Notes under the pieces: model-generated
Told to the model about the DNA's origin: nothing
The model's input: the letters and a program-made list of their open reading frames with translations, nothing else
Databases searched by the model: none
Assembly: GCA_963786375.1 (NCBI GenBank)
Contig: CAWAYP010000003.1
Span: 241,215 to 305,214, forward strand
Length of the DNA: 64,000 bases
Direction: 5' to 3'
Origin: an uncultured Verrucomicrobiae bacterium
Lineage (GTDB): Bacteria; Verrucomicrobiota; Verrucomicrobiia; Limisphaerales; UBA11358
Position numbers and translations under genes: made by a program
Shown here: positions 1 to 64,000 of the stretch, piece by piece
How the letters are laid out: every line of letters starts with the position of its first letter
Numbering within the stretch: the stretch's first letter is position 1

Positions 1-725
1 TCGCGGAGTTCGGGAGGCAGTTGGCCCAGGGTGATGCGCGTTTCGCGCGCCACGAGACCGGCTTGGAGCGCGCGTCCACCGCCGCCCGTTTCAATCGCGT
101 TCTCCAGCGTGCGCAACGCCACCACTCCGCCGCCGCAACTGATTTGCAATCCCACGTGGCTTTCGCCAATCATCAACGCCAGCACGCCATGGGAGGTTTC
201 CGCCGCCGGCGGTTGCAAGGCCGCCAGCCCGATGGCAAAGCTGACGGGTTTGAGCTTCGCCGACTGCAGGACCTGTTCCAGCAGCGCAAGATGGCTGTTG
301 GGCACTCCGACCTGCGTCGCGAGTTGTTTGCCGGCCGACAAGGGACAATGCGAGCCGGCTACCCGCAATGTCGCAACGTCGCTGGGAAATCCCCGCTCCG
401 CTTCCAGTTGCAGGAAGCCCGCCGCATCCACTTCCGTCAGCGGCGGCACTTCGGTGTTCAAGGTGAGCAGCCATTTCAGCGGCAAACCGACGATGCACTG
501 CCGCTCGCGCACACCCGCGGCATCGAGGTGATTACGGATTTCGCGGCCGACCAGTTCGGGCGCGGCCGTCAACGGATCCAACGAAAGCGTCACGGAGAAC
601 GATTGCAGGCGTTGCAACGCGCCGTTGGCCCGGCGGAGGACCACGCCTTCAAGCCGCCCGCCGTCCAGCGACAGGCCCAGCACACTGGACAACCGCCGGC
701 GCCGGCGAAAATTGATTTTTAACAT
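1..725 (-). CDS. T2SS GspL/PilM-like actin-fold platform protein (3' end runs off the window)
   Basis: Not in the ORF track. Hand translation from ATG 725 gives MLKINFRRRRRLSSVLGLSLDGGRLEGVVLRR...LQLEAERGFPSD, a PilM/GspL-like N-terminus starting 2 nt after the gspK stop. Confidence 0.7.
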   Translation of the reverse strand, partial: MLKINFRRRRRLSSVLGLSLDGGRLEGVVLRRANGALQRLQSFSVTLSLDPLTAAPELVGREIRNHLDAAGVRERQCIVGLPLKWLLTLNTEVPPLTEVDAAGFLQLEAERGFPSDVATLRVAGSHCPLSAGKQLATQVGVPNSHLALLEQVLQSAKLKPVSFAIGLAALQPPAAETSHGVLALMIGESHVGLQISCGGGVVALRTLENAIETGGGGRALQAGLVARETRITLGQLPPELR

Positions 726-726
726 C

Positions 727-2124
727 TTATCCATTTGTTCGTTGGGTAACCCAGGCTTCGCGGACTTTTTCTCCCAGTGCCCAGCCGAGCCGGGTGAGGT
801 CCTGGCGGTAAATGATTTTGGGCGTGCCGTCACTGGTGTCGAAAATGAATTTCACCCGCCGGTAGCCGCGCCCATAGGGACCGATGGCCGCGACGTCCGC
901 GGTAAACTGGAAACTGTGCGTGGTGATGTAGTCGCTCCGGGCCAGCGCCTGTACGACGGAACTGCCGCTGCCCAGCGCATCCACCACCCAGGCGATGGAA
1001 CCAAGAGTGTCCGGGTTTTGCTGGCGATAGGTCACCAGCGATTGCGCCGCGCCGGACGCGGTCTGTTGGTCCACATTCAAACCCATCAACAGCGCCTCCA
1101 GCACAGGAGCACTGGCGGTGTTCACGTTCACGCGGCCGTAAATGTAGGCATTGGTGCTGGCGGTGATGTTGTCGTAAATCTTGGCGAAGTCAGACGAACT
1201 CATCCCGGCGCCTTTGCATCGGACGCAAAATTCCAACATCCCGGCACAGGTACTCATCCGATTCGGATTTTCCGCTGACGGGTACCGCTCGAAGAGTGAA
1301 GTGGCCAGGCTGCCGCTGAGGTTGGCGTTCTGGAAAAGCGATTGCAAGTCCTCCTCGGAGGCATCATTTACATTGGTCAGCAGGGTGCCGTCAGAGTGAA
1401 AATTCGGTTCACGAGTATAGACGGTTGTGTATTCAAACAAACCGGGGTTCCATTGGCCGTTGCCGCTCAAATTCTGTTCGTTGGCGTCCAGCACACCGTT
1501 GCGGTTGAGGTCATTGCCTGCCAGCAAATCCATCGTGGCGCCGTACACCAGCCGCAGTTCGTCCACGGTTTCAAAGGGGGCATTCTTGTCCTCATACCCC
1601 AGTTGCGAATAATTCAGCGCGTAGGTGGAGGAGGCGTTGGTGCCGCGCCAGTCCACGATGGCGGCGGCAAAATCCAGGGTCATGTTGGGCAGATACGAGA
1701 GGATGTTTGTATTCGCCTTGTTCAAATTCAATTTGGAACCCTCGTCAATCAACCCGAAACAGGGATCGGACGACGGCGTCCCGGACGGGTCGCGGCCAAT
1801 GAGCCAGAAATGCGCGTCACCGATCGGCACGGCGGCGCAGACAAACTCGCTGTTGTTGGTCGGCATCACGCCGTTGGTCGCGTAGGTGGCGAGCATGTAA
1901 CTGACGTAACGCGCGGCCCCTTCAATGGCCTGCTCGGTTGCCAGACCGGAAGCCCGGTTGTCCGACGCGCGCAGTTCAAACGTCATCGAATGCGCAAAAT
2001 ACAGCGCGATGCTGATCAACCCGAAGGCAATCAACATGACAATCACCAGCACGGAAGCGCGTTGACCGAGGCAACCGCTCCCACGGCGTCCCGCGGATGA
2101 AAATGTGGATTGGGACAATTTCAT
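727..2124 (-). CDS. gspK: type II secretion minor pseudopilin GspK
   Basis: N-terminal hydrophobic helix (RASVLVIVMLIAF), DEGSKLNLN, PFETVDELRLVYG and RVNVNTAS motifs; position in the operon. Confidence 0.85.
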   Translation of the reverse strand: MKLSQSTFSSAGRRGSGCLGQRASVLVIVMLIAFGLISIALYFAHSMTFELRASDNRASGLATEQAIEGAARYVSYMLATYATNGVMPTNNSEFVCAAVPIGDAHFWLIGRDPSGTPSSDPCFGLIDEGSKLNLNKANTNILSYLPNMTLDFAAAIVDWRGTNASSTYALNYSQLGYEDKNAPFETVDELRLVYGATMDLLAGNDLNRNGVLDANEQNLSGNGQWNPGLFEYTTVYTREPNFHSDGTLLTNVNDASEEDLQSLFQNANLSGSLATSLFERYPSAENPNRMSTCAGMLEFCVRCKGAGMSSSDFAKIYDNITASTNAYIYGRVNVNTASAPVLEALLMGLNVDQQTASGAAQSLVTYRQQNPDTLGSIAWVVDALGSGSSVVQALARSDYITTHSFQFTADVAAIGPYGRGYRRVKFIFDTSDGTPKIIYRQDLTRLGWALGEKVREAWVTQRTNG

Positions 2125-2138
2125 TTCATCTTTCTGGG

Positions 2139-2849
2139 TCAGGGATAAGCCACGGCCGCGTTTGAACGTGATTGCGAGTCAATCGGCACCAGGATTTCGA
2201 TCGGGCTGGCCGAACCAGGACCGTTGCCAGCCATTTGAATTTGCAGGCGTACAGCCACCGGCAAATTGGTATCGCCCGTGGACGGGTCGGTGGTGTCCCA
2301 AGTGTCATGCCATTGCGCGCCGTCGAAGCAGGAAAATTGGATGCTGGCGACCCCGCTTAACAACGACTGGTTCTCCACGTCGGGCGTCGTCACGCTCAAC
2401 AGGTTTCGCGTCACGTTGCGCACCAGGTCCATGCCCGGCGTGGAGCGATCCGCCGGTGACGTCAATTCGTAAGTGACCCGTTGAATGTCGCCCCACGGTT
2501 GACTGGAACCGGAACTGAGCGCGCCGGTGGCGGTGTACATTTCGACGGACACCGGCGTGCCCAGGCCGGGACTGGTGACCTGGCCGGCCTTGAAATCGCC
2601 GGACAAGACCTTGCTGGTGCCATTGGTGGGAGGCACGACACAGGCCAAATCCTGGCGGATGACAGACATGGCCTGGTCCACCGGCGTGGCCTCGTCCACC
2701 GCCGCCTCCGTCGAGGCCTGTAGATGCAACGCGGTGTAAAAGGCGGCGTTGACTGCCGCCAGCACAATGGCCGCCACCGCCACCGCCAGAATCATTTCCA
2801 GCAGCGTGAACGCGCCAATCTTTTTTCGAGTTGAACGGGTGATTTTCAT
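2139..2849 (-). CDS. gspJ: type II secretion minor pseudopilin GspJ
   Basis: Prepilin motif GAFTLLEMILA and C-terminal W..TW...LPVAVRL. Start taken at MKITRS, which overlaps the gspI stop. Confidence 0.8.
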   Translation of the reverse strand: MKITRSTRKKIGAFTLLEMILAVAVAAIVLAAVNAAFYTALHLQASTEAAVDEATPVDQAMSVIRQDLACVVPPTNGTSKVLSGDFKAGQVTSPGLGTPVSVEMYTATGALSSGSSQPWGDIQRVTYELTSPADRSTPGMDLVRNVTRNLLSVTTPDVENQSLLSGVASIQFSCFDGAQWHDTWDTTDPSTGDTNLPVAVRLQIQMAGNGPGSASPIEILVPIDSQSRSNAAVAYP

Positions 2850-3265
2850 TGCGGCAAACTCATCGTTGGATTCAGCGTTTGTGACTGCGCGAGCGTGCTC
2901 AACTGCACCGAATAATTCCTGCCCAGCACGGAAAACCGCACCTGTGCCGTCAACCATTGCATCGCCGAATCCACCGGCCAGGACCGGGAACTCAAGGTCC
3001 AGTCGAATTCCCGCCCGCCGTCGTTGAGCGTTCCAGTTTGGGTTCCCAGGTTCCAATTTGTGGCGATGAGGCTCTGGTTCAAAACCTCGTCCGCCACCCG
3101 TGCGGCCTCGCCTTTGCGGGCGGCGACGTCGCCGGCCAGGCTGGCCGTGTGCAACGCCTCCAGGGCCACCGGGATCACGATGGCCAGCAGCAACAGCGCC
3201 GCCAGCACCTCAATGAGCGTGAAGGCGGAGCGGCGGCGTTTATTTGTCGGTGTCTCGAATTTCAT
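2846..3265 (-). CDS. gspI: type II secretion minor pseudopilin GspI
   Basis: Prepilin motif SAFTLIEVLAAL; size and position between gspH and gspJ. Confidence 0.75.
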   Translation of the reverse strand: MKFETPTNKRRRSAFTLIEVLAALLLLAIVIPVALEALHTASLAGDVAARKGEAARVADEVLNQSLIATNWNLGTQTGTLNDGGREFDWTLSSRSWPVDSAMQWLTAQVRFSVLGRNYSVQLSTLAQSQTLNPTMSLPQ

Positions 3266-3758
3266 AACCCATGCGATTGCGCGACTCGGCCAGCCAGAGC
3301 GAGGCGCCGCTGGCATCCGTCAAACGCAAACTTTGGAGACTGTTTTCATCAATGGTGCCGCCGGGCAAAAACCGGATTGCCGGCAGATTGCCCATCGTGA
3401 CCGGCGTGCGGGTCGCGTTCGCGGCTTGAATTTGCAAACTGTCGTTGAGCTGGAGCGTGATGGCCTTCGGATCGCCGCCTGACGGCGGGGTTTCCTCTTC
3501 GAGGCCGTAGGCATCCTGTTTGGCGTCCACCCAAAGGAGCATCGGCATGCCTTCGGAAACGGCGCGGCTCTGGCCGGCGCGCGTGAGCGACAGCAGTTGC
3601 CGCGCCTCGGAATCGAGGGCCCGCCCGCGGAAAAAGCCGGCCAGCGCCGGCGCGACCAGGGCCGTCGTGATCACCAGCAGCGTCATCACGAGGATCAACT
3701 CGATCAACGTGAAGGCGCGCAAGCATGGTTTTCCGCCGATGTTCGGTTCAATTCGCAT
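3240..3758 (-). CDS. gspH: type II secretion minor pseudopilin GspH/FimT-like
   Basis: RAFTLIELILVM prepilin motif, ARQLLSLTRAGQSRAV and IRFLPGG; follows gspG. Confidence 0.75.
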   Translation of the reverse strand: MRIEPNIGGKPCLRAFTLIELILVMTLLVITTALVAPALAGFFRGRALDSEARQLLSLTRAGQSRAVSEGMPMLLWVDAKQDAYGLEEETPPSGGDPKAITLQLNDSLQIQAANATRTPVTMGNLPAIRFLPGGTIDENSLQSLRLTDASGASLWLAESRNRMGYEIRDTDK

Positions 3759-4206
3759 TGTTGCCCGTTGTCCAGTTGCAGATGTCATCCGCCGTTCCCG
3801 CCTGGCCATCCGGACCCATGGACATGATGTCGAAGGAAGCCGGATTATGTTTGCCCGGGCAGGTGTAAAGGTAGTCGTTGCCCCATGGATCTTTTGGAAT
3901 GGTATCGCTGTCCAGATAAGGTCCGTGCCAGTTTTGGCCGGCATTCTGCGGCTGCACGATCAAATCCTCCAAACTCTTGGGGTAGCCGCCCAGGTCCACC
4001 TCATAGGCGTTCAAAGCCGTTTTGAACGTGGAAATCTGCGTTATCGCCGCCGTGTTGCGCGCGCGCTGGGAGGTGCCGGTGAATTTCGGCAGCACGATGG
4101 CCGCGAGCGTGGCGAGGATGACCAGCACCAAAAGCAGTTCGACCAGCGTGAAGCCGCGGCGCGCGCGCGGGTGTTTCCGGGATTGAAGGGAGGATTGGAT
4201 TTTCAT
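3748..4206 (-). CDS. gspG: type II secretion major pseudopilin GspG
   Basis: GFTLVELLLVL, W.GPYL...IPKDPWGNDYLY and S.GPDGQ.GT.DDI are the classic GspG motifs. Confidence 0.95.
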   Translation of the reverse strand: MKIQSSLQSRKHPRARRGFTLVELLLVLVILATLAAIVLPKFTGTSQRARNTAAITQISTFKTALNAYEVDLGGYPKSLEDLIVQPQNAGQNWHGPYLDSDTIPKDPWGNDYLYTCPGKHNPASFDIMSMGPDGQAGTADDICNWTTGNNAN

Positions 4207-4223
4207 GTTAAACTTAATCGGGT

Positions 4224-5477
4224 TTATTTGATATATTGTTGGAGGGTGAAAATCGGCAGCAACATGCCGATGAAAATGGTGCCGATAAATCCGGCGATCA
4301 TGAACAGCATCAACGGCTCCGCAAACGCGACGGCCGTTTTCAATTCGCGGTCCAGGTCGCCTTCGGTGACGCCGGCGATGCGCACCAGTTCAGCGTCGAG
4401 CCGGCCGCTTTCCTCCGCCACCGAAACCATTTCCAAAACGGAGCCGGGGAAAAGACCCCGGCAAGCCGCCAGGCTCTGGCCCAGCCGCCCGCCCTGCTGC
4501 ACGCGCTCGATGGATTGCGTGACGCCGTCCACCAGAATCTGATTGCCGATGGAGCGGCGTGCGACGTTCAAAGCTTGCACCAGCGGCACCCCCGCGCCCA
4601 GCAGCGTGCCGAGCATCCGGCAGAAGCGCGCCATGGCAAATTGCGCGACCAGCGGGCCGACCAGCGGCACGCGCAAGACCAGACTTTCCCAAACGCGCCG
4701 TCCGTTTTCCGAAACGAACCAGGCCCGCAGCAAAAATCCCGCGGCGATCAATCCCGCCAGGACGAAAAATCCGTAGGAGCGCACCACCTGGCTCGCGCCA
4801 ATGATGAGTTGGGTGATCAACGGCAGCGTGCCGCCAAAACCGCTGAACAGCTTCTGGAATCGCGGGATGAAAAATACCAGCAGAAACGTCAGCACGCCCA
4901 ACGCCAGCACCAGCAAGATGCACGGGTACAACATGGCGCTCATCACTTTTGAACGCAGCTCCTTTTCGCGCGATTGAAAATCGGCAATCTGTGAAAGCAC
5001 CACGTCCAGAAAGCCGCCCGTTTCACCCGCCTGCACCATCGCCACGTAAACGCGCGGGAAAACGTCCGGCGATTTCGCCATGGCGTCGGCCAGCGACATG
5101 CCGTCCACCACCAAATCGTGGATTTCCTTCCATTTGGCCGAAACCACGGGCGCGGTGGCTTCCTTGTAAAGAATCACCAGCGCGCGGCTCAACGGCACAC
5201 CCGAAGCCAGCAAACTGGAAAGCAGCCGCGTGAAATTTTCGAGGGCTTTGGCGGAAATTTTTTGCGCCGGCAATTTCAAGGAAAACTGTCCCAGCACCGC
5301 CGGCAGGGCCGAGGTATTGGTTGATTCGGCCGTTGCGCCGTTTTTTTCAAGCAGGTTCACCGGCCGCAGACCGAGCACCTCCATCTGGCGAAGCGCGTCG
5401 GGGCGGCCCGGGGCGTCGAGCTGGCCTTCCGTCATGCCGCCGTCGGTCTTCAACGCTTTGTACTGGAATGTGGGCAT
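4224..5477 (-). CDS. gspF: type II secretion inner-membrane protein GspF/PilC
   Basis: MPTFQYKA start and two T2SSF repeats (FTRLLSSLLASGVPL...GETGG; FCRMLGTLLGAGVPL...EESGRL). Confidence 0.93.
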   Translation of the reverse strand: MPTFQYKALKTDGGMTEGQLDAPGRPDALRQMEVLGLRPVNLLEKNGATAESTNTSALPAVLGQFSLKLPAQKISAKALENFTRLLSSLLASGVPLSRALVILYKEATAPVVSAKWKEIHDLVVDGMSLADAMAKSPDVFPRVYVAMVQAGETGGFLDVVLSQIADFQSREKELRSKVMSAMLYPCILLVLALGVLTFLLVFFIPRFQKLFSGFGGTLPLITQLIIGASQVVRSYGFFVLAGLIAAGFLLRAWFVSENGRRVWESLVLRVPLVGPLVAQFAMARFCRMLGTLLGAGVPLVQALNVARRSIGNQILVDGVTQSIERVQQGGRLGQSLAACRGLFPGSVLEMVSVAEESGRLDAELVRIAGVTEGDLDRELKTAVAFAEPLMLFMIAGFIGTIFIGMLLPIFTLQQYIK

Positions 5478-5490
5478 TTAAGGTTGAAGT

Positions 5491-7236
5491 TTATTTTGCC
5501 GCGGCGCCCGCGGGAGCCTTTGCCCGCGTCGTTGCGTCGAGCGTTTCATTCTTCGTGGCGCGCGCCACCTCCTTGGCGGTGGTCACGCTCAACACTTCCT
5601 TGACCGTGGTAATGCCCAGCCGGACCAGCCGCCAGCCGTCTTCCGCGAGGGTCTTCATTCCCACACGCCGCGCGGCGTCACGGATCTGGTCCGTTGAGGC
5701 GTTTTTCAAAATCAACTGGCGGATTTCGTCGTCGGTGTCCATCCATTCAAAAATCGCGTGCCGGCCGAAAAATCCGGTGTTTCGGCATTCGCGGCAGCCC
5801 ACCGAATCATAAATTGTGACATCTTCATCAATACCGACCTCGGCCTTGAAGGCCTGCGCCGTGGGCGAATCATCCAACCGCTTGCAATGCGGGCAAAGCA
5901 CGCGCACCAGGCGTTGGGCCAGCACGGCTTCGAGCGATGATGCAACGAGATAGGGTTCCACTCCCATGTCCGCCAGGCGGGTTACCGCGCCGGGGGCGTC
6001 ATTGGTGTGCAGCGTGGAGAAAACCAAATGGCCGGTAAGTGACGCTTGCACGGCGATCTGCGCCGTCTCCTGATCGCGAATTTCACCGATGAGAATCACA
6101 TCCGGGTCATGCCGCAGAATCGAACGCAATCCGCGGGCAAAGGTCAGCCCGGCCTTTTCCGAAACCTGGATCTGGTTGACGCCTTTGAGCTGGTATTCAA
6201 CCGGGTCTTCGATGGTGATGATTTTGCGGATGGAATCGTTGATTTCATTGAGCGCCGTGTAGAGGGTCGAGGTTTTGCCGCTGCCGGTGGGGCCGGTGAC
6301 CAGGATGATGCCGTGCGGCATTTCGAGCACGCGTTGGAAGCATTCCATCTCCCGCTGGTTCATGCCCAGTTCCTTCATGCCGCGCAACGTGGCGTTCTGC
6401 CGCAGCAGGCGCATCACGACCGCCTCGCCATGCAGCATGGGGATGATGGAGACGCGGATGTCCACCTCCGCCTTGTCAATGCGCACCCGGATGCGGCCGT
6501 CCTGCGGCAGCCGTTTCTCCGCAATGTTGAGATGGCTGAGGATTTTTATCCGCGAAACAATGGCCGGCTGAAAACGTTTGAGCTGCGCGGGCACGGAAAT
6601 ATCCTGCAACACGCCGTCAATGCGGTAGCGGATGCGGAATTCATCCTCAAAGGGTTCGAGATGGATATCCGATGCCCGCAATTCGATGGCGTCTTTCAGC
6701 ACCTGATTCACGAACCGGATGATGGAGGCTTCATCCCCGGCCTCATCCAGGTTCGTATCCTCGGCGTTTTCATCAACGACTTCAAAACCCTTTTCTTCGT
6801 CAAGTGTGCCAATGGTGTCCGCGCCGACGCCGAGGCGTTTTTTAATTTCGCGCTGAATGGCTTCGCTCGAGGCGAGGACCGGTTTGAGGTTCAGGCCGGT
6901 CAGGCTTTTCAGTGTGTCAAGCCCCTGGGTGGCAAACAGGCGGCTGGTGGCCACTTCCACCGTCCCGTTCAAGCGTTTCAAAGGAAGCAATTCCTCCTTC
7001 AACAGAAGGCGCGCGGGGAAAAGCGAGAGCAACTGGCGGTCGGGTTCCACGTCGTCCAACACGGTGTAGGTGAGGCCGTATTCGCGGGCCAGCCAGCGCA
7101 GAACGTCCTCTTCGCTCTGCACCGGCGGGTCGGCCAGCGCCAGGGATTTCGCGTCAATCGCGGACAATTGCTTGAGCGCAACCATGCGTTCGAGCAATGG
7201 TTTCGGCGAAGTCTCTGGCAAACCGGTTTCACTCAT
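5491..7236 (-). CDS. gspE: type II secretion ATPase GspE/PilB
   Basis: ASDIHLEP, RLPQDGR, Walker A GPTGSGKT, TIEDPVE, LRHDPDVILIGEIRD, tetracysteine motif CPHC...CREC. Confidence 0.95.
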   Translation of the reverse strand: MSETGLPETSPKPLLERMVALKQLSAIDAKSLALADPPVQSEEDVLRWLAREYGLTYTVLDDVEPDRQLLSLFPARLLLKEELLPLKRLNGTVEVATSRLFATQGLDTLKSLTGLNLKPVLASSEAIQREIKKRLGVGADTIGTLDEEKGFEVVDENAEDTNLDEAGDEASIIRFVNQVLKDAIELRASDIHLEPFEDEFRIRYRIDGVLQDISVPAQLKRFQPAIVSRIKILSHLNIAEKRLPQDGRIRVRIDKAEVDIRVSIIPMLHGEAVVMRLLRQNATLRGMKELGMNQREMECFQRVLEMPHGIILVTGPTGSGKTSTLYTALNEINDSIRKIITIEDPVEYQLKGVNQIQVSEKAGLTFARGLRSILRHDPDVILIGEIRDQETAQIAVQASLTGHLVFSTLHTNDAPGAVTRLADMGVEPYLVASSLEAVLAQRLVRVLCPHCKRLDDSPTAQAFKAEVGIDEDVTIYDSVGCRECRNTGFFGRHAIFEWMDTDDEIRQLILKNASTDQIRDAARRVGMKTLAEDGWRLVRLGITTVKEVLSVTTAKEVARATKNETLDATTRAKAPAGAAAK

Positions 7237-7274
7237 AACAACAAATCAGCTTCTCATTGTTTGGCCGGCTGGAG

Positions 7275-7811
7275 TTATGGCAACAAGCCCATCAATGTCG
7301 CCTGGGCCTCCTGTCTGACGGTGAGAACTTTGCGGAGGTTTTCCTGGGCCTGGGCCAACTGCGCTTCCTTGTCCTTTACCGAAGCCCGGTATTTGTCCAG
7401 CGCCTGTTTGATCTGCGCGTCAGGGGCGTGGTTGTCAATGGCCTGTTGCAGGGCTTCGGCCTGCGGACTCGGTGGGCCAAAGAAACCACCACGCCGGCCA
7501 CCGCCATTGGCATTGTCGTCGTTGCCGCGGCGATTGCGGAACATCATTCTCATGCCCATGCCACCACCAACGTCGCGGCGGGCGTCCATCACCTTTTGAA
7601 TCAGCGGCTGGACGGCGCTCCAATCGGTGTCGTTGGTGAAACCGAGCTGGTCCCGGAGGTTGTCCATCATGCGCTGCTGGAATTGCGCGGGATCGAAGTT
7701 GCCGCGGCCATTGCCAAAACCACCGCCATTGTCTTGCGCGGAAACATTGGCGGCGCCCAGGAATAAAGCGGCGGCGAGTCCGCATACTGTGAACAGTTGA
7801 TTCATTTTCAT
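7275..7811 (-). CDS. exported Gly-rich helical hypothetical protein heading the T2SS operon
   Basis: Signal peptide MKMNQLFTVCGLAAALFLGAANVSAQ, Gly/Arg-rich linkers and helical C-terminus; ends 38 nt before gspE. Confidence 0.75.
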   Translation of the reverse strand: MKMNQLFTVCGLAAALFLGAANVSAQDNGGGFGNGRGNFDPAQFQQRMMDNLRDQLGFTNDTDWSAVQPLIQKVMDARRDVGGGMGMRMMFRNRRGNDDNANGGGRRGGFFGPPSPQAEALQQAIDNHAPDAQIKQALDKYRASVKDKEAQLAQAQENLRKVLTVRQEAQATLMGLLP

Positions 7812-8040
7812 GGAGTTTTGTCCTCTTGTCGTTTTTGTTGATATTTTCATGCCATTGACAGACACCACGCGTGTGTTGCCTGATGGTTGTAAATTCTATC
7901 GAGGCAATTTACGTACCAACGCGAAAAACCGGCGTTTTCTTGAAAAGCAAATGGACGATTGCGCAATTACTGCTCGCGTTCGTCGAGCGTGCGCGCAATT
8001 TTTGCGCGCCGGATGCGCGTTCGTCCTTCGTCCATACTTG

Positions 8041-8217
8041 CAGAAGCTGGAAAATTTGGAACACAACGTTGCGCTGTATTTTATGAACTACAATTTTTGC
8101 CGGATTTATCATACACTCCGCGTTACTCCGGAAAAGAAAACTGTTGTTGCGGATTGAGTTTTGGGGTTGACGGAAGTGGTCACTTGGATTGACGCAGATT
8201 CAAAATGACACCATACC
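8041..8217 (+). mobile_element. decayed 3' remnant of an IS1-family-like DDE transposase with a degenerate terminal repeat
   Basis: KLENLEHNVALYFMNYNFCRIYHTLRVTP resembles the C-terminus of IS1-like transposases and is followed by an in-frame stop. TTCAAAATGACACCATACC (8199-8217) resembles such an element's end. Confidence 0.6.
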
Positions 8218-8362
8218 GTCCCCCACCTGAAAATTTTTTCCTGAAAGTCGGGAAACAACCAATGTCAGGGGTCTTATGCCGATTTGTTTTGGTTTTGTGA
8301 TGAAATCTTTTAAGCTGTCGTTACGTCTATTGACCATGATGACCAAATTTTCCCGGTACCCG

Positions 8363-9508
8363 ATGAAAGCCATCTTTAAGGTCGCTGTTTTACTCTGTGT
8401 CCTGGCCGGCGCGGGGGCGCCGGTGCGGGCGCAAATGGCGGTTCCGCCGCCGATGCCCGCTTATCAACCGCTTTCCACCGCGCAGCTCGACCAGGTGCTG
8501 GGGCCAATCGCCCTTTATCCCGACCCGCTGGTTGCCCAAATTCTGCCGGCGTCCACCCTGCCCACCGAGGTTGTGCTTGCCGACCGTTACGTCAGCGGCG
8601 GCGGCGATCCCAACCAGATTGACCAGCAATCTTGGGACCCCAGCATTCAAGCCCTGGCCCGATACCCGGATGTTTTAAAATGGATGGACGATAATTTGAA
8701 TTGGACAACCGAACTGGGTCAGGCGTTTCTCAACCAGCAGCAGGATGTGATGGATTCCATCCAGCGCCTGCGCACCCAGGCTTATAATCTCGGCAATTTG
8801 CCATCCACGCCGCAACAGCAGGTGATTAATGACGGCGGCGACATTGAAATTCTTCCCGCCGAACCGCAGGTGATTTATGTGCCGGTTTATCAGCCAAGCG
8901 TGGTTTATTATCAAAGCGCGTATGGCGCGCCCTTCATTACCTTTGGAGTCGGCTGGCCGGTGGGCGGGTGGCTGGATTGCGATTTTGACTGGCATCACCA
9001 CAACCTGATTTTATGGAGCCGCGACCATCCGCGTCCGGCCAATTGGTGGCGTGACCGTCCCGACCAGCGCGCCGTCGTGATTGCCAGTCATACCACGGTC
9101 TGGCATCCGGTTAATCGTCAAACCACCCCCACGGCGAATTGGGGCGACCGTGGCTGGGGCGTTCAAAACCAGCCTGTGGTGGCCACCGTCGGCCGGTCCA
9201 TTTCCGATTCAGCGGCGCCGCGGCGGACACCGGCCCCGGCGGCCCGGCCGGGAGCGCCGGCAACCCGGACTTCATCGCCGGTCGCCCGGCCCGCGCCGGC
9301 TCCGATTCAACATGCCGGGCCGGTCAGCCGCCTCCCGTCGAACAACGCACTCATCGGCATTCAAAACACGCGCGAGGCGAGAACCTACAGCGAGCGCGGC
9401 CAGCAAAGCATGAAAACGATCACCCATGCGGCGCCGGTTTCACGACCCGCGATGTCGTCCGGCAGCAGCGGTGGTGATGGCCATGGTTCAAACCAACAGC
9501 GACATTGA
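8363..9508 (+). CDS. DUF3300 domain exported protein
   Basis: Signal peptide, QLDQVLGPIALYPDPLVAQIL, WTTELGQAF..QQQDVMDSIQRLR, and a Pro/Ala-rich low-complexity tail. Confidence 0.88.
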   Translation: MKAIFKVAVLLCVLAGAGAPVRAQMAVPPPMPAYQPLSTAQLDQVLGPIALYPDPLVAQILPASTLPTEVVLADRYVSGGGDPNQIDQQSWDPSIQALARYPDVLKWMDDNLNWTTELGQAFLNQQQDVMDSIQRLRTQAYNLGNLPSTPQQQVINDGGDIEILPAEPQVIYVPVYQPSVVYYQSAYGAPFITFGVGWPVGGWLDCDFDWHHHNLILWSRDHPRPANWWRDRPDQRAVVIASHTTVWHPVNRQTTPTANWGDRGWGVQNQPVVATVGRSISDSAAPRRTPAPAARPGAPATRTSSPVARPAPAPIQHAGPVSRLPSNNALIGIQNTREARTYSERGQQSMKTITHAAPVSRPAMSSGSSGGDGHGSNQQRH

Positions 9509-9521
9509 ATTATTTACTCCC

Positions 9522-10502
9522 ATGATTTCTTCAAAAACATTGCCGCGGATGAAATTCAACTGTCTTGCACTATTGCCCAGGACTTGGCGGCGCGCGGTCG
9601 TTCTGGGTCTGGCCGTTCTTGTGCCGGCGTTGCCAGCCTGCGTTTCGGCCGCGGATCAAGAAGGCTTCGCTTCGCCGGAAGCTGCGGCCAGCGCCTTGAT
9701 GGCGGCGGCTAAAAATCACGACACGAATGCCCTGCACGCGATTTTCGGCCCGGAAGGCCACGGCTTGGTTTCGCCCGATGCCGTCCAGGCCGCCGAAGAA
9801 TACAAACTGTTTATCCAACGTCTGACGGAAAAAACGCAGGTGCTGACCAATTCCGATTCCAGCGCCGCGCTCGAATTGGGCGCGGACGGCTGGCCGTTCC
9901 CCATTCCCCTGGTCAAACAGGAGGGACAATGGTTCTTCGACACGGCGGCCGGCAAAGAGGAGATTCTCCGGCGCCGCGTTGGCATGGATGAACTGGGCGC
10001 GATTGCCGTTTGCCACGCCTATGTGGAGGCGCAACGTGAATACGCCGGCCAAGACCGCATGGGCGACGGCGTGCTGGCCTACGCGCAACACCTTCGCAGC
10101 ACGCCCGGCACGCACGACGGTCTTTTTTGGCCGGCGAAAGCGGACGAGGCGCTGAGTCCATTGGGGCCGCTGGTCGCCGCCGCCCGCGTGGAAGGCTATC
10201 ATCGCAGCGCGAAGATGATGAACGACCAGCAGGCGCCTTATCACGGCTACTATTTCAAAATCCTGACGCGTCAGGGCAGACACGCGCCGGGCGGCAAATA
10301 TAATTATATCATCAATGACCGCATGATTGCCGGATTCGCGCTGGTTGCCTGGCCGGCGGAATGGGGGAACACCGGCGTGATGACTTTCATCGTCAACCAG
10401 CAAGGCAAGGTCTATCAAAAGAATCTTGGGCCAAAGACCGCTAAAATCACCAAGGCCATGACCACTTATGACCCGGACGATACCTGGACTCCGGCACAGT
10501 AA
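9522..10502 (+). CDS. DUF2950 domain protein
   Basis: FASPEAA, WPFPIPLVK, G.EEILRRRVG.DE, PYHGYYFKIL, WPAEWGNTGVMTFIVN; usual partner of DUF3300. Confidence 0.88.
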   Translation: MISSKTLPRMKFNCLALLPRTWRRAVVLGLAVLVPALPACVSAADQEGFASPEAAASALMAAAKNHDTNALHAIFGPEGHGLVSPDAVQAAEEYKLFIQRLTEKTQVLTNSDSSAALELGADGWPFPIPLVKQEGQWFFDTAAGKEEILRRRVGMDELGAIAVCHAYVEAQREYAGQDRMGDGVLAYAQHLRSTPGTHDGLFWPAKADEALSPLGPLVAAARVEGYHRSAKMMNDQQAPYHGYYFKILTRQGRHAPGGKYNYIINDRMIAGFALVAWPAEWGNTGVMTFIVNQQGKVYQKNLGPKTAKITKAMTTYDPDDTWTPAQ

Positions 10503-10622
10503 AGCTTAGAAGCAGAACATTGCCAAGTGCATGTGACAATACCGTTGTCGGTGCCGGCCAGCTTTAGAATCACAGCCGCATAGTACCCACTAAACCACAC
10601 CGGATGCGGCCTTATTTCGTCC

Positions 10623-11657
10623 TCAATAGAGGCACTTTGCCAGATAGCCGGCCAAAGCGGTGTATCTCTGGCTGGCGCGGAATTCAGCGATGGTCTGCCG
10701 GTCCACTTTAAGTGCCTTGGCCCAGAGGCGCTGCAAATTGGCGGCGCTGGTGCGCAGAATGTCGGCGATGTCCTCTTGCCGGTCAGTCCGGGGGGCTTTG
10801 ACATCAAAGGCCAGAATGCCCTCCCACTTTGCGTCCTGAAGCACAACGCACAGCGCCAAGTCCTTCAGCGGTTCCATATAACCGAAGGGCATGTCCTGGT
10901 CATAACGGGTGGTGTCTTGTGAATTCAAATGAATATGGAAAAGTTTCCCGGCCTCCAGGCAAAGCTCCACGTCCCAGACGAAATCCAGGCCGGCCATCCG
11001 GCTGTGCGCGGTTTCAGGATTCAGCCCGAACAAGTGTTGCACGGCGGGATCCAGGCGGCTGATGAGATAAAGCGCCTCGCCCGCGTTGCCCAAATACATG
11101 TTGGCGCGCGGCTCGTTGGGTTTCGGTTCCAAGGCAAACCGCGGCGATTTTTTGCCGTACTTTTTCAGCGAATACGCGCCCACCGCGTTAAAGCCGTCCA
11201 TCAGCCGGCGGAATGAATCCCGGCCGTTCTTGGCCAGGAGAAAATCGAAACCTTCGCGGCCATTCCAAAAGACCATCACTTCGGCGCCCAATTCCGCCGT
11301 GGCGTCCACCGCCCGCAGGGCGTTGTCCAAAGCCTGCTTGCGCACCGCACGGTCGTTGCTGGTCATGGCGCCGTCCTTGAAAATCGGGTCGGCAAAAAAT
11401 GACGGCGTGTACATGCCCATCTTCAAGCCGTATTGTTTCAATACTTTTTTCGCCTGCGGCACTTCACTCAATGAAATTTCAACGTCATGCGCCTCGACGT
11501 AGGTAATGCCCGCCTCGGCCAGCAGTGGGATGCGCTCCAGAACGGGAATTTCCTGGCGGGTGGGGCCGCCAAAGGGATCACGACCGGGACCGAGGTTCCA
11601 GACGCCGGCGCCAATGCCCTGCTTGCCTTTTTTGGGTGAGATGATGATTTTGCTCAT
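10623..11657 (-). CDS. xylA: xylose isomerase, class I-like and divergent
   Basis: GRDPFG, AHD, FKDGAMTSND, WNGREG, ALEPKPNEPR, NPETAH, YDQD; divergent from xylulokinase. Confidence 0.8.
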   Translation of the reverse strand: MSKIIISPKKGKQGIGAGVWNLGPGRDPFGGPTRQEIPVLERIPLLAEAGITYVEAHDVEISLSEVPQAKKVLKQYGLKMGMYTPSFFADPIFKDGAMTSNDRAVRKQALDNALRAVDATAELGAEVMVFWNGREGFDFLLAKNGRDSFRRLMDGFNAVGAYSLKKYGKKSPRFALEPKPNEPRANMYLGNAGEALYLISRLDPAVQHLFGLNPETAHSRMAGLDFVWDVELCLEAGKLFHIHLNSQDTTRYDQDMPFGYMEPLKDLALCVVLQDAKWEGILAFDVKAPRTDRQEDIADILRTSAANLQRLWAKALKVDRQTIAEFRASQRYTALAGYLAKCLY

Positions 11658-11861
11658 AAGTTCAAGTTTGTGATTATTTCGTGATGATCTGCGCTTTGCT
11701 TAATAGTTCACGGGCAAAGCACAAGTTTAATTTAATGTGAAAAATTTGTAAATGCTGGTCTTGCAGCCGGTCTGACCCGGATGGATGATTCCGGCGCGAC
11801 GGAAAAATCTTTTCACAGGCGGACAACTCATGTTATCCAAAGTTACCTGAACGAAACCAGT

Positions 11862-13445
11862 ATGGCCAAACTCTTTCTTGGACTCGACTCCAGCACGCAA
11901 AGCTTGAGCGCGGTGGTCATTGATTACGACCGCCGCGAGGTCGCTTATGAAAAATCGCTGAACTTCGACCGGACGCTGCCGCATTACGGGACGCAAAACG
12001 GCGTGCTGCCCAACGCCGATCCGCTCATCCGGCACAGCCCGCCGCTGATGTGGGCCGAGGCGCTCGACGTGATTTTTGCCGAAATGAAAAAAGACGGCGT
12101 CGCGCTCGGTGAAATCCTTGCCATCAGCGGCAGCGGCCAGCAGCACGGCTCGGTTTATTTGAACCGCCGCTGGCCGGAGACGCTGGCGCGGCTGAATCCA
12201 CAAAAAAAACTGGTGGAAAATCTGCGAGCCGTCTTTTCGCGCCCGACTTCGCCCATTTGGATGGATTCCTCGACCGCCGCCGAATGCGCGGAAATCCGCA
12301 AAAAACTGGGCGGCGTCAAGCTCGCCGCGCAGGCGACCGGTTCGGACACCTTCGAGCGGTTCACCGGCCCGCAAATCCGCAAGTTCTACAAGACCGCGCC
12401 GGCGGCTTACGCGGAAACTTCCCGCATCGCGCTGGTCAGTTCGTTCCTGGCATCGCTGCTCGCCGGGAAAATCGCGCCGATTGACCATGGCGACGGCGCG
12501 GGCATGAACCTGATGGATATTCGCAAAAAAATCTGGCACGCGGACGCGCTCAAGGCCACCGCGCCGGGTTTGAAACAAAAACTGCCGTCCCTGGCAAATC
12601 CCTGGAAAGTTATCGGCGCGGTCAGCCCCTATTTCGTCAAAAAATTCGGCTTGAATCCCGGCGCGCAGGCCGTGGTCTGGTCCGGCGACAATCCGTGCAG
12701 CGTCGTCGGCCTCGGTTTGATCCGCGAAGGCCGGGTCGCCATCAGCCTGGGCACCAGCGACACCTATTTTGGCACGATGAAGCGGTGCCGCACCGACGCG
12801 CACGGTGAAGGCCACGTGTTCGGTTCGCCGACGGGCGATTACATGACGCTGATTTGTTTTAAAAACGGCTCGCTCGCCCGCGAAAAAATCCGCGAATTTT
12901 ATGGAATCAAGGATTGGAAGCAATTTGGCGGCCTGGTCACTTCGACCCGGCTGGGGAACGGTGGCGGCATTTTGTTGCCGTGGTTTGAAGCGGAAATCGT
13001 CCCGCGCGTCAATCATCCGGGCATTCACCGTTTTGACCTCGACGCAAAGGATGTGGCGGCGAACTGCCGCGCCGTCCTTGAAGCGCAAATGATGGCGATG
13101 CGGCTGCATTCGCAATGGATGAAAGTCGCGCCGGACTCCATTTACGCCACCGGCGGCGCGTCCAACGATCTGCCGTTGCTGCAAATCATGGCCGATGTGA
13201 TGAATTGCCGCGTGCGGCGGATTGAAGTTTCCAAGAGCGCCGCGCTCGGCGGCGCGTTGCGGGCGGCGCATGGCTGGCTGGTCGGGGCCGGGGAAAAACC
13301 GAAATGGGAGAAGGTTGTTGCCGATTTTACCAACCCGGTTCCGAACAGCGAAATCCGCCCCAATCCGAAGGTCACAGGGATTTACGACCAGCTCCTCAAG
13401 AAATATGCCGCGTGCGAACGCGAGGCGTTGACGAAATTGGGCTGA
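11862..13445 (+). CDS. xylB: xylulokinase (FGGY family, eukaryote-type)
   Basis: FLGLDSSTQS, SGSGQQHGSVY, SPIWMDSST, ERFTGPQIRK, GDNP, SLGTSDT, ATGGAS. Confidence 0.88.
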   Translation: MAKLFLGLDSSTQSLSAVVIDYDRREVAYEKSLNFDRTLPHYGTQNGVLPNADPLIRHSPPLMWAEALDVIFAEMKKDGVALGEILAISGSGQQHGSVYLNRRWPETLARLNPQKKLVENLRAVFSRPTSPIWMDSSTAAECAEIRKKLGGVKLAAQATGSDTFERFTGPQIRKFYKTAPAAYAETSRIALVSSFLASLLAGKIAPIDHGDGAGMNLMDIRKKIWHADALKATAPGLKQKLPSLANPWKVIGAVSPYFVKKFGLNPGAQAVVWSGDNPCSVVGLGLIREGRVAISLGTSDTYFGTMKRCRTDAHGEGHVFGSPTGDYMTLICFKNGSLAREKIREFYGIKDWKQFGGLVTSTRLGNGGGILLPWFEAEIVPRVNHPGIHRFDLDAKDVAANCRAVLEAQMMAMRLHSQWMKVAPDSIYATGGASNDLPLLQIMADVMNCRVRRIEVSKSAALGGALRAAHGWLVGAGEKPKWEKVVADFTNPVPNSEIRPNPKVTGIYDQLLKKYAACEREALTKLG

Positions 13446-13572
13446 TTGATTACGGACTGTTTCAGGACGCAGTTGCCTGCCACGCCCTCGCCCTGAAACA
13501 TATTAAACAATACTGCAGCCACACGCCAAAACACTCTGGTTCGTTCGCGGCCCGCCGGCATGAAGGCGGGGT

Positions 13573-16083
13573 TCACTTGGGATGGGAAACCGGGTCTCCG
13601 TAAACAACCCCGCGCCCGCCGGTGCCGAAGTAAACCCGGCCATAAATCCGCGGATCACCGGTGACATGGTTGATCCAGCCATATTGATGCTGATCGTCGT
13701 TGATGCGCACCCAGTTTTTCCCCTCGTCGTCGGAGCGGAAAATGGCCTGGAGATTGCCGATTTTGCCGGCAAGAAAAAGGGCCGGGTATTTCCGCCCGGG
13801 GGCGGCCTTGCCGAATCCGAGCGAATAAGCCTCCGAAACGGCATCCCACTTCGTAAAGGTGGCGCCGGCGTCGGTCGAGTGATAAAGGCCGTTGGAGCGG
13901 AAAGCCAGCCAGAGATCGCCCTGCCTGTCAGGCGTGGCCGACAGCCCGGCGCCTGAACCGCCGCCACCACCGAACCCGCCGCGGTAACCTTCGACCACGG
14001 GGAAGGCCGCCGCCGTCGGTTTAAACGAGGCGGAACCGTTGGTGCTGACCCAAACCTGCCCGGCGTACGGTTCATAAGCGTAGAACCGCTCCGGGTTCAC
14101 CGGATCGGCTACGACCCGGACATCGGAAGCAAGTCCCGCGCAAACCGTCCAATGAGTTCCCCGATCCACAGAGTAATTCGGTTCGGCGCCCCGCGGCGTC
14201 CACACAATGGTTTTACCGTCCGCCGAGATCGCTATCGGGCCGGCGCCGAAAATGTCGGCCGGTTCGCTGGCGAGTGTTTTCCAGGTCTTGCCGCCGTCCC
14301 TGGAAATGGAGGCGTGGATGACATGGTTGGTTCCCCCGCCTCCGCCAGTGCCGGTGCGGACGATGAGGTTTGGCTTCTTTCCGGCAAACGCCAGACTCTC
14401 CGTATTGCCGTAACGCTGGCCGGAGAAAGTTCCTTCAGCGGGTGATTGGTCAAGATCATCGTGCCGGAAGCCGTCAATGTCGCCCAACCCGCTCAACAGA
14501 TGGGCGCCCTTGGGCGGACTGATCAGCGCCAGCGGCACGGTTTCTTCCAAGCCCTGGTCGAGGAAAACCCAATGGGTCGGTTTGCCCGCGTCGGCGGCGG
14601 TCGCGTTGGTGCAGCACCAGATGCCGTAGCCGGTGGTCAACAGCACCTGGTCGGAATTAAACGGATTGATCACGATGGTGCCCATCCAATGCGGTGTGCG
14701 GGTGGCGGTGTAAGGCGCGTTGGCGTGGTCCCAGACGGCGGTATCGGTGGTATTGGTTTGCCAGAGTTGTGTCCAACTTGCGCCGCCGTTGGTGCTGCGG
14801 AAAATTTCATCGTGCGGATGCCAGTGACAGAAGGTCGTGGCCATCAGGGTTGACGGATGTTGCGCGTCCACCGCGACGCAGCCGTAGCCGAAGGGCTGGT
14901 CGGAATCGCCGGGGTGGACCGGGGTGATGTCCGTCCAGACGCCGTTTTTCGGGTTGAATTTCCAAATCGCGCCATCACTCATCGAACCGGGTCCGGGTTC
15001 CCGGCCGTAGCTCAGGTAAAATATTCCGTCCGGCGCCCGCACGAGGTGATTCGGGCGCAACCCCACCGGCTGGTTCGCGACCGCCAGCCAGGTGACGCCG
15101 CCGTCGGTGCTGCAAAAAAGATTGGTCCCCGTTGCGGCCACCGCCGCATAAAGCGTGGGGGTCGGACTGCCAAATTTGCCGCTGGCGGGGTCAAACACCA
15201 CACTCACGATGCCGACGGCCTGCTGGGCAAAATTGCCGAAACGCCAGCGGAAATTGGAGGTCGCGTTGATTGCCGCCGGCGTTGTTTGGTTGGTGGTGAT
15301 GATGTTGGGAAAACCTTCAACGTTCTGCCAGGTCGCTCCCCGGTCGGCGCTCTTCCACAATCCGTCCCGTCGCGAGCCGAAGAAAAGGATGTCGCCTTGA
15401 TTGGGGTCCACGGCGAGCCGTTCGCCATTGAAGCGGCCGGACTCGTTGCCGCCCATTTTAAAAGGCACATCGGTGCGCTGGAAGGTTTTGCCCTGGTCAT
15501 CGGAACGAAGAATGGCCGCGTTGCCCCCTTCATAGATGCCGGCAGCCACATAAACGCGTTGCGGATCGTTGGGATCCACCGCGATGCTCTCGATTCCTGT
15601 CAGGCTCGCATCCGCCATGCCCAGCCAATCGGTGATGGGCATCCACCGGTGCGCCGTGTCATCCCAACGGTAGGCGCCGCCCACGTCGGTGCGCGCATAC
15701 ATCAAACCCTTTTGATGTGGATCCATGATAATGCCCGTGACGAATCCGCCGCCGCCGATGACCACGTCGCGCCAGACATAGGGTTCCGATGGTGGCGGTT
15801 GGGAGGCCGGGGATTGCGCCGGCGCAGAGCACGCCAGACCCAGCATGACCAGCCCGACAACCCGATGAGACGCAAACCCGAAAACCGAAATTAGCCTGCC
15901 TGTGGCTGCAAAGCCACCGTCGCAGAAGGTAAAGGCGACGCCTCGTCGCCGGTTCGACAACCGTCCGTTTCTGGCGGCTTCGAAAAATGCGCCGGGGGCG
16001 GCGCACCCACCCTTCGGTGGCGTGGCGTCACCGCTACGACCACTCCGGCCAACTTTGGTTTTCGGACTAAAGATTTCTTGCAT
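13573..16083 (-). CDS. GH74 xyloglucanase (start uncertain)
   Basis: YVWRDVVIGGGGFVTG, YARTDVGGAYRW (catalytic Asp), GERLAVDPN, LSGLGDIDGFRH, BNR S.D.G.TW repeats, GDPRIYGRVY. Confidence 0.92.
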   Translation of the reverse strand: MQEIFSPKTKVGRSGRSGDATPPKGGCAAPGAFFEAARNGRLSNRRRGVAFTFCDGGFAATGRLISVFGFASHRVVGLVMLGLACSAPAQSPASQPPPSEPYVWRDVVIGGGGFVTGIIMDPHQKGLMYARTDVGGAYRWDDTAHRWMPITDWLGMADASLTGIESIAVDPNDPQRVYVAAGIYEGGNAAILRSDDQGKTFQRTDVPFKMGGNESGRFNGERLAVDPNQGDILFFGSRRDGLWKSADRGATWQNVEGFPNIITTNQTTPAAINATSNFRWRFGNFAQQAVGIVSVVFDPASGKFGSPTPTLYAAVAATGTNLFCSTDGGVTWLAVANQPVGLRPNHLVRAPDGIFYLSYGREPGPGSMSDGAIWKFNPKNGVWTDITPVHPGDSDQPFGYGCVAVDAQHPSTLMATTFCHWHPHDEIFRSTNGGASWTQLWQTNTTDTAVWDHANAPYTATRTPHWMGTIVINPFNSDQVLLTTGYGIWCCTNATAADAGKPTHWVFLDQGLEETVPLALISPPKGAHLLSGLGDIDGFRHDDLDQSPAEGTFSGQRYGNTESLAFAGKKPNLIVRTGTGGGGGTNHVIHASISRDGGKTWKTLASEPADIFGAGPIAISADGKTIVWTPRGAEPNYSVDRGTHWTVCAGLASDVRVVADPVNPERFYAYEPYAGQVWVSTNGSASFKPTAAAFPVVEGYRGGFGGGGGSGAGLSATPDRQGDLWLAFRSNGLYHSTDAGATFTKWDAVSEAYSLGFGKAAPGRKYPALFLAGKIGNLQAIFRSDDEGKNWVRINDDQHQYGWINHVTGDPRIYGRVYFGTGGRGVVYGDPVSHPK
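15929..16037. repeat. inverted GTAG-type REP doublet inside the 5' end of the GH74 ORF
   Basis: GTAAAGGCGACGCCTCGTCGCCG (15929-15951) and the reverse complement of 16015-16037, GTAGCGGTGACGCCACGCCACCG, match at 17/23. Each unit is self-palindromic. Confidence 0.65.
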
Positions 16084-16090
16084 ATGTCAA

Positions 16091-18259
16091 TTACTCGACC
16101 GTGACGGTGGTTTTCAAACGTTCGTCGGCGGATGAACTGCCGACGCGGATTTCGATGGTCCCGCTCTCAACCGTCCAAGCATGTTTGGTTTCATCCCAAT
16201 ACGCCAGCGATTTTGCCGTCAGGGGAAATTCCACCGTTTTCGTTTCACCGGGTTGAAACGCCACCCGCTGGAAGCCGCGGAGTTCCTGGAGGGGATGTTC
16301 CAAGGCCGATTTCAAATGCCTGACGTAGAGCTGGACGACTTCTTCGCCCGCGCGGTTATCGGTGTTTTTTACCTGTACGCTCACGGTCATTGTGCCGTCC
16401 CTGGCCAGCGTCGGCGCGCTGGTCTCCAAATCGGAATACGCAAACGTGGTGTAGCTCAAGCCGTAGCCGAACGGATAGAGCGGCTGGTGTTTGAAGTACA
16501 TGTAAGTCCGGCCATCACGGATGTTGTAATCCATCATGCGCGGCAATTGATAAAGCGATTTGGGCCAGGTTTCCACCAGCCGGCCCGCCGGGTTGTAATC
16601 GCCGAACAACACGTCCGCCAGCGCGTTGCCCTCCTCCTGGCTGCAATGCGTCAGGTGAACAATGGCCGGAACGTGTTTTTGGGACCAGTTGATGGCGTAT
16701 GGAAAACTGGAAATGAGCACGACAACGGTGTTGGAATTGGCCCGGTAAATTTGTTTGACCAGCTTCTCGTCCTCCAGCTTGATGGATTTGCGGTCCACGG
16801 CTTCCTTGCCGTAGCTGGGCAGCGCGACCTTCCCCCAATTGGTGAGGCCGCCCGTGGGATGATTGCCCACGCAAACGATCACCACGTCGGCGGCCCGGGC
16901 GAGTTTGACCGCCGCGCCGCCGGCGTTGTTGGTGGCGCAGGTCACGGTGACGCCGCGGCCAACCTTGTCCCGGATGCCTTGAAGCGGTGTGACCGTGTAA
17001 GGCGGCGTGCCGCTGTACCAATCAAGCAGGACCTTGTCCGCGTACGGACCGATGACGGCGATGGATTTAAGTTTGGTCCTGTCGAGCGGCAGCAGGTTTC
17101 GGGAGTTTTTCAAGAGCACGATGGATTCTTGCGTCACCAACCGCGCGACCGCCCGATGTTCGGGCGTGTTCCACGGTTCGGGTTCGGAGCCGGCGCCGAT
17201 GCGGGCGTAGGGATTGTTCGTGGCCGGGTCCAGCAGACCGAGCCGGAGGAAGACACGGAGGGTGCCTTTGATGACCTGGTCAATGTCGGCTTCGCTCAGA
17301 AGATGATTCGTCAGCGCGCCGTCAACGCTCGCGTGGTAATTGTCGAGGAACTGGTTGATGCCGGCCTTCACACAGGCCGCCGCCGCTTCGTTCGTGGTCG
17401 CATAATAATGATGCCGGCTGACCAGAAACCGCAGCGAGCCGCCGTCGGTGCAGATGATGCCGTCCACGCCCCATTCCTTGATCGCGACATCTTTGATGAC
17501 CGGCTGGACGGTGCAGGGAACACCATTCCACGCGTTGTAAGCGGCCATGAAACACCGCGCGCCACCCTCCTCAAACCCCATGCGGAAGGGCGCCGAATAA
17601 TACTCGCGGAACAAGGCTTCGTCGAAATCAGATGAAGAACCTTCACGTCCATCCTCATTGCTGTTGGCAAAAAAATGTTTCAACAGCGACGCCGTCTGCC
17701 AGTATTTCGGGTTGTCGCCCTGGAGTCCTTTGATGAAAGCCACCGCCATTGTCCCGTTGAAGAACGGGTCTTCGCCATAGCATTCCTCGGTCCGGCCCCA
17801 GCGCGGGTCCCGGCCCAGGTCGGCATTGGGCGCGCGAATGATCAGGCTGCCGCGGTGGTAGTTGGTATTCTGATACAGGTAACGCGCCTCGTAGCCTTCC
17901 ACCGCGCCGGCCTGATGTATTGCGTTCGTGTCCCAGGTTTCGGCCATGCCGATGGCCTGGGGGAAAATGGTCGTGAGATAAGGCGGTTTGGGCGCCCAAT
18001 TGCTGGGACCGCCCTGGTCAAGACCGTGGAGTCCTTCCGTATGGCCCATGGGCTTGATGCCGAGGCGCGGCACGCCGGGACGCTGACTGAGGAACGCCAC
18101 CTTCTCCTCCAGCGTCATCAAGGAAACGATGTTGGTGACGCGCACTTCCTCCGGCAGGTTCGGATTTTGAAATGGATATTGATATTGGGCGCGAGCCGGA
18201 ACGGCTGAGATTGCGAGAAACACGCAAAGCGCGGGCAATAAATACGGGCGGCCGGTCAT
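16091..18259 (-). CDS. GH3 beta-glucosidase/beta-xylosidase
   Basis: MTLEEK, RDPRWGRTEECYGEDP, KHF, nucleophile CTDGG, SIVLLKN, YPFGYGLSYTTF, Fn3-like C-terminus, signal peptide. Confidence 0.93.
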   Translation of the reverse strand: MTGRPYLLPALCVFLAISAVPARAQYQYPFQNPNLPEEVRVTNIVSLMTLEEKVAFLSQRPGVPRLGIKPMGHTEGLHGLDQGGPSNWAPKPPYLTTIFPQAIGMAETWDTNAIHQAGAVEGYEARYLYQNTNYHRGSLIIRAPNADLGRDPRWGRTEECYGEDPFFNGTMAVAFIKGLQGDNPKYWQTASLLKHFFANSNEDGREGSSSDFDEALFREYYSAPFRMGFEEGGARCFMAAYNAWNGVPCTVQPVIKDVAIKEWGVDGIICTDGGSLRFLVSRHHYYATTNEAAAACVKAGINQFLDNYHASVDGALTNHLLSEADIDQVIKGTLRVFLRLGLLDPATNNPYARIGAGSEPEPWNTPEHRAVARLVTQESIVLLKNSRNLLPLDRTKLKSIAVIGPYADKVLLDWYSGTPPYTVTPLQGIRDKVGRGVTVTCATNNAGGAAVKLARAADVVIVCVGNHPTGGLTNWGKVALPSYGKEAVDRKSIKLEDEKLVKQIYRANSNTVVVLISSFPYAINWSQKHVPAIVHLTHCSQEEGNALADVLFGDYNPAGRLVETWPKSLYQLPRMMDYNIRDGRTYMYFKHQPLYPFGYGLSYTTFAYSDLETSAPTLARDGTMTVSVQVKNTDNRAGEEVVQLYVRHLKSALEHPLQELRGFQRVAFQPGETKTVEFPLTAKSLAYWDETKHAWTVESGTIEIRVGSSSADERLKTTVTVE

Positions 18260-18426
18260 GGTGTTCAAATTTGTGAAGAATGATTTTGCCCGGTTGCCGG
18301 CAAATAAACAAAAACAACGCCGCAAATGAAACGTCCCGGTGCCGGCATTTTAGAAACTCCGCACGTCCACCGCACCAGCCGTTCTGCGTCCTCACCAACC
18401 CGCTCGGCCCGCTCTTTTACCTTCCA

Positions 18427-18447
18427 TTCGATGTTCAATGTTCGATG
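18427..18447 (+). repeat. heptamer tandem repeat (TTCRATG)x3
   Basis: TTCGATG TTCAATG TTCGATG, next to the 3' end of the HNH gene. Confidence 0.6.
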
Positions 18448-18477
18448 TTTCCCCCTCGGCCTAGGTAGAGAATTGGC

Positions 18478-19461
18478 TTACTTGCTGACTTCTCTTTTTA
18501 AGAACACGCTGTCACGATGAAATTTAAGGAATTCTCTTTGCGGTTCAGCAAATCCTCCGACGTTGACGACGCGATTCGTGATGACTCCCATTTTATTCAA
18601 TGACTCCCCGTGAGCCACGGGAGAGATAAGCAACTCGCCGTTGTTTTCAAAAGAAATAAAGCCACGGTCGAACAAATGGTCAATCGTCGGCGTAAGCAGC
18701 AATCCATTCCCCTCGAACAGCCGCTCACGGTTGTCCGATTCCCGCCAAGGTTTGATGTGACTTGCGATCAAATGTTCGGGCCGATCCACGCGCGTGACGC
18801 GACAGAAGTGTTCCAAACGCGAGACTTTTTGGCGAAATAAGCCCTGCCCGCGTCTAGCTTTGATGAGCGCCTGTTTTTCAGTCTCAGGCAATTGGCGATT
18901 TTCTGAAATTCGCGCAGCCTCGCGCTCTTCCCATTCAACAATCCCACGCAATTCCGGCAGCGGTGTTTCAGTAGTTTCGGAAAACTGGATGCCTTGGATA
19001 ATTCCTAAAAGTTCTGGCGAGGCGAGTTGCGCGATGACGAGTGCCATCGGTCGGGGAATTTGCGCGAGGTAAACGCCCTGATTGCCGTATCCGTTTGAGC
19101 GAATTGGTGAATATCGTTTGGGCAGAGTCGGCGAGATCGCCTGCATGTGTTGCGTCGGCAAAATCGGATCGGTGAATTTCTGAAAATCTATGTCTACTCG
19201 CCAGCCGACTTCGTTCCACGCCTGACCGATGTGTCCAAACTCATCAGGTCGAGGCGAGGTGTAACAATGGGTGCGTGCCATGCCGAAACCTTGAATCGCA
19301 CCGTCTGCGAATGAAAACACGATGTCACCAGGCGCGACCTCGCGCATGGTTTCGTAAAACGGATTGATCTGATCATTGCGCTTCCTTTTTGGCGACCAGA
19401 TATACTTGCCGAAAAACTCGTATCGGAAGGTCTGACTTTGATTGACCCACCAAAAGTTCAT
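18478..19461 (-). CDS. EVE-HNH modification-dependent (type IV) restriction endonuclease, VcaM4I-like
   Basis: N-terminal PUA/EVE-like region (FWWVNQSQTF..E..YIWSPK...YETMREV.PGD.VFSF...W..VGWRV...YSPI..NG.GNQ..YL) and C-terminal HNH (ARRGQGLFR...ASHIKPW...NGLLLTP..DHLFDRG). Confidence 0.85.
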   Translation of the reverse strand: MNFWWVNQSQTFRYEFFGKYIWSPKRKRNDQINPFYETMREVAPGDIVFSFADGAIQGFGMARTHCYTSPRPDEFGHIGQAWNEVGWRVDIDFQKFTDPILPTQHMQAISPTLPKRYSPIRSNGYGNQGVYLAQIPRPMALVIAQLASPELLGIIQGIQFSETTETPLPELRGIVEWEEREAARISENRQLPETEKQALIKARRGQGLFRQKVSRLEHFCRVTRVDRPEHLIASHIKPWRESDNRERLFEGNGLLLTPTIDHLFDRGFISFENNGELLISPVAHGESLNKMGVITNRVVNVGGFAEPQREFLKFHRDSVFLKREVSK

Positions 19462-19625
19462 TTTTTACCCAAAGCGGCGAGCCGCTGAAATTTTCGCTCT
19501 TCCAATTCCTTTTCCTCGCGGTTCAGTTCCGCCATCCATTCGGCAAACGGCTTGTCGCCGGGCGTTTTGAATGAACCGCGCAAGGCGTGGATTTCCCGGC
19601 GCGAAAGTTTTTTGCGACCGGCCAT
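19458..19625 (-). CDS. 55-aa small protein translationally coupled to EVE-HNH
   Basis: Below the ORF-track cutoff: MAGRKKLSRREIHALRGSFKTPGDKPFAEWMAELNREEKELEERKFQRLAALGKK*. Its TGA overlaps the nuclease ATG (ATGA). Confidence 0.6.
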   Translation of the reverse strand: MAGRKKLSRREIHALRGSFKTPGDKPFAEWMAELNREEKELEERKFQRLAALGKK

Positions 19626-19685
19626 GACGGGATTTTGCCACGGCCAACCGGTTTGGGGAGAAAAAAGTCAGCGAAAAACAAGTTT

Positions 19686-19772
19686 GGGCCTCATGGAACT
19701 CGGCCCTCCGAAATTTGCGACATTCGTGTCCGTTCGCGTCCATTCCGCCTTCGTTTACTTCGGCGCGACAAG
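19686..19772. repeat. cluster of short REP-like/tandem repeats
   Basis: Palindrome GGAGGGCCGAGTTCCATGAGGCCC on the minus strand (19686-19709), ~9-10-mer array ATTTGCGAC/ATTCGTGTC/GTTCGCGTC/CATTC, and hairpin CGCCTTCG..TTCGGCG. Confidence 0.55.
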
Positions 19773-19883
19773 CAGCGGTGAAAATTCTTTGTTCTTCCAG
19801 CCTTCAGCCAGCTTGACGCTCGAAAAAGTCCCGGTCAATCCGCGCCGGCTCGATGCAGCGCGCATCATCCGTCCTGGGGCTGT

Positions 19884-21593
19884 TCACCGGTACCGGTACA
19901 GCTTAACGTGCTGGATGCTGTAACGGTCGGATGGAAAGCGCAGTGTTCGCGATTCGAATACTTCGTCGCCATTCAACCGGCGGCCCGGAACCCACCGGCC
20001 GTTTTCATAAACACCTTCCTCATCCGTGCCGATGCCCACGCTTTCGGTTTCGTTGGTGCTGGAAAAATTAACCGCCAGGTTCCTGCCCATGACAATGTAA
20101 TCATCCGGGCCGGTGGAAATGAAAAGGCCGGCGATGCGCTCCGGCAGGGCATTGGTCGCGTGCATCCAGGCGGGAGGCACCCAGAATTTTGCCTCGATTT
20201 TGTAATTCCCCAGCCGGAACGTTTGCGTCGCGTTGGTGGCATCCAGCAAGACGGCCGTCATGGCGCCTTTGCCCTGATTGGCCAGGATCAGCGGAGACAC
20301 CGATGAAAGAAAATGATAAGCGCGGGCGAGTTCCCGGTCGGAACCGGCGAACCGGTCAGCCCCGAAGGGAGAAAAGCCGATGGCATTGCCCGCGCCGAAC
20401 GCATAAATCGCGTTGGCGGCCCCCCGCACGCCGGCCTCCGACTCCGGGATGAACAACGGATTGCCGTTCCGGGTGTAGCGCGCGCAGGTCTCGGCGAATT
20501 GATCAATGTAGAGGTCCGGCGAGAGGATATCAATCGCCGGCGCGCCAAACCGCCAGAGGTCATGCACCTGGGGCGTGGGTCCGCCGCTGGGATACTCGCC
20601 GGGGCGCGGACAGCCCTGCTGCTGGAGCCAGGTGTTGACATACATGGGGATGTCGTATTCCGCCTTGCCGGCGGCGGCCACCTGGTTGACATACATGGAA
20701 TAGCGCCAGGCCATGAAGAATTCATCCGACGCCCAGTTCAACTGCTGCCAATAAATATCCTTCTTCTCGTCGGTCAAATCCGTTCCGTAAAGCTGGACCG
20801 AAGCCGGCTTGCCCGGACCGAACACTTCCTCCCAGGTGCCGGAGGTTTTGAAACCGTTGGTCGCCCACGCTTCGCGCAATTCCGGCGCCAGCGTGTCCTT
20901 GTGCTGCACCAGATAGTCCATCAAATCCTTCGGCACCGGCCCGGCATAGGCTTTGTTTGCTGCGGGGCAGCGGTCCCGGGAGTCGCCGAGAATTCCGACC
21001 TCGTTTTCCACCTGAATCATGAGCACCGTGTGCTTCTTGCCGTCCACCTCGCGGAGATGCCGCATGAGCGCGGCGAACGCCCGCGCGTCGGCGTCGCGGT
21101 TGGCATCGCTGAACGTGGTCAGGATGGGCAGACTTTTGCCGTCCGAGTCGCACGCGAGCGGGAACCGGTCCTGGTTGGTTTTAACCCAGAGCGGCTGGTA
21201 GGTGGACCTGCCGTTTTTCCAACTGCCGAACCAGAGCAAAACCAAATGCAGATCATTCGCCCGCGCTTCCTTGAGCAAACCGTCCACCAGATGGAAATCG
21301 AACCGGCCCTCCTGCGGTTCGATCAATTCCCAACTGACCGTGGCCAGCACCGTGTTGAGATGCGCCGCCACCAGTTGGGGCCAGAGCGGTTTCATGTATT
21401 CCAGGCTGGAGGCGCTGGAATTGTTCAACTCGGCGGCCAACGCAAGGAACGGCTTGCCGTCCACGACCAGTTGCGTGGCCGTGCCTTGCTTTGCGAGGTG
21501 TGGCAGTAACGGGTCGGCTGCCGTTTGCGCGCGCGGCTCAGACACTCCCAGCAAGCTGGCGATGACGGCGCAGAGAATAATTTTTGTTTTCAT
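19884..21593 (-). CDS. GH35-like beta-galactosidase with C-terminal DUF5597
   Basis: QLVVDGKPFL..ELNNSS, WELIEPQEG.FDF, LWFGSWKN, MIQVENE, YPSGGP, LSPDLY, PLFIPE, GRRLNGDE; signal peptide. Confidence 0.85.
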   Translation of the reverse strand: MKTKIILCAVIASLLGVSEPRAQTAADPLLPHLAKQGTATQLVVDGKPFLALAAELNNSSASSLEYMKPLWPQLVAAHLNTVLATVSWELIEPQEGRFDFHLVDGLLKEARANDLHLVLLWFGSWKNGRSTYQPLWVKTNQDRFPLACDSDGKSLPILTTFSDANRDADARAFAALMRHLREVDGKKHTVLMIQVENEVGILGDSRDRCPAANKAYAGPVPKDLMDYLVQHKDTLAPELREAWATNGFKTSGTWEEVFGPGKPASVQLYGTDLTDEKKDIYWQQLNWASDEFFMAWRYSMYVNQVAAAGKAEYDIPMYVNTWLQQQGCPRPGEYPSGGPTPQVHDLWRFGAPAIDILSPDLYIDQFAETCARYTRNGNPLFIPESEAGVRGAANAIYAFGAGNAIGFSPFGADRFAGSDRELARAYHFLSSVSPLILANQGKGAMTAVLLDATNATQTFRLGNYKIEAKFWVPPAWMHATNALPERIAGLFISTGPDDYIVMGRNLAVNFSSTNETESVGIGTDEEGVYENGRWVPGRRLNGDEVFESRTLRFPSDRYSIQHVKLYRYR

Positions 21594-21607
21594 GGCGGTC
21601 AGGCGTT

Positions 21608-24521
21608 TTACTTGGCATCCGGCACGATGTGCAAGGCCACTGGCTGCGTGTTGAGTTTAAGCACACAGGGCGACAGGCCCGGCGAACTCGCCGTCAATGT
21701 GATTTCACCCGGCTCCCGGGTGGATTGCACGATCACCTGGGCCAGGCCGTTGAACAGGCTGCGTTGCCAATCCGGCACTTCGGGTTTTTCCTGGAATTGC
21801 AACGATACCCCCCGGTTGACCCCGCCGAGGCCGGATTGGTTGGCCACCACCACCGCGACACTGTTCTCGCCGGGATGCAGGAAGCGTTTGACATCAAACG
21901 CCGGGGTCGCCTGCCAGTCGTGGGATTCGCCCGCTTTCTGCCCGTTCACGTAAACCCAGCCCTCGTCGTCAATCCGGCCAAAATCCAGCATGACCTTTTC
22001 CACCGCAAGGTCCGGTTCCGACACGTTGACGTGGCCGCGAAAGACGCCGTTTTCTCCTTCATTTAGCGGCCCGCTCTCCGCAAGCACGTCGCAATTTTTC
22101 CATGCCGAGTCGTCAAAATTCGCGGTCACTTCGGGAAGGTCTGCCTGGCGCGGGTTGGTGATCCGGGTCCATTTCCAATCGGTCACGGCCGCGGCATGCG
22201 ACCGCCATTTTGCCAAAAACACATCTGGCTCGTGGGAGGACGGGTCGCCGTTGCCGACGCCGATAATCCGGCCCGGCCCGGTGAGTTGGAACGTGATTTT
22301 GTTGTCGGCGGTCGGCACCGGTCTTCCCTGCGCGTCGTTGGCCAGCACGGTAATGACGGAAACATCTTCACCGTCAGCGTTTAGGTCCGGGCGGCCGGGC
22401 ATCAACTCCACCGCGGCCGGGTCGCCGGTAGTTTCCAACTTGTCGGTGAGCACTTCCTTGCCGTCATTGTAACCGCGCGCCAGCAGGGTGCCGTGTTCAT
22501 ACTTGACCATCCACTCCAGGTGGGAATTCCTGGCCATCGTTTTGCGGCCCAGGCTCCGGCCATTGAGGAACAATTCAACCTCCTGGCAATTGCTGTCAAC
22601 CCAGACATTAATGTCCTGCCCTTCCTTGCCGGGCCAGTTCCAGTGCGGGAACACGTGCAGGACCGGATGATCCGACCACCACGCTTGATAATAATAGAAG
22701 TTGTCCTTGGGAAAGCCGCAGGTGTCCAAGATGCCAAACTGCGAGCTGATGGCCGGCCAGTAGAACGGCGTCTCCTCGCCGCGATAATCAAACCCCGTCC
22801 ACTGAAACAGTCCCGCCACATAAGGACGCGCCGCGTAGTGCGACCACGATTCCTCCGCGGTGGAACCCCAGGCGGGTTTGTTCGTGTCATACGCGGTCAG
22901 GTGCTGGCGAGCGAGGTCTTCGACATAAATTCCGCGCGTGGAAAACGTGCTCGCGTCTTCGGTCGCCACGGAGGGTTTGTCCGGAAATTGTTTGTGATAT
23001 TCATCATTGTTTCCATGCGTGAAGTAATTGAACCCCATCACCTCAATGCTCACGGAACTGCCGTTGCCCCAGCCGCCGCTGATCGCCACGGTGCAGGGCC
23101 GCGTCGGGTCCAGGCGGTGGGCGAACGTTTGCATGGTCTGCGTCACCCGCGTGCCTTTGTCGTTGCCTTCGATGTTCCATTCCTCGTTGCCGATGCGACC
23201 AGATGATGACGGAGGGGTGATTGCGGTCGCGCAGAATCATCGCCTTGAGTTCGTCCAGCTCCTGGGGGTTGATGCCGTACTCGCGGTTTTCATCCATGAC
23301 CAACATGCCGAGGCGGTCGCACGCGTCCAGTAATTCCGGCGTAGGCGCGTTGTGGCTGGTGCGGATGGCGTTGCAGCCCATCTTCTTCAACTGATCCAAG
23401 CGGTACACGTTCAGGGCGTCCGGCACGGCCACGCCGACGCCTCCCGCGTCCTGATGGTTGCAGGTGCCTTTCAATTCCACGCGCTGGCCGTTCAGGAAAA
23501 ATCCATTATCGGCGTCCCAGCGGATGGTGCGGATGCCAAACGGCGTTTCATAGCGGTCCACCACCGCGCCGCCGCTGCGAATGGTCGTGACGAGTGTGTG
23601 CAAATAAGGCGATTCGAGCGACCAGAGACGCGGATTGGGCACCGTGAGCACGGAGGAAAATTCGCCCGAAGCGCCCGCCTTCAGCGACAAATCGTTCAGC
23701 TCACCGCCGGCCAACACCTTGCCGTCGGCGTCCAAAACACTCTGCTCGAGTTGGAAGTCCGCGTCCTTGGGCGCGTCGTTTTTGACGGTGACCCGGGCCG
23801 TCACGTCGGCGGAATGATCCTTCACGGCGGTGGTGACGAACGTGCCCCACTGGGCCACGTGCAGCGGCGAAGTTTTGTCCAGCCAGACATGCCGGTAAAT
23901 GCCCGCGCCTTCGTAAAACCAGCCTTCTTCCAGCGAAGCGTTGACGCGGACGGCGATGGTGTTGTCGCCGCCATAATTAAGATAATCGGTCAGATTATAG
24001 CTGAAACTGGTGTAACCGCTCGATTCGCGTCCCAGGTAAAAACCGTTGACCCAGACCTGCGAGTCGCGAAACGCGCCTTCAAATTGGACCGTGATGTGTT
24101 TGCCCAAATCGGACGCGGGGATGAAAAACTTTTTGCGATACCAACCAACGCTGTTCTGCGGGAAGTTGGCGCCAATGGCCTTGTAGCCGTGGCTGCTGCT
24201 GCCGCGGTCGCTGAACGGCAGTTCCACGGCCCAATCGTGCGGCAGATTGACCACGCGCCAGCCGCGGTCGTCAAAGTCCGCGGCGGCGGCGCCCGCCCCG
24301 TTGCCCGCCTTGGCCAGATACGTAAAGTAACTGTTGCCCGGGTCAAAATCCTTGGCCGGATCGTCGGCGTTGCCCAGGGCGAAGCGCCAGTCAAAGTCCA
24401 TGTTCAACCGCTCGCGCGCGGGCGCCGTGTCCGCCGCCGCGGTTTGGGCCACAGTTTGGTTGAGCAACACGCTGTTGAGCAGCGCCGTCACGACAAGAAT
24501 TATTTTTGTTTGGTTTTTCAT
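21608..24521 (-). CDS. GH2 beta-galactosidase (one frameshift near 23195 as sequenced)
   Basis: ORF 23043-24521 (LPHDW, WFYEGAGIYRHV, FGIR, NAIRTSHN, RDRNHPSVIIWS) joins ORF 21608-23146 if one extra base in TGGTCGCATCGGC is removed, restoring WSIGNEE. Confidence 0.85.
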
Positions 24522-24571
24522 GTGATGAAAATGACCGACGACTGATGGTGATGGTTGTTTGAGCGTTTCTG

Positions 24572-27004
24572 CTATTGGGATTTGTCATCCGAGTATGAAC
24601 GGACCTGCCACGCGACCTTGCCGGCCAGTGGATCGTTGACCAGCTTGAACGCATTGCCTTCCTTCGTGAGCGTCAGTTCATGCAGCACGTTGTCGGAAGG
24701 CAGGCAAACCAGACCCGTGGCCGTCTGCGCGTTCCTGGCGAAGACCACGAGGTTGAGTTTCGACCAGTCCATTTGCATCGTGCATTGGGCAAGGGCGATT
24801 TTGGGAATGACCGTGCCATCGCGAACGAGCATCACGACGGGAAGTTTTCCGGCCTCGATGTGCTGCCAGCCGCCGTCGTACGATTTGCCGGTTTGATAAT
24901 CAATCCAGGTTCCCGGCGGCAGATAAACATTGCGGCCCGTGACGTTCTCATGCATGAGCGGCGCGACCAGGATGCTGGAACCAAACAGGTATTCATCGTC
25001 CACCAGCCAGGAACCGGGGTCGTCCGGATATTCGATGAAGAGAGCGCGTACCATGGGCAGGCCGTGGTCGGAGCAGTCCTTGGCCTGCGCATACACGTAA
25101 GGCATGAGCCGGTATTTAAGGTCGTCAATCGCGCGGAATTCGTCCTCGAACGCGCTGCCGTAATTCCACGGCTCCTTCGGCGCGATGCCGTGGCAGCGGC
25201 TGTGCGAACTCAGCATTCCGAACGCCAGCCAGCGGGCGAAAAGATTCTGGTCCATGTTGGTGACGGAGTTCGCCGTGAAGCCGCCCACGTCGTGGCTCCA
25301 GAATGAAAATCCGGAAAGGCCGAAGGACAGCCCGCCGCGCAATTCCGCCGCCATGCCGTCGTCGGTGCTCTCGGCGTCGCCGCCCCAGTGGATCGGATAA
25401 CGCTGGCTGCCCGCCCAGGCGCTGCGCGCCCAGATGATGTTGTCGCCGGTGATTTTCTTGGTGATGTCGGCGACGGCCTTGTTGTAGCGGAGCGGATACA
25501 GATTGTGCTCGTAGAAGCCGGTGCGGCCGTCGGCATAAATGCCGTCCTCCGGCGCGGCCTCGCCGAAATCCACCTTGATGGCGCTGACACCCAGCTTCAG
25601 CAGGTTCGCGAGTTTGTCCTGATACCATTCCACCGTCTGCGGATTGGAAAAATCCAGCACGGCGTCTTCGTAAGGCAGATTGCCCTTGCGCGTCGCGGAC
25701 GACGAGATTTTTTTCCACCAGTTCGGGGAACAATTTGTTTTTCGGCACAAAATACGGCAGTTGCCAGCAGGAAATATGGAAGCCTTCGTCTTTCAGATCC
25801 GAAAGCATTTTTTGCGGATCGGGGAAACGCGTGGGTGAGAATTCATAGTCGCACTGCCAGTCGGTTTCAAACCAGCCGGTGTCGAGGTGCATCACGTCGC
25901 AGGGAATCTTGTTCGCGCGCAATTGGGCGGCAATGTCGCGCACCTGGTCCTCGGCGTTGTAAGTGCAGCGGCTCATCCACAGGCCGAACGACCAGAGCGG
26001 CGGCAGCGGCGATTTGCCGGTGAGCTTGGTGTATTCGTCCAGGATTTCCTTGGGCGAACCGAGGAACACAAACAAATCCAGTTCGTCATCGCCGATCATC
26101 AGCGAATTGACGCCGGCAAAGGAATTGCCGAAGTCGCAGGTGATGGGCGAGCTGACGTGTGCATGAACATGCCGTAGCCGCGGCTGCTCATGAAAAACGG
26201 AATGGGCTTGTACATGCCCTGGTTTTGAATGCCGTTGGCGTCGTCGGTCCACAGCACGATTTTTTGGCCGCGCTTGTCGAGGCTGGTGAAGGATTCGCCG
26301 CAGCCGAAAATCTTTTCGCCGGGCGAAAGCGTGAACGCCGCGTCCATGCTGCGCGAATAATCCGCCGCGCGCCGCACAAAGGAAAACGGCAGGATCGGCG
26401 TGAACGTGCTGGTATTGTCCGAATCATGGTCCGTCCGGGTCAGCAATTTGCCCTGCGCGTCGCGGAATTCGATGTGCCAGGGATTTTCCAAAATGGTGAC
26501 CGAGCCGAACGCGCTCGTGTAGCGGTGGCCGCCTTCGACCTTTTCATATTTCCAGGAATGATCCTGCGGCACCGGCCCGGCGAGCATCAGTTCCTCCAGA
26601 GGCTTGTGGACCTGCGGGCCGCTGGTCATGCGGATGCGCACCGTCCGCGGCGAGACAAATTCGATGGAGAAGGGCAGGGTCGGGTTGGCCGCGTATTGGT
26701 CGGTGGGAAATTCATTGGGCTCGACCGGCTTGATGACCGCCAGCATGTTGTCGAACGCCTGCCGCGTGAAATATTCGGCGCGCTGGTAAGTGATGTTGCC
26801 CTGGCCGGTGGCCGGATCGAAATCAGCGAGCTTGTCCGCCAGATAATAAAGGTCGGAAAAATCGCGGAAATCGCCGCTGACATCCACCGGATCGTTCAGC
26901 AAGGGCAGCGTCGGGTTGGCGGCAACCAGCCGGCTGGTGGCGCCGAACAAAAAACCGGCGCAAAGGCAGGCAAACATCACCATCGTGTTTCGTTTATATT
27001 TCAT
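24572..27004 (-). CDS. GH31 alpha-xylosidase, YicI-like (two frameshifts near 26155 and 25688 as sequenced)
   Basis: Three consecutive ORF pieces: YKPIPFFMSSRGYGMFMH; PPLWSFGLWMSR..IPCDVMHLD; KVDFGE..WGGD..WSHDVGG..HSRCHG. Signal peptide present. Confidence 0.85.
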
Positions 27005-27314
27005 AGATTAAACGCCTTCATATCATATCGAGTGTTCAATGTGATTTGGCGGCATAACACGAAAGTGACCTGGTTCGCCGCCAGTAAAACATCCGACGGC
27101 GGTGCGAACAACATAAAAATTTACGCCCGCGTGCGCCGGCTGCTTCATGAACGGTTGTTTTGATGCCGGCCATCTCAATGACGCTGATCCTATCACTGGA
27201 CTTGCTGGCGACATGGAGCGGCGGGCAGGTTGCTGGCTTTAAAATCAGGTGCGATTTTCGGCAGGCTTGGGGGAGGGCATTGATGCAGTCTGAAAATGCA
27301 GTAAAAAAACTTGT

Positions 27315-27343
27315 TTGACACCGTGGCACGCTCCGCCAACATT
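27315..27343 (+). promoter_or_regulatory. putative sigma-70 promoter of xylE
   Basis: TTGACA-17 nt-AACATT, ending 47 nt before the xylE ATG, with an A-tract upstream. Confidence 0.4.
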
Positions 27344-27390
27344 CCCGTATGTATCCACACGGCTCCTGAACGGAAACCTACGCTAATTTT

Positions 27391-28833
27391 ATGTCACGAA
27401 AGCTAAACCTCTACGTTATTCTATTAACCCTCGTTGCCACCCTGGGCGGATTGCTCTTTGGCTATGACACCGCCGTCATTTCGGGAGCGGTGGGCAGCTT
27501 GCGGGCCTATTTTATTGATCCCCGGAACCTCAGCGACCCCAATACCGCCAACTCGCTGTTGGGCTTTGTGGTTTCAAGCGCGCTCATTGGTTGTATCATT
27601 GGCGGGATGATTGGCGGCTGGGTCAGCACCAAGATTGGCCGCAAACGTGGATTGATCATCGCCGCGTGGCTTTTTTTGATTTCCGCCCTCGGAGCCGCCG
27701 CGCCGGAATTTCCCTTTGCCCCCATCGGCCACGGCGGGCCGGGATACATGTGGAATTTTGTCTTTTACCGGATTTTGAGCGGCATTGGCGTGGGACTGGC
27801 TTCCATGCTCTCGCCCATGTACATTGCCGAAATCGCGCCGGCGAAAATCCGCGGCAATCTTGTGGCGTGGAACCAGTTCGCCATCATCTTCGGCATGTTG
27901 GTGATTTACTTCGTCAATTTCGGAATTTCCAAGGCGGGCAGCGGCGACGCCTGGCTCAACACCATCGGCTGGCGTTACATGTTCCTGTCCGGCGCCATCC
28001 CCTCGGTTCTGTTCCTGCTCCTGCTCTTTTTCGTGCCCGAGACGCCGCGTTACCTGATGTTGAAGGGCAATGAACCCGGCGCGCGCGCGGTGCTGGCCAA
28101 ATTGACGACGGCGGAGGAAGGCGAACAGGAAATCACCGAAATCCGCGCCTCCCTGGCCGAGCATCATTCCGGCCGCCTGCTTTCCTTCGGTGCGATGCTC
28201 ATTTTCATCGGGATCATGCTGTCGGTCTTCCAGCAGTTCGTCGGCATCAACGTCGTGCTCTATTATGCCCCGGAAATTTTCAAGAACGTCGGCTTCGACA
28301 CCAACGCCTCGCTGTTCCAGACCATCATCGTCGGCGCGGTCAACCTCATCTTCACCGTGGTCGCCATCGTGACTGTGGACAAACTCGGCCGCAAACCCCT
28401 GCAGATCATCGGGGCACTCGTCATGGCGGTGGCCATGATTACCCTGGGCGGCGCTTTCGCGCTTCAGATCAAAGGGGTGACAGCCTTGCTTTGCATGTTG
28501 CTTTACATCGCCGGATTTGCCGTGTCCTGGGGGCCGGTGGTCTGGGTGTTGTTGAGCGAAATTTTCCCCAACCAAATTCGTGGCAAGGCCATGGCCGTGG
28601 CGGTGGTTGCCCAGTGGGTCGCCAATTACCTCGTCAGTTGGACTTTTCCCATCCTTAACGACAATCCGACCCTGGTCAAAGCCTTCAATCACGGATTCGC
28701 TTATTGGATTTACGGTGTCATGAGCGTTTTGGCGGCCATCTTCATGTGGAAACTGGTCCCGGAAACCAAGGGACGCACGCTGGAACAGATGGAAGCGCTG
28801 TGGCTGACCCATGGCAAAAAGCCGCAAGCTTGA
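27391..28833 (+). CDS. xylE: D-xylose:H+ symporter (MFS sugar porter)
   Basis: TLVATLGGLLFGYDTAVISG, SPMYIAEIAPA.IRG, QFAIIFG, PETPR, QQFVGINVVLYYAP, SWGPVVWVLLSEIFPN, PETKG. Confidence 0.93.
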   Translation: MSRKLNLYVILLTLVATLGGLLFGYDTAVISGAVGSLRAYFIDPRNLSDPNTANSLLGFVVSSALIGCIIGGMIGGWVSTKIGRKRGLIIAAWLFLISALGAAAPEFPFAPIGHGGPGYMWNFVFYRILSGIGVGLASMLSPMYIAEIAPAKIRGNLVAWNQFAIIFGMLVIYFVNFGISKAGSGDAWLNTIGWRYMFLSGAIPSVLFLLLLFFVPETPRYLMLKGNEPGARAVLAKLTTAEEGEQEITEIRASLAEHHSGRLLSFGAMLIFIGIMLSVFQQFVGINVVLYYAPEIFKNVGFDTNASLFQTIIVGAVNLIFTVVAIVTVDKLGRKPLQIIGALVMAVAMITLGGAFALQIKGVTALLCMLLYIAGFAVSWGPVVWVLLSEIFPNQIRGKAMAVAVVAQWVANYLVSWTFPILNDNPTLVKAFNHGFAYWIYGVMSVLAAIFMWKLVPETKGRTLEQMEALWLTHGKKPQA

Positions 28834-28854
28834 GCCGCCTTGTCTCCGGTGTCT

Positions 28855-28894
28855 GGCGGATGGTTTGACAAAAACCATCCGCCGGGAATTTTTT
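28855..28894 (+). terminator. hairpin / probable intrinsic terminator after xylE
   Basis: 12-bp perfect stem GGCGGATGGTTT/AAACCATCCGCC followed by a T-run. Confidence 0.55.
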
Positions 28895-29015
28895 CAGACC
28901 AGTCCGCTCCGTCCCGGAACGGGCGCCGGAATACCGACCCGATGAAATCCATTGACAGCAATTTTGTTCAATGAGTATTCAATCTCTTATGTCCATCATT
29001 TGCCAGCATCGTCCT

Positions 29016-31817
29016 ATGCACAATAAACTTTCTGCTCTCCTCGTGGCCATGGTTGCCGCGGGCCAGTTATCAACCCAGGCAACGCCCAGCGCGCCGGAAA
29101 AAGTCGCGGACGGCATCGTGGTTCCGCTCCCGGCCACCTTTCTCAAGGTGGAAGTCTATGCGGACAACGTGGTGCGCATCGCGTGCGCGAAGGACCGCGC
29201 GTTCTTTAATCGCCAGAGCGTGGTCACGGAACCCAAACGCGTCGTCAAAACCGATTGGTCGCTGAAGACCGAAAATGGCGAGGCCATCCTTGCCACCGCC
29301 CGGCTCCAAGTGCATGTGAATCTTGATACCGGCGCGGTTTCGTTTTTCGATGCCAACGGCAAAGCCATTCTGGCCGAAACGCCCGATGGCCGGACCATCA
29401 CGCCCGCCGAGGTGCAGGGTGTGCAAACCTTTTACGTGGGCCAGCAGTGGGAACCGAACGCCGGCGAATCGCTTTATGGCCTCGGCCAGCGCCAAATCGG
29501 CGTCCTCGACATCAAGGGCTACGACCTCGATTTGTGGCAGCACAACACGCACGTGGTGGTGCCATTGCTGGTGTCGAGCCGCGGTTACGGCGTGCTGTGG
29601 GACAACCTCTCCTACACGCGTTTTGGCGACCTGCGCGAATTTGAACCCATCCCGCCGGACTGCCTGATGGACGCGTCCAACCAACCCGGCGGGCTGACCA
29701 CCGGCACGTTTACGCCCGACCAGCCCGATCAGTTGGAAGATGTGCATACAACCAATGAAATCACCTTCGCGTCCCACGATCGCGACGGCGCACGCGGCTG
29801 GACACGGTGGGAGGGCGAAATCGTCGCGCCGACCAACGGCGATTATCAACTGAAGACCTACTCGAACGGCCGCATCAAGGTCTGGCTGGACGGCAAGGTC
29901 GTCATTGACCACTGGCGGCAGAACTGGCTGACGGCTGAAGATCAAATCAAGGTTCGCCTCGAAGCTGGACACCATTATCCCATCAGGATCGAGTCCGGCG
30001 GCGATCAGCGGTCCACCATGGAACTGACCTGGAAAACACCCGACCCGAATGAGAACACGTCCCTGTGGTCCCAGGTGGGCGGCGGGGTGGATTATTATTT
30101 CATTTACGGCCCGGCGCTCGACCAGGTCGTGGCCGGGTTCCGCAGCCTCACCGGCCAGGCGCCGATGATGCCGGAGTGGGCGTTCGGTCTGTGGCAGTCG
30201 CGGCAGCGTTACGAGACATCCACGCAAAGTCTCGAGGTTGTTAAAGAATATCGCCAGCGCGCCATTCCGTTCGACGACATCGTGCAGGACTGGCAATACT
30301 GGCCGCCCGACAAGTGGGGTTCTCATTTGTTCGATACGAATCGCTTTCCAGACCCGGTCGGCTGGCTCAAGGAACTGCATGCGCTCCACACCCACGTCAT
30401 GATTTCCGTCTGGGGAAAATTCTACACGGGCACGGGCAACTTTGACGCGATGCAGAAGGCCGGCTACCTGTATCAACCGAACCTCAAGGAAGGCATCTCG
30501 GATTGGATCGGTTATCCCTATACTTTTTACGACGCGTTCAATCCCAGTGCCCGCAAGCTGTTCTGGTCGCAAATCAACACCGCGCTGTTCAGCAAGGGTA
30601 TTGACGCCTGGTGGCTGGACGCCAGCGAGCCTGACCTGACGCCGTCGCCGCCGACGCTGGAAGGGCAGCTCACCCACATGAACCCGACGGCAATGGGACC
30701 GGCGTCGAAGGTGCTAAATGGTTATCCGCTGATGAACAGCATGGCGGTTTATGAAGGACAACGCGAGGCGGCGCCCAACCAGCGCGTGTTCGTCCTCACG
30801 CGTTCCGGCTTTGCCGGGAGCCAGCGTTATGCCGCCGCCACCTGGTCCGGCGACGTCACCTGCACCTGGACCGCACTGCGCAAGCAGATTCCCGCCGGCC
30901 TGGGCTTCTGCCTCTCCGGCATCCCGTATTGGACCAGCGACAGCGGCGGGTACACCATGGAATCGCGGTTCTCGGCGGAGAATCCGAAACCGGCCGATTT
31001 TCAGGAGTGGTGCGAGTTGAACGCGCGCTGGTTCGAGTTTGCCACCTTTTGTCCGTTGACGCGGTTGCACGGCGAATTGAAACCGCGCGAGCCGTGGACT
31101 TTTGGCGGCGACTCCGGCCCGGCTTATCAAACCATCGTCAAATTTGACAATCTGCGCTACCGGATGCTGCCTTATATTTATTCCGTTGCCGGTGCAGTGA
31201 CGCTGGACGGCGACACGATGATGCGACCGCTGGTCATGGACTTTCGTAGTGACGTAAAGGCCCGGGACGTCACCGATGAATACATGTTCGGTCCGGCGTT
31301 CCTGGTCGCGCCGGTCACCACCTACGAGGCGCGCAGCCGCAGCGTTTATCTGCCGTCCACCAGCGGCGGCTGGTACGATTTCTGGACTGGTGCGCCCACG
31401 GCGGGCGGACAGACCATTGACGCGGCGGCGCCTTACGACTCAATGCCGCTGTTCATTCGCGCCGGGGCCATCATTCCCTTCGGCCCGGAACTGCAATACA
31501 CCGGCGAGAAACCGGCCAACCCGATTACCCTTTATGTTTATGCGGGCGCAGACGGCAACTTTACGCTCTACGAAGACGATGGTCTGACCTACAATTACGA
31601 ACATGGCGCCTTTGCCTGCATTCCGATCAAGTGGGACAACAACTCCAAGACGTTGACCATCGGCAAGCGTGAAGGCAAGTTCCACGGCATGTTGACCAAA
31701 CGCACATTCAATGTCGTGCTGGTGGCCGGTGACAAGCCGGTCGGCTTTTCCTTCACACCGAAGGCGGATCAAACGGTCGTCTATCTCGGCAAAGAGGTGA
31801 AGGTCAAATTCAAATGA
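29016..31817 (+). CDS. GH31 alpha-xylosidase with PA14 insert (CjXyl31A/BoGH31A-type)
   Basis: Signal peptide, YGLGQ, PA14-like RWEGEI..PTNG.Y...RIKVWLDG, DIVQDWQYW, WWLDASEP, WSGD, PYWTSDSGG, YEDDG. Confidence 0.92.
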   Translation: MHNKLSALLVAMVAAGQLSTQATPSAPEKVADGIVVPLPATFLKVEVYADNVVRIACAKDRAFFNRQSVVTEPKRVVKTDWSLKTENGEAILATARLQVHVNLDTGAVSFFDANGKAILAETPDGRTITPAEVQGVQTFYVGQQWEPNAGESLYGLGQRQIGVLDIKGYDLDLWQHNTHVVVPLLVSSRGYGVLWDNLSYTRFGDLREFEPIPPDCLMDASNQPGGLTTGTFTPDQPDQLEDVHTTNEITFASHDRDGARGWTRWEGEIVAPTNGDYQLKTYSNGRIKVWLDGKVVIDHWRQNWLTAEDQIKVRLEAGHHYPIRIESGGDQRSTMELTWKTPDPNENTSLWSQVGGGVDYYFIYGPALDQVVAGFRSLTGQAPMMPEWAFGLWQSRQRYETSTQSLEVVKEYRQRAIPFDDIVQDWQYWPPDKWGSHLFDTNRFPDPVGWLKELHALHTHVMISVWGKFYTGTGNFDAMQKAGYLYQPNLKEGISDWIGYPYTFYDAFNPSARKLFWSQINTALFSKGIDAWWLDASEPDLTPSPPTLEGQLTHMNPTAMGPASKVLNGYPLMNSMAVYEGQREAAPNQRVFVLTRSGFAGSQRYAAATWSGDVTCTWTALRKQIPAGLGFCLSGIPYWTSDSGGYTMESRFSAENPKPADFQEWCELNARWFEFATFCPLTRLHGELKPREPWTFGGDSGPAYQTIVKFDNLRYRMLPYIYSVAGAVTLDGDTMMRPLVMDFRSDVKARDVTDEYMFGPAFLVAPVTTYEARSRSVYLPSTSGGWYDFWTGAPTAGGQTIDAAAPYDSMPLFIRAGAIIPFGPELQYTGEKPANPITLYVYAGADGNFTLYEDDGLTYNYEHGAFACIPIKWDNNSKTLTIGKREGKFHGMLTKRTFNVVLVAGDKPVGFSFTPKADQTVVYLGKEVKVKFK

Positions 31818-31852
31818 ATGATTGACCCTGATTGAGTCCAAATCTTTGCGAA

Positions 31853-34144
31853 ATGAGAAACAGGAAATTCATCAGCGGCAACCTGCGGCGTTTGCCGGCT
31901 GTTTTCGGTCTGGTCCTGTTGGGGCTGGGAACTGTTTGCGGAATTCTGCGCGCCCAGAATCAGCCGGGCCAATCGTCAAACCTGCCGCCGGCCCAGGAGC
32001 AACCCGTCCAGGTTCAACCGGTCGCGGAACCGCCGCCGCTTTATCTCGACACCAACCAGCCCATTGACCAGCGCGTCGAGGATTTGTTGGGCCGCATGAC
32101 GCTGGAGGAGAAAATATCCCAGATTCATGGCAATTCCATGTTCACCACCCCCGCGATCCCGCGGCTGGGCATACCTGTTCGCTGGCTTACCGACGGCCCG
32201 CAAGGCGTGCGCGAAGATGTCGGGCCGTACGACTGGAGGAGCGCCGGGCACACGGACGATTATGCCACCTATATGCCGGGCTTGAGCTCCCTGGCTTCGA
32301 CCTGGAACCTCGATCTGGCAACGGCTTTCGGCAACGTGTTGGGCCAGGAATCCCGGAAGCGCGGAAAAGACATCATTTTGGGTCCGATTGCCGACATCGT
32401 GCGCACGCCACTGTCCGGCCGGGTCTATGAATACTTTGGCGAAGACCCGTTCCTGAACGCGCGCATGTCGGTGAACTACATCCGCGGCGTGCAAACCAAC
32501 GACGTGGCGGCCTGCATCAAGCATTTTGTCGGGAATAATCAGGAAATGGGCCGGGCCACGCTCAACATGGACATGGATGAGCGCACGTTGCGGGAAATCT
32601 ACCTGCCGCCCTTCGAAGCGGCCGTCAAAGAGGCCCAAGTGTGGGCGGTCATGGGCGCCTACACCAAATTCCGCGGCGAGCACTGCGCCTACAGCGATTA
32701 TCTGATCAACAAAATCCTCAAGGGCGAACTTGGTTTCCAGGGACTGGTCATGTCGGATTGGGGCGGCACCTACAGCACGAAGGAGGCCGTCCTCGGCGGA
32801 CTGGACCTGGAGATGGGCACCCTGATTACCGGCACGGAACGGGAGCGGCCCTATGACGAGTACTACCTGGCCAAGCCGTTCCTGGAAGGCATCCGCGACG
32901 GGGAATATCCCGTGTCGCTCCTGGACGACAAAGTGCGGCGCAACCTGCGCGTCATGTTCGCCACGCATGTTTTTGACCAGCGCAAAACCGGCTCCATCAA
33001 CACGCCGGCGCACCAGGCCACCGCGTTGCGCGTCGCCGAAGAATCCATCGTTCTCCTGAAGAACGACAAAAACACGCTGCCCCTGGACGTGACCAAAATC
33101 AAGTCGCTCGCGGTCATTGGCGAGAACGCCGTGCATCACCATGCCACCGGCATGTTTGGCGCCGGTGTCAAGACCATGCATGAAATCACCCCCCTCGAAG
33201 GCATCGTGCAACGCGCGGGCACCAACCTGAACATCACCTACTCGATGGGTTACAGCGAACATCCTGCCGGTTCCAACCTGATCGAGCGCGCCGTTGCCGC
33301 CGCCAAACAGGCCGACGTCGCCGTCATCATCGCGGGTTTGCATCATTCCCGCTATCTGGACGACGAAGGCTGGGACCGCACCAATCTGCATCTGCCCTTC
33401 GGCCAGGACGAACTGATTCAAAAGGTTGTCAAAGCCAATCCCCGGACGATTGTGGTTTTGATTTCGGGTCCCGCCATTGAAATGGACCCATGGCTCGGCA
33501 AGGTGCCGGCCGTTCTGCAGGCCGGGTATCCGGGCATGGAAGGCGGCACGGCGATTGCCCGCGTCCTGTTCGGCGACGTGAACCCGTCAGGCAAACTGAC
33601 CGTGACGTATCCTAAAAAGTTGATGGATTCGCCCGCGCACGCGCTGGGCACGTATCCCGGCACCAACGGCACTCTGTTCTACCAGGAAGGCCTGCTGGTG
33701 GGCTATCGCTGGTTCGATGCGAAAGACATCAAACCGGAATTTCCGTTCGGCTTCGGTTTGAGCTACACCACGTTTAAATATTCCAACCTGAAACTCGTTC
33801 CGGGCCAGGACACCAACGGCCCGGTCGTGACGGCCCAACTCGACATTGCCAACACCGGTTCGCGCGCTGGCGCCGAGGTGGCGGAACTTTACATTCACCA
33901 GAACCACCCGAGCCTGCCGCGGCCACCAAAGGAACTGAAAGGATTTGCAAAAGTTTTTCTGAAACCGGGTCAGAAAAAGACCGTCTCCATCCCGCTCGAC
34001 CAGCGCTCTTTCGCCTTCTACGACCCGTCGCAGAACGGCTGGGTCTCCGAAGCCGGCAACTTCAAGATTCTGGTGGGCAGCTCGTCACGGGATATTCTCT
34101 TAAAGGACACCTTCCATCTGGCGCAAACCACGGTGGAGAAATAG
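31853..34144 (+). CDS. GH3 beta-glucosidase
   Basis: MTLEEK, TDGPQGVR, GRVYEYFGEDP, KHF, MSDWG, SIVLLKN, FPFGFGLSYTTF. Confidence 0.93.
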   Translation: MRNRKFISGNLRRLPAVFGLVLLGLGTVCGILRAQNQPGQSSNLPPAQEQPVQVQPVAEPPPLYLDTNQPIDQRVEDLLGRMTLEEKISQIHGNSMFTTPAIPRLGIPVRWLTDGPQGVREDVGPYDWRSAGHTDDYATYMPGLSSLASTWNLDLATAFGNVLGQESRKRGKDIILGPIADIVRTPLSGRVYEYFGEDPFLNARMSVNYIRGVQTNDVAACIKHFVGNNQEMGRATLNMDMDERTLREIYLPPFEAAVKEAQVWAVMGAYTKFRGEHCAYSDYLINKILKGELGFQGLVMSDWGGTYSTKEAVLGGLDLEMGTLITGTERERPYDEYYLAKPFLEGIRDGEYPVSLLDDKVRRNLRVMFATHVFDQRKTGSINTPAHQATALRVAEESIVLLKNDKNTLPLDVTKIKSLAVIGENAVHHHATGMFGAGVKTMHEITPLEGIVQRAGTNLNITYSMGYSEHPAGSNLIERAVAAAKQADVAVIIAGLHHSRYLDDEGWDRTNLHLPFGQDELIQKVVKANPRTIVVLISGPAIEMDPWLGKVPAVLQAGYPGMEGGTAIARVLFGDVNPSGKLTVTYPKKLMDSPAHALGTYPGTNGTLFYQEGLLVGYRWFDAKDIKPEFPFGFGLSYTTFKYSNLKLVPGQDTNGPVVTAQLDIANTGSRAGAEVAELYIHQNHPSLPRPPKELKGFAKVFLKPGQKKTVSIPLDQRSFAFYDPSQNGWVSEAGNFKILVGSSSRDILLKDTFHLAQTTVEK

Positions 34145-34182
34145 CTGTTGCTCAACTACAAAGCCCGCGAAGGGTGGGAGTG

Positions 34183-35949
34183 TCATTTCGCGTCCGGGAG
34201 GCAGGCCGCCAAGGCGTAAACTAGCGCGGAATTCCAGTTGATGGCAATTTCGTTTGACCGCGCGTCGTCTTGTTCGTCCTGCCAGCTCGTCGCGGTTGAA
34301 CTGGGGCCGCCCACCAGGTAACCGGGCCAGGGATCCACGATGTTGTCGGCGGCGGAACGGCGATCGTGCGGATGCATCGGCGGCCGGAACCCGACGCCGG
34401 TGACAAATGAACGGCAGTAATAGTTGCGGCCAAAGATGAAATTCAACGCGTCCTGAGATGCGGCGCGATATTCCGGTTCACTGGAGACTCCGTTCGTGTG
34501 CGTCAGGCGGTCGGCCGTCATCAGGATCATGGTCTGGCGCGCCACAAAACCGTTGTAGCCCCAACTGTAGAGCGAGCCAATCGGACTGGCGTAGCCGTCC
34601 TGGCGACAGTTGTGTACCGTGACATCCGCCAGGGCCAGCAGGTTGCTCCGCACCAGCGCCACCAGCGCCGGATCGCGACCGGGACGCTGGGAGGACAAAT
34701 ACTTCATCATTCCAAGATTTTTCACTTCATCCCAGTCGAACTCGAAATTGAACTGGCCATGGACCGACCGGATGCGGGTTTCGAGGTCGCGCAACGCATC
34801 GCGCGAGCCGGTGGTTTCCCAAAGTTCCGCCGCCGCCCACAACCGGTTGTTGGGAATGCCGTTCAAGCGGCCGGTGATCTCGCCGTTCTGCCGGATCTCA
34901 TACGCACCGGTGTGGACGTCAAACGGGTCCGGCCGATGAAAATCCGGGTGCGCCTTCAAAAACCGGTAACTTTTTTCGGACGCCTTCAAGCAACGATTGG
35001 CGAAGGCCCGGTCGTACGGCCGGTAAATCCGGGCCGCCTGCGCCGTCATGCCCATAAAATAAGCCGTGGCTTCGCTGCCCCACGGAGTGAAGTAGCGCGG
35101 GTCCTTCTCCTTTTCCGGCATGATGAACGGACCGAAGCGTTTGGTGGACACCTTGTGATACACCGAGCCGTCCTCCGCCTGCATCTTCAGCACCCAGTCC
35201 AGCTCCCATTTCACCTCCGCCAGAAAATCCGGCAGCTTGCCGCCGGACTCCGGGATTTGCAGCCGGACCTTGCGGATTTGCGGGCCGAAATCGTCCCAGG
35301 CCCGGAGCAGGGTGCCGACCGTGAGACCGGCGTTGACGGTGTATTTGTTGTAATCACCGGCATCGTGCCAGCCTTTCGTGCCGTCCTTCCGCACGTGTCC
35401 GCCGCCGACCAAATCCAGCCACGCGTCGTTCGTGTGGCAGGCGTCGTGGGCAAAGGTTTCACCATGGTACGTCGCGCGGACCGCGGTGCCGCAACGCCAG
35501 AGATAAAACCCGAGCATGACGGTCTGAAACGGTTCGCGATAAACGTCCGGCGCAATGCGGAACGGCGCGGACCGGCCCACGCCCGGCACCTCGAGTTGAT
35601 AATCGCCGGTTTGCGTGACGGTGGAGAAATCGGCGGTGTAAAGCTGTTCCTGCGTGTCCGGATCCAAACCCGGTCCGGTGGCCCTGCCATCGAAGACCGT
35701 TGAACCGTCGGCGACCCGAACCACGGCGAAATTCGTGCAAGCCGCGGCGATGGAAGCTTGTTTCTCCGCCTGCGGCAAATAACCAATGGTGTTGAGCCGG
35801 ATGGCAAGCGCCTCGTTGGTCTGTCCGGCCAGGTTCATCAGGGAAAGCGACAGAAAGGCAGCCGCCAGGCAAATCTTTCCGCCGCGTTGCCGGCCGGTTT
35901 TTGAGCGGACAATGAAACCGGCAGACACAAGGAAACGCGGAATTGTCAT
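34183..35949 (-). CDS. GH9 endoglucanase with N-terminal Ig-like domain (start uncertain)
   Basis: IRLNTIGY.P..EKQA, GWHDAGDYNKY, HPHDRRS and NEIAINWN catalytic motifs. Confidence 0.9.
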   Translation of the reverse strand: MTIPRFLVSAGFIVRSKTGRQRGGKICLAAAFLSLSLMNLAGQTNEALAIRLNTIGYLPQAEKQASIAAACTNFAVVRVADGSTVFDGRATGPGLDPDTQEQLYTADFSTVTQTGDYQLEVPGVGRSAPFRIAPDVYREPFQTVMLGFYLWRCGTAVRATYHGETFAHDACHTNDAWLDLVGGGHVRKDGTKGWHDAGDYNKYTVNAGLTVGTLLRAWDDFGPQIRKVRLQIPESGGKLPDFLAEVKWELDWVLKMQAEDGSVYHKVSTKRFGPFIMPEKEKDPRYFTPWGSEATAYFMGMTAQAARIYRPYDRAFANRCLKASEKSYRFLKAHPDFHRPDPFDVHTGAYEIRQNGEITGRLNGIPNNRLWAAAELWETTGSRDALRDLETRIRSVHGQFNFEFDWDEVKNLGMMKYLSSQRPGRDPALVALVRSNLLALADVTVHNCRQDGYASPIGSLYSWGYNGFVARQTMILMTADRLTHTNGVSSEPEYRAASQDALNFIFGRNYYCRSFVTGVGFRPPMHPHDRRSAADNIVDPWPGYLVGGPSSTATSWQDEQDDARSNEIAINWNSALVYALAACLPDAK

Positions 35950-36066
35950 GCGTGCAGTCAAACGGTTTTCAAATTCGCTGGCAAGCAGCAAAGGCCCGGA
36001 GCGCAGGCTGCTTTTTTGTCGGATTTGGCCTGACTTGCCGTGAAGGCTGTGATAGACTGTTGCTTT

Positions 36067-36480
36067 ATGACGACTCAAATTGGAGAAAACGCAATCATTG
36101 AAAAGACAAAGGCGCTCTGTCAGGCCATTGTTGACCAACCCGGCATGTCAACCATCCGGCAGCGCATTGACAGTTTTCTGTCCGACGCCGGCGCGCGCGG
36201 CCAGTACGAAACCTTGATGAGCCAGGGCCAGGCGCTTCAGGAGAAACAGGCGCAAGGCCGGGAACCGGAGAGCGCCGAAATTGCCGATTTTGAAAAACAC
36301 CGCGATGCGTTGTTGAACAATCCGGTCGCCCGCGGCTTTCTCGACGCCCGCGAGGAACTTCACAACATCCAGCATTCCATCCAAAAATACGTCTCCAAGA
36401 CGCTCGAACTGGGCCGTGTTCCCACGGCGGAGGACATGGAAGACCATTCCTGTGGTGACGGCTGCGGCTGTCATCATTGA
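36067..36480 (+). CDS. YlbF/YmcA (Ric-like) family protein
   Basis: Helical protein with KTKALCQAI, NPVARGFLDA.EEL and C-terminal HSCGDGCGCHH. Confidence 0.7.
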   Translation: MTTQIGENAIIEKTKALCQAIVDQPGMSTIRQRIDSFLSDAGARGQYETLMSQGQALQEKQAQGREPESAEIADFEKHRDALLNNPVARGFLDAREELHNIQHSIQKYVSKTLELGRVPTAEDMEDHSCGDGCGCHH

Positions 36481-36599
36481 AGTTTTTTGAACCGGCGGTT
36501 GGCGGCGGTTGAAATTTAAAGACTGCGTTTCAACGAAGAAAATCAGGGGGGCATTTTCATTCAGACACGCCTCAATTTCCGGCCGGACAATTTCGGGTC

Positions 36600-37046
36600 T
36601 CAGGGCTGGTTCGAATAAAACAGTTCGTGACGTTGGCCTCCAACTTCAATGACAACGGAATTGGTCTTGATTTCAATGCAGCGCACATGAATGCGGCCCA
36701 GGGGCACAATGACATCACCCTCGTCGCCGGCGGCAAACGTGTGGTTGTTGATAATGACCAGCCGATGATCCAGCAATCCGGAAAAGCCCTTTACCACGAG
36801 CGATGATATGTCAGCCACCCGGGGCTTGGCGACGACCGCGACCGCGTAAGGCCGGTTGGAGTCGGGAAAAAATGGATCACGTCCTTCCTTGGGACTTGCA
36901 GGAAGAATGAACACGGAACGGATGACATCGGTTTTGTCGGGTTGGATCGCCGGCGCGGCATTGACCACCAGTCCCATGGCATACCCAGTCGAGAGCACAA
37001 CCGTCATCGCATTTTTACTGAAAATTTTCATAGGCCGCTGTTTCAT
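36600..37046 (-). CDS. PilP/GspC-like protein
   Basis: GRDPFFP and VKGFSG..R.VIINNHTF..GDEG; last gene of the pilMNO-like operon. Confidence 0.55.
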   Translation of the reverse strand: MKQRPMKIFSKNAMTVVLSTGYAMGLVVNAAPAIQPDKTDVIRSVFILPASPKEGRDPFFPDSNRPYAVAVVAKPRVADISSLVVKGFSGLLDHRLVIINNHTFAAGDEGDVIVPLGRIHVRCIEIKTNSVVIEVGGQRHELFYSNQP

Positions 37047-37612
37047 GAGGAGGTGGATTTTACCAATGCGACTATGTCCATTTTGAATGAAAGCTTTTCA
37101 TTGCTGCCAGCGGTGTCAACAGGTTGTATTTGTAAATTGACCACCCGCGTGTGTGGAAACTTGTTTTCAAAATCGGCAATAAACTTGCCCAAGTCGTGGT
37201 AATAAGCCGTGCCGGTGACGGTAAATTTGACCTGCTCGAACGGAAAATCCGGTAACAAATCCATGGTTCCGACATCAGGGTGGCCGATGTCCGGAATGTC
37301 CACTCGATATGGCGCCTTAAACAGACGGATGGTGTTGTAGGTCCAGGAGTAAAGGTCCCCCGAGGCCATGTCACTTTCAGCGTCTGAAAGCGCTTGCGTC
37401 ACATTGGTCAACCCGGCGGCGACGGTGTCGACGTGTTTGATGGCGGTTTGAATGCCATCGAGCTTATCCCGGGCGTTTTTTTGGGCCGTGGCAATTTGGG
37501 AAAGCGCCGCGTATCGGGGTTGAATCAACTCGAACCACATTAAGACCACCACTACCACCGCGCAGACAAGCACGAGGACGAGCTGATTGCGTTTTTCCTT
37601 GGATAGTTTCAT
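37043..37612 (-). CDS. PilO-like protein
   Basis: N-terminal TM helix, coiled coil, and GTAYYHDLGKFIADFEN (PilO G.Y..LG.F motif). Confidence 0.7.
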   Translation of the reverse strand: MKLSKEKRNQLVLVLVCAVVVVVLMWFELIQPRYAALSQIATAQKNARDKLDGIQTAIKHVDTVAAGLTNVTQALSDAESDMASGDLYSWTYNTIRLFKAPYRVDIPDIGHPDVGTMDLLPDFPFEQVKFTVTGTAYYHDLGKFIADFENKFPHTRVVNLQIQPVDTAGSNEKLSFKMDIVALVKSTSS

Positions 37613-38280
37613 CGGGTCCGATCAGAATAGGTGCATTGCAGGGTGAACATCACGGACGGTTTGCCATCCGAGCCCAGTTGAGGCGGAGACAGGTTTGTCA
37701 GACGAACCCCATTGGTTTTGTCCAGTTCAGATTGAAAATACGATTGTTGGCTGACGGCATCCTTAAATTTGTTGACTTGATCTCCGGGGCTGCTGCTGTA
37801 GTCCCGCGCATCGAGGGTCACGACAATTTGTTCCGTAACGGTGCCATGATGGGCCGGCGCAACGCGGGTATCGCTGGCTTGAGGAGCGGCCGCCTCAGTG
37901 GCTACATACGTTTGATCCACCCGCAGTCTCATCAGTTGCACGCCGGGCACCGTAGTTTGTTGCAACGCATTCAACAGATTCCCTTGGAGAAAACGATCGT
38001 TGGTCAGTTTTTGCAATGCGGCTAAATTGTCTTTTGCTTTGGTAATCTCTCTTTGACTGATTAGGACCATTTGATAGGCATTGGTGTGCGATTGGATCTG
38101 CCCTTCAATTTGGGACAGGTTTGCGTGAGCCACCATGACCCGGAGTTGGAGCCAACTCCACCACACCAATATCAAAGCCACGACCAACAATCCCCCGAAA
38201 ATCACGCGCTTGATTGGGTCCCGCCGCCGCAAATACTCGGCAGCTTGGGCTTCAGCCAGTAGATTGAGATGTATTGGCAT
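37609..38280 (-). CDS. PilN-like protein
   Basis: IHLNLL N-terminal PilM-binding motif, TM helix and coiled coil; follows pilM. Confidence 0.7.
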   Translation of the reverse strand: MPIHLNLLAEAQAAEYLRRRDPIKRVIFGGLLVVALILVWWSWLQLRVMVAHANLSQIEGQIQSHTNAYQMVLISQREITKAKDNLAALQKLTNDRFLQGNLLNALQQTTVPGVQLMRLRVDQTYVATEAAAPQASDTRVAPAHHGTVTEQIVVTLDARDYSSSPGDQVNKFKDAVSQQSYFQSELDKTNGVRLTNLSPPQLGSDGKPSVMFTLQCTYSDRTR

Positions 38281-38283
38281 AAC

Positions 38284-39363
38284 TCAGAAGGCCGCCAGGG
38301 CGGCGCCGATGGCCACAGTCAGTTGCGGCGCGACGTGTTCAATCTCGACGGCCTGCTGTCCCGGCAACGCCAGTTGCAGGAAAGTCGTCGGGTTCCAAGC
38401 CTTGCAATCCACCACCAACTCGCTGTGCAGCATTTGCAGGATGAGTTCCGAACAGGCAGAGCCGCCGCTGACATAAACGTGCGACACCGGCCGGTCCTGC
38501 TGATGCTCAAAAAAATCTAGCGACGCCCGCAACTCGCGGCCCAGCGGCAGCACCTGCGTCTCCAGCGTGGACTGAATTTCCGGGGCCATGCCGATTTTGA
38601 TGCCTTCCGCTTCGGCATAACTGATATTCATCATTTCCGCCAATCCGGCCGTCAACTTATCGCCACCAATCGCAACCACCCGGCTCAATACCAATTCGCC
38701 TTGTTGCAGGATGCAAATCGAAGAATTTTTGAAACCAATGTCCACCAGCGCGACCGAGTCGTTAACAAAGGCTTCCGGCATGGCCATTTCAAAAGTGTTC
38801 ACCGGGCCAATCAGGCCCGGCACGATGTGATCGGCCACCAGTCCGGCGTCCCGGATCGCGGTTTGAAAGTCATCTATCAATTCCTTTTTGGCGCCGGCCA
38901 CCAATACTTTCAATTTGGGGATGGCAACGGTTTTGCCGGCGTCGGCAGGGTTGGGCAACGATTTTGGCGGAATAATATGACAGTCGAAAACGCGATTGGG
39001 CAAATCCTGCTGCAAATAACCACGCGTGTTGTTTTTCAACACCAGCCGCATCTCGTCCACCGGTATTTGCGGCAGTTCCACCGGCCGCACGATGGCGTCA
39101 TTGACGCCGAGGGACAAGGTGACGAATTTCGTTTTGGCCTGAAGCGCTTCGTGGACGGCTTTCAGATGTTCCGCCAGCAATTCCCGGGAAAGTGCCTTTT
39201 CGAAAATCGGCGCGTCCAGCAGCGCGTAGCGGGTTAAAGCGAAAACCTCACCCCGCCGTTCCATGAGCACAGCCTTGGTCGTGCGGCTTCCCAAATCAAT
39301 GGATATCATCTGGTTCCGCTTTTTTCCAGCGACACCATTCAGAAATGGCAAACCCAATTGCAT
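38284..39363 (-). CDS. pilM: type IV pilus assembly protein PilM
   Basis: SIDLGSRTTK, ALVDIG, SR...IGG..LT, AEAE..K, SGGSA, VAIGAAL. Confidence 0.88.
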   Translation of the reverse strand: MQLGLPFLNGVAGKKRNQMISIDLGSRTTKAVLMERRGEVFALTRYALLDAPIFEKALSRELLAEHLKAVHEALQAKTKFVTLSLGVNDAIVRPVELPQIPVDEMRLVLKNNTRGYLQQDLPNRVFDCHIIPPKSLPNPADAGKTVAIPKLKVLVAGAKKELIDDFQTAIRDAGLVADHIVPGLIGPVNTFEMAMPEAFVNDSVALVDIGFKNSSICILQQGELVLSRVVAIGGDKLTAGLAEMMNISYAEAEGIKIGMAPEIQSTLETQVLPLGRELRASLDFFEHQQDRPVSHVYVSGGSACSELILQMLHSELVVDCKAWNPTTFLQLALPGQQAVEIEHVAPQLTVAIGAALAAF

Positions 39364-39419
39364 TTTTAGTCGTCCAGTTTTAGTTACGTGCGGCTTTCAA
39401 ACAGATTCCCCGCAAGTTC

Positions 39420-39436
39420 AGCAATCGCCGCGCCAG
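39420..39436 (-). promoter_or_regulatory. sigma-54 promoter of the pilM operon
   Basis: Minus strand CTGGCGCG-GCGA-TTGCT matches the TGGCACG-N4-TTGCW consensus, ~56 nt upstream of pilM. Confidence 0.7.
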
Positions 39437-39628
39437 ATTCGGTGGCGCGGAAAAATTGTTCTTAACAAACACTGGTTTGTCCTGACACAAGGCGCGCTGT
39501 CTTGGAAATAGCCGCGTCCCGCCAAGCCTGAGGGGATTTCCGGGCGTTGTCAATGGTGTTAAAGCCTCGTCGAACATGGCAATCAATGTCGTTTTCAATA
39601 CCGAACGGGGAGGAGCTTTTTACCCGGA

Positions 39629-41125
39629 CTATTTGGGAATGGTGGAGGTTTGCACCGAATTTGAGCGGCTTGAATTTCCCGGCTGGCGTGCAAGGCTTGG
39701 ATCCAGTTCGCGTTCCAATTGATACTGCCGCAGCGCGTCTTTGGTCCGGCCAATTCTGGAAAAATAAACCCCCAGATCGTCATGCGCCACGTAATTGTCG
39801 GGATCAATTTTCAAGGCATGTTCCATCAAAGTCTCAGTGTTCTTCCAATAACCAAGTTGATGGCGGGACAGCAGCGCGCATCCGGCCAGGATCACCACGG
39901 CCGCAAGGCCGGGCAAAAACCGCCGCGCCACCGGCGAAAACCGGGCCTCAATCACTTCTGCCGTTCCCCAGACGCACATCAGACAAAATCCGATGGAAGG
40001 CAGATAGGTGTAACGGTCGGCAATCGATTGGAGACCAAATGGAATCAAGCCGCTCACGGGCAGCAACATTCCCAAGAACCAGAGCCAGCCCACTCCCAGA
40101 TAAGGACGGCGGCGAAGATTGGCCACCACCAGAATCGAGATGCCGATCAGAACCGACGCGGCAAGCAAGAGTGATCTGATGTTGACATGGTCGGTGCGCA
40201 AATAAAGACAGGTGAGGTTCTGCGGCCAGAATATCATTTCCAGATAACTCAGATATCCAATCATGACATCCCCCATCCGCGACAATATTCCCAGAGATGC
40301 ACCGGCGGTGGTTGCTCCACCTTCCCGCTGTGCAAAAAACGTGATGATGCCGATAACAAGCGAAAACAAAAAAAACGGCATCTTCTCCGCGACCAGGCTT
40401 TTGACGATTTTCATTCCGGAGGCATTTCGGCTGAAAGCGGCGAAACGATTCAGTGGCCAGAAATCAATCAACAATAAAACCAGCGGAACAGTCACCAGCA
40501 TGGGTTTTGAGAGCAGCCCCAAAACGAAAAATACCAGCGAGAGTTTGTAAAAAATTGAACGGCGGGATGCCGATGTGAATTTTGACCGCAGCTTCGCATC
40601 CACATTCTCCGGCGAGGGGAAAATTTCCCTTTTCACGTGGAGCACGTACATCCAAAGCGTCAACATGAAGAAAAATCCACTCAACACATCCTTGCGTTCG
40701 GAAAGCCATGCGACCGATTCCACCCGCAACGGGTGCCAGGCAAATAACGCGGCAACAAAGGCGCTCCGCCAAAAGGCGCCCGTCATGGAATTCAACAACA
40801 GCAGCAGCAACACCGCGTTAGCGCAGTGAAACAACACATTGACCATGTGGTGCGCGCCGGCATGCAAGCCGAACAACTGGCAATCGAGCATGTGGGAAAG
40901 CCAGGTCAACGGATGCCAGTTGCTGGCATGTTGATCCACGAATGACCACACCAATCCCCACCAACTCAACCCCGAACGCACCGTCGGATTGTTGAACACG
41001 TAGTCGTTGTCGTCGTAATCAACAAAACCGTAATGGCGCGCCGGCCAGTAAATCGCCAGCGTGCCCAGGACCAGCGCCAGACACGCCAGCCAGGTTCGAT
41101 AACGACCGGCTCGGAAAGCAATCAC
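39629..41125 (-). CDS. TMTC-like GT-C membrane glycosyltransferase with short TPR tail (start uncertain)
   Basis: FVDYDDNDYV, NWHPLTWLSHMLD, HPLRVESVAWLSERKDVL, SKPMLVT.P, ADRYTYLP, W.NTETL, C-terminal TPR-like helices. Confidence 0.8.
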   Translation of the reverse strand: MIAFRAGRYRTWLACLALVLGTLAIYWPARHYGFVDYDDNDYVFNNPTVRSGLSWWGLVWSFVDQHASNWHPLTWLSHMLDCQLFGLHAGAHHMVNVLFHCANAVLLLLLLNSMTGAFWRSAFVAALFAWHPLRVESVAWLSERKDVLSGFFFMLTLWMYVLHVKREIFPSPENVDAKLRSKFTSASRRSIFYKLSLVFFVLGLLSKPMLVTVPLVLLLIDFWPLNRFAAFSRNASGMKIVKSLVAEKMPFFLFSLVIGIITFFAQREGGATTAGASLGILSRMGDVMIGYLSYLEMIFWPQNLTCLYLRTDHVNIRSLLLAASVLIGISILVVANLRRRPYLGVGWLWFLGMLLPVSGLIPFGLQSIADRYTYLPSIGFCLMCVWGTAEVIEARFSPVARRFLPGLAAVVILAGCALLSRHQLGYWKNTETLMEHALKIDPDNYVAHDDLGVYFSRIGRTKDALRQYQLERELDPSLARQPGNSSRSNSVQTSTIPK

Positions 41126-41311
41126 TCTTCCATACTGCAAGGGAAAAGACGTTTTCCAAGATTTTTCCCGCAGCGGAAGTGGTTTGAAAAAAATTCCGAT
41201 GCGGCCAAAAGCCGGGAGACGGCAAACCGTACGCCGAGGCGATCTAAAATGATACGCGGTGAAATGTCGCGCCCGATAACCCACCGATGCCAACGCGCCG
41301 ATGAATCTTTC

Positions 41312-41803
41312 TCAAACGACAATATGTATGTCCGTGACCGCGTCACCGGTCTTTGATTCGGTCGGTTTAGCGCCGTCCGCTGGATTGGCGGAAGCGGCGT
41401 CGGTTTGGGTGGAAGGGTCGCCCAGCAACTCCCGAACGGCTTGAACCATGATGGCGGGGGTGCAGGTGCCTTTGACGAGGCGTTTGCTGGCGCGTTCCAG
41501 AACGTATTCCTCCGATGCATCAATGATGGAATTGGTGGACAAGATGATGACCGGAACCGCCTGGTAGCGCGGGTCCGCGCAGATGAATTTGAGCACCTCC
41601 ACGCCGTTGAACTTCGGCAACATCAAGTCGAGCACCACCAAATCCGGCACAAACTGGGCGAGAATTTTCATGGCTTCCAGCCCGTCGTGTGCGGATTCCA
41701 CTTGAAAACCCTGTTGCTGCAGACGCAAGCGATAAACCGCCAGCACAACGGGATTGTCTTCAACAAAAACAATGGTTTTGCTTTTTGTGGTTTCGGCGTT
41801 CAT
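41312..41803 (-). CDS. single-domain response regulator (receiver)
   Basis: VEDN, PDLVVLDLMLPKFNG, PVIILST, LVK. Confidence 0.88.
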   Translation of the reverse strand: MNAETTKSKTIVFVEDNPVVLAVYRLRLQQQGFQVESAHDGLEAMKILAQFVPDLVVLDLMLPKFNGVEVLKFICADPRYQAVPVIILSTNSIIDASEEYVLERASKRLVKGTCTPAIMVQAVRELLGDPSTQTDAASANPADGAKPTESKTGDAVTDIHIVV

Positions 41804-41874
41804 TTCTTCCAGCGCATTTGCCGGCAGGCTCCTGCTTGCACAAAGCTGGCCGGCGCTTGCCTGCCATTAAAAAC

Positions 41875-41891
41875 AGCAGCGGCTGTGCCAA
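41875..41891 (-). promoter_or_regulatory. putative sigma-54 promoter of the receiver gene
   Basis: Minus strand TTGGCACA-GCCG-CTGCT (GG-N10-GC), ~70 nt upstream of the ATG. Confidence 0.55.
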
Positions 41892-42099
41892 TGTAAAAAA
41901 CATTGGCAGCGTTAAATTCCCCCCATTCCACTTCCAACCCATTCAGTGGAAAAGACTTTTATGGAAAGTTGATTTGACCGGCTTTGGCGCGGGAATGGTG
42001 CAGACACGGTTCAGCTTTCACGCCACGGCGTTGCCAAAAAGACAAAATTACTCCGGCCAATCACCCTTTTGTCCGGCCAAAAGCGGTTTAGAAAGCCGA

Positions 42100-43008
42100 T
42101 CAGTTCCTGGATTTTTTACCGGCGTGCCAGCTGTGCCAGTAATTTTCGAGCCGCCGGCAAAACAAGGAGGGTTTCTCCGCATAAAACCGCGAGCCAAGGT
42201 CGAGCGCTGTAGAACGCAGTTCTTTGTGACGCAATTCAATCAATTCATTCAGCGCCTTCACTTCCCCGGCGGGCCGGCGGACGCAGCGGCGGGTGATGAA
42301 TTGCTTCAGAATAACCAGATCGTGGTCGTCGCCGAGACATTGGCTCAACTTTTTCATTTCGCCGGCCGCCGCGCGCAAGTTTTCGGGCTGGCTGGGACAA
42401 AGCAGGCGGAGTTGATGCCAGAGGTCTTGCACGTGTTTCCGCCATTGGTGGAAATTTTCCGGCGATGCTTCTTCAACAGCCACCTCAAATGCCTTCCGCC
42501 CGCGACCGTAACTTTCCCGCAATCCCGATCGAATGGCCGTCCAACCTTCCGCCCTGACCTTCAAATCCCCGGCGCGCCGGTTGACTTTCCGCAACAGGCG
42601 GTCCACCGCCGCGCCGGATTTGCCTTTTATAAATTCGCGGGCTTCCTCACGGAAGTTTTGGCGTAAAGCTTTTTTGATTCCGGAAAATGGATGGACCGGA
42701 AGCCGGTCCTTGAAATGAACAACCAATCGCTCCAGCGCCTGTGGTCTGACCCGCGCGTCGCGCGGGTCCCTCAACTGCTTTGCCGCCGCGCGCAACATTT
42801 TCGCGCTTTTGCGATAAGCGTCTCCGTCCATGCTTTCGCGGACGAGCCCCAAAGTGGCGCGCACTCTCTTGATCTCCTTGCGCACGCTGTGAACGGCTTC
42901 CAACCGGTCGCATTTTTGCAAATGATCCAGCGCCTTGGCGATCCGCTCGCGACTCAAGCGCCGCGTCGCCTGGGTCGGTGATTCCTTTTTTTTGAAATGA
43001 AACGCCAT
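42100..43008 (-). CDS. CHAD domain protein (polyphosphate-binding)
   Basis: AVHSVRKEIKRVRA, RD, FHQWRKHVQDLWHQ, LGDDHDL. Confidence 0.85.
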   Translation of the reverse strand: MAFHFKKKESPTQATRRLSRERIAKALDHLQKCDRLEAVHSVRKEIKRVRATLGLVRESMDGDAYRKSAKMLRAAAKQLRDPRDARVRPQALERLVVHFKDRLPVHPFSGIKKALRQNFREEAREFIKGKSGAAVDRLLRKVNRRAGDLKVRAEGWTAIRSGLRESYGRGRKAFEVAVEEASPENFHQWRKHVQDLWHQLRLLCPSQPENLRAAAGEMKKLSQCLGDDHDLVILKQFITRRCVRRPAGEVKALNELIELRHKELRSTALDLGSRFYAEKPSLFCRRLENYWHSWHAGKKSRN

Positions 43009-43184
43009 AAACCGCCGGGTTTTTTAGCGGTGGACTCGGACTCGGCATAATCATGCCCGCCCGGGGAGAAAGTTCAAGGAGATTTTCCGGCAGTGCCCGG
43101 GTTGGCTCTCTCCATTGTTGCAAACAATGCCGGTCAAAAGTTTTTCAATTCACAGCCCGGCAGGCAAAGAGATAGTCTTGCCGC

Positions 43185-45020
43185 GTGACCGAAGCCCAGA
43201 CGCCAGACGCCAGACCCCGGACCCCGGATGCCATCCGCGGCTTCTGGAGCCTGTTCGTCACGCAATTCCAGGGCGCGTTCAGCGACAACGTCCTCAAAAA
43301 CCTCGTCGTGTTCATGATTTTGGGCATGAACGTTTCGCTCGCCGAGCAGCATCATATCGGTGAGCTCGTCGGCGCGCTGTTCTCGCTGCCGTTCATTTTG
43401 TTTTCCATGGCCGGCGGTTTTCTCGCCGACCGGTTCAGCAAACGCACCGTTTGCATCGGCGTCAAAAAATTTGAAATCCTCGTCATGCTGTTCGCCACGG
43501 CGGGCCTGGCGATCCACAATTTGCCGATGGAACTCGCCGCCGTTCTTGGCATGGGCATGCACAGCGCGGTTTTCGGCCCGTCCAAGTACGGTCTGCTGCC
43601 GGAGTTATTGCCGGAAAAAAAATTGTCCTGGGGCAACGGGCTGCTCGAATTCGGCACGTTCGTTTCCATCATTCTGGGCACCGTTGCCGCCGCGTTCATG
43701 GCGGGATGGTTTCACGGCCGGCAATTCTGGTCCGGCATCATTCTCATCGGGCTGGCGTTCGCCGGCCTGACCGCCAGCCTCGGCATCACGCGCGTGCCCG
43801 CCGCCGATCCCGGCAGAAAATTCCGCGTAAATTTTTTGGCTGATTTGTTCGCGCAACTTGGCATGGTTCGCCGGGACCGTCCGCTGGCGCTCGCCTTTCT
43901 CGGCAACACCTACTTCAATTTTCTCGGCGCGCTGCTGTTGCTGAATTTGTTTTTTTACGGCGCGGACGTGTTGCACGTGGACGAAGCCAAAATTGGCCTG
44001 TTGAATGTCGCGCTCGCGCTCGGCATCGGACTGGGCAGCGTGGCGGCCGGGTACCTGTCCGGCGGCAAAATCGAATACGGTCTCGTGCCGCTCGGTGCGT
44101 TTGGCATGTCACTGGTCTGCGGGTTGCTGGCGGCACCGGGTTTGTCCCTGAACGCCGCGTTCATCCGGCTGGCGTTGCTCGGATTTGCCGGCGGCTTCTT
44201 CATCGTGCCGCTCTGCGCGTTGTTGCAACACCGGCCCGACAAAACCAAAAAAGGCGAAGTGCTGGCGGCGGCCAATTTGCTTTCGTTCGTCGGCATCTTC
44301 CTGGCTTCGGGCGTGTATTATTTGCTGGTGGACGCAGCGGGTTTTTCGCCGCGCCAGATTTTCCTGTTCGGCGGCGTTCTGACTTTTGTCGGCGCGGTTT
44401 TCGTGCTGGTGCTTTCTCCTGAATCGCTGGTGCGCGCCGTGCTGTGGCTGGCTACGCACACGTTATACCGGGTGCGCGTGCGCGGATTGGAAAACGTTCC
44501 GCGGCGGAGTGGCGCGCTGCTCATCAGCAATCATGTTTCCTTCGTGGATTGGCTGCTGCTGATGGCGGCGGCGGACCAGCCGGTGCGATTTCTTATCAGC
44601 AAGGAGTTTTGTGAATCGCCCTGGCTGGGTCCTTTTATCCGTGTCGCGCGCGTCATTCCCATCCCGCCCGGGGTTCGTCCCCGCGAGGTGACTCACGCGC
44701 TGCAGTGCTGCGGCGACATAATCCGCAACGGCGAAATCGTGTGCGTTTTTGCCGAGGGCGGCATCACGCGCACGAACGAATTGATGCCGTTCCAGCGCGG
44801 CTTCGAACGCATCATGAAAAACGTGGATGCGCCCATTGTACCGGTGGCGTTGACAGGTGTGTGGGGCAGCATTTTCAGCTTTGAACGGGGGAAATTTTTC
44901 TGGAAATGGCCGCAGCAACTCCGGCGTTCGGTCACGGTGAGCTTCGGCCAACCGCTGCCGCCCACCGCAACCACGGAAGCAGTGCGGGAAGCTGTTAGAA
45001 AATTATCAAACAGCGGCTAA
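43185..45020 (+). CDS. MFS lysophospholipid transporter (LplT-like) fused to a PlsC-type acyltransferase
   Basis: TQFQGAFSDN, GGFLADRFSK, FGPSKYGLLPE; NHVSFVD (HX4D) and FAEG; no acyl-ACP synthetase domain. Confidence 0.85.
   Translation: MTEAQTPDARPRTPDAIRGFWSLFVTQFQGAFSDNVLKNLVVFMILGMNVSLAEQHHIGELVGALFSLPFILFSMAGGFLADRFSKRTVCIGVKKFEILVMLFATAGLAIHNLPMELAAVLGMGMHSAVFGPSKYGLLPELLPEKKLSWGNGLLEFGTFVSIILGTVAAAFMAGWFHGRQFWSGIILIGLAFAGLTASLGITRVPAADPGRKFRVNFLADLFAQLGMVRRDRPLALAFLGNTYFNFLGALLLLNLFFYGADVLHVDEAKIGLLNVALALGIGLGSVAAGYLSGGKIEYGLVPLGAFGMSLVCGLLAAPGLSLNAAFIRLALLGFAGGFFIVPLCALLQHRPDKTKKGEVLAAANLLSFVGIFLASGVYYLLVDAAGFSPRQIFLFGGVLTFVGAVFVLVLSPESLVRAVLWLATHTLYRVRVRGLENVPRRSGALLISNHVSFVDWLLLMAAADQPVRFLISKEFCESPWLGPFIRVARVIPIPPGVRPREVTHALQCCGDIIRNGEIVCVFAEGGITRTNELMPFQRGFERIMKNVDAPIVPVALTGVWGSIFSFERGKFFWKWPQQLRRSVTVSFGQPLPPTATTEAVREAVRKLSNSG
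43196..43230 (+). repeat. heptamer tandem repeat (CCRGAYS)x5 within the 5' end of the lplT ORF
   Basis: CCAGACG CCAGACG CCAGACC CCGGACC CCGGATG. Confidence 0.7.
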
Positions 45021-45057
45021 GTTCCGACCAGGAGGAGCGGCACGGCGCCCTGCACGT

Positions 45058-46485
45058 TTATCGCCCGGCCCGGCCCAATGCGGCAACCAAGTCTTCCACC
45101 ACCCAATTTGCCCGCGCGGCTTGCAACACATCGGCTGCGTTTCCATGCTGCCAGACAGCAAACCGAATGGTCTTGCCGACATCGGCCTGCAAGGGTGGTT
45201 GCGCCAGCAATCCCGCGATGAAACCCGCCAGCACATCGCCGCTGCCGCCTTGGGCGAGGTGCGGGTTGCCGGACGAATTCACAAAAATCGGGCCTGTGCT
45301 CTGGCCCACGAGCGTTTGATGTCCTTTCAGCACGACCCAGCAATCGCCAAACCGGCGGGATAGTTCACGCACTGCTTGCGGGCGGTTTGCCTGCACTTGT
45401 TGCGCCGTCTTCCCCAGCATTCGTGCCGCTTCGCCGGGATGCGGCGTGACGATCCGAATCTCATTCTTCGACAAAGCGTGGGGCACAAGCCAGTCCAGCG
45501 CGCTCGCGTCCACAATCATGGGCAAAGCCGAGTCGCGCGCGAGCCGGCGCCACAACCGCCGCGTGAATGTTTTTAATTCTTCCGCGAATTGCGGAGCGGC
45601 CATTCCCGGACCAATCAGAATGGCGCTGACCGATTCCGGCAATCTCGTTTCCGGTTTCCAAACATTGACCATGACCGCCTGCAACTGCGACGCGACCACG
45701 TGATAAACGGCTTCCTGTGGAAACAAGGTGATGAGTCCGGGCTGGGCGCGTTGCGCGCCGCGCGCGGCCAAAACCGCCGCCCCGTGAAAACCGAAGCTGC
45801 CCGCGATCATCGCCAAATGCCCGAATGAACCTTTATGGCTGGCGACGTCCCGCCGCGGGGGAACACCGGAGAAATCGTCCGGCAGCGTCCAATTCAACTC
45901 GCTCTGAAGCGGACAGGCAATCAAGCCGACATCTTCGGCGACTTCCAATCGTCCCACAAACGGCCAGGCGCCTGGCTGAAGCATTCCGATTTTGGGCGCG
46001 CCAACGGTCAGGGTAACTGCTGCTTCAATCGCCGTCCCTTTCGGCTGACCGCTGTCTGCATTCAAACCGGATGGCACATCCACGGCGAGAATCGGAATTT
46101 TCGACCCATTGACCGCCGCGATGAACTTCTTCCAGCCGTCATCGAGTGGACGATCCAGACCGATGCCAAACAAACCGTCAATGATGAGCGCGGGGCGGGA
46201 GCGCAGTGCGGTTTCGAGTTTCGACAAATCATTTTCCGGCGCGGTAATATCCAGCGTTTCAACGCGACGGTCGGGCAACTGTTCGCGCGCGGCGCGGGCA
46301 TCGCCGCCATTGTGGCCTTTGCCGGCAAGAATCAGAATGGCGTCACCCGGAACGCTCATTCGCAATGCGAGTCCGGCGATTTTCTTGCCGACGCGGCGGA
46401 TGACCTCGGCCTCGGATTGGCCGGCGGCCCAGGTGGCGTTTTCCCACTCGCGCATTTGGGCAATGTTGATGACCGGAACCGGCAT
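45058..46485 (-). CDS. nnr: bifunctional NAD(P)H-hydrate epimerase/dehydratase
   Basis: GKGHNGGD, DGLFGIG, AVDVPSG, HKGSFG, GPG, TPHPGEAAR, VLKG, GGSGDVLAG. Confidence 0.9.
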   Translation of the reverse strand: MPVPVINIAQMREWENATWAAGQSEAEVIRRVGKKIAGLALRMSVPGDAILILAGKGHNGGDARAAREQLPDRRVETLDITAPENDLSKLETALRSRPALIIDGLFGIGLDRPLDDGWKKFIAAVNGSKIPILAVDVPSGLNADSGQPKGTAIEAAVTLTVGAPKIGMLQPGAWPFVGRLEVAEDVGLIACPLQSELNWTLPDDFSGVPPRRDVASHKGSFGHLAMIAGSFGFHGAAVLAARGAQRAQPGLITLFPQEAVYHVVASQLQAVMVNVWKPETRLPESVSAILIGPGMAAPQFAEELKTFTRRLWRRLARDSALPMIVDASALDWLVPHALSKNEIRIVTPHPGEAARMLGKTAQQVQANRPQAVRELSRRFGDCWVVLKGHQTLVGQSTGPIFVNSSGNPHLAQGGSGDVLAGFIAGLLAQPPLQADVGKTIRFAVWQHGNAADVLQAARANWVVEDLVAALGRAGR

Positions 46486-46626
46486 GGCGTGGGAGAGCGT
46501 GTCAGAACAACGGCCCGAAAAAAAGGAGAATTGCTTGCGCCTCAATTCCTTATCGTCATCGTAATTTCAACCTGCCGGGCCATTAATTCCGGTTTATGAT
46601 GAAGGCGGCAAAACAACATGAAATAA

Positions 46627-46655
46627 CGTCACTCAATCGTCACACGGTTGTCACA
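46627..46655 (+). promoter_or_regulatory. Pho-box-like triple direct repeat
   Basis: GTCAC at 46628, 46639 and 46650 (11-nt period), directly upstream of the phoB-like gene. Confidence 0.75.
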
Positions 46656-46705
46656 GATTTGAAATTGTGTGACGAGTGTGATTTGAGCATGATGTACTGG
46701 CAAAG

Positions 46706-47386
46706 GTGAAGCCTAAGATACTAGTGGTGGATGACGAGCCGGAAGCTGTCGAGCTTGTGGAGTTCAACCTCAAGCAAGCCGGTTACGCGGTGAGTTCGGC
46801 CGCCGATGGCGCCGAGGCATTGAAAAAGGCGCGCGCCCAACCGCCGGACCTGATCGTGCTCGACGTGATGTTGCCCGAAATGGATGGCTTCGAGATTTGC
46901 AAAACGCTGCGGCTGGAACCCGTCACCGCGCGCGTACCCGTTATCATGCTCACCGCCAAGGCGGCGGAAATTGACCGGGTGCTCGGCTTGGAACTCGGCG
47001 CCGACGATTATCTGACCAAACCGTTCAGCCCGCGTGAACTTTTGCTGCGCATCAAAAAAATTCTGTCACGCGGCCAGAACGGAGAAAAGCCGCGCGAACA
47101 GATGCGCTTTGGCGATTTGATGATTGACCTGCCGCGGCACGTGGCGAGTTGGAAGGGCAAAACCATCGAGTTGACGGCCACCGAATTCAAACTGCTCGTC
47201 GTGCTCGCGCAACGCGCCGGGCGCGTGCAATCGCGCGACCATCTGCTGCGCGACGTCTGGGAATACGACAGCCTCATTGACACGCGCACAGTGGACACCC
47301 ACATGCGCCGCCTGCGCGAAAAACTCGGCCCGGCGTCGAAGCATCTGGACACCGTGCGCGGGGTCGGCTATCGGTTTGTGGAATGA
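46706..47386 (+). CDS. phoB: PhoB/PhoP-family response regulator
   Basis: Receiver plus winged helix (LGADDYLTKPFSPREL; TRTVDTHMRRLREKL; TVRGVGY); Pho box upstream. Confidence 0.85.
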   Translation: MKPKILVVDDEPEAVELVEFNLKQAGYAVSSAADGAEALKKARAQPPDLIVLDVMLPEMDGFEICKTLRLEPVTARVPVIMLTAKAAEIDRVLGLELGADDYLTKPFSPRELLLRIKKILSRGQNGEKPREQMRFGDLMIDLPRHVASWKGKTIELTATEFKLLVVLAQRAGRVQSRDHLLRDVWEYDSLIDTRTVDTHMRRLREKLGPASKHLDTVRGVGYRFVE

Positions 47387-47481
47387 AGGCAGAAGGCAGA
47401 AGGCAGAAGGCAGAAACTGGATCTGCGCGTTTCGCCTGCTCGAAGTTAGTTTATGCCTTCTTTATTCCGCATTCTTCCTTT
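47385..47481. repeat. heptamer array (GAAGGCA)x4 with a degenerate inverted partner
   Basis: 47385-47412 holds four perfect GAAGGCA units; 47452-47481 is TGCCTTC-like. Confidence 0.7.
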
Positions 47482-47486
47482 TGAGC

Positions 47487-48665
47487 ATGTGGCCGTTGCT
47501 GACCATTCTTGTCATTGCCGCCGCCCTCGGGATTCATTTCTGGTGGCGGCAAAGGTTCCGGCGGCAGCAACAGCAATTGCAGGCCGACATGGAGGATTTC
47601 CAGCAGCGGGAGCAGCAAACAACAATTGACGCCAAGGCGCAGCAACAGGTCCTCTTCAACAGCATGCTGGAAGGCCTGCTGCTGCTTGATCGCAACCGCC
47701 GGATTTATCTGGCCAACCGCGCCTTCAAAAATCTGTTCGGCCTGAAAACCGAGTTGCGCGGCAAAACCGTCATGGAGGCGTTGCGCGTGCATGAACTCGC
47801 CGCGCTGGTTGAGCGCGTTGAAAGCGACGGGCAAGTTTTCGACTATGAACTGAAGCTGCCGGAATTGAGCGAGCGCTGGCTGCAGGTCAACGCCGCCGCC
47901 ATCTTCAACTCCGCCGGCGAACGCGAGGGCACCATTCTTGTCTTTCACGATCTGACCCGGCTCAAGCAGCTCGAACGCACGCGGGAGGAGTTTGTCGCGA
48001 ATGTCAGCCACGAATTGCGCACGCCGCTCTCGCTCATCAAAGGCTACGTTGAAACCCTGCTCGACGGCGCGCGGAGCAATCCCGAGGTCGCCGAACGTTT
48101 CCTCAGAATCATCGAGCGCAACACGCAACGGCTGGATTTGCTCATCCAGGATTTGCTCACGATTTCCGCGCTGGAATCCGGCCGGGTCAAACTGAATTTG
48201 CAGCCGGTGGCCCTGCGCCCGCTGGTCGAGAAAGTATTGGCCGATTTGAAAAAACCCGCAGGGACCAAAGGCGTGAATCTCGTGAACGAACTGCCTGATC
48301 TGACCGTGACCGGCGATGCCAGCCGGCTCGAACAGGTTTTCGCCAATCTCGTGGACAACGCCATCAAATATGGCCGCACCCAGGGTACGGTGACCATCGG
48401 CGGACAAAAAGCCGACGCGAACAAAATTGAAGTTTTCGTGCAGGATGATGGACCGGGCATCCCCCCCGAATCACTGGATCGCATCTTCGAACGGTTTTAT
48501 CGCGTGGACAAGGCGCGCTCGCGCGAGCAGGGCGGCACCGGTTTGGGACTTTCCATCGTGAAGCACATTGTCCAAAACCACGGCGGCGAGGTTTGGGCGA
48601 AAAGCGAACCGGGCAAGGGCGCGACGTTTTTCTTCACGCTGCCCGCGGCACAAAACAATTCCTGA
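47487..48665 (+). CDS. phoR: PhoR-like PAS sensor histidine kinase
   Basis: TM helix, PAS, EFVANVSHELRTPL..IKGYVETL, NLVDNAIKY, DDGPGI, FERFYRVDKARSR..GGTGLGL. Confidence 0.88.
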   Translation: MWPLLTILVIAAALGIHFWWRQRFRRQQQQLQADMEDFQQREQQTTIDAKAQQQVLFNSMLEGLLLLDRNRRIYLANRAFKNLFGLKTELRGKTVMEALRVHELAALVERVESDGQVFDYELKLPELSERWLQVNAAAIFNSAGEREGTILVFHDLTRLKQLERTREEFVANVSHELRTPLSLIKGYVETLLDGARSNPEVAERFLRIIERNTQRLDLLIQDLLTISALESGRVKLNLQPVALRPLVEKVLADLKKPAGTKGVNLVNELPDLTVTGDASRLEQVFANLVDNAIKYGRTQGTVTIGGQKADANKIEVFVQDDGPGIPPESLDRIFERFYRVDKARSREQGGTGLGLSIVKHIVQNHGGEVWAKSEPGKGATFFFTLPAAQNNS

Positions 48666-48707
48666 AATTGCTTGGTCGGCTGACGGCTTGCCGATAAATT
48701 TTCCGCA

Positions 48708-49187
48708 ATGGTTCACGTTGGCATCGGCTACGACGTTCACGCGCTGGTCGCGGGTCGCAAACTCATCCTTGGCGGCGTCGAGATTCCACACGCCAAAGGC
48801 CTCGACGGCCATTCGGACGCCGACGCCCTCATGCACGCCATTTGTGATGCGCTGCTCGGCGCGCTGGGCGAGCCGGACATCGGCCATTTTTTCCCGAACA
48901 CCGACCCGCGCTGGAAAAACGCGCCCAGCCGGATTTTTCTGGAGGAAGCTGCGCGCATCATCGCACTCCGGCGGGGAAAAATCGTGAACGTGGACGCGAC
49001 CCTTATCGCGCAGGAACCGAAACTTTATCCGCATACCGGGGAAATGAAACGGCGCATCGCCGACGCGCTCGGCGTCCCGGAAAAGCACATCGGCATCAAG
49101 GCCACAACCAACGAAAAAATGGGATTCATTGGCCGCGAGGAAGGCATTGCCGCCATGGCCGTGGCTGGCGTGGACTTGCCGGAGTGA
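48708..49187 (+). CDS. ispF: 2-C-methyl-D-erythritol 2,4-cyclodiphosphate synthase
   Basis: GIGYDVH, GHSDAD...HA..DALLGA, DIG..FP, KATTNEKMGF.GR.EG. Confidence 0.96.
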   Translation: MVHVGIGYDVHALVAGRKLILGGVEIPHAKGLDGHSDADALMHAICDALLGALGEPDIGHFFPNTDPRWKNAPSRIFLEEAARIIALRRGKIVNVDATLIAQEPKLYPHTGEMKRRIADALGVPEKHIGIKATTNEKMGFIGREEGIAAMAVAGVDLPE

Positions 49188-49191
49188 TTTC

Positions 49192-49307
49192 AACCACGGA
49201 TGGATACAGATGCACAGATGCACACGGATTTTGAAACCTGAACTGATGCTGCCAACCTTAAATTTCCGCCGGATCTTTTATCTGTGTTTATCCGTGCCCA
49301 TCTGTGG
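49192..49307. repeat. inverted pair of ~10-mer repeat arrays (REP-like), target of the integrative element
   Basis: AACCACGGATGGATACAGATGCACAGATGCACACGGAT (49192-49229) is complementary to ATCTGTGTTTATCCGTGCCCATCTGTGG (49280-49307). Confidence 0.75.
49292..49307 (+). repeat. attL core
   Basis: CCGTGCCCATCTGTGG, identical to 54157-54172. Confidence 0.85.
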
Positions 49308-49360
49308 CGAGTTTAACAAAACCCTTGATTTGTCAAGGGTTGCTCGCAGGGTGGACGGCC

Positions 49361-49381
49361 ACTGTCAGCGAAACTGTCAGT
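49361..49381 (+). repeat. arm-type integrase binding repeat, left
   Basis: ACTGTCAGCGAAACTGTCAGT; 20/21 identical to 54030-54050. Confidence 0.75.
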
Positions 49382-49502
49382 AAAGCGGAGAGTCACGGAA
49401 CTATTCGCCACTACTTGTCAGAACTCGCTGAAACTTTGCCACTGCTCGCGTTCACTCACGCGGTGAGAGCGGGACTGGTTACTCGATTCGAGCAAACCAG
49501 TT

Positions 49503-50504
49503 ATGAAAACTAAATACACAATGTTCCGGCGCGGGGGCGTGTTCTACGCCCAAGACAGCGCGACCGGCAAGCAGACCAGCCTTCGCACCAAAGACGAAAC
49601 CGAGGCCAAGAGCCTCCTAAACGCACGGAACGAGGCACAGCGCCAGCCGGTGTTAAACTTGCACCTTGCCCGCGCCTACCTCACGGCCAGCGACCCCGCC
49701 TTTGTGGAACGCACATGGCAGACCGTCATGGAGCAGTTGCAATCACGCGGCAAGGACAGCAGCCGCGAGCGTTACGCGACCGTCTTCAAATCATCCTGCT
49801 TTGACGCCTTGCGTCACAAGAAATTGCTGGAAACGACCGCCGATGACTTTTTCGGGGTATTCAAACAGGGCAAAGTGTCCATCGTCTATTTCCTGAAACG
49901 GCTGCATAACTTCGCCTTGAGCTTGGGCTGGATCGCCATCCCGATAGTTGCGCCCTACCTTTGGCCCAAATACGAGGCCAAGTCCCGGCGCGGCATCACC
50001 CGCGACGAGCAGGAAAGCGTCTTGGCGATTGAGAAGAAAGCCGAGTGGAAACTGTTTCTGGAATTGCTATGGGAAACCGGCGCGGCGCAAGGTGACGCCG
50101 CCGCCATGACCGCCGAGGACGTTGACTGGCAGACCCGCACCATCACCTATTTTCGTATGAAAACCGGCTCGCGGGCGCAGTTCACCATCAGCAAGGCACT
50201 GGAAAAGGTGTTACAGCAGTTGCCGACCACCGGCGCATTGTTTCCGAACCTGTCCCAATTCACAGCCAACGACCGGGCAAGCCGGTTTCGCCGCCGTTGC
50301 GAACGGGCGGGCGTCTCTGGCGTGACGCTCCACAGCTACCGCTACGCATGGGCGGAAAGGGCAAAGGTTGTCGGGATGCCGGAACGGTTTGCCCAGGCTG
50401 CGCTTGGGCATAACAGCAAGGCGATTCACCGCGCCTACGCCAAGAAAGCGGAAATCATCGTGCCGTCCCTTGAGGACTACGAGAAAAAGTTGGTAGCGGC
50501 TTGA
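49503..50504 (+). CDS. tyrosine recombinase/integrase with atypical box I
   Basis: N-terminal beta-sheet arm-binding-like region (MFRRGGVFY..SLRTKD..EA), RMKTG, LHSYR (HxxR), LGHNS, RAY. Box I reads ETGAAQGD with no Arg. Confidence 0.9.
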   Translation: MKTKYTMFRRGGVFYAQDSATGKQTSLRTKDETEAKSLLNARNEAQRQPVLNLHLARAYLTASDPAFVERTWQTVMEQLQSRGKDSSRERYATVFKSSCFDALRHKKLLETTADDFFGVFKQGKVSIVYFLKRLHNFALSLGWIAIPIVAPYLWPKYEAKSRRGITRDEQESVLAIEKKAEWKLFLELLWETGAAQGDAAAMTAEDVDWQTRTITYFRMKTGSRAQFTISKALEKVLQQLPTTGALFPNLSQFTANDRASRFRRRCERAGVSGVTLHSYRYAWAERAKVVGMPERFAQAALGHNSKAIHRAYAKKAEIIVPSLEDYEKKLVAA

Positions 50505-50507
50505 GCC

Positions 50508-50608
50508 AAGCCGAAACAAAAAGGCGGTTGAGTCCATGACTCAACCGCGTTTCTGGTTTGGGGACTTGCGCCATCCCCAAGCCCCGCGCCAGAGGCATTA
50601 GCCTCTGG
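50508..50608. other. three consecutive strong hairpins after the integrase (terminator or structured RNA/DNA)
   Basis: GCGGTTGAGTC/GACTCAACCGC (50524-50548), GGTTTGGGGA/TCCCCAAGCC (50555-50583), CCAGAGGC/GCCTCTGG (50589-50608). Confidence 0.6.
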
Positions 50609-50629
50609 ACTCCATTTTGTAGGGAAGAA

Positions 50630-51370
50630 GTGGCGGCTACGGTGTTGGTTGAAGTGTTGATCACCGAAACGGTGTCTGTGCCGTTATTTGCAATGTAGGC
50701 TTTGGTGCCATCCGGCGTGATGCCGACACCGAAGGGACCACTGCCGACAGTGACGGTGGTAGAAACGGTATTCGTTGAGGTGTTAATCACCGAGACGGTG
50801 CCAGCCCCGTTATTTGCGACGTAAGCTTTGGTGCCGTCGGGAGTGATGGCGACACCAAAAGGATCGCTGCCAACGGTGACGGTTGTGGAAACGGTGTTTG
50901 TCGAGGTGTTGATTACTGAAACCGTGCCGCTGCCACTATTTGCGACGTAAGCTTTGGTGCCGTCGGGAGTGATGGCGACACCAAGAGGATTGGTGCCAAC
51001 GGTGACCGTGGCCGCGATGGCACGGGTCGAAGTGTTGATCACCGAAACAGAGTTCGAGCCGTAATTTGCAACGTAGGCCATTGTGCCGTCAGGCGTGAGG
51101 GCCACGCCAATCGGTTCGGTGCCAACATTAACGGTTGCAATGACGGCCCTGATGTTCGTGTCAATCAGCGACACATTATTGCTGCTGAAATCTGTGATGT
51201 AGGCGATGGGACGATACAATGCCGGTATATTTATAAACAGTCCTTGCGCCGCAGGCCAAGAACCGACGGTGATGGTGTCTGTGACAGTGTGGCTTGCAAC
51301 GTCTATGACCGACACAGTGCCGTCGTCATTGTTTGCCACATAAGCTGTCGAGCCATTCGGAGTGAAGGAC
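50630..51370 (-). pseudogene. internal fragment of a YVTN beta-propeller repeat protein
   Basis: 42-aa repeats of P.GVAITPDGTKAYVAN.G..TVSVI.T.TN.V. It begins and ends mid-repeat and has no signal peptide. A 48-bp identical DNA repeat sits at 50811 and 50937. Confidence 0.8.
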
Positions 51371-52201
51371 AAGCGCACCAGCAAGGGACAATCCGATGCC
51401 TACGGCTGGATGGGGCCGCCGGTCTCAAAAACAACTGCGCTAGATACAGCCGCCGCCTTGCGTGACCGCATTACCAAGCATCCGCGTGTCATGGTCATCA
51501 ATGATGAAGCCCACCATGTATGGGACCCGGATTCAGCATGGAACGAAGCCATCCGGTTCATCCACGAAACGAGCCGTCAGCGCGGTGGTTCCGGGCTTGT
51601 TGCTCACCTCGATTTCAGCGCTACACCAAAGGATAATAAAGGACAGACGTTCAGGCATATAGTTTGCGACACCCCACTTGGTGAAGCTGTGGACGGCGGC
51701 ATTGTTAAAACCCCTGTCATTGGCAGGGCAGTCGTCGAAAAGTTTGCCAAATCAAGTCCGCGTATTGAAATTCTGCGAGGTCTTTTGCAATATCGGGCTG
51801 AATTGCGCAGCAGAGGTGTTTCCAGTGGTTTTCAATGGCTCGACGGTAGCTTTATGGAGAACAAGGAAATTTTGCTTTCGGAGGCCCCAAAAGACGTGGA
51901 TGTCGTAACGTTTTTTCACCTGCCGAATGGTTTGGATGAAGCAGCTTTCTCACCAAAAGTTGCAGATTTGTTTGACGTTACGAACACAAAAAAACTTTAT
52001 CACGTTGACGCGTATCCTTGTGTGTTAGGAAAATCAATGGAAGAAACTAATGTAACGACGATCTCATATTGGTATAGCATGTGGTCACACCGGCGGAATG
52101 GTCTCTGGAAGGGTTTTGTGCAGGTGGACATTTCCGAAGACGAGGACAATATTGCTGTAGCGCTCATTGCTCAAGTTGAACAGGAGCTTGCAAAACAATG
52201 A
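51362..52201 (+). CDS. chimeric ORF: type III restriction Res helicase fragment fused in frame to an N-truncated DUF6932-like nucleotidyltransferase
   Basis: The first ~120 aa carry NDEAHH, DFSATP and LGEAVDGGIVKTP (no Walker A). The remainder has WLDGSF..P.DVDVV..VDAY..WS..R.G.WKGFV, and the base composition shifts at ~51730. Confidence 0.7.
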   Translation: MKDKRTSKGQSDAYGWMGPPVSKTTALDTAAALRDRITKHPRVMVINDEAHHVWDPDSAWNEAIRFIHETSRQRGGSGLVAHLDFSATPKDNKGQTFRHIVCDTPLGEAVDGGIVKTPVIGRAVVEKFAKSSPRIEILRGLLQYRAELRSRGVSSGFQWLDGSFMENKEILLSEAPKDVDVVTFFHLPNGLDEAAFSPKVADLFDVTNTKKLYHVDAYPCVLGKSMEETNVTTISYWYSMWSHRRNGLWKGFVQVDISEDEDNIAVALIAQVEQELAKQ

Positions 52202-53154
52202 ACCACGACGATTACATATCTTTTGCCTCTGAAATTAAGGAATTGGAAGACCTTTTGGCCCGAATTCCAAAGGAAAATGTGATCAGCCGAATGGGCCTTG
52301 AGTCGCGCCTGAAGGCCGCTCAAGAAGCCATAGCAGGATACAATCCCCTACAGTTGCCGAAAAAGGCTCGATTAACTTTCAGGGGAAGACCCGTTGTTGG
52401 TTCTCATGGTGCATCTGCTGAATTTGCAGCGAGGGCTTCCGGGTTTTTTACTGACGCTTTTTCGGCTGTTGTCGCAGGAATTTCAGAAAACCTTCGTTAC
52501 ATGGGGCCGATTCCTGATAAAGAAAAAAATCAATTGCTGATAACAGGCACCGCTATTGGTTCTTTTGGATTCGAGTTCGAGCTTCCCCGACTTCAACCTG
52601 AGAACGCAAACGGCCAAGACGATTTGTTTCCCGAAGCAAATAAACCGGAAAACCGGCCAGAGGTTGCTATGGAGAAATTGGAAAAGCTTTTTCAAGTCGC
52701 AGCGGAAGGAACCGACGATGACATTGCCGAGTTGCTTGACGAGATTCATCCTCGCGCAGTCATAAAGGCTTCCGAGTTCTTGGATTATCTCTCAGAGCAG
52801 GACGCTTGGTGTGGTGTCGAGTTTAAGGAAACGGTTTTTCGTTTTGGCGGGGTCGAGCAAGTCCGCGAATCTGCCGCTCGCCTCAAATCAAATAACATCA
52901 AGGAGTCAGAAGAAACTTATCGTGGAGAATTCCAAGGCGTATTGCCAAAAGGCAGAACCTTTGAGTTTAAGGTTCTTGACCAAGATCAAATTTTGCGTGG
53001 CAAAGTAGGAGCAGAAATCGAAGATGCCGACGTTTTGAATGGGATTTTGCATAAGCACGTAACGGTGAAATTTCATGTGATGCAGGTGGGCCAAGGACGC
53101 CCTAGGTTTACTTTGCAAGTCATGGCCGACGTAGCCGAGGAACCCGCCTCGTAA
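52198..53154 (+). CDS. hypothetical protein coupled to the DUF6932-like gene
   Basis: 318-aa acidic ORF with ATGA overlap and AT-rich codons. It has an N-terminal coiled coil, a GSFGFEF motif and a beta-rich C-terminus (G.F.GVLP..RTFEF). Confidence 0.8.
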   Translation: MNHDDYISFASEIKELEDLLARIPKENVISRMGLESRLKAAQEAIAGYNPLQLPKKARLTFRGRPVVGSHGASAEFAARASGFFTDAFSAVVAGISENLRYMGPIPDKEKNQLLITGTAIGSFGFEFELPRLQPENANGQDDLFPEANKPENRPEVAMEKLEKLFQVAAEGTDDDIAELLDEIHPRAVIKASEFLDYLSEQDAWCGVEFKETVFRFGGVEQVRESAARLKSNNIKESEETYRGEFQGVLPKGRTFEFKVLDQDQILRGKVGAEIEDADVLNGILHKHVTVKFHVMQVGQGRPRFTLQVMADVAEEPAS

Positions 53155-53490
53155 GGGGCGGCGTCAGACTGCGATTTTGGCTACGGCTACGTGCGCGAGC
53201 GAGACTGTGCCTTCGCTGGCAATTCGCAGACTGCCGCCGGGGAGGAAGCCTGACTCCGCCAATCCTGCCGTTTCCACTCCGCTCCATTGCCGCGCCGCCA
53301 ACGATCCGCTCCGCTGGCTCGCGCTTTCATTCCGCTGCATTCCACCTCTGGAATTATCGGAGACAGGCCGGAGGATGCGCCACTGTCATGCCTGATGCGT
53401 TCGCAATCAGTCCCGCCAGTCTCGCCCGCTGACGCGGATATGGTTTGAAGAAATCCTTGCCGTTTTCAGGTCTTTTTCCGCTGCGCTCCT

Positions 53491-53634
53491 TTCTGCTTGT
53501 TTCGCTCTGTCGCCCTCACCAGTCCGTTCCACAGGGGGCCGGGCGCGGTGCCCTCTAAAGACTACTCCCGCTGGCCGCCCTGCTTCGCGGCCTTTTACGG
53601 TTGAAGGGCGACAGACCGAAACCGAACAGCAGAA
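53491..53634. promoter_or_regulatory. long imperfect hairpin, Frpo/ssi-like single-strand promoter candidate
   Basis: TTCTGCT/AGCAGAA, GTTTCG/CGAAAC and TCTGTCGCCCT/AGGGCGACAGA are nested stems ending 15 nt before ATG 53650. Confidence 0.5.
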
Positions 53635-53649
53635 CACAAAAAAAAGACC

Positions 53650-54030
53650 ATGAAAACTAAATCACAAAATCAAAAATCGGGACTCAAGAGCCGACCCGAA
53701 CAGCTTAACACAAAACAGTTGCCGAAGATTGACTTGGCATTGCGCCGCGCGAATCGCGCTTTGAAAACGGAAAACTTGCTGGCGTTGCTCCGCAGCAAGA
53801 CGCCGAACTTCTTTGAGATTGCCGAGGTTGTCGGCAAGTGGGTTTGGATTCAGTTTGACGGGAAGCAGCCCTTCACCGTCACCAGTGTTTTGTCAGAGCT
53901 TGGCTTCCATTGGAACAACACCCGCCAAGCGTGGCAGCATCCTTGCGGCACGATTGCCGACAAGCGGGCGGACTACGACCCGCGCAAGCGTTACGGCAGT
54001 TACTTCGCCGCCGACCGGATTGCAGCCTGA
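53650..54030 (+). CDS. small hypothetical mobile-element protein
   Basis: 126 aa with EVVGKWVWIQF...LSELGFHWNNTRQAWQHPCG...YDPRKRYGS; its stop abuts the right arm repeat. Confidence 0.75.
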   Translation: MKTKSQNQKSGLKSRPEQLNTKQLPKIDLALRRANRALKTENLLALLRSKTPNFFEIAEVVGKWVWIQFDGKQPFTVTSVLSELGFHWNNTRQAWQHPCGTIADKRADYDPRKRYGSYFAADRIAA

Positions 54031-54050
54031 CTGTCAGTGAAACTGTCAGT
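54030..54050 (+). repeat. arm-type integrase binding repeat, right
   Basis: ACTGTCAGTGAAACTGTCAGT. Confidence 0.75.
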
Positions 54051-54156
54051 GAAAGGGATGAAAAGTAGTGAAAAATTCTGGCGAGTAGTGACGAATTTAA
54101 CTTTAATTTACAATGCTTTTTGCTATTTTATGAGTGTTCTGAATCGGGTTTACAGA

Positions 54157-54172
54157 CCGTGCCCATCTGTGG
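54157..54172 (+). repeat. attR core
   Basis: CCGTGCCCATCTGTGG followed by TT, which restores pairing with AACCAC at 49192. Confidence 0.85.
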
Positions 54173-54186
54173 TTAATTAAATTTTC

Positions 54187-54456
54187 ATGCCAAAAGCGGA
54201 AATCAGCTGGAAGCGGGTCACCGACGACGGCGTCAAGCTGCAGGTTTATGCGCGACGTGCCGGTCGGGAGTGGATTTTCTTCCAGCGCGAAAAACGCTAC
54301 GACCAGTGGCAGCCGGTGGCCGAGCCGCCGTTGGAAGACTGGCTGGAATTATTGGACGCCGTGCGCCGCTTCATCCCGCGCCGCCGTTACCAGCCGGATG
54401 ATGAGGAACATCTGCGCCGGCGGATCCGCGAACGGTTTCCCGAAACGGGAATTTGA
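54187..54456 (+). CDS. conserved-looking hypothetical protein
   Basis: 89 aa with host-like codon usage and W..LLD...RR motifs; it would follow ispF in the empty site. Confidence 0.7.
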   Translation: MPKAEISWKRVTDDGVKLQVYARRAGREWIFFQREKRYDQWQPVAEPPLEDWLELLDAVRRFIPRRRYQPDDEEHLRRRIRERFPETGI

Positions 54457-54795
54457 TCGTGCCCATCGTGTCCTGGAGTCCGTGTCCCGAAATCAGTGCG
54501 TGCAATCCAAAATCAGCCGGACCAGGGACACCATCCCAATGATTAAACCAATGATAATCACTATGCCCAACGCATCGGATCCGGCTTTCTGCCGGTGATT
54601 GGTGGGAATAATCGTGTTTAACAAATGATAAACAACACTTCGATTCGTCTTTGTTACGTCAAACTTCACGCCGCTCTTCAAGCACGAATCAGGCCAGCTC
54701 CTGAAAGGCAAACGGGAACGTTACCGAAGCCTTGCGGCGGTTGAGAGTTGATTTTGCCGCTGACAATCCACCGGGGCGTCTTTACATTGCGCGGG

Positions 54796-55566
54796 ATGGC
54801 TGGAATGCCCCTGATTCTTGTCTCGCCCAGCATTGAAAAATGCGGGGTCGAGTTCCATGATCTCTCCGTCAGCCTTTCGGTGAAATACGAAAACGCCGTG
54901 CTTCAGGCCGGCGGCATTCCGGTCACGACGCCGACGACGTTGGACCGCGGGACACTCGCCGAAATGGTGCGGCGCGTGAATGGCGTTTTGCTGACCGGCG
55001 GCGACGACATCAATCCCGACCTTTACACCCAAAACCTGCCGCGCGCGGTCCGCAAAACCGTGGGCGAGACGCCGGACGGCGGCGGACGCGACCTGCGGGA
55101 GTTGCTGTTGATTGGCGAAACGTTCCGCCAGCGCAAGCCGTTGCTGGCCATTTGCCGCGGGCATCAATTGTTGAATATCGCGCTCGGCGGCGGACTGATC
55201 GCCGACATCCGCCGGCAGGTGCCGGGCGCGCTCAACCATCAGCGTCTGGACAAGGCCAACGAATTAGTGCATGAAGTAACGTTGACAACCGGTTCGCTGC
55301 TAGCCAGAATCGTGAGCCAGCGGGTTTTGGGCGTCAATAGTTCGCACCACCAGGCCGTCTTGCAACCGGCGGAACCGCTGATGGCCGTGGCGCGAGCGCG
55401 TGATGGAATTGTGGAAGCAATGGAATTAAAATCAGATGCGTCGCGGCGGATGCCGTTTCTGTTGAGCGTGCAATTCCACCCCGAACGGCTGGCGGAACGG
55501 CACGCCGGACATCGGGCGATATTTTCGCGGTTTGTCCGGGCGTGTGCGCAAAAATCCAAAACATGA
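54796..55566 (+). CDS. peptidase C26 / gamma-glutamyl-GABA hydrolase-family glutamine amidotransferase
   Basis: LLTGGDDINP..Y, LAICRGHQLLN, VNSSHHQ, VQFHPE. Confidence 0.88.
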   Translation: MAGMPLILVSPSIEKCGVEFHDLSVSLSVKYENAVLQAGGIPVTTPTTLDRGTLAEMVRRVNGVLLTGGDDINPDLYTQNLPRAVRKTVGETPDGGGRDLRELLLIGETFRQRKPLLAICRGHQLLNIALGGGLIADIRRQVPGALNHQRLDKANELVHEVTLTTGSLLARIVSQRVLGVNSSHHQAVLQPAEPLMAVARARDGIVEAMELKSDASRRMPFLLSVQFHPERLAERHAGHRAIFSRFVRACAQKSKT

Positions 55567-56909
55567 AATCAAAAGTTCTTATCGTGGATGACCAGGCCGA
55601 TGTGCGGGAGCTGCTCCGCTCGGTGCTGGAAGAAAACTACGACGTGGCCCAGGCCGCCAGCGGGGCCGCCTTGCAAAAATGTTTTCCCCAGGATCCCCCG
55701 GACGTCGTGTTGCTGGATGTGAAATTGCCGGACGCAGACGGACTGGACCTCCTGCCGCAGGTTAAAAAGCGCTGGCCCGAAACGGAAGTCATTGTGCTCA
55801 CCGGTCACGGGACCATCACGATGGCCGTCGAGGCCGGGCGTCGGGGCGCGTATAACTTCCTGTCGAAGCCGTTCGAAAACGAAAAATTGCTGGCCGACGT
55901 GAAATGCGCCATTGAGCGCAAGGAACAAAGCGTGGAAAACAGCATGCTGCGCCGCGCCCTCGAAACCATGAGCGGCGTGGCTTCGCCCATTTACCACAGC
56001 TCGCTCATGCGCGAAGTCGTCCGCACCGCCGAACGCATCGCCCCCAGCGACGTGACCGTCCTCATCACCGGCGAAAGCGGGTCGGGCAAGGAAGTCATCG
56101 CCGACCTGATCCACGCGCGCAGCACCCGCAGCAAAAGCCGGATCATCAAAATCAATTGCGCCGCGCTCCCGCGGGAATTGATTGAAAGCGAATTGTTCGG
56201 CTCGGTCAAAGGCGCGTTCACCGGGGCGCATTCCGACCGCGAAGGCCTTTTCCGCCAGGCCGAGGGCGGCACGCTGTTGCTCGACGAAATTTCCGAGATG
56301 CCAATTGACACCCAAAGCAAGCTGCTGCGCGTGTTGCAGGACCAGGAAGTCCGCCCCGTCGGCGGCAAGACGAGTTACAAAACCAATTGCCGGATCGTCG
56401 CCGCCACCAATCGCATCCCCGAGGACGCCATCAAGGAGGGGAAACTGCGCGAAGACCTCTATTACCGCATCAGCGCGATTTCCATTCATTTGCCGCCGCT
56501 GCGCGAACGGCGCGATGACATCATGCCGCTGGCCAACGCCTTTTTGAAACGGTTCGCCGCGCAGGCCAACCGCGACCTTCGGGGCTTCAGCCTGGAAGCC
56601 ACCGAACGGTTTACCGCCTTCGACTGGCCCGGCAACGTCCGCCAGTTGCAAAATGAGGTCCAGCGCGCCGTGCTGTTGAGCGAAGGCAACCAGGTGGAAG
56701 CCTCCGACCTTTCGATCACCAATGTCAAGGCCGGCCCCGCTGAGGGGGGAAACGATACAAATTTCACTCTTCTGGAAGGTGTCGAGCGCAATGCCATCAT
56801 CCAAATGCTCAAGGAAACCGACGGCAACAAATTGGAGGCCGCCAAGCGCCTCGGCATCGGCCGCCAGACCCTCTACAACAAGATCAAGGCTTACGGCATC
56901 GAAACGTGA
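55563..56909 (+). CDS. sigma-54-dependent NtrC-family response regulator
   Basis: Receiver domain, GESGSGKE, ESELFG..KGAFTGA, WPGNVRQL, Fis-type HTH. Confidence 0.93.
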   Translation: MKSKVLIVDDQADVRELLRSVLEENYDVAQAASGAALQKCFPQDPPDVVLLDVKLPDADGLDLLPQVKKRWPETEVIVLTGHGTITMAVEAGRRGAYNFLSKPFENEKLLADVKCAIERKEQSVENSMLRRALETMSGVASPIYHSSLMREVVRTAERIAPSDVTVLITGESGSGKEVIADLIHARSTRSKSRIIKINCAALPRELIESELFGSVKGAFTGAHSDREGLFRQAEGGTLLLDEISEMPIDTQSKLLRVLQDQEVRPVGGKTSYKTNCRIVAATNRIPEDAIKEGKLREDLYYRISAISIHLPPLRERRDDIMPLANAFLKRFAAQANRDLRGFSLEATERFTAFDWPGNVRQLQNEVQRAVLLSEGNQVEASDLSITNVKAGPAEGGNDTNFTLLEGVERNAIIQMLKETDGNKLEAAKRLGIGRQTLYNKIKAYGIET

Positions 56910-57040
56910 TGTGCGCAGCCTTTGCCGGCGCCTGTTCAATGCTCATTTCTACGCAGAGGACTTGTTGGGCAGAACGTAACGCTGAACAAATTGTTGCGAC
57001 ATGAAAAAGGATAGGCTGCAAAACGCGCCGTCCATTATCT

Positions 57041-57645
57041 GTTAGGCGGCAAGAGCGCGACTACGTTATGAAGAAGTGTTCATATTGCGGTGCTGAGTAT
57101 CCCGATGACGCAGTTATGTGCCCGATTGACCAGACACCGTTTGAGGAAGCTCCCTCAGAAGTAGCGTTCGCCCATCCACCAATCGTGAAGCGTAAGATTC
57201 CTGGTTCACTTGCGGTTGTTTCGTATCTTTTTTTTGCGCAGGGAGCCTTTTTTTTGGTTCCTGCCATTTTGGGTTGCATTGGCCTCATCGCATTGAATTC
57301 CTACTATGGGCATAGCGTAGGGAGTTTGAGTGCCAGCCGTCTTTTTCTAGCCGTTTGCGGGGTACTCTTTGGGATTTTCTGCGTTTTGACCTCCAGAGGC
57401 TTGAGAAGATGTTCGCCCGGATGGCGGACATGTGCGCTGATATTCAGTTGGCTGGGGTTTGCTTGGTCGGTAGTTGGTATCGCATTACTGCTTTTTGCAC
57501 TTCACTCTCCGAGGCGCACGATGGCGCTAGAATATCTGGTTGTGTACGTTGCAGCTTTTATTGTACTTGGGTGGCAGTGTTGGATTCTGACGCGGGCCGA
57601 CATCAAGCAGTTGTTTTATAGCGAGCCATGACGTTGCCGCCTAAT
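57041..57645 (+). mobile_element. lone integron-cassette-like unit
   Basis: Starts at core site GTTAGGC; GCCTAAT inverse core lies just after the stop. The 11-bp terminal inverted repeat is TTAGGCGGCAA/TTGCCGCCTAA. It holds one AT-richer ORF. Confidence 0.55.
57068..57631 (+). CDS. zinc-ribbon + 4-TM membrane protein
   Basis: MKKCSYCG...MCPID N-terminus followed by four hydrophobic segments. Confidence 0.75.
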   Translation: MKKCSYCGAEYPDDAVMCPIDQTPFEEAPSEVAFAHPPIVKRKIPGSLAVVSYLFFAQGAFFLVPAILGCIGLIALNSYYGHSVGSLSASRLFLAVCGVLFGIFCVLTSRGLRRCSPGWRTCALIFSWLGFAWSVVGIALLLFALHSPRRTMALEYLVVYVAAFIVLGWQCWILTRADIKQLFYSEP

Positions 57646-57679
57646 ATAAGAATAGGCTGCAACCGCTTCCAACGCCGGT

Positions 57680-59407
57680 TCAAAGTTTTCCCAATTCGTC
57701 CCGCAACAATTTCGTCAGCGGCTGAATTGTATTGGTGCTGAATTCAAATTGGCAGCCGGCGGCAGCGAATAATTCCGGCAACGAACGCGACCCGCCCAAC
57801 GCCAAAGCTCTTTTGTAATCGTTCAACGCCTTGGCCTTGTCGCGCTTTGAATTGGCCCAGACTTGCAACGCGCCCAGTTGCGCGATGCCGTATTCAATGT
57901 AGTAAAACGGGTGAAGGAAAATATGAAGCTGCCGGTGCCAGAGATGGGCGCGCACGGCCTCGTGTCCGCTCCAATCCACGTCGCCGCCAAAACGGTCCAT
58001 CAATGCCAGCCACGCCGCCGCCCTTGCGGCGCGCGTGTGATTGGGGTGCGTGTAAATCCAATGCTGGAACGCATCCACCGTCGCAATCCAGGGAAAACCC
58101 CCGACGATGCCTTCGAGGTGAACGCGGCGCGCGCGGTTCGCGTCGGCGGCGGAATAAAATTCCTCGATGAATTCGTTGCCGAGCAGTTCCATGCTCATCG
58201 AAGCGACCTCGCAAAATTCAATCGGCGCGTGGCGGTAGGCGCGCAAATCATCGGCGCGCGCCGCCAGCGCATGAAAGGCGTGGCCGGCTTCGTGCAAGAT
58301 CGTCTCCACGTCGCGCTGCAAACCGACGGCGTTCATGAAAATGAACGGCACCCGCGCTTCGTTGAGCGTGTCCTGATAGCCGCCGGGCGCCTTGCCCTTG
58401 CGATTGTCGAGGTCCAGCAGATGCAAATCCTGCATCTGCCGGAAACCGCCGGCGAGTTCGTTGTCCAGCCGGTCAAAAATCTTCTGCGTGCGGGAAACCA
58501 TCTCACCGACCCTGCCGAACGGCTTCAGTGGCGGGCGATTCAGCGGATCAACCGCCAGGTCCCACGGCCGCAACTTTTCCAGCTTCAAATGCCGCCGCCG
58601 TTCCGCCTGCAATTCGCGCAACACCGGCATGACATGTTGTTCCACCGCGTCGTGAAACTTTTCGCAATCCTCCGGCGTGTATTCAAAACGACCGTTCCGG
58701 CGAAAGGCGTAGTCGCGGTAATTTTCAAATCCGGCGTTTTGCGCGATTTGCTGTCGCAGTTTGATTTGCTGGTCCAAAATATCGTCGAATTTTTCCGCCT
58801 CTTGCAAACGGCGCCGGGCGACAACTTCCCACGCTTCCCGCCGCAGGGGGCGGTCGGGTTCTTCGAGATAGCGGCCCATTTGAACGAGGGTCCTTTCTTC
58901 CCCGCGAAAATTCACCGTGAGCGAGCCGCTTAATTTTTGGTACTGCTGGCAAAGTTTGGCTTCCTCGGTTTCGAGCGGAACATTTTCGGGCCGGAATAAT
59001 TCGACGTGGTTTATCACTTCGCGGTCGAAAACTTGAAAGCGCGGTTGGGGCAGCTTTCCGCGCAGCGGATGGACAACATAAATTTTTTCGAGCGCGAACT
59101 GGCGCGGCTTGAGCTGCGGCTCGATATGTTCAACAAAATGCAGATGCGCCTTTTCCGCGTCCGGATTGTCCGTGTGGCAGGTCATGGCGATGTAACGGCG
59201 GGAGGATTCCTCGTCGAGCGCGGCGTTCAGTTCGCTCCAATCGAGCAGCCAGCGCTCCAAATCAGCGGCGGTCTGGCAATGGGCCGCGCGCGTTTCCAGT
59301 TGCTCGAACAGCGGCGCGATTTGCGGCCAATCGCCAAGGTCAATGGTTGGGGGAACAAACCGGCGCGGCCGGTACGCGGACAGTTTTCCAAATGGCAGCA
59401 AATTCAT
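57680..59407 (-). CDS. pepF: M3 family oligoendopeptidase F
   Basis: AGFENYRDY, RKGKAPGGY, HEAGHAFH (HExxH), EVASMSME, FQHWIY, FYYIEY. Confidence 0.88.
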   Translation of the reverse strand: MNLLPFGKLSAYRPRRFVPPTIDLGDWPQIAPLFEQLETRAAHCQTAADLERWLLDWSELNAALDEESSRRYIAMTCHTDNPDAEKAHLHFVEHIEPQLKPRQFALEKIYVVHPLRGKLPQPRFQVFDREVINHVELFRPENVPLETEEAKLCQQYQKLSGSLTVNFRGEERTLVQMGRYLEEPDRPLRREAWEVVARRRLQEAEKFDDILDQQIKLRQQIAQNAGFENYRDYAFRRNGRFEYTPEDCEKFHDAVEQHVMPVLRELQAERRRHLKLEKLRPWDLAVDPLNRPPLKPFGRVGEMVSRTQKIFDRLDNELAGGFRQMQDLHLLDLDNRKGKAPGGYQDTLNEARVPFIFMNAVGLQRDVETILHEAGHAFHALAARADDLRAYRHAPIEFCEVASMSMELLGNEFIEEFYSAADANRARRVHLEGIVGGFPWIATVDAFQHWIYTHPNHTRAARAAAWLALMDRFGGDVDWSGHEAVRAHLWHRQLHIFLHPFYYIEYGIAQLGALQVWANSKRDKAKALNDYKRALALGGSRSLPELFAAAGCQFEFSTNTIQPLTKLLRDELGKL

Positions 59408-59463
59408 GGAAATAAAGTGGCGGAAAACCGGCGGTGGAAAAAGCCAAAAGGATTCCGGTTGGA

Positions 59464-60933
59464 TCAAGGCGGGCTTTTTTCAGGCAATCTGCCAATCCAG
59501 ATTTCGCCCACAGCATGGTGCCATTCCAATTGAGGCAGATCAGGCTGGGCGGGACTGTAAATCACCAGCCGGTCACTGGGCCGCATCTTTTGGATCCAAG
59601 GTCCGTAGGCTTCGAGCGCGCCGTGGCTCAATTGAATCGAGCGGAGGATTTTCAGGTCCGCTTCCGGCATGATGGCGGGTTCGTAACCGAGAATGTAACG
59701 CCAGTCGGCCGCCGGGTTTTTATAGAAGGTGTCGTAGTAAAAAGCCATTTGGGCGCAGTAAAAAATGCCGTCCTTGCCCGACAGCCAGCCTTGCAAATCC
59801 AGGTCATGGGCGTCCACGAATTGTTCACCCGCGGAAGCAGAGTAGCGGCGGTCCAAATCATTTGTGCTTTGAAGAAAAAGCGGGAACGCAATCAGCGCGC
59901 ACAGCAGCAATCGTTTTGGCGCAGTGGCTTCACAATAAGTTGTGAACGTTTCCTCAAATTGCAGCGTCAGCCAGACAAGCACGGCCGGCATGCCCCAGTC
60001 GGCCCAGCAACGATCGGCCTTCAACCCAAGTATCCAACAGATAACTATGAGCCAAAAGACGGGCGTATTCAGAAGCGCGGACGTGGTGCGGCCTTGTTGT
60101 CGGCGCCAAAGAAAAACAACGGCCACCAGCACCAGCGTCTCAAATTCGCCGCGGCTGGGAGTCATTTCACCCACCAGCACCCACTGCGGCGCCTTTTCAA
60201 AGGTGACCGTCGCCGCCAGTCGGATGGTTTGTTCGAGAAACTGAACCGGGCTGCCGGTCAAGGCCGCGGCAACGGCGGTTCCCACCGACCAGCAGCCCAG
60301 CAACCAAAGGAGCTTGCGCCACTCCCGCGCCAGCAAGAACGCCGCGAACAGAAATCCCCATAAAAACCACGCCCCATCCATCCAGGTGGCCAGACAAAAA
60401 GCGGCAGCGGTAAGGATGATTTTGCACCACGACGGATTTCCCGGATCAGTTCTTGACCAGACGAACAGCAGGGCAATCAAAATGCCTTCCGGAATCAACA
60501 ACGGCCGGCATTGCACGAGCCGGTCCATCAAATAAGGCAGCGCCACCAATTCGGCCAGCAGCGCGGCCAGCCAGGCTTCCGGCCGGCGCAGCCACGGCAA
60601 CGCGGAATAAAACACACCCAGCAACAGGGTGATGACGGCAAACACAGTGATTTGTCCGCTGTCCCAGCCGGTCGCCTTTTGCACGCGACGCAGCACCCAT
60701 TCCCAGCCCGGATTGTGATCCAATTTGAATCCCGGCCGCAGCACGACGACCTGGCTGTCGGATTTATCCGTGAACGCCTTGGCAATGTGCCGCCGGGCAT
60801 CGCCGCCCGGCACGAACCCATAGCTTAAAATCTTGAGCGGAACCAGAAACAGGGTTGAGAGAACAATTATCCAGGCGAACAAAGGCACGTAGCGTTGGAA
60901 GAAGGAGCCCCCTGTACCTGCTGGATTTTCCAC
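59464..60933 (-). CDS. polytopic membrane protein, possible GT-C fold (start uncertain)
   Basis: About ten hydrophobic segments, first-loop GGDARRH...DHNPGWE, RP motif and a soluble C-terminal domain. Confidence 0.65.
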   Translation of the reverse strand: MENPAGTGGSFFQRYVPLFAWIIVLSTLFLVPLKILSYGFVPGGDARRHIAKAFTDKSDSQVVVLRPGFKLDHNPGWEWVLRRVQKATGWDSGQITVFAVITLLLGVFYSALPWLRRPEAWLAALLAELVALPYLMDRLVQCRPLLIPEGILIALLFVWSRTDPGNPSWCKIILTAAAFCLATWMDGAWFLWGFLFAAFLLAREWRKLLWLLGCWSVGTAVAAALTGSPVQFLEQTIRLAATVTFEKAPQWVLVGEMTPSRGEFETLVLVAVVFLWRRQQGRTTSALLNTPVFWLIVICWILGLKADRCWADWGMPAVLVWLTLQFEETFTTYCEATAPKRLLLCALIAFPLFLQSTNDLDRRYSASAGEQFVDAHDLDLQGWLSGKDGIFYCAQMAFYYDTFYKNPAADWRYILGYEPAIMPEADLKILRSIQLSHGALEAYGPWIQKMRPSDRLVIYSPAQPDLPQLEWHHAVGEIWIGRLPEKSPP

Positions 60934-60935
60934 AA

Positions 60936-61145
60936 TTAAAGTTTGGTTTTGAGGCCGCAGGCGCGCAAGAGGCACCAGCCGCGAATGGATTCAAAAATGG
61001 CGAACAGGCCTGCCACCACCAAAACCAGACCCCACAATGTGTAATCGCCCGCAACAATGATGCCCGCGATCAGGCAAAGCGCGCCAATGACACCGCGCGC
61101 CATGCGCCCGCGATGGCTGAGGTTGGGCCGGAAAAAGCGATTCAC
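60936..61145 (-). CDS. small DUF2892-like membrane protein
   Basis: PNL...GR..RG, two TM segments, GWC..RACG.KT. Confidence 0.65.
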   Translation of the reverse strand: MNRFFRPNLSHRGRMARGVIGALCLIAGIIVAGDYTLWGLVLVVAGLFAIFESIRGWCLLRACGLKTKL

Positions 61146-61230
61146 GCAAAAAATCTAGCACAAGGTATGCCTAAAAAACAAGTCATTGCAAGGGACACTG
61201 GCCAGCCGGCGTCAATTGCGCCATAATGCA

Positions 61231-61455
61231 ATGATGGTGAATTGGTTTAGCGAGGATTTTCTGCTGGCCTCATTGGTTTGGGGTTCGATTGCGAGCGGCT
61301 ATCTGATATATGGCTGGAGGCAAAAGGCCGCCCTGCCCCTTGTCGGCGGCGCGGTGATGATGGTGGTTTCCTGTTTCCTTCCCGCCCTGCCGATGTCGCT
61401 CATCTGCATCACCGTGATGGCGATGGTTTATTGGCTGGCGAAACGGGGCCATTGA
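61231..61455 (+). CDS. small membrane protein
   Basis: LLASLVWGSIASGYLIYGWRQK..LPL; three hydrophobic segments. Confidence 0.65.
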   Translation: MMVNWFSEDFLLASLVWGSIASGYLIYGWRQKAALPLVGGAVMMVVSCFLPALPMSLICITVMAMVYWLAKRGH

Positions 61456-61640
61456 TTTTCACGACTCGGAGGCGTGCAACCTTCCATGAGCTTCAGAAGT
61501 CAGCGTTCGGTAAGCCTATCCTGAGTTCGCGCGACGTCATGCCCTTCGAATAACGTTCTCGGCAAGAATGCCGTTCTCCTACAAAGAACCAAGGAAAAAC
61601 CGGAAGTCAAACGATTGGCTTCCGGTTTTGAATTCTGTTG

Positions 61641-61689
61641 GTGGGGACGCGCTGCCGCGCGTCCGGCGGACCAGCAGGTCCGCCCTACC
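61641..61689. repeat. GTAG-type REP doublet downstream of eno
   Basis: GTGGGGACGCGCTGCCGCGCGTCC adjoining the reverse complement of GGTAGGGCGGACCTGCTGGTCCGCC. Confidence 0.7.
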
Positions 61690-61693
61690 CTGG

Positions 61694-63011
<1,318 letters not shown>

Positions 63012-63383
63012 TTATCAAAAAACCAAATTAAGCAACCATAATAGAGCCAGGGGCCGGTGAGTCAAGGCATGGGTTTTGGACCAGGCTTGTCCGGCATCAG
63101 CAACGTCCATTTGCCATCCCAGGAACCATGGTCACTGCTGGACGGACGACCGGGCGTCACGCCGGTTTTCGCCGCCCGGTTGCCGTCGGGCGCGCTCAAA
63201 AATCACCGCCGCGCGTTCCGAAACCCCGGCGACACGATGGTCGCCTTCGCGGCCTGTGCCGGCACCGCACCATTCAGAAGACAAGCGCTACGACCCAGAC
63301 TGAAGGTCATTTTTGTTTTGTTCATGAATGTTTATGCGTGTCGAAACTTGTGGGGACTCCCGGCTTTGGGGTAAATTCTACTT

Positions 63384-64000
63384 ATGCGCAATCCCATCAT
63401 TGCCGCGCTGGATGTGCCGACGGCCGAGGCCGCACTGGAGCTGGTCCAGAAAATCGCGCCGGTGGTCGGCGCCTTCAAGGTTGGCAGCGAGTTGTTCACG
63501 AGCGCCGGGCCGGACATCGTGCGCCGGATCCGCGCGACCGGGGCGGCGATTTTTCTGGATTTGAAATTCCACGACATCCCAAACACGGTCGCCGGGGCCG
63601 TTGCCTCCGCCGTGCGCCTCGACGTGCAAATGCTTACCGTGCATACGAGCGGCGGTCCGGACATGCTCAAAGCCGCCGAGCAGGCGGCCCAGGAAACCGC
63701 GTGGGAACTGGGTCATGCGCCACCGCTGGTGCTGGGTGTGACGGTGTTGACGAGCCTCGACAGCCATGTGTTAAGCCAGATCGGTCTCGACCCGAATGTC
63801 AGCCGCCAGGTGCGCCGCCTCGCCAACATGGCTACCCAGGCCGGCCTGCGCGGTCTCGTTTGTTCGCCGCTGGAAGTGGCTGAACTCCGGCAAATGCTGA
63901 CCGCCGGCGTCCAACTCGTCACCCCCGGCGTCCGGTCTCAAGCAAATCCTGCCGATGATCAAAAGCGCACGTTCGGCCCGCGCGAAGCCGTTGCCGCCGG
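63384..64000 (+). CDS. pyrF: orotidine-5'-phosphate decarboxylase (3' end runs off the window)
   Basis: Hand translation: MRNPIIAALD..FKVG..IFLDLKFHDIPNTV..VTVLTS..VCS..VTPGVR..DDQKR. Confidence 0.95.
   Translation, partial: MRNPIIAALDVPTAEAALELVQKIAPVVGAFKVGSELFTSAGPDIVRRIRATGAAIFLDLKFHDIPNTVAGAVASAVRLDVQMLTVHTSGGPDMLKAAEQAAQETAWELGHAPPLVLGVTVLTSLDSHVLSQIGLDPNVSRQVRRLANMATQAGLRGLVCSPLEVAELRQMLTAGVQLVTPGVRSQANPADDQKRTFGPREAVAA

Follow-up and report, generated by a model that had tools for sequence, protein, structure and literature searches.

The window, a 64-kb stretch of DNA from the 3.04-Mb genome (G000) of an uncultured soil verrucomicrobium, contains at 49292–54172 a 4.9-kb segment that separates ispF (48708–49187, + strand; Pfam YgbB, E 3.4e-65) from a genus-wide core gene of 89 amino acids (54187–54456, + strand), present in 57 of 61 genus genomes, a count that includes the unpublished genome G073. 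In 10 of the 11 relatives' loci viewed these two genes are adjacent, with a spacer of about 90–110 nt. This indicates that the 4.9-kb stretch is an insertion, and agrees with the original prediction that its removal would place the 89-aa gene after ispF. As also predicted, the segment is bounded by an exact 16-bp direct repeat, CCGTGCCCATCTGTGG, with copies at 49292–49307 (attL core, + strand) and 54157–54172 (attR core, + strand). Since attL ends in ...GTGGCG and attR in ...GTGGTT, the terminal TT is indeed present only beyond attR. No other exact copy of CCGTGCCCATCTGTGG exists in the whole genome; with up to three mismatches, five matches occur in the window against 0.91 expected, a number reached in 0 of 100 shuffles. 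Chance exact 16-mer pairs in 64 kb are expected at about 0.5 (an estimate), and a single pair is not improbable on its own; the weight of the direct repeat therefore comes from the anatomy of the insertion and from the replicated junctions of other elements described below. Both joints are represented in Logan contigs of public runs: attL is bridged with no differences by two (X1 record 1, 48900–49683; X3 record 9, 49137–49683), and attR by one (X1 record 8, 54132–54500). X1 is possibly the sample that yielded the assembly of the window.

The left end of the insertion is set in a hairpin. Directly after the ispF stop codon, at 49192–49229 (− strand), lies an inverted copy of a host repeat (inverted repeat I9; weak nhmmer matches at C3:290404-290443), beginning with AACCACGGATGGATACAGAT, the inverted partner that had been foreseen at this position. 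In the computed fold this left arm pairs with 49276–49307 (+ strand; nhmmer C3:290494-290524, E 5e-6), where the host repeat units ATCTTTT/ATCTGTGTTT/ATCCGTGCCC/ATCTGTGG form the right arm and the integration target. The rebuilt attB folds with −38.3 kcal/mol (z −3.8) and the present attL still with −36.4, the ispF hairpin being kept almost intact. The P′ arm and integrase leader follow (49308–49502, + strand; repeat family D10), with a small hairpin AACCCTTGA/TCAAGGGTT at 49320–49341 and tandem arm-type repeats ACTGTCAGCGAAACTGTCAG at 49361–49389; this arm is kept in all close elements. An intact gene for a tyrosine integrase of 333 amino acids (49503–50504, + strand) is followed by a terminator-like inverted repeat (50511–50561; I1, 24-nt arms, 83% complementary), which closes a conserved left module (49285–50613) common to 20 other element loci.

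The catalytic domain of the integrase scores 55.9 bits with Pfam Phage_integrase (PF00589; cut-off 27.1) over residues 166–316, and a phrog_1 match (E 3e-25) spans residues 9–316. No transposase family was detected on any ORF of the element with Pfam, PHROGs or NCBIfam. Alignment to IntI4 and the P2 integrase identifies H277, R280, H303, Y312 and a candidate lysine, K220; at the Arg-I position stands A195, and the Q196 next to it is invariant. None of the 64 family members aligned has the canonical arginine at this position, evidently mobile ones with many independent insertions included; the lack of it counts against the mechanism proposed below. The arm-type repeats co-vary with the integrase clade, and the tandem repeats ACTGTCAG are putative arm sites.

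The cargo of the window copy is largely gene debris. It comprises a fragment of a YVTN beta-propeller repeat gene (50455–51384, − strand; TIGR02276 repeats, E 4.4e-76; 126-nt tandem periodicity), in which neither a signal peptide nor proper ends could be read and which is absent from the other elements compared; a chimeric ORF (51362–52201, + strand; NF046055; PF22014, E 8.5e-25) in which a restriction/helicase fragment (aa 34–120) is joined to a 5′-truncated DUF6932/PDC-M63A-like gene; and a gene for a 318-aa partner protein (52198–53154, + strand; phrog_18731, E 1.6e-59). Comparison with a full 190-aa homolog in another element, L065, shows that some 34 N-terminal residues of the DUF6932 protein are gone; in L065 too the gene pair adjoins the integrase, with 77% nucleotide identity. 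The pair resembles the candidate defence pair PDC-M63 of PADLOC, component A being recognised at E 6.5e-14 but N-terminally truncated and fused to the helicase fragment, and component B matching only weakly (E 0.0029).

The right module begins with a conserved non-coding region (53208–53649), 94% identical to the copies on contig C5 of the same genome and in element L077, and without an Rfam match. It contains an inverted repeat (53499–53516/53605–53622; I4, 18-nt arms, 94% complementary) with one compensatory change in L065. This region may act as an oriT, a leader or a promoter; our placing of a putative oriT in the shared right module is a guess. The adjoining backbone gene orf126 (53650–54030, + strand) has a homolog at the far end of 8 elements, but neither Pfam nor PHROGs assigns it to a family, and its AF2 model (pLDDT 60.5) resembles no PDB fold at E<=0.001. 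The P arm (54030–54156, + strand; D10), with tandem arm-type repeats ACTGTCAGTGAAACTGTCAG at 54030–54058, completes the right end, ...GGGTTTACAGA.

The host repeat is made of tandem units of about 10 nt, ATCYGTG, usually in inverted pairs forming intergenic hairpins. In the genome of the window nhmmer finds 43 matches at E<0.01 (0.043% of the genome), 24 of them paired, with 15 of 15 pairs in one arrangement. Single copies hold 2–4 units in tandem and are not palindromes themselves; the hairpin comes from the inverted pairs. REP sequences and BIMEs in the strict sense are short intergenic imperfect palindromes, typically in more than 100 copies. The predicted REP-like nature of the target thus holds only loosely, with about 43 copies and no link to a RAYT (Y1 transposase): the genome has two PF01797 matches, and the one at C1:222315-222830 is flanked by another palindrome, of the GTAGCGGCGGTCTGTGACCGCCGC type, with no ATCYGTG units.

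Such repeats might be footprints or miniature derivatives of the elements rather than an independent host repeat. The attP holds about 1.5 repeat units (CCGTGYCCATCTGTG), so that integration followed by imprecise loss could in principle seed repeats. Yet the two-unit pattern is present in 158 of 163 genus genomes (0–220 matches per other genome, with a reversed-pattern control near 0), whereas just 43 of these 163 yield an integrase match at the E<=1e-120 level, a count that also takes in tRNA-Asn relatives at 56–65% identity. Footprints would also sit poorly with the number of units per copy and the single arrangement of all pairs. Moreover, orthologous spacers in relatives carry analogous hairpins of other units and no element, and an origin of the repeats from the elements seems very improbable.

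The same genome harbours a second full element at C5:139.8–154.9 kb, inserted in a different repeat copy. Its integrase is 90% and its orf126 97% identical to those of the window copy, and the right ends (P arm) are identical at 126 of 126 nt. A right-end remnant, its P arm 83% identical, lies on contig C1 at a third repeat copy. The same core thus adjoins the same right end at different loci. Only 11 nt, CCGTGTCCATC, are shared between the C5 copy and the core in the window, which would place the crossover within the first 11 nt of the attL core (CCGTGYCCATC); this stretch probably holds the strand-exchange region. The end repeats correspond to a core common to attP and attB, in agreement with the empty gene order of relatives, as in a site-specific element. 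The original prediction had spoken of a transposon; site-specific integration through a shared core, not target duplication, takes the place of that reading.

Homologs of the integrase were gathered and their flanks classified, as the prediction had proposed. The integrase clade, with members roughly 71–100% identical, is spread across a genus of Verrucomicrobia subdivision 3. Among its distinct junctions, all from MAGs, many of which have short contigs ending at the element, 46 of 48 abut the same repeat in the register seen at ispF, and the flanks differ at all of them. For integrases at least 74% identical, 34 of 36 junctions show at least two ATCYGTG-like units in one register; one exception is cut by a contig end, and the other, L033, has a core (CCGTGACCATC) outside any repeat, in a host genome with only 2 pattern matches. 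All 13 further junction rows (12 distinct), from genome contigs, fall in the repeat. In seven elements with both ends available the core measures 16 nt here and 11–12 nt in the six others, and the rebuilt attB is repeat-like; in L062 the attL and attR cores differ at one position. No tRNA lies at any of the 48 clade junctions, a tRNA search of three close-clade loci was also empty, and ARAGORN finds none in the 64-kb window, consistent with the predicted lack of a tRNA.

More distant homologs do use tRNA genes: relatives at 56–61% identity are found at tRNA-Asn(GTT) and those at 44–49% at tRNA-Cys(GCA), while a sister pair at 64–66% occupies a third kind of site. Six paralogs in the genome of the window are likewise found at tRNA 3′ ends or tRNA-end fragments. 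The locus could then be a one-off secondary-site insertion, with a tRNA gene as the integrase's real target, as the prediction had itself considered. The homologs at 44–61% identity do lie at tRNAs, but within the close clade the repeat is the rule, and the two complete copies in this genome occupy two different repeat loci. The 46 of 48 repeat junctions contradict a one-off event, which is hardly credible. The predicted tyrosine-recombinase family exploiting a multicopy repeat as a harmless target is upheld by these junctions together with the C5 copy and the C1 remnant. In a quick maximum-likelihood tree, midpoint-rooted only, the repeat clade lies inside a branch marked 100* and is joined to the tRNA-Asn rows at 99*. 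Because the relatives at 44–61% identity use the 3′ ends of tRNA-Asn and tRNA-Cys genes, repeat targeting would represent a derived switch.

The integrase might, alternatively, read the hairpin or cruciform structure rather than duplex sequence, like an integron integrase on folded attC. Its target is a strong hairpin, there are weak matches to the NCBIfam XerA and integron-integrase models (E 8.6e-10 and 3.9e-4, with scores well short of the cut-offs), and a relaxase would bring full elements into the cell as single strands. The register and the 11-nt core are conserved, however, whether the repeat copy is paired or unpaired, and the L033 core does not lie in a repeat at all. The arm-type repeats and the ACAGA...TCTGT symmetry of the core also fit a lambda-type duplex reaction, and recognition of structure is accordingly improbable.

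Genes for a TraG/TraD-type coupling protein and a MobA/MobL relaxase (E 6.5e-65) are present at 6 of the 21 element loci, among them the C5 copy, in larger members of about 9–15 kb. The family is therefore integrative and mobilizable. The predicted absence of replication, conjugation and capsid genes accordingly holds for the window copy (Pfam, PHROGs and NCBIfam) but not for the family. An IME being recognised by a relaxase and/or an oriT that lets a helper transfer it, the window copy would not by itself count as one.

The insertion very probably belongs, as a reduced and in part decayed copy, to a family of repeat-targeting integrative mobilizable elements in uncultured soil Verrucomicrobia subdivision 3 (Limisphaerales-type MAGs). 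In the mechanism that we propose, a lambda-type tyrosine integrase would recombine two partners, the attP core (ACAGA-CCGTGYCCATC-TGTG) and the outermost unit of the host repeat. Since attP is a mimic of a repeat unit, integration would restore the upstream gene's hairpin at attL and cut no gene. With a target in many copies, the element could enter many loci and several copies could coexist per genome. The repeat clade would have arisen from integrases using the 3′ ends of tRNA-Asn and tRNA-Cys genes, and transfer of full-size members would depend on the MobA/MobL relaxase and the type IV coupling protein. Of this equipment just two modules would remain in the window copy, that of the integrase and the conserved right one (non-coding region and orf126); what separates them is debris of cargo genes together with a candidate defence pair, PDC-M63-like but damaged.

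With its cargo decayed, the window copy may be a relic, integrated as proposed but now immobile, with neither excision nor transfer. Three pieces of debris, namely the beta-propeller fragment, the helicase fragment and the DUF6932 gene lacking about 34 N-terminal codons, fit such decay. Domain and profile searches of this copy find no relaxase, coupling protein or recognisable excisionase, and the joint of an excised circle or empty site (49307->54173) is absent among the Logan contigs listed, although contigs cannot show rare forms. Against complete immobility, the integrase ORF is intact with its H277/R280/H303/Y312 residues, the two copies of the direct repeat agree at all 16 nt, and both arms are intact. 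Help in trans is conceivable, given that the right arm is identical to that of the relaxase-bearing C5 copy. We therefore regard the relic as possible but rather doubtful, and the window copy may still be able to excise or be mobilised in trans.

It is tempting to go further, and we lean somewhat towards a joint reading in which all of the following hold together. An integrase lineage would have left tRNA genes for a host repeat family that now serves as a many-copy safe harbour; the cores of its sub-lineages would have moved to variants of the repeat unit (CCGTGYCCATC, TGTGTTTCATCT, and CCATC|CTAnnnCAAGT junctions); mimicry by attP would rebuild the host hairpin and permit several copies per genome; stripped-down copies may be mobilised in trans by relaxase-bearing ones through the shared right module; and an active site without the canonical first arginine would do all of this.

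The tRNA-Asn(GTT) and tRNA-Cys(GCA) islands of the same genus are the closest known systems, with the same integrase family at 44–61% identity, the same order of att, tandem arm repeats and inward-reading integrase, and A/S-Q in place of the first catalytic arginine. Their arm repeat sequence differs from that of the repeat-targeting family, and their attB is a single-copy tRNA 3′ end, whereas the attB of the window family is one unit of a repeat present dozens of times. These outgroups, still at tRNAs, provide a direct comparative system for the evolution of integrase core and arm specificity.

Island and prophage tyrosine integrases are, in the textbook view, single-site enzymes at tRNA, tmRNA or conserved genes, and known IMEs lie mostly at tRNA or other single-copy sites. 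As in IMEs, full-size copies carry integrase, relaxase, coupling protein and variable cargo between att repeats; unlike in IMEs, transfer genes are absent from the window copy. REP targeting is documented for IS1397/ISKpn1 (IS3), for IS621, ISPpu9 and ISPa11 (IS110), and for members of IS4, IS256 and IS5; the five REP-targeting IS families named in PMC1525189 include no tyrosine recombinase. Like the window family, such IS are mobile DNA that lands harmlessly in a palindromic repeat, one that is intergenic and present in many copies (PMC1525189, PMC12288879). Their transposases are of the DDE or DEDD type, IS110 employing a bridge RNA as well, and they have no cargo; the window family, in contrast, carries kilobases of cargo and relies on a tyrosine integrase, on arm sites and on a core common to attP and attB. 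In the literature searched, no precedent was found for a repeat-targeting family of tyrosine-integrase islands. Repeat (REP) targeting is known from transposase-based IS (PMC1525189), and here a natural, well-sampled tyrosine-integrase clade appears to have exchanged tRNA-Asn/Cys targets for a dispersed repeat.

Mobile DNA or a tyrosine recombinase at multicopy palindromic repeats is also seen with the dRS3 prophages of Neisseria and with integron attC sites. The Neisseria filamentous prophages sit in dRS3 repeats and use an IS110-like transposase; integron integrases recombine folded, single-stranded DNA, and what they move is cassettes rather than islands. Repeat targeting accounts for several related islands per genome without site competition or gene damage, and points to small integrases for which nature supplies dozens of landing pads, in a phylum poor in genetic tools. 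That the whole family has lost the first catalytic arginine is another oddity, and one open to testing. A meeting report (PMC2936281) describes the CTnDOT integrase (IntDOT), a tyrosine recombinase, as being without a critical conserved catalytic residue and as tolerating mismatches in the crossover region. So described, IntDOT resembles the integrase here, with Arg-I absent family-wide and the two L062 cores not identical; the IntDOT target is a short consensus, not a repeat family.

The element (49292-54172 of the window, itself located at C3:241215-305214 in the source genome G000) is bounded by two exact copies of the 16-nt sequence CCGTGCCCATCTGTGG, at 49292-49307 (attL) and 54157-54172 (attR), which are the sole exact copies in the genome (3.04 Mb, 17 contigs). 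An inverted partner of this repeat begins at 49192, immediately 3' of the ispF stop codon. Two features of the original prediction could be read directly: a terminal TT is confined to the attR side (attL runs into GTGG-CG, attR into GTGG-TT), and no tRNA gene is involved, none being detected in the window by ARAGORN. Removal of one repeat copy together with the 4,865 nt between the copies yields a 134-nt spacer that folds into a single long hairpin (-38.3 kcal/mol, z -3.8 relative to 200 shuffles). The attL in its present form still folds at -36.4 kcal/mol, and the hairpin on the ispF side thus outlasts the insertion.

The 89-aa gene on the right flank belongs to the core of the genus (57/61 genomes, a count that takes in the unpublished genome G073). 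Relatives show the gene order expected of an empty site, with ispF and the 89-aa gene adjacent in 10 of 11 fetched loci and separated by spacers of 88-109 nt. In the eleventh (genome G046), the two genes are about 2.1 kb apart, and this interval resembles a gene of TPR type as judged by eye. In each of the relatives' spacers (L022-L032, compare window 49188-49307), short units in tandem form an inverted pair at the same hairpin position, and the unit varies by species (GTGACAn, TGAATTT/AAATTCA, GTGAAAC, GGACTn, and others). The public runs containing the stretch are metagenomes from soil, peat, bogs and wetlands, of which four (X1, X3, X5, X7) were checked. Both junctions are represented among these: attL is bridged without differences by Logan contigs of X1 and X3, and attR by those of X1, which may be the sample the window came from. 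The contigs of the four runs showed no joint of an excised or circular form. A weak joint from 49165 to 54269 in X7 (side 26, depth 2.4) probably stems from a relative having ispF beside the 89-aa gene. Neither result has any bearing on excision either way.

The target sequence belongs to a family of tandem ATCYGTG units dispersed in the host genome. If up to 2 mismatches are allowed, the genome contains 24 matches to the 16-mer, mostly inside AATCYGTGTTYATCYGTGYYCATCYGTGGYT, and an nhmmer profile built from 26 copies gave 72 matches at E<=10. The 43 matches at E<0.01 amount to 1,316 nt (0.043% of the genome); 24 of them have an opposite-strand partner at most 200 nt away, and all 15 pairs display one arrangement, with the GTGG ends outermost. 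Sites that bear the core number roughly 18 per genome. ATCTGTG, with a period of 10, is also the commonest non-trivial tandem 7-mer of the genome. Long (AC)n runs are a separate feature of this genome, with ACACACA and CACACAC recurring about 650-700 times at even spacings. The description of the target as REP-like was borne out as far as a multicopy repeat is concerned, but not in the strict sense of REP, as single copies are tandem units and not palindromes, and the palindrome associated with a RAYT-like gene of the same genome is different. This RAYT-like Y1 transposase gene (C1:222315-222830) carries an inverted GTAGCGGCGGTCTGTGACCGCCGC-type palindrome on its flanks, which is a second, classical REP-like family of the genome.

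The pattern ATCYGTG-N3-4-ATCYGTG was recorded for 158/163 genus genomes, with 0 to approx. 220 matches each (G073 included, with 0 matches), and a reversed-pattern control was near zero. Since the repeat is near-universal in the genus, its presence cannot account for the distribution of the element, and the possibility that the element tracks the repeat across genomes was rejected.

An integrase at E<=1e-120 was found in 43 of the 163 genus genomes, several of which carry two or three copies. A table of 36 junctions anchored on the conserved arm, with integrases at least 74% identical to that of the window (333 aa; all integrase identities refer to this protein), shows at least two ATCYGTG-like units in a single register at the element boundary in 34 cases. 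As to the others, the contig ends after one unit in locus L059, and the junction of locus L033 (genome G144) lies outside the repeat, yet contains CCGTGACCATC. Named genome records contributed 33 loci in a further scan; of these, 15 duplicate earlier junctions, L109 is the same junction as L077, and 13 rows (12 distinct) are new and all lie within the repeat, the remainder being of the tRNA-Asn type or without the anchor. In total, 46/48 distinct junctions are in the repeat, every one with a different flank, and the close integrase clade can thus be assigned to the multicopy target that had been proposed for it. The seven elements with both ends in the fetched DNA measure approx. 4.9 to 15 kb and have core repeats of 11-16 nt, and their rebuilt attB sites are repeat copies of two or three units. 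A shifted core, TGTGTTTCATCT, characterizes one well-supported subclade (98), and junctions joining CCATC to CTAnnnCAAGT were seen in another element set. G144, the host of the sole non-repeat junction, has only 2 matches to the ATCYGTG-N3-4-ATCYGTG pattern.

More distant integrases are associated with tRNA genes. Those with 56-61% identity lie beside tRNA-Asn(GTT), and those with 44-49% identity beside tRNA-Cys(GCA) or a 3' fragment of that gene; the source genome itself has paralogs at a tRNA-Phe 3' end (contig C12) and at another tRNA 3' end (contig C1), both as read by eye. A sister pair with 64-66% identity (L078 in G168 and L081 in G071) features a third type of site upstream of the integrase, with the sequence TTACCnTTTCTTT and a duplicate nearby, which differs from both tRNA genes and the ATCYGTG repeat. 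In a quick maximum likelihood tree of 64 rows, with a midpoint root only, the 33 repeat-site rows, L033 and the L078/L081 pair form one branch (support 100), which joins the tRNA-Asn rows at 99, with the tRNA-Cys group on the opposite side. The tandem arm repeats vary by integrase clade (ACTGTCAG, GTGCCAGC, ACGGACACC, CTCCAGCAAAAG), as would be expected, judging from sequence, if they are arm-type integrase sites.

Alignment to IntI4 and the P2 integrase places A195, followed by Q196, at the position of the first catalytic arginine (residues 192-197, encoded at window 50075-50092). The motif [AGS][AS]Q occupies this position in all 64 aligned family members, tRNA-targeting ones included, with the Gln invariant; H277, R280, H303 and Y312 are conserved in the family alignment. 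The large number of independent insertions speaks for an integrase that works without the first arginine.

A second element of 15.0 kb is present in the same genome (C5:139.8-154.9 kb, L090), with an integrase 90% identical to that of the window, an orf126 (the 126-aa backbone gene of the right end) 97% identical, and a right arm identical over 126/126 nt. It lies at a different repeat copy, and its attL and attR have only CCGTGTCCATC in common. To the right of CCGTGTCCATC, attL continues with element-type and attR with host-type sequence, which would confine strand exchange to these 11 nt. A right-end remnant (C1:289289-289452; minus strand, approx. 3290-3460 of L091) is 83% identical over 100 nt and lies beside a third repeat copy, with triple ACTGTCAG arm repeats, GGGTTTGCAGA and the core CCGTGCCCCTCTGTGG; no integrase was found near it. 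This remnant is situated just upstream of a gene beginning with MKPRLRFAPSPTGYLHIGG, glutamyl-tRNA-synthetase-like by reading. In X1, a loose end behind window position 54176 corresponds to a contig with the element right end and core followed by another flank, beginning with ATTCTGCCCGTGAAAGCTGTCATT and resembling the neighbourhood of one of the repeat copies (G000:C14:72549). A related strain in this sample may thus carry the element at a further site.

The backbone common to the copies comprises 49285-50613 and 53208-54173, with variable cargo in between. In the window copy, the intact integrase gene (49503-50504) is followed by a terminator-like inverted repeat, by a YVTN beta-propeller gene fragment on the opposite strand, and by a chimeric ORF made up of a restriction-helicase fragment and a DUF6932 / PDC-M63A-like gene missing approx. 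34 N-terminal residues, of which a complete version (190 aa) is present in L065. The partner gene of the PDC-M63A-like gene (318 aa, phrog_18731) is separated by about 440 nt of non-coding sequence from orf126 (53650-54030), and tandem ACTGTCAG-N4-ACTGTCAG repeats lie near both element ends (49361-49389 and 54030-54058). Orf126 matched no Pfam, PHROG or NCBIfam family and fell into hypothetical clusters only in Atlas, and with PADLOC it gave no more than a weak hit (E 1e-4), to the end of ZorC; its AF2 model (mean pLDDT 60.5) had no match in the PDB at E<=0.001. A role of orf126 as excisionase is conjectural. In a still smaller element of approx. 3.6 kb (L060, G059:C27:55800-59850), the integrase gene occupies 640-1635 and homology to the right arm spans 3904-4048; orf126 has no match there.

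Conserved non-coding DNA of the right module includes an 18-nt inverted repeat (53499-53622) with a compensatory pair (CTTTCG/CGAAAG in L065 vs CTGTCG/CGACAG in the window); Rfam gave nothing at E<=1 over 49100-54300. The loop contains GGTGCCCTC, with a faint likeness to MOBQ-type nick sites, and this module may serve as oriT or in regulation. Genes for a MobA/MobL relaxase (E 6.5e-65) and a TraG/TraD-type coupling protein are present in the C5 copy, which also codes for a sigma-70-like protein, another integrase (P4-type, 395 aa) and an Eco57I-type methylase apparently split across neighbouring ORFs. Of 21 element loci, many of them cut by contig ends, 6 have homologs of the relaxase and the coupling protein. 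This makes the family integrative and mobilizable, and the copy in the window is a minimal derivative in which the integrase and right modules are retained.

REP targeting is known for five IS families, none with a tyrosine recombinase (PMC1525189); ISPpu9 (IS110) is likewise located in REPs (PMC12288879). Full-text searches of the open-access literature turned up no tyrosine-integrase island that uses REP-type repeats as attB. We therefore rate the element as a classical integrase/att system in which the new feature is a multicopy repeat serving as attB.

The named records with the element are MAGs, and the labels given to them are Verrucomicrobia subdivision 3, Verrucomicrobiia or Limisphaerales. 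Five further loci (L095, L106, L108, L114 and L116) carry the labels Pseudomonadales, Akkermansia muciniphila, Bifidobacteriaceae and Chloroflexi, which look like binning or naming errors; their elements are near-identical and lie in the same Verrucomicrobia-type repeat.
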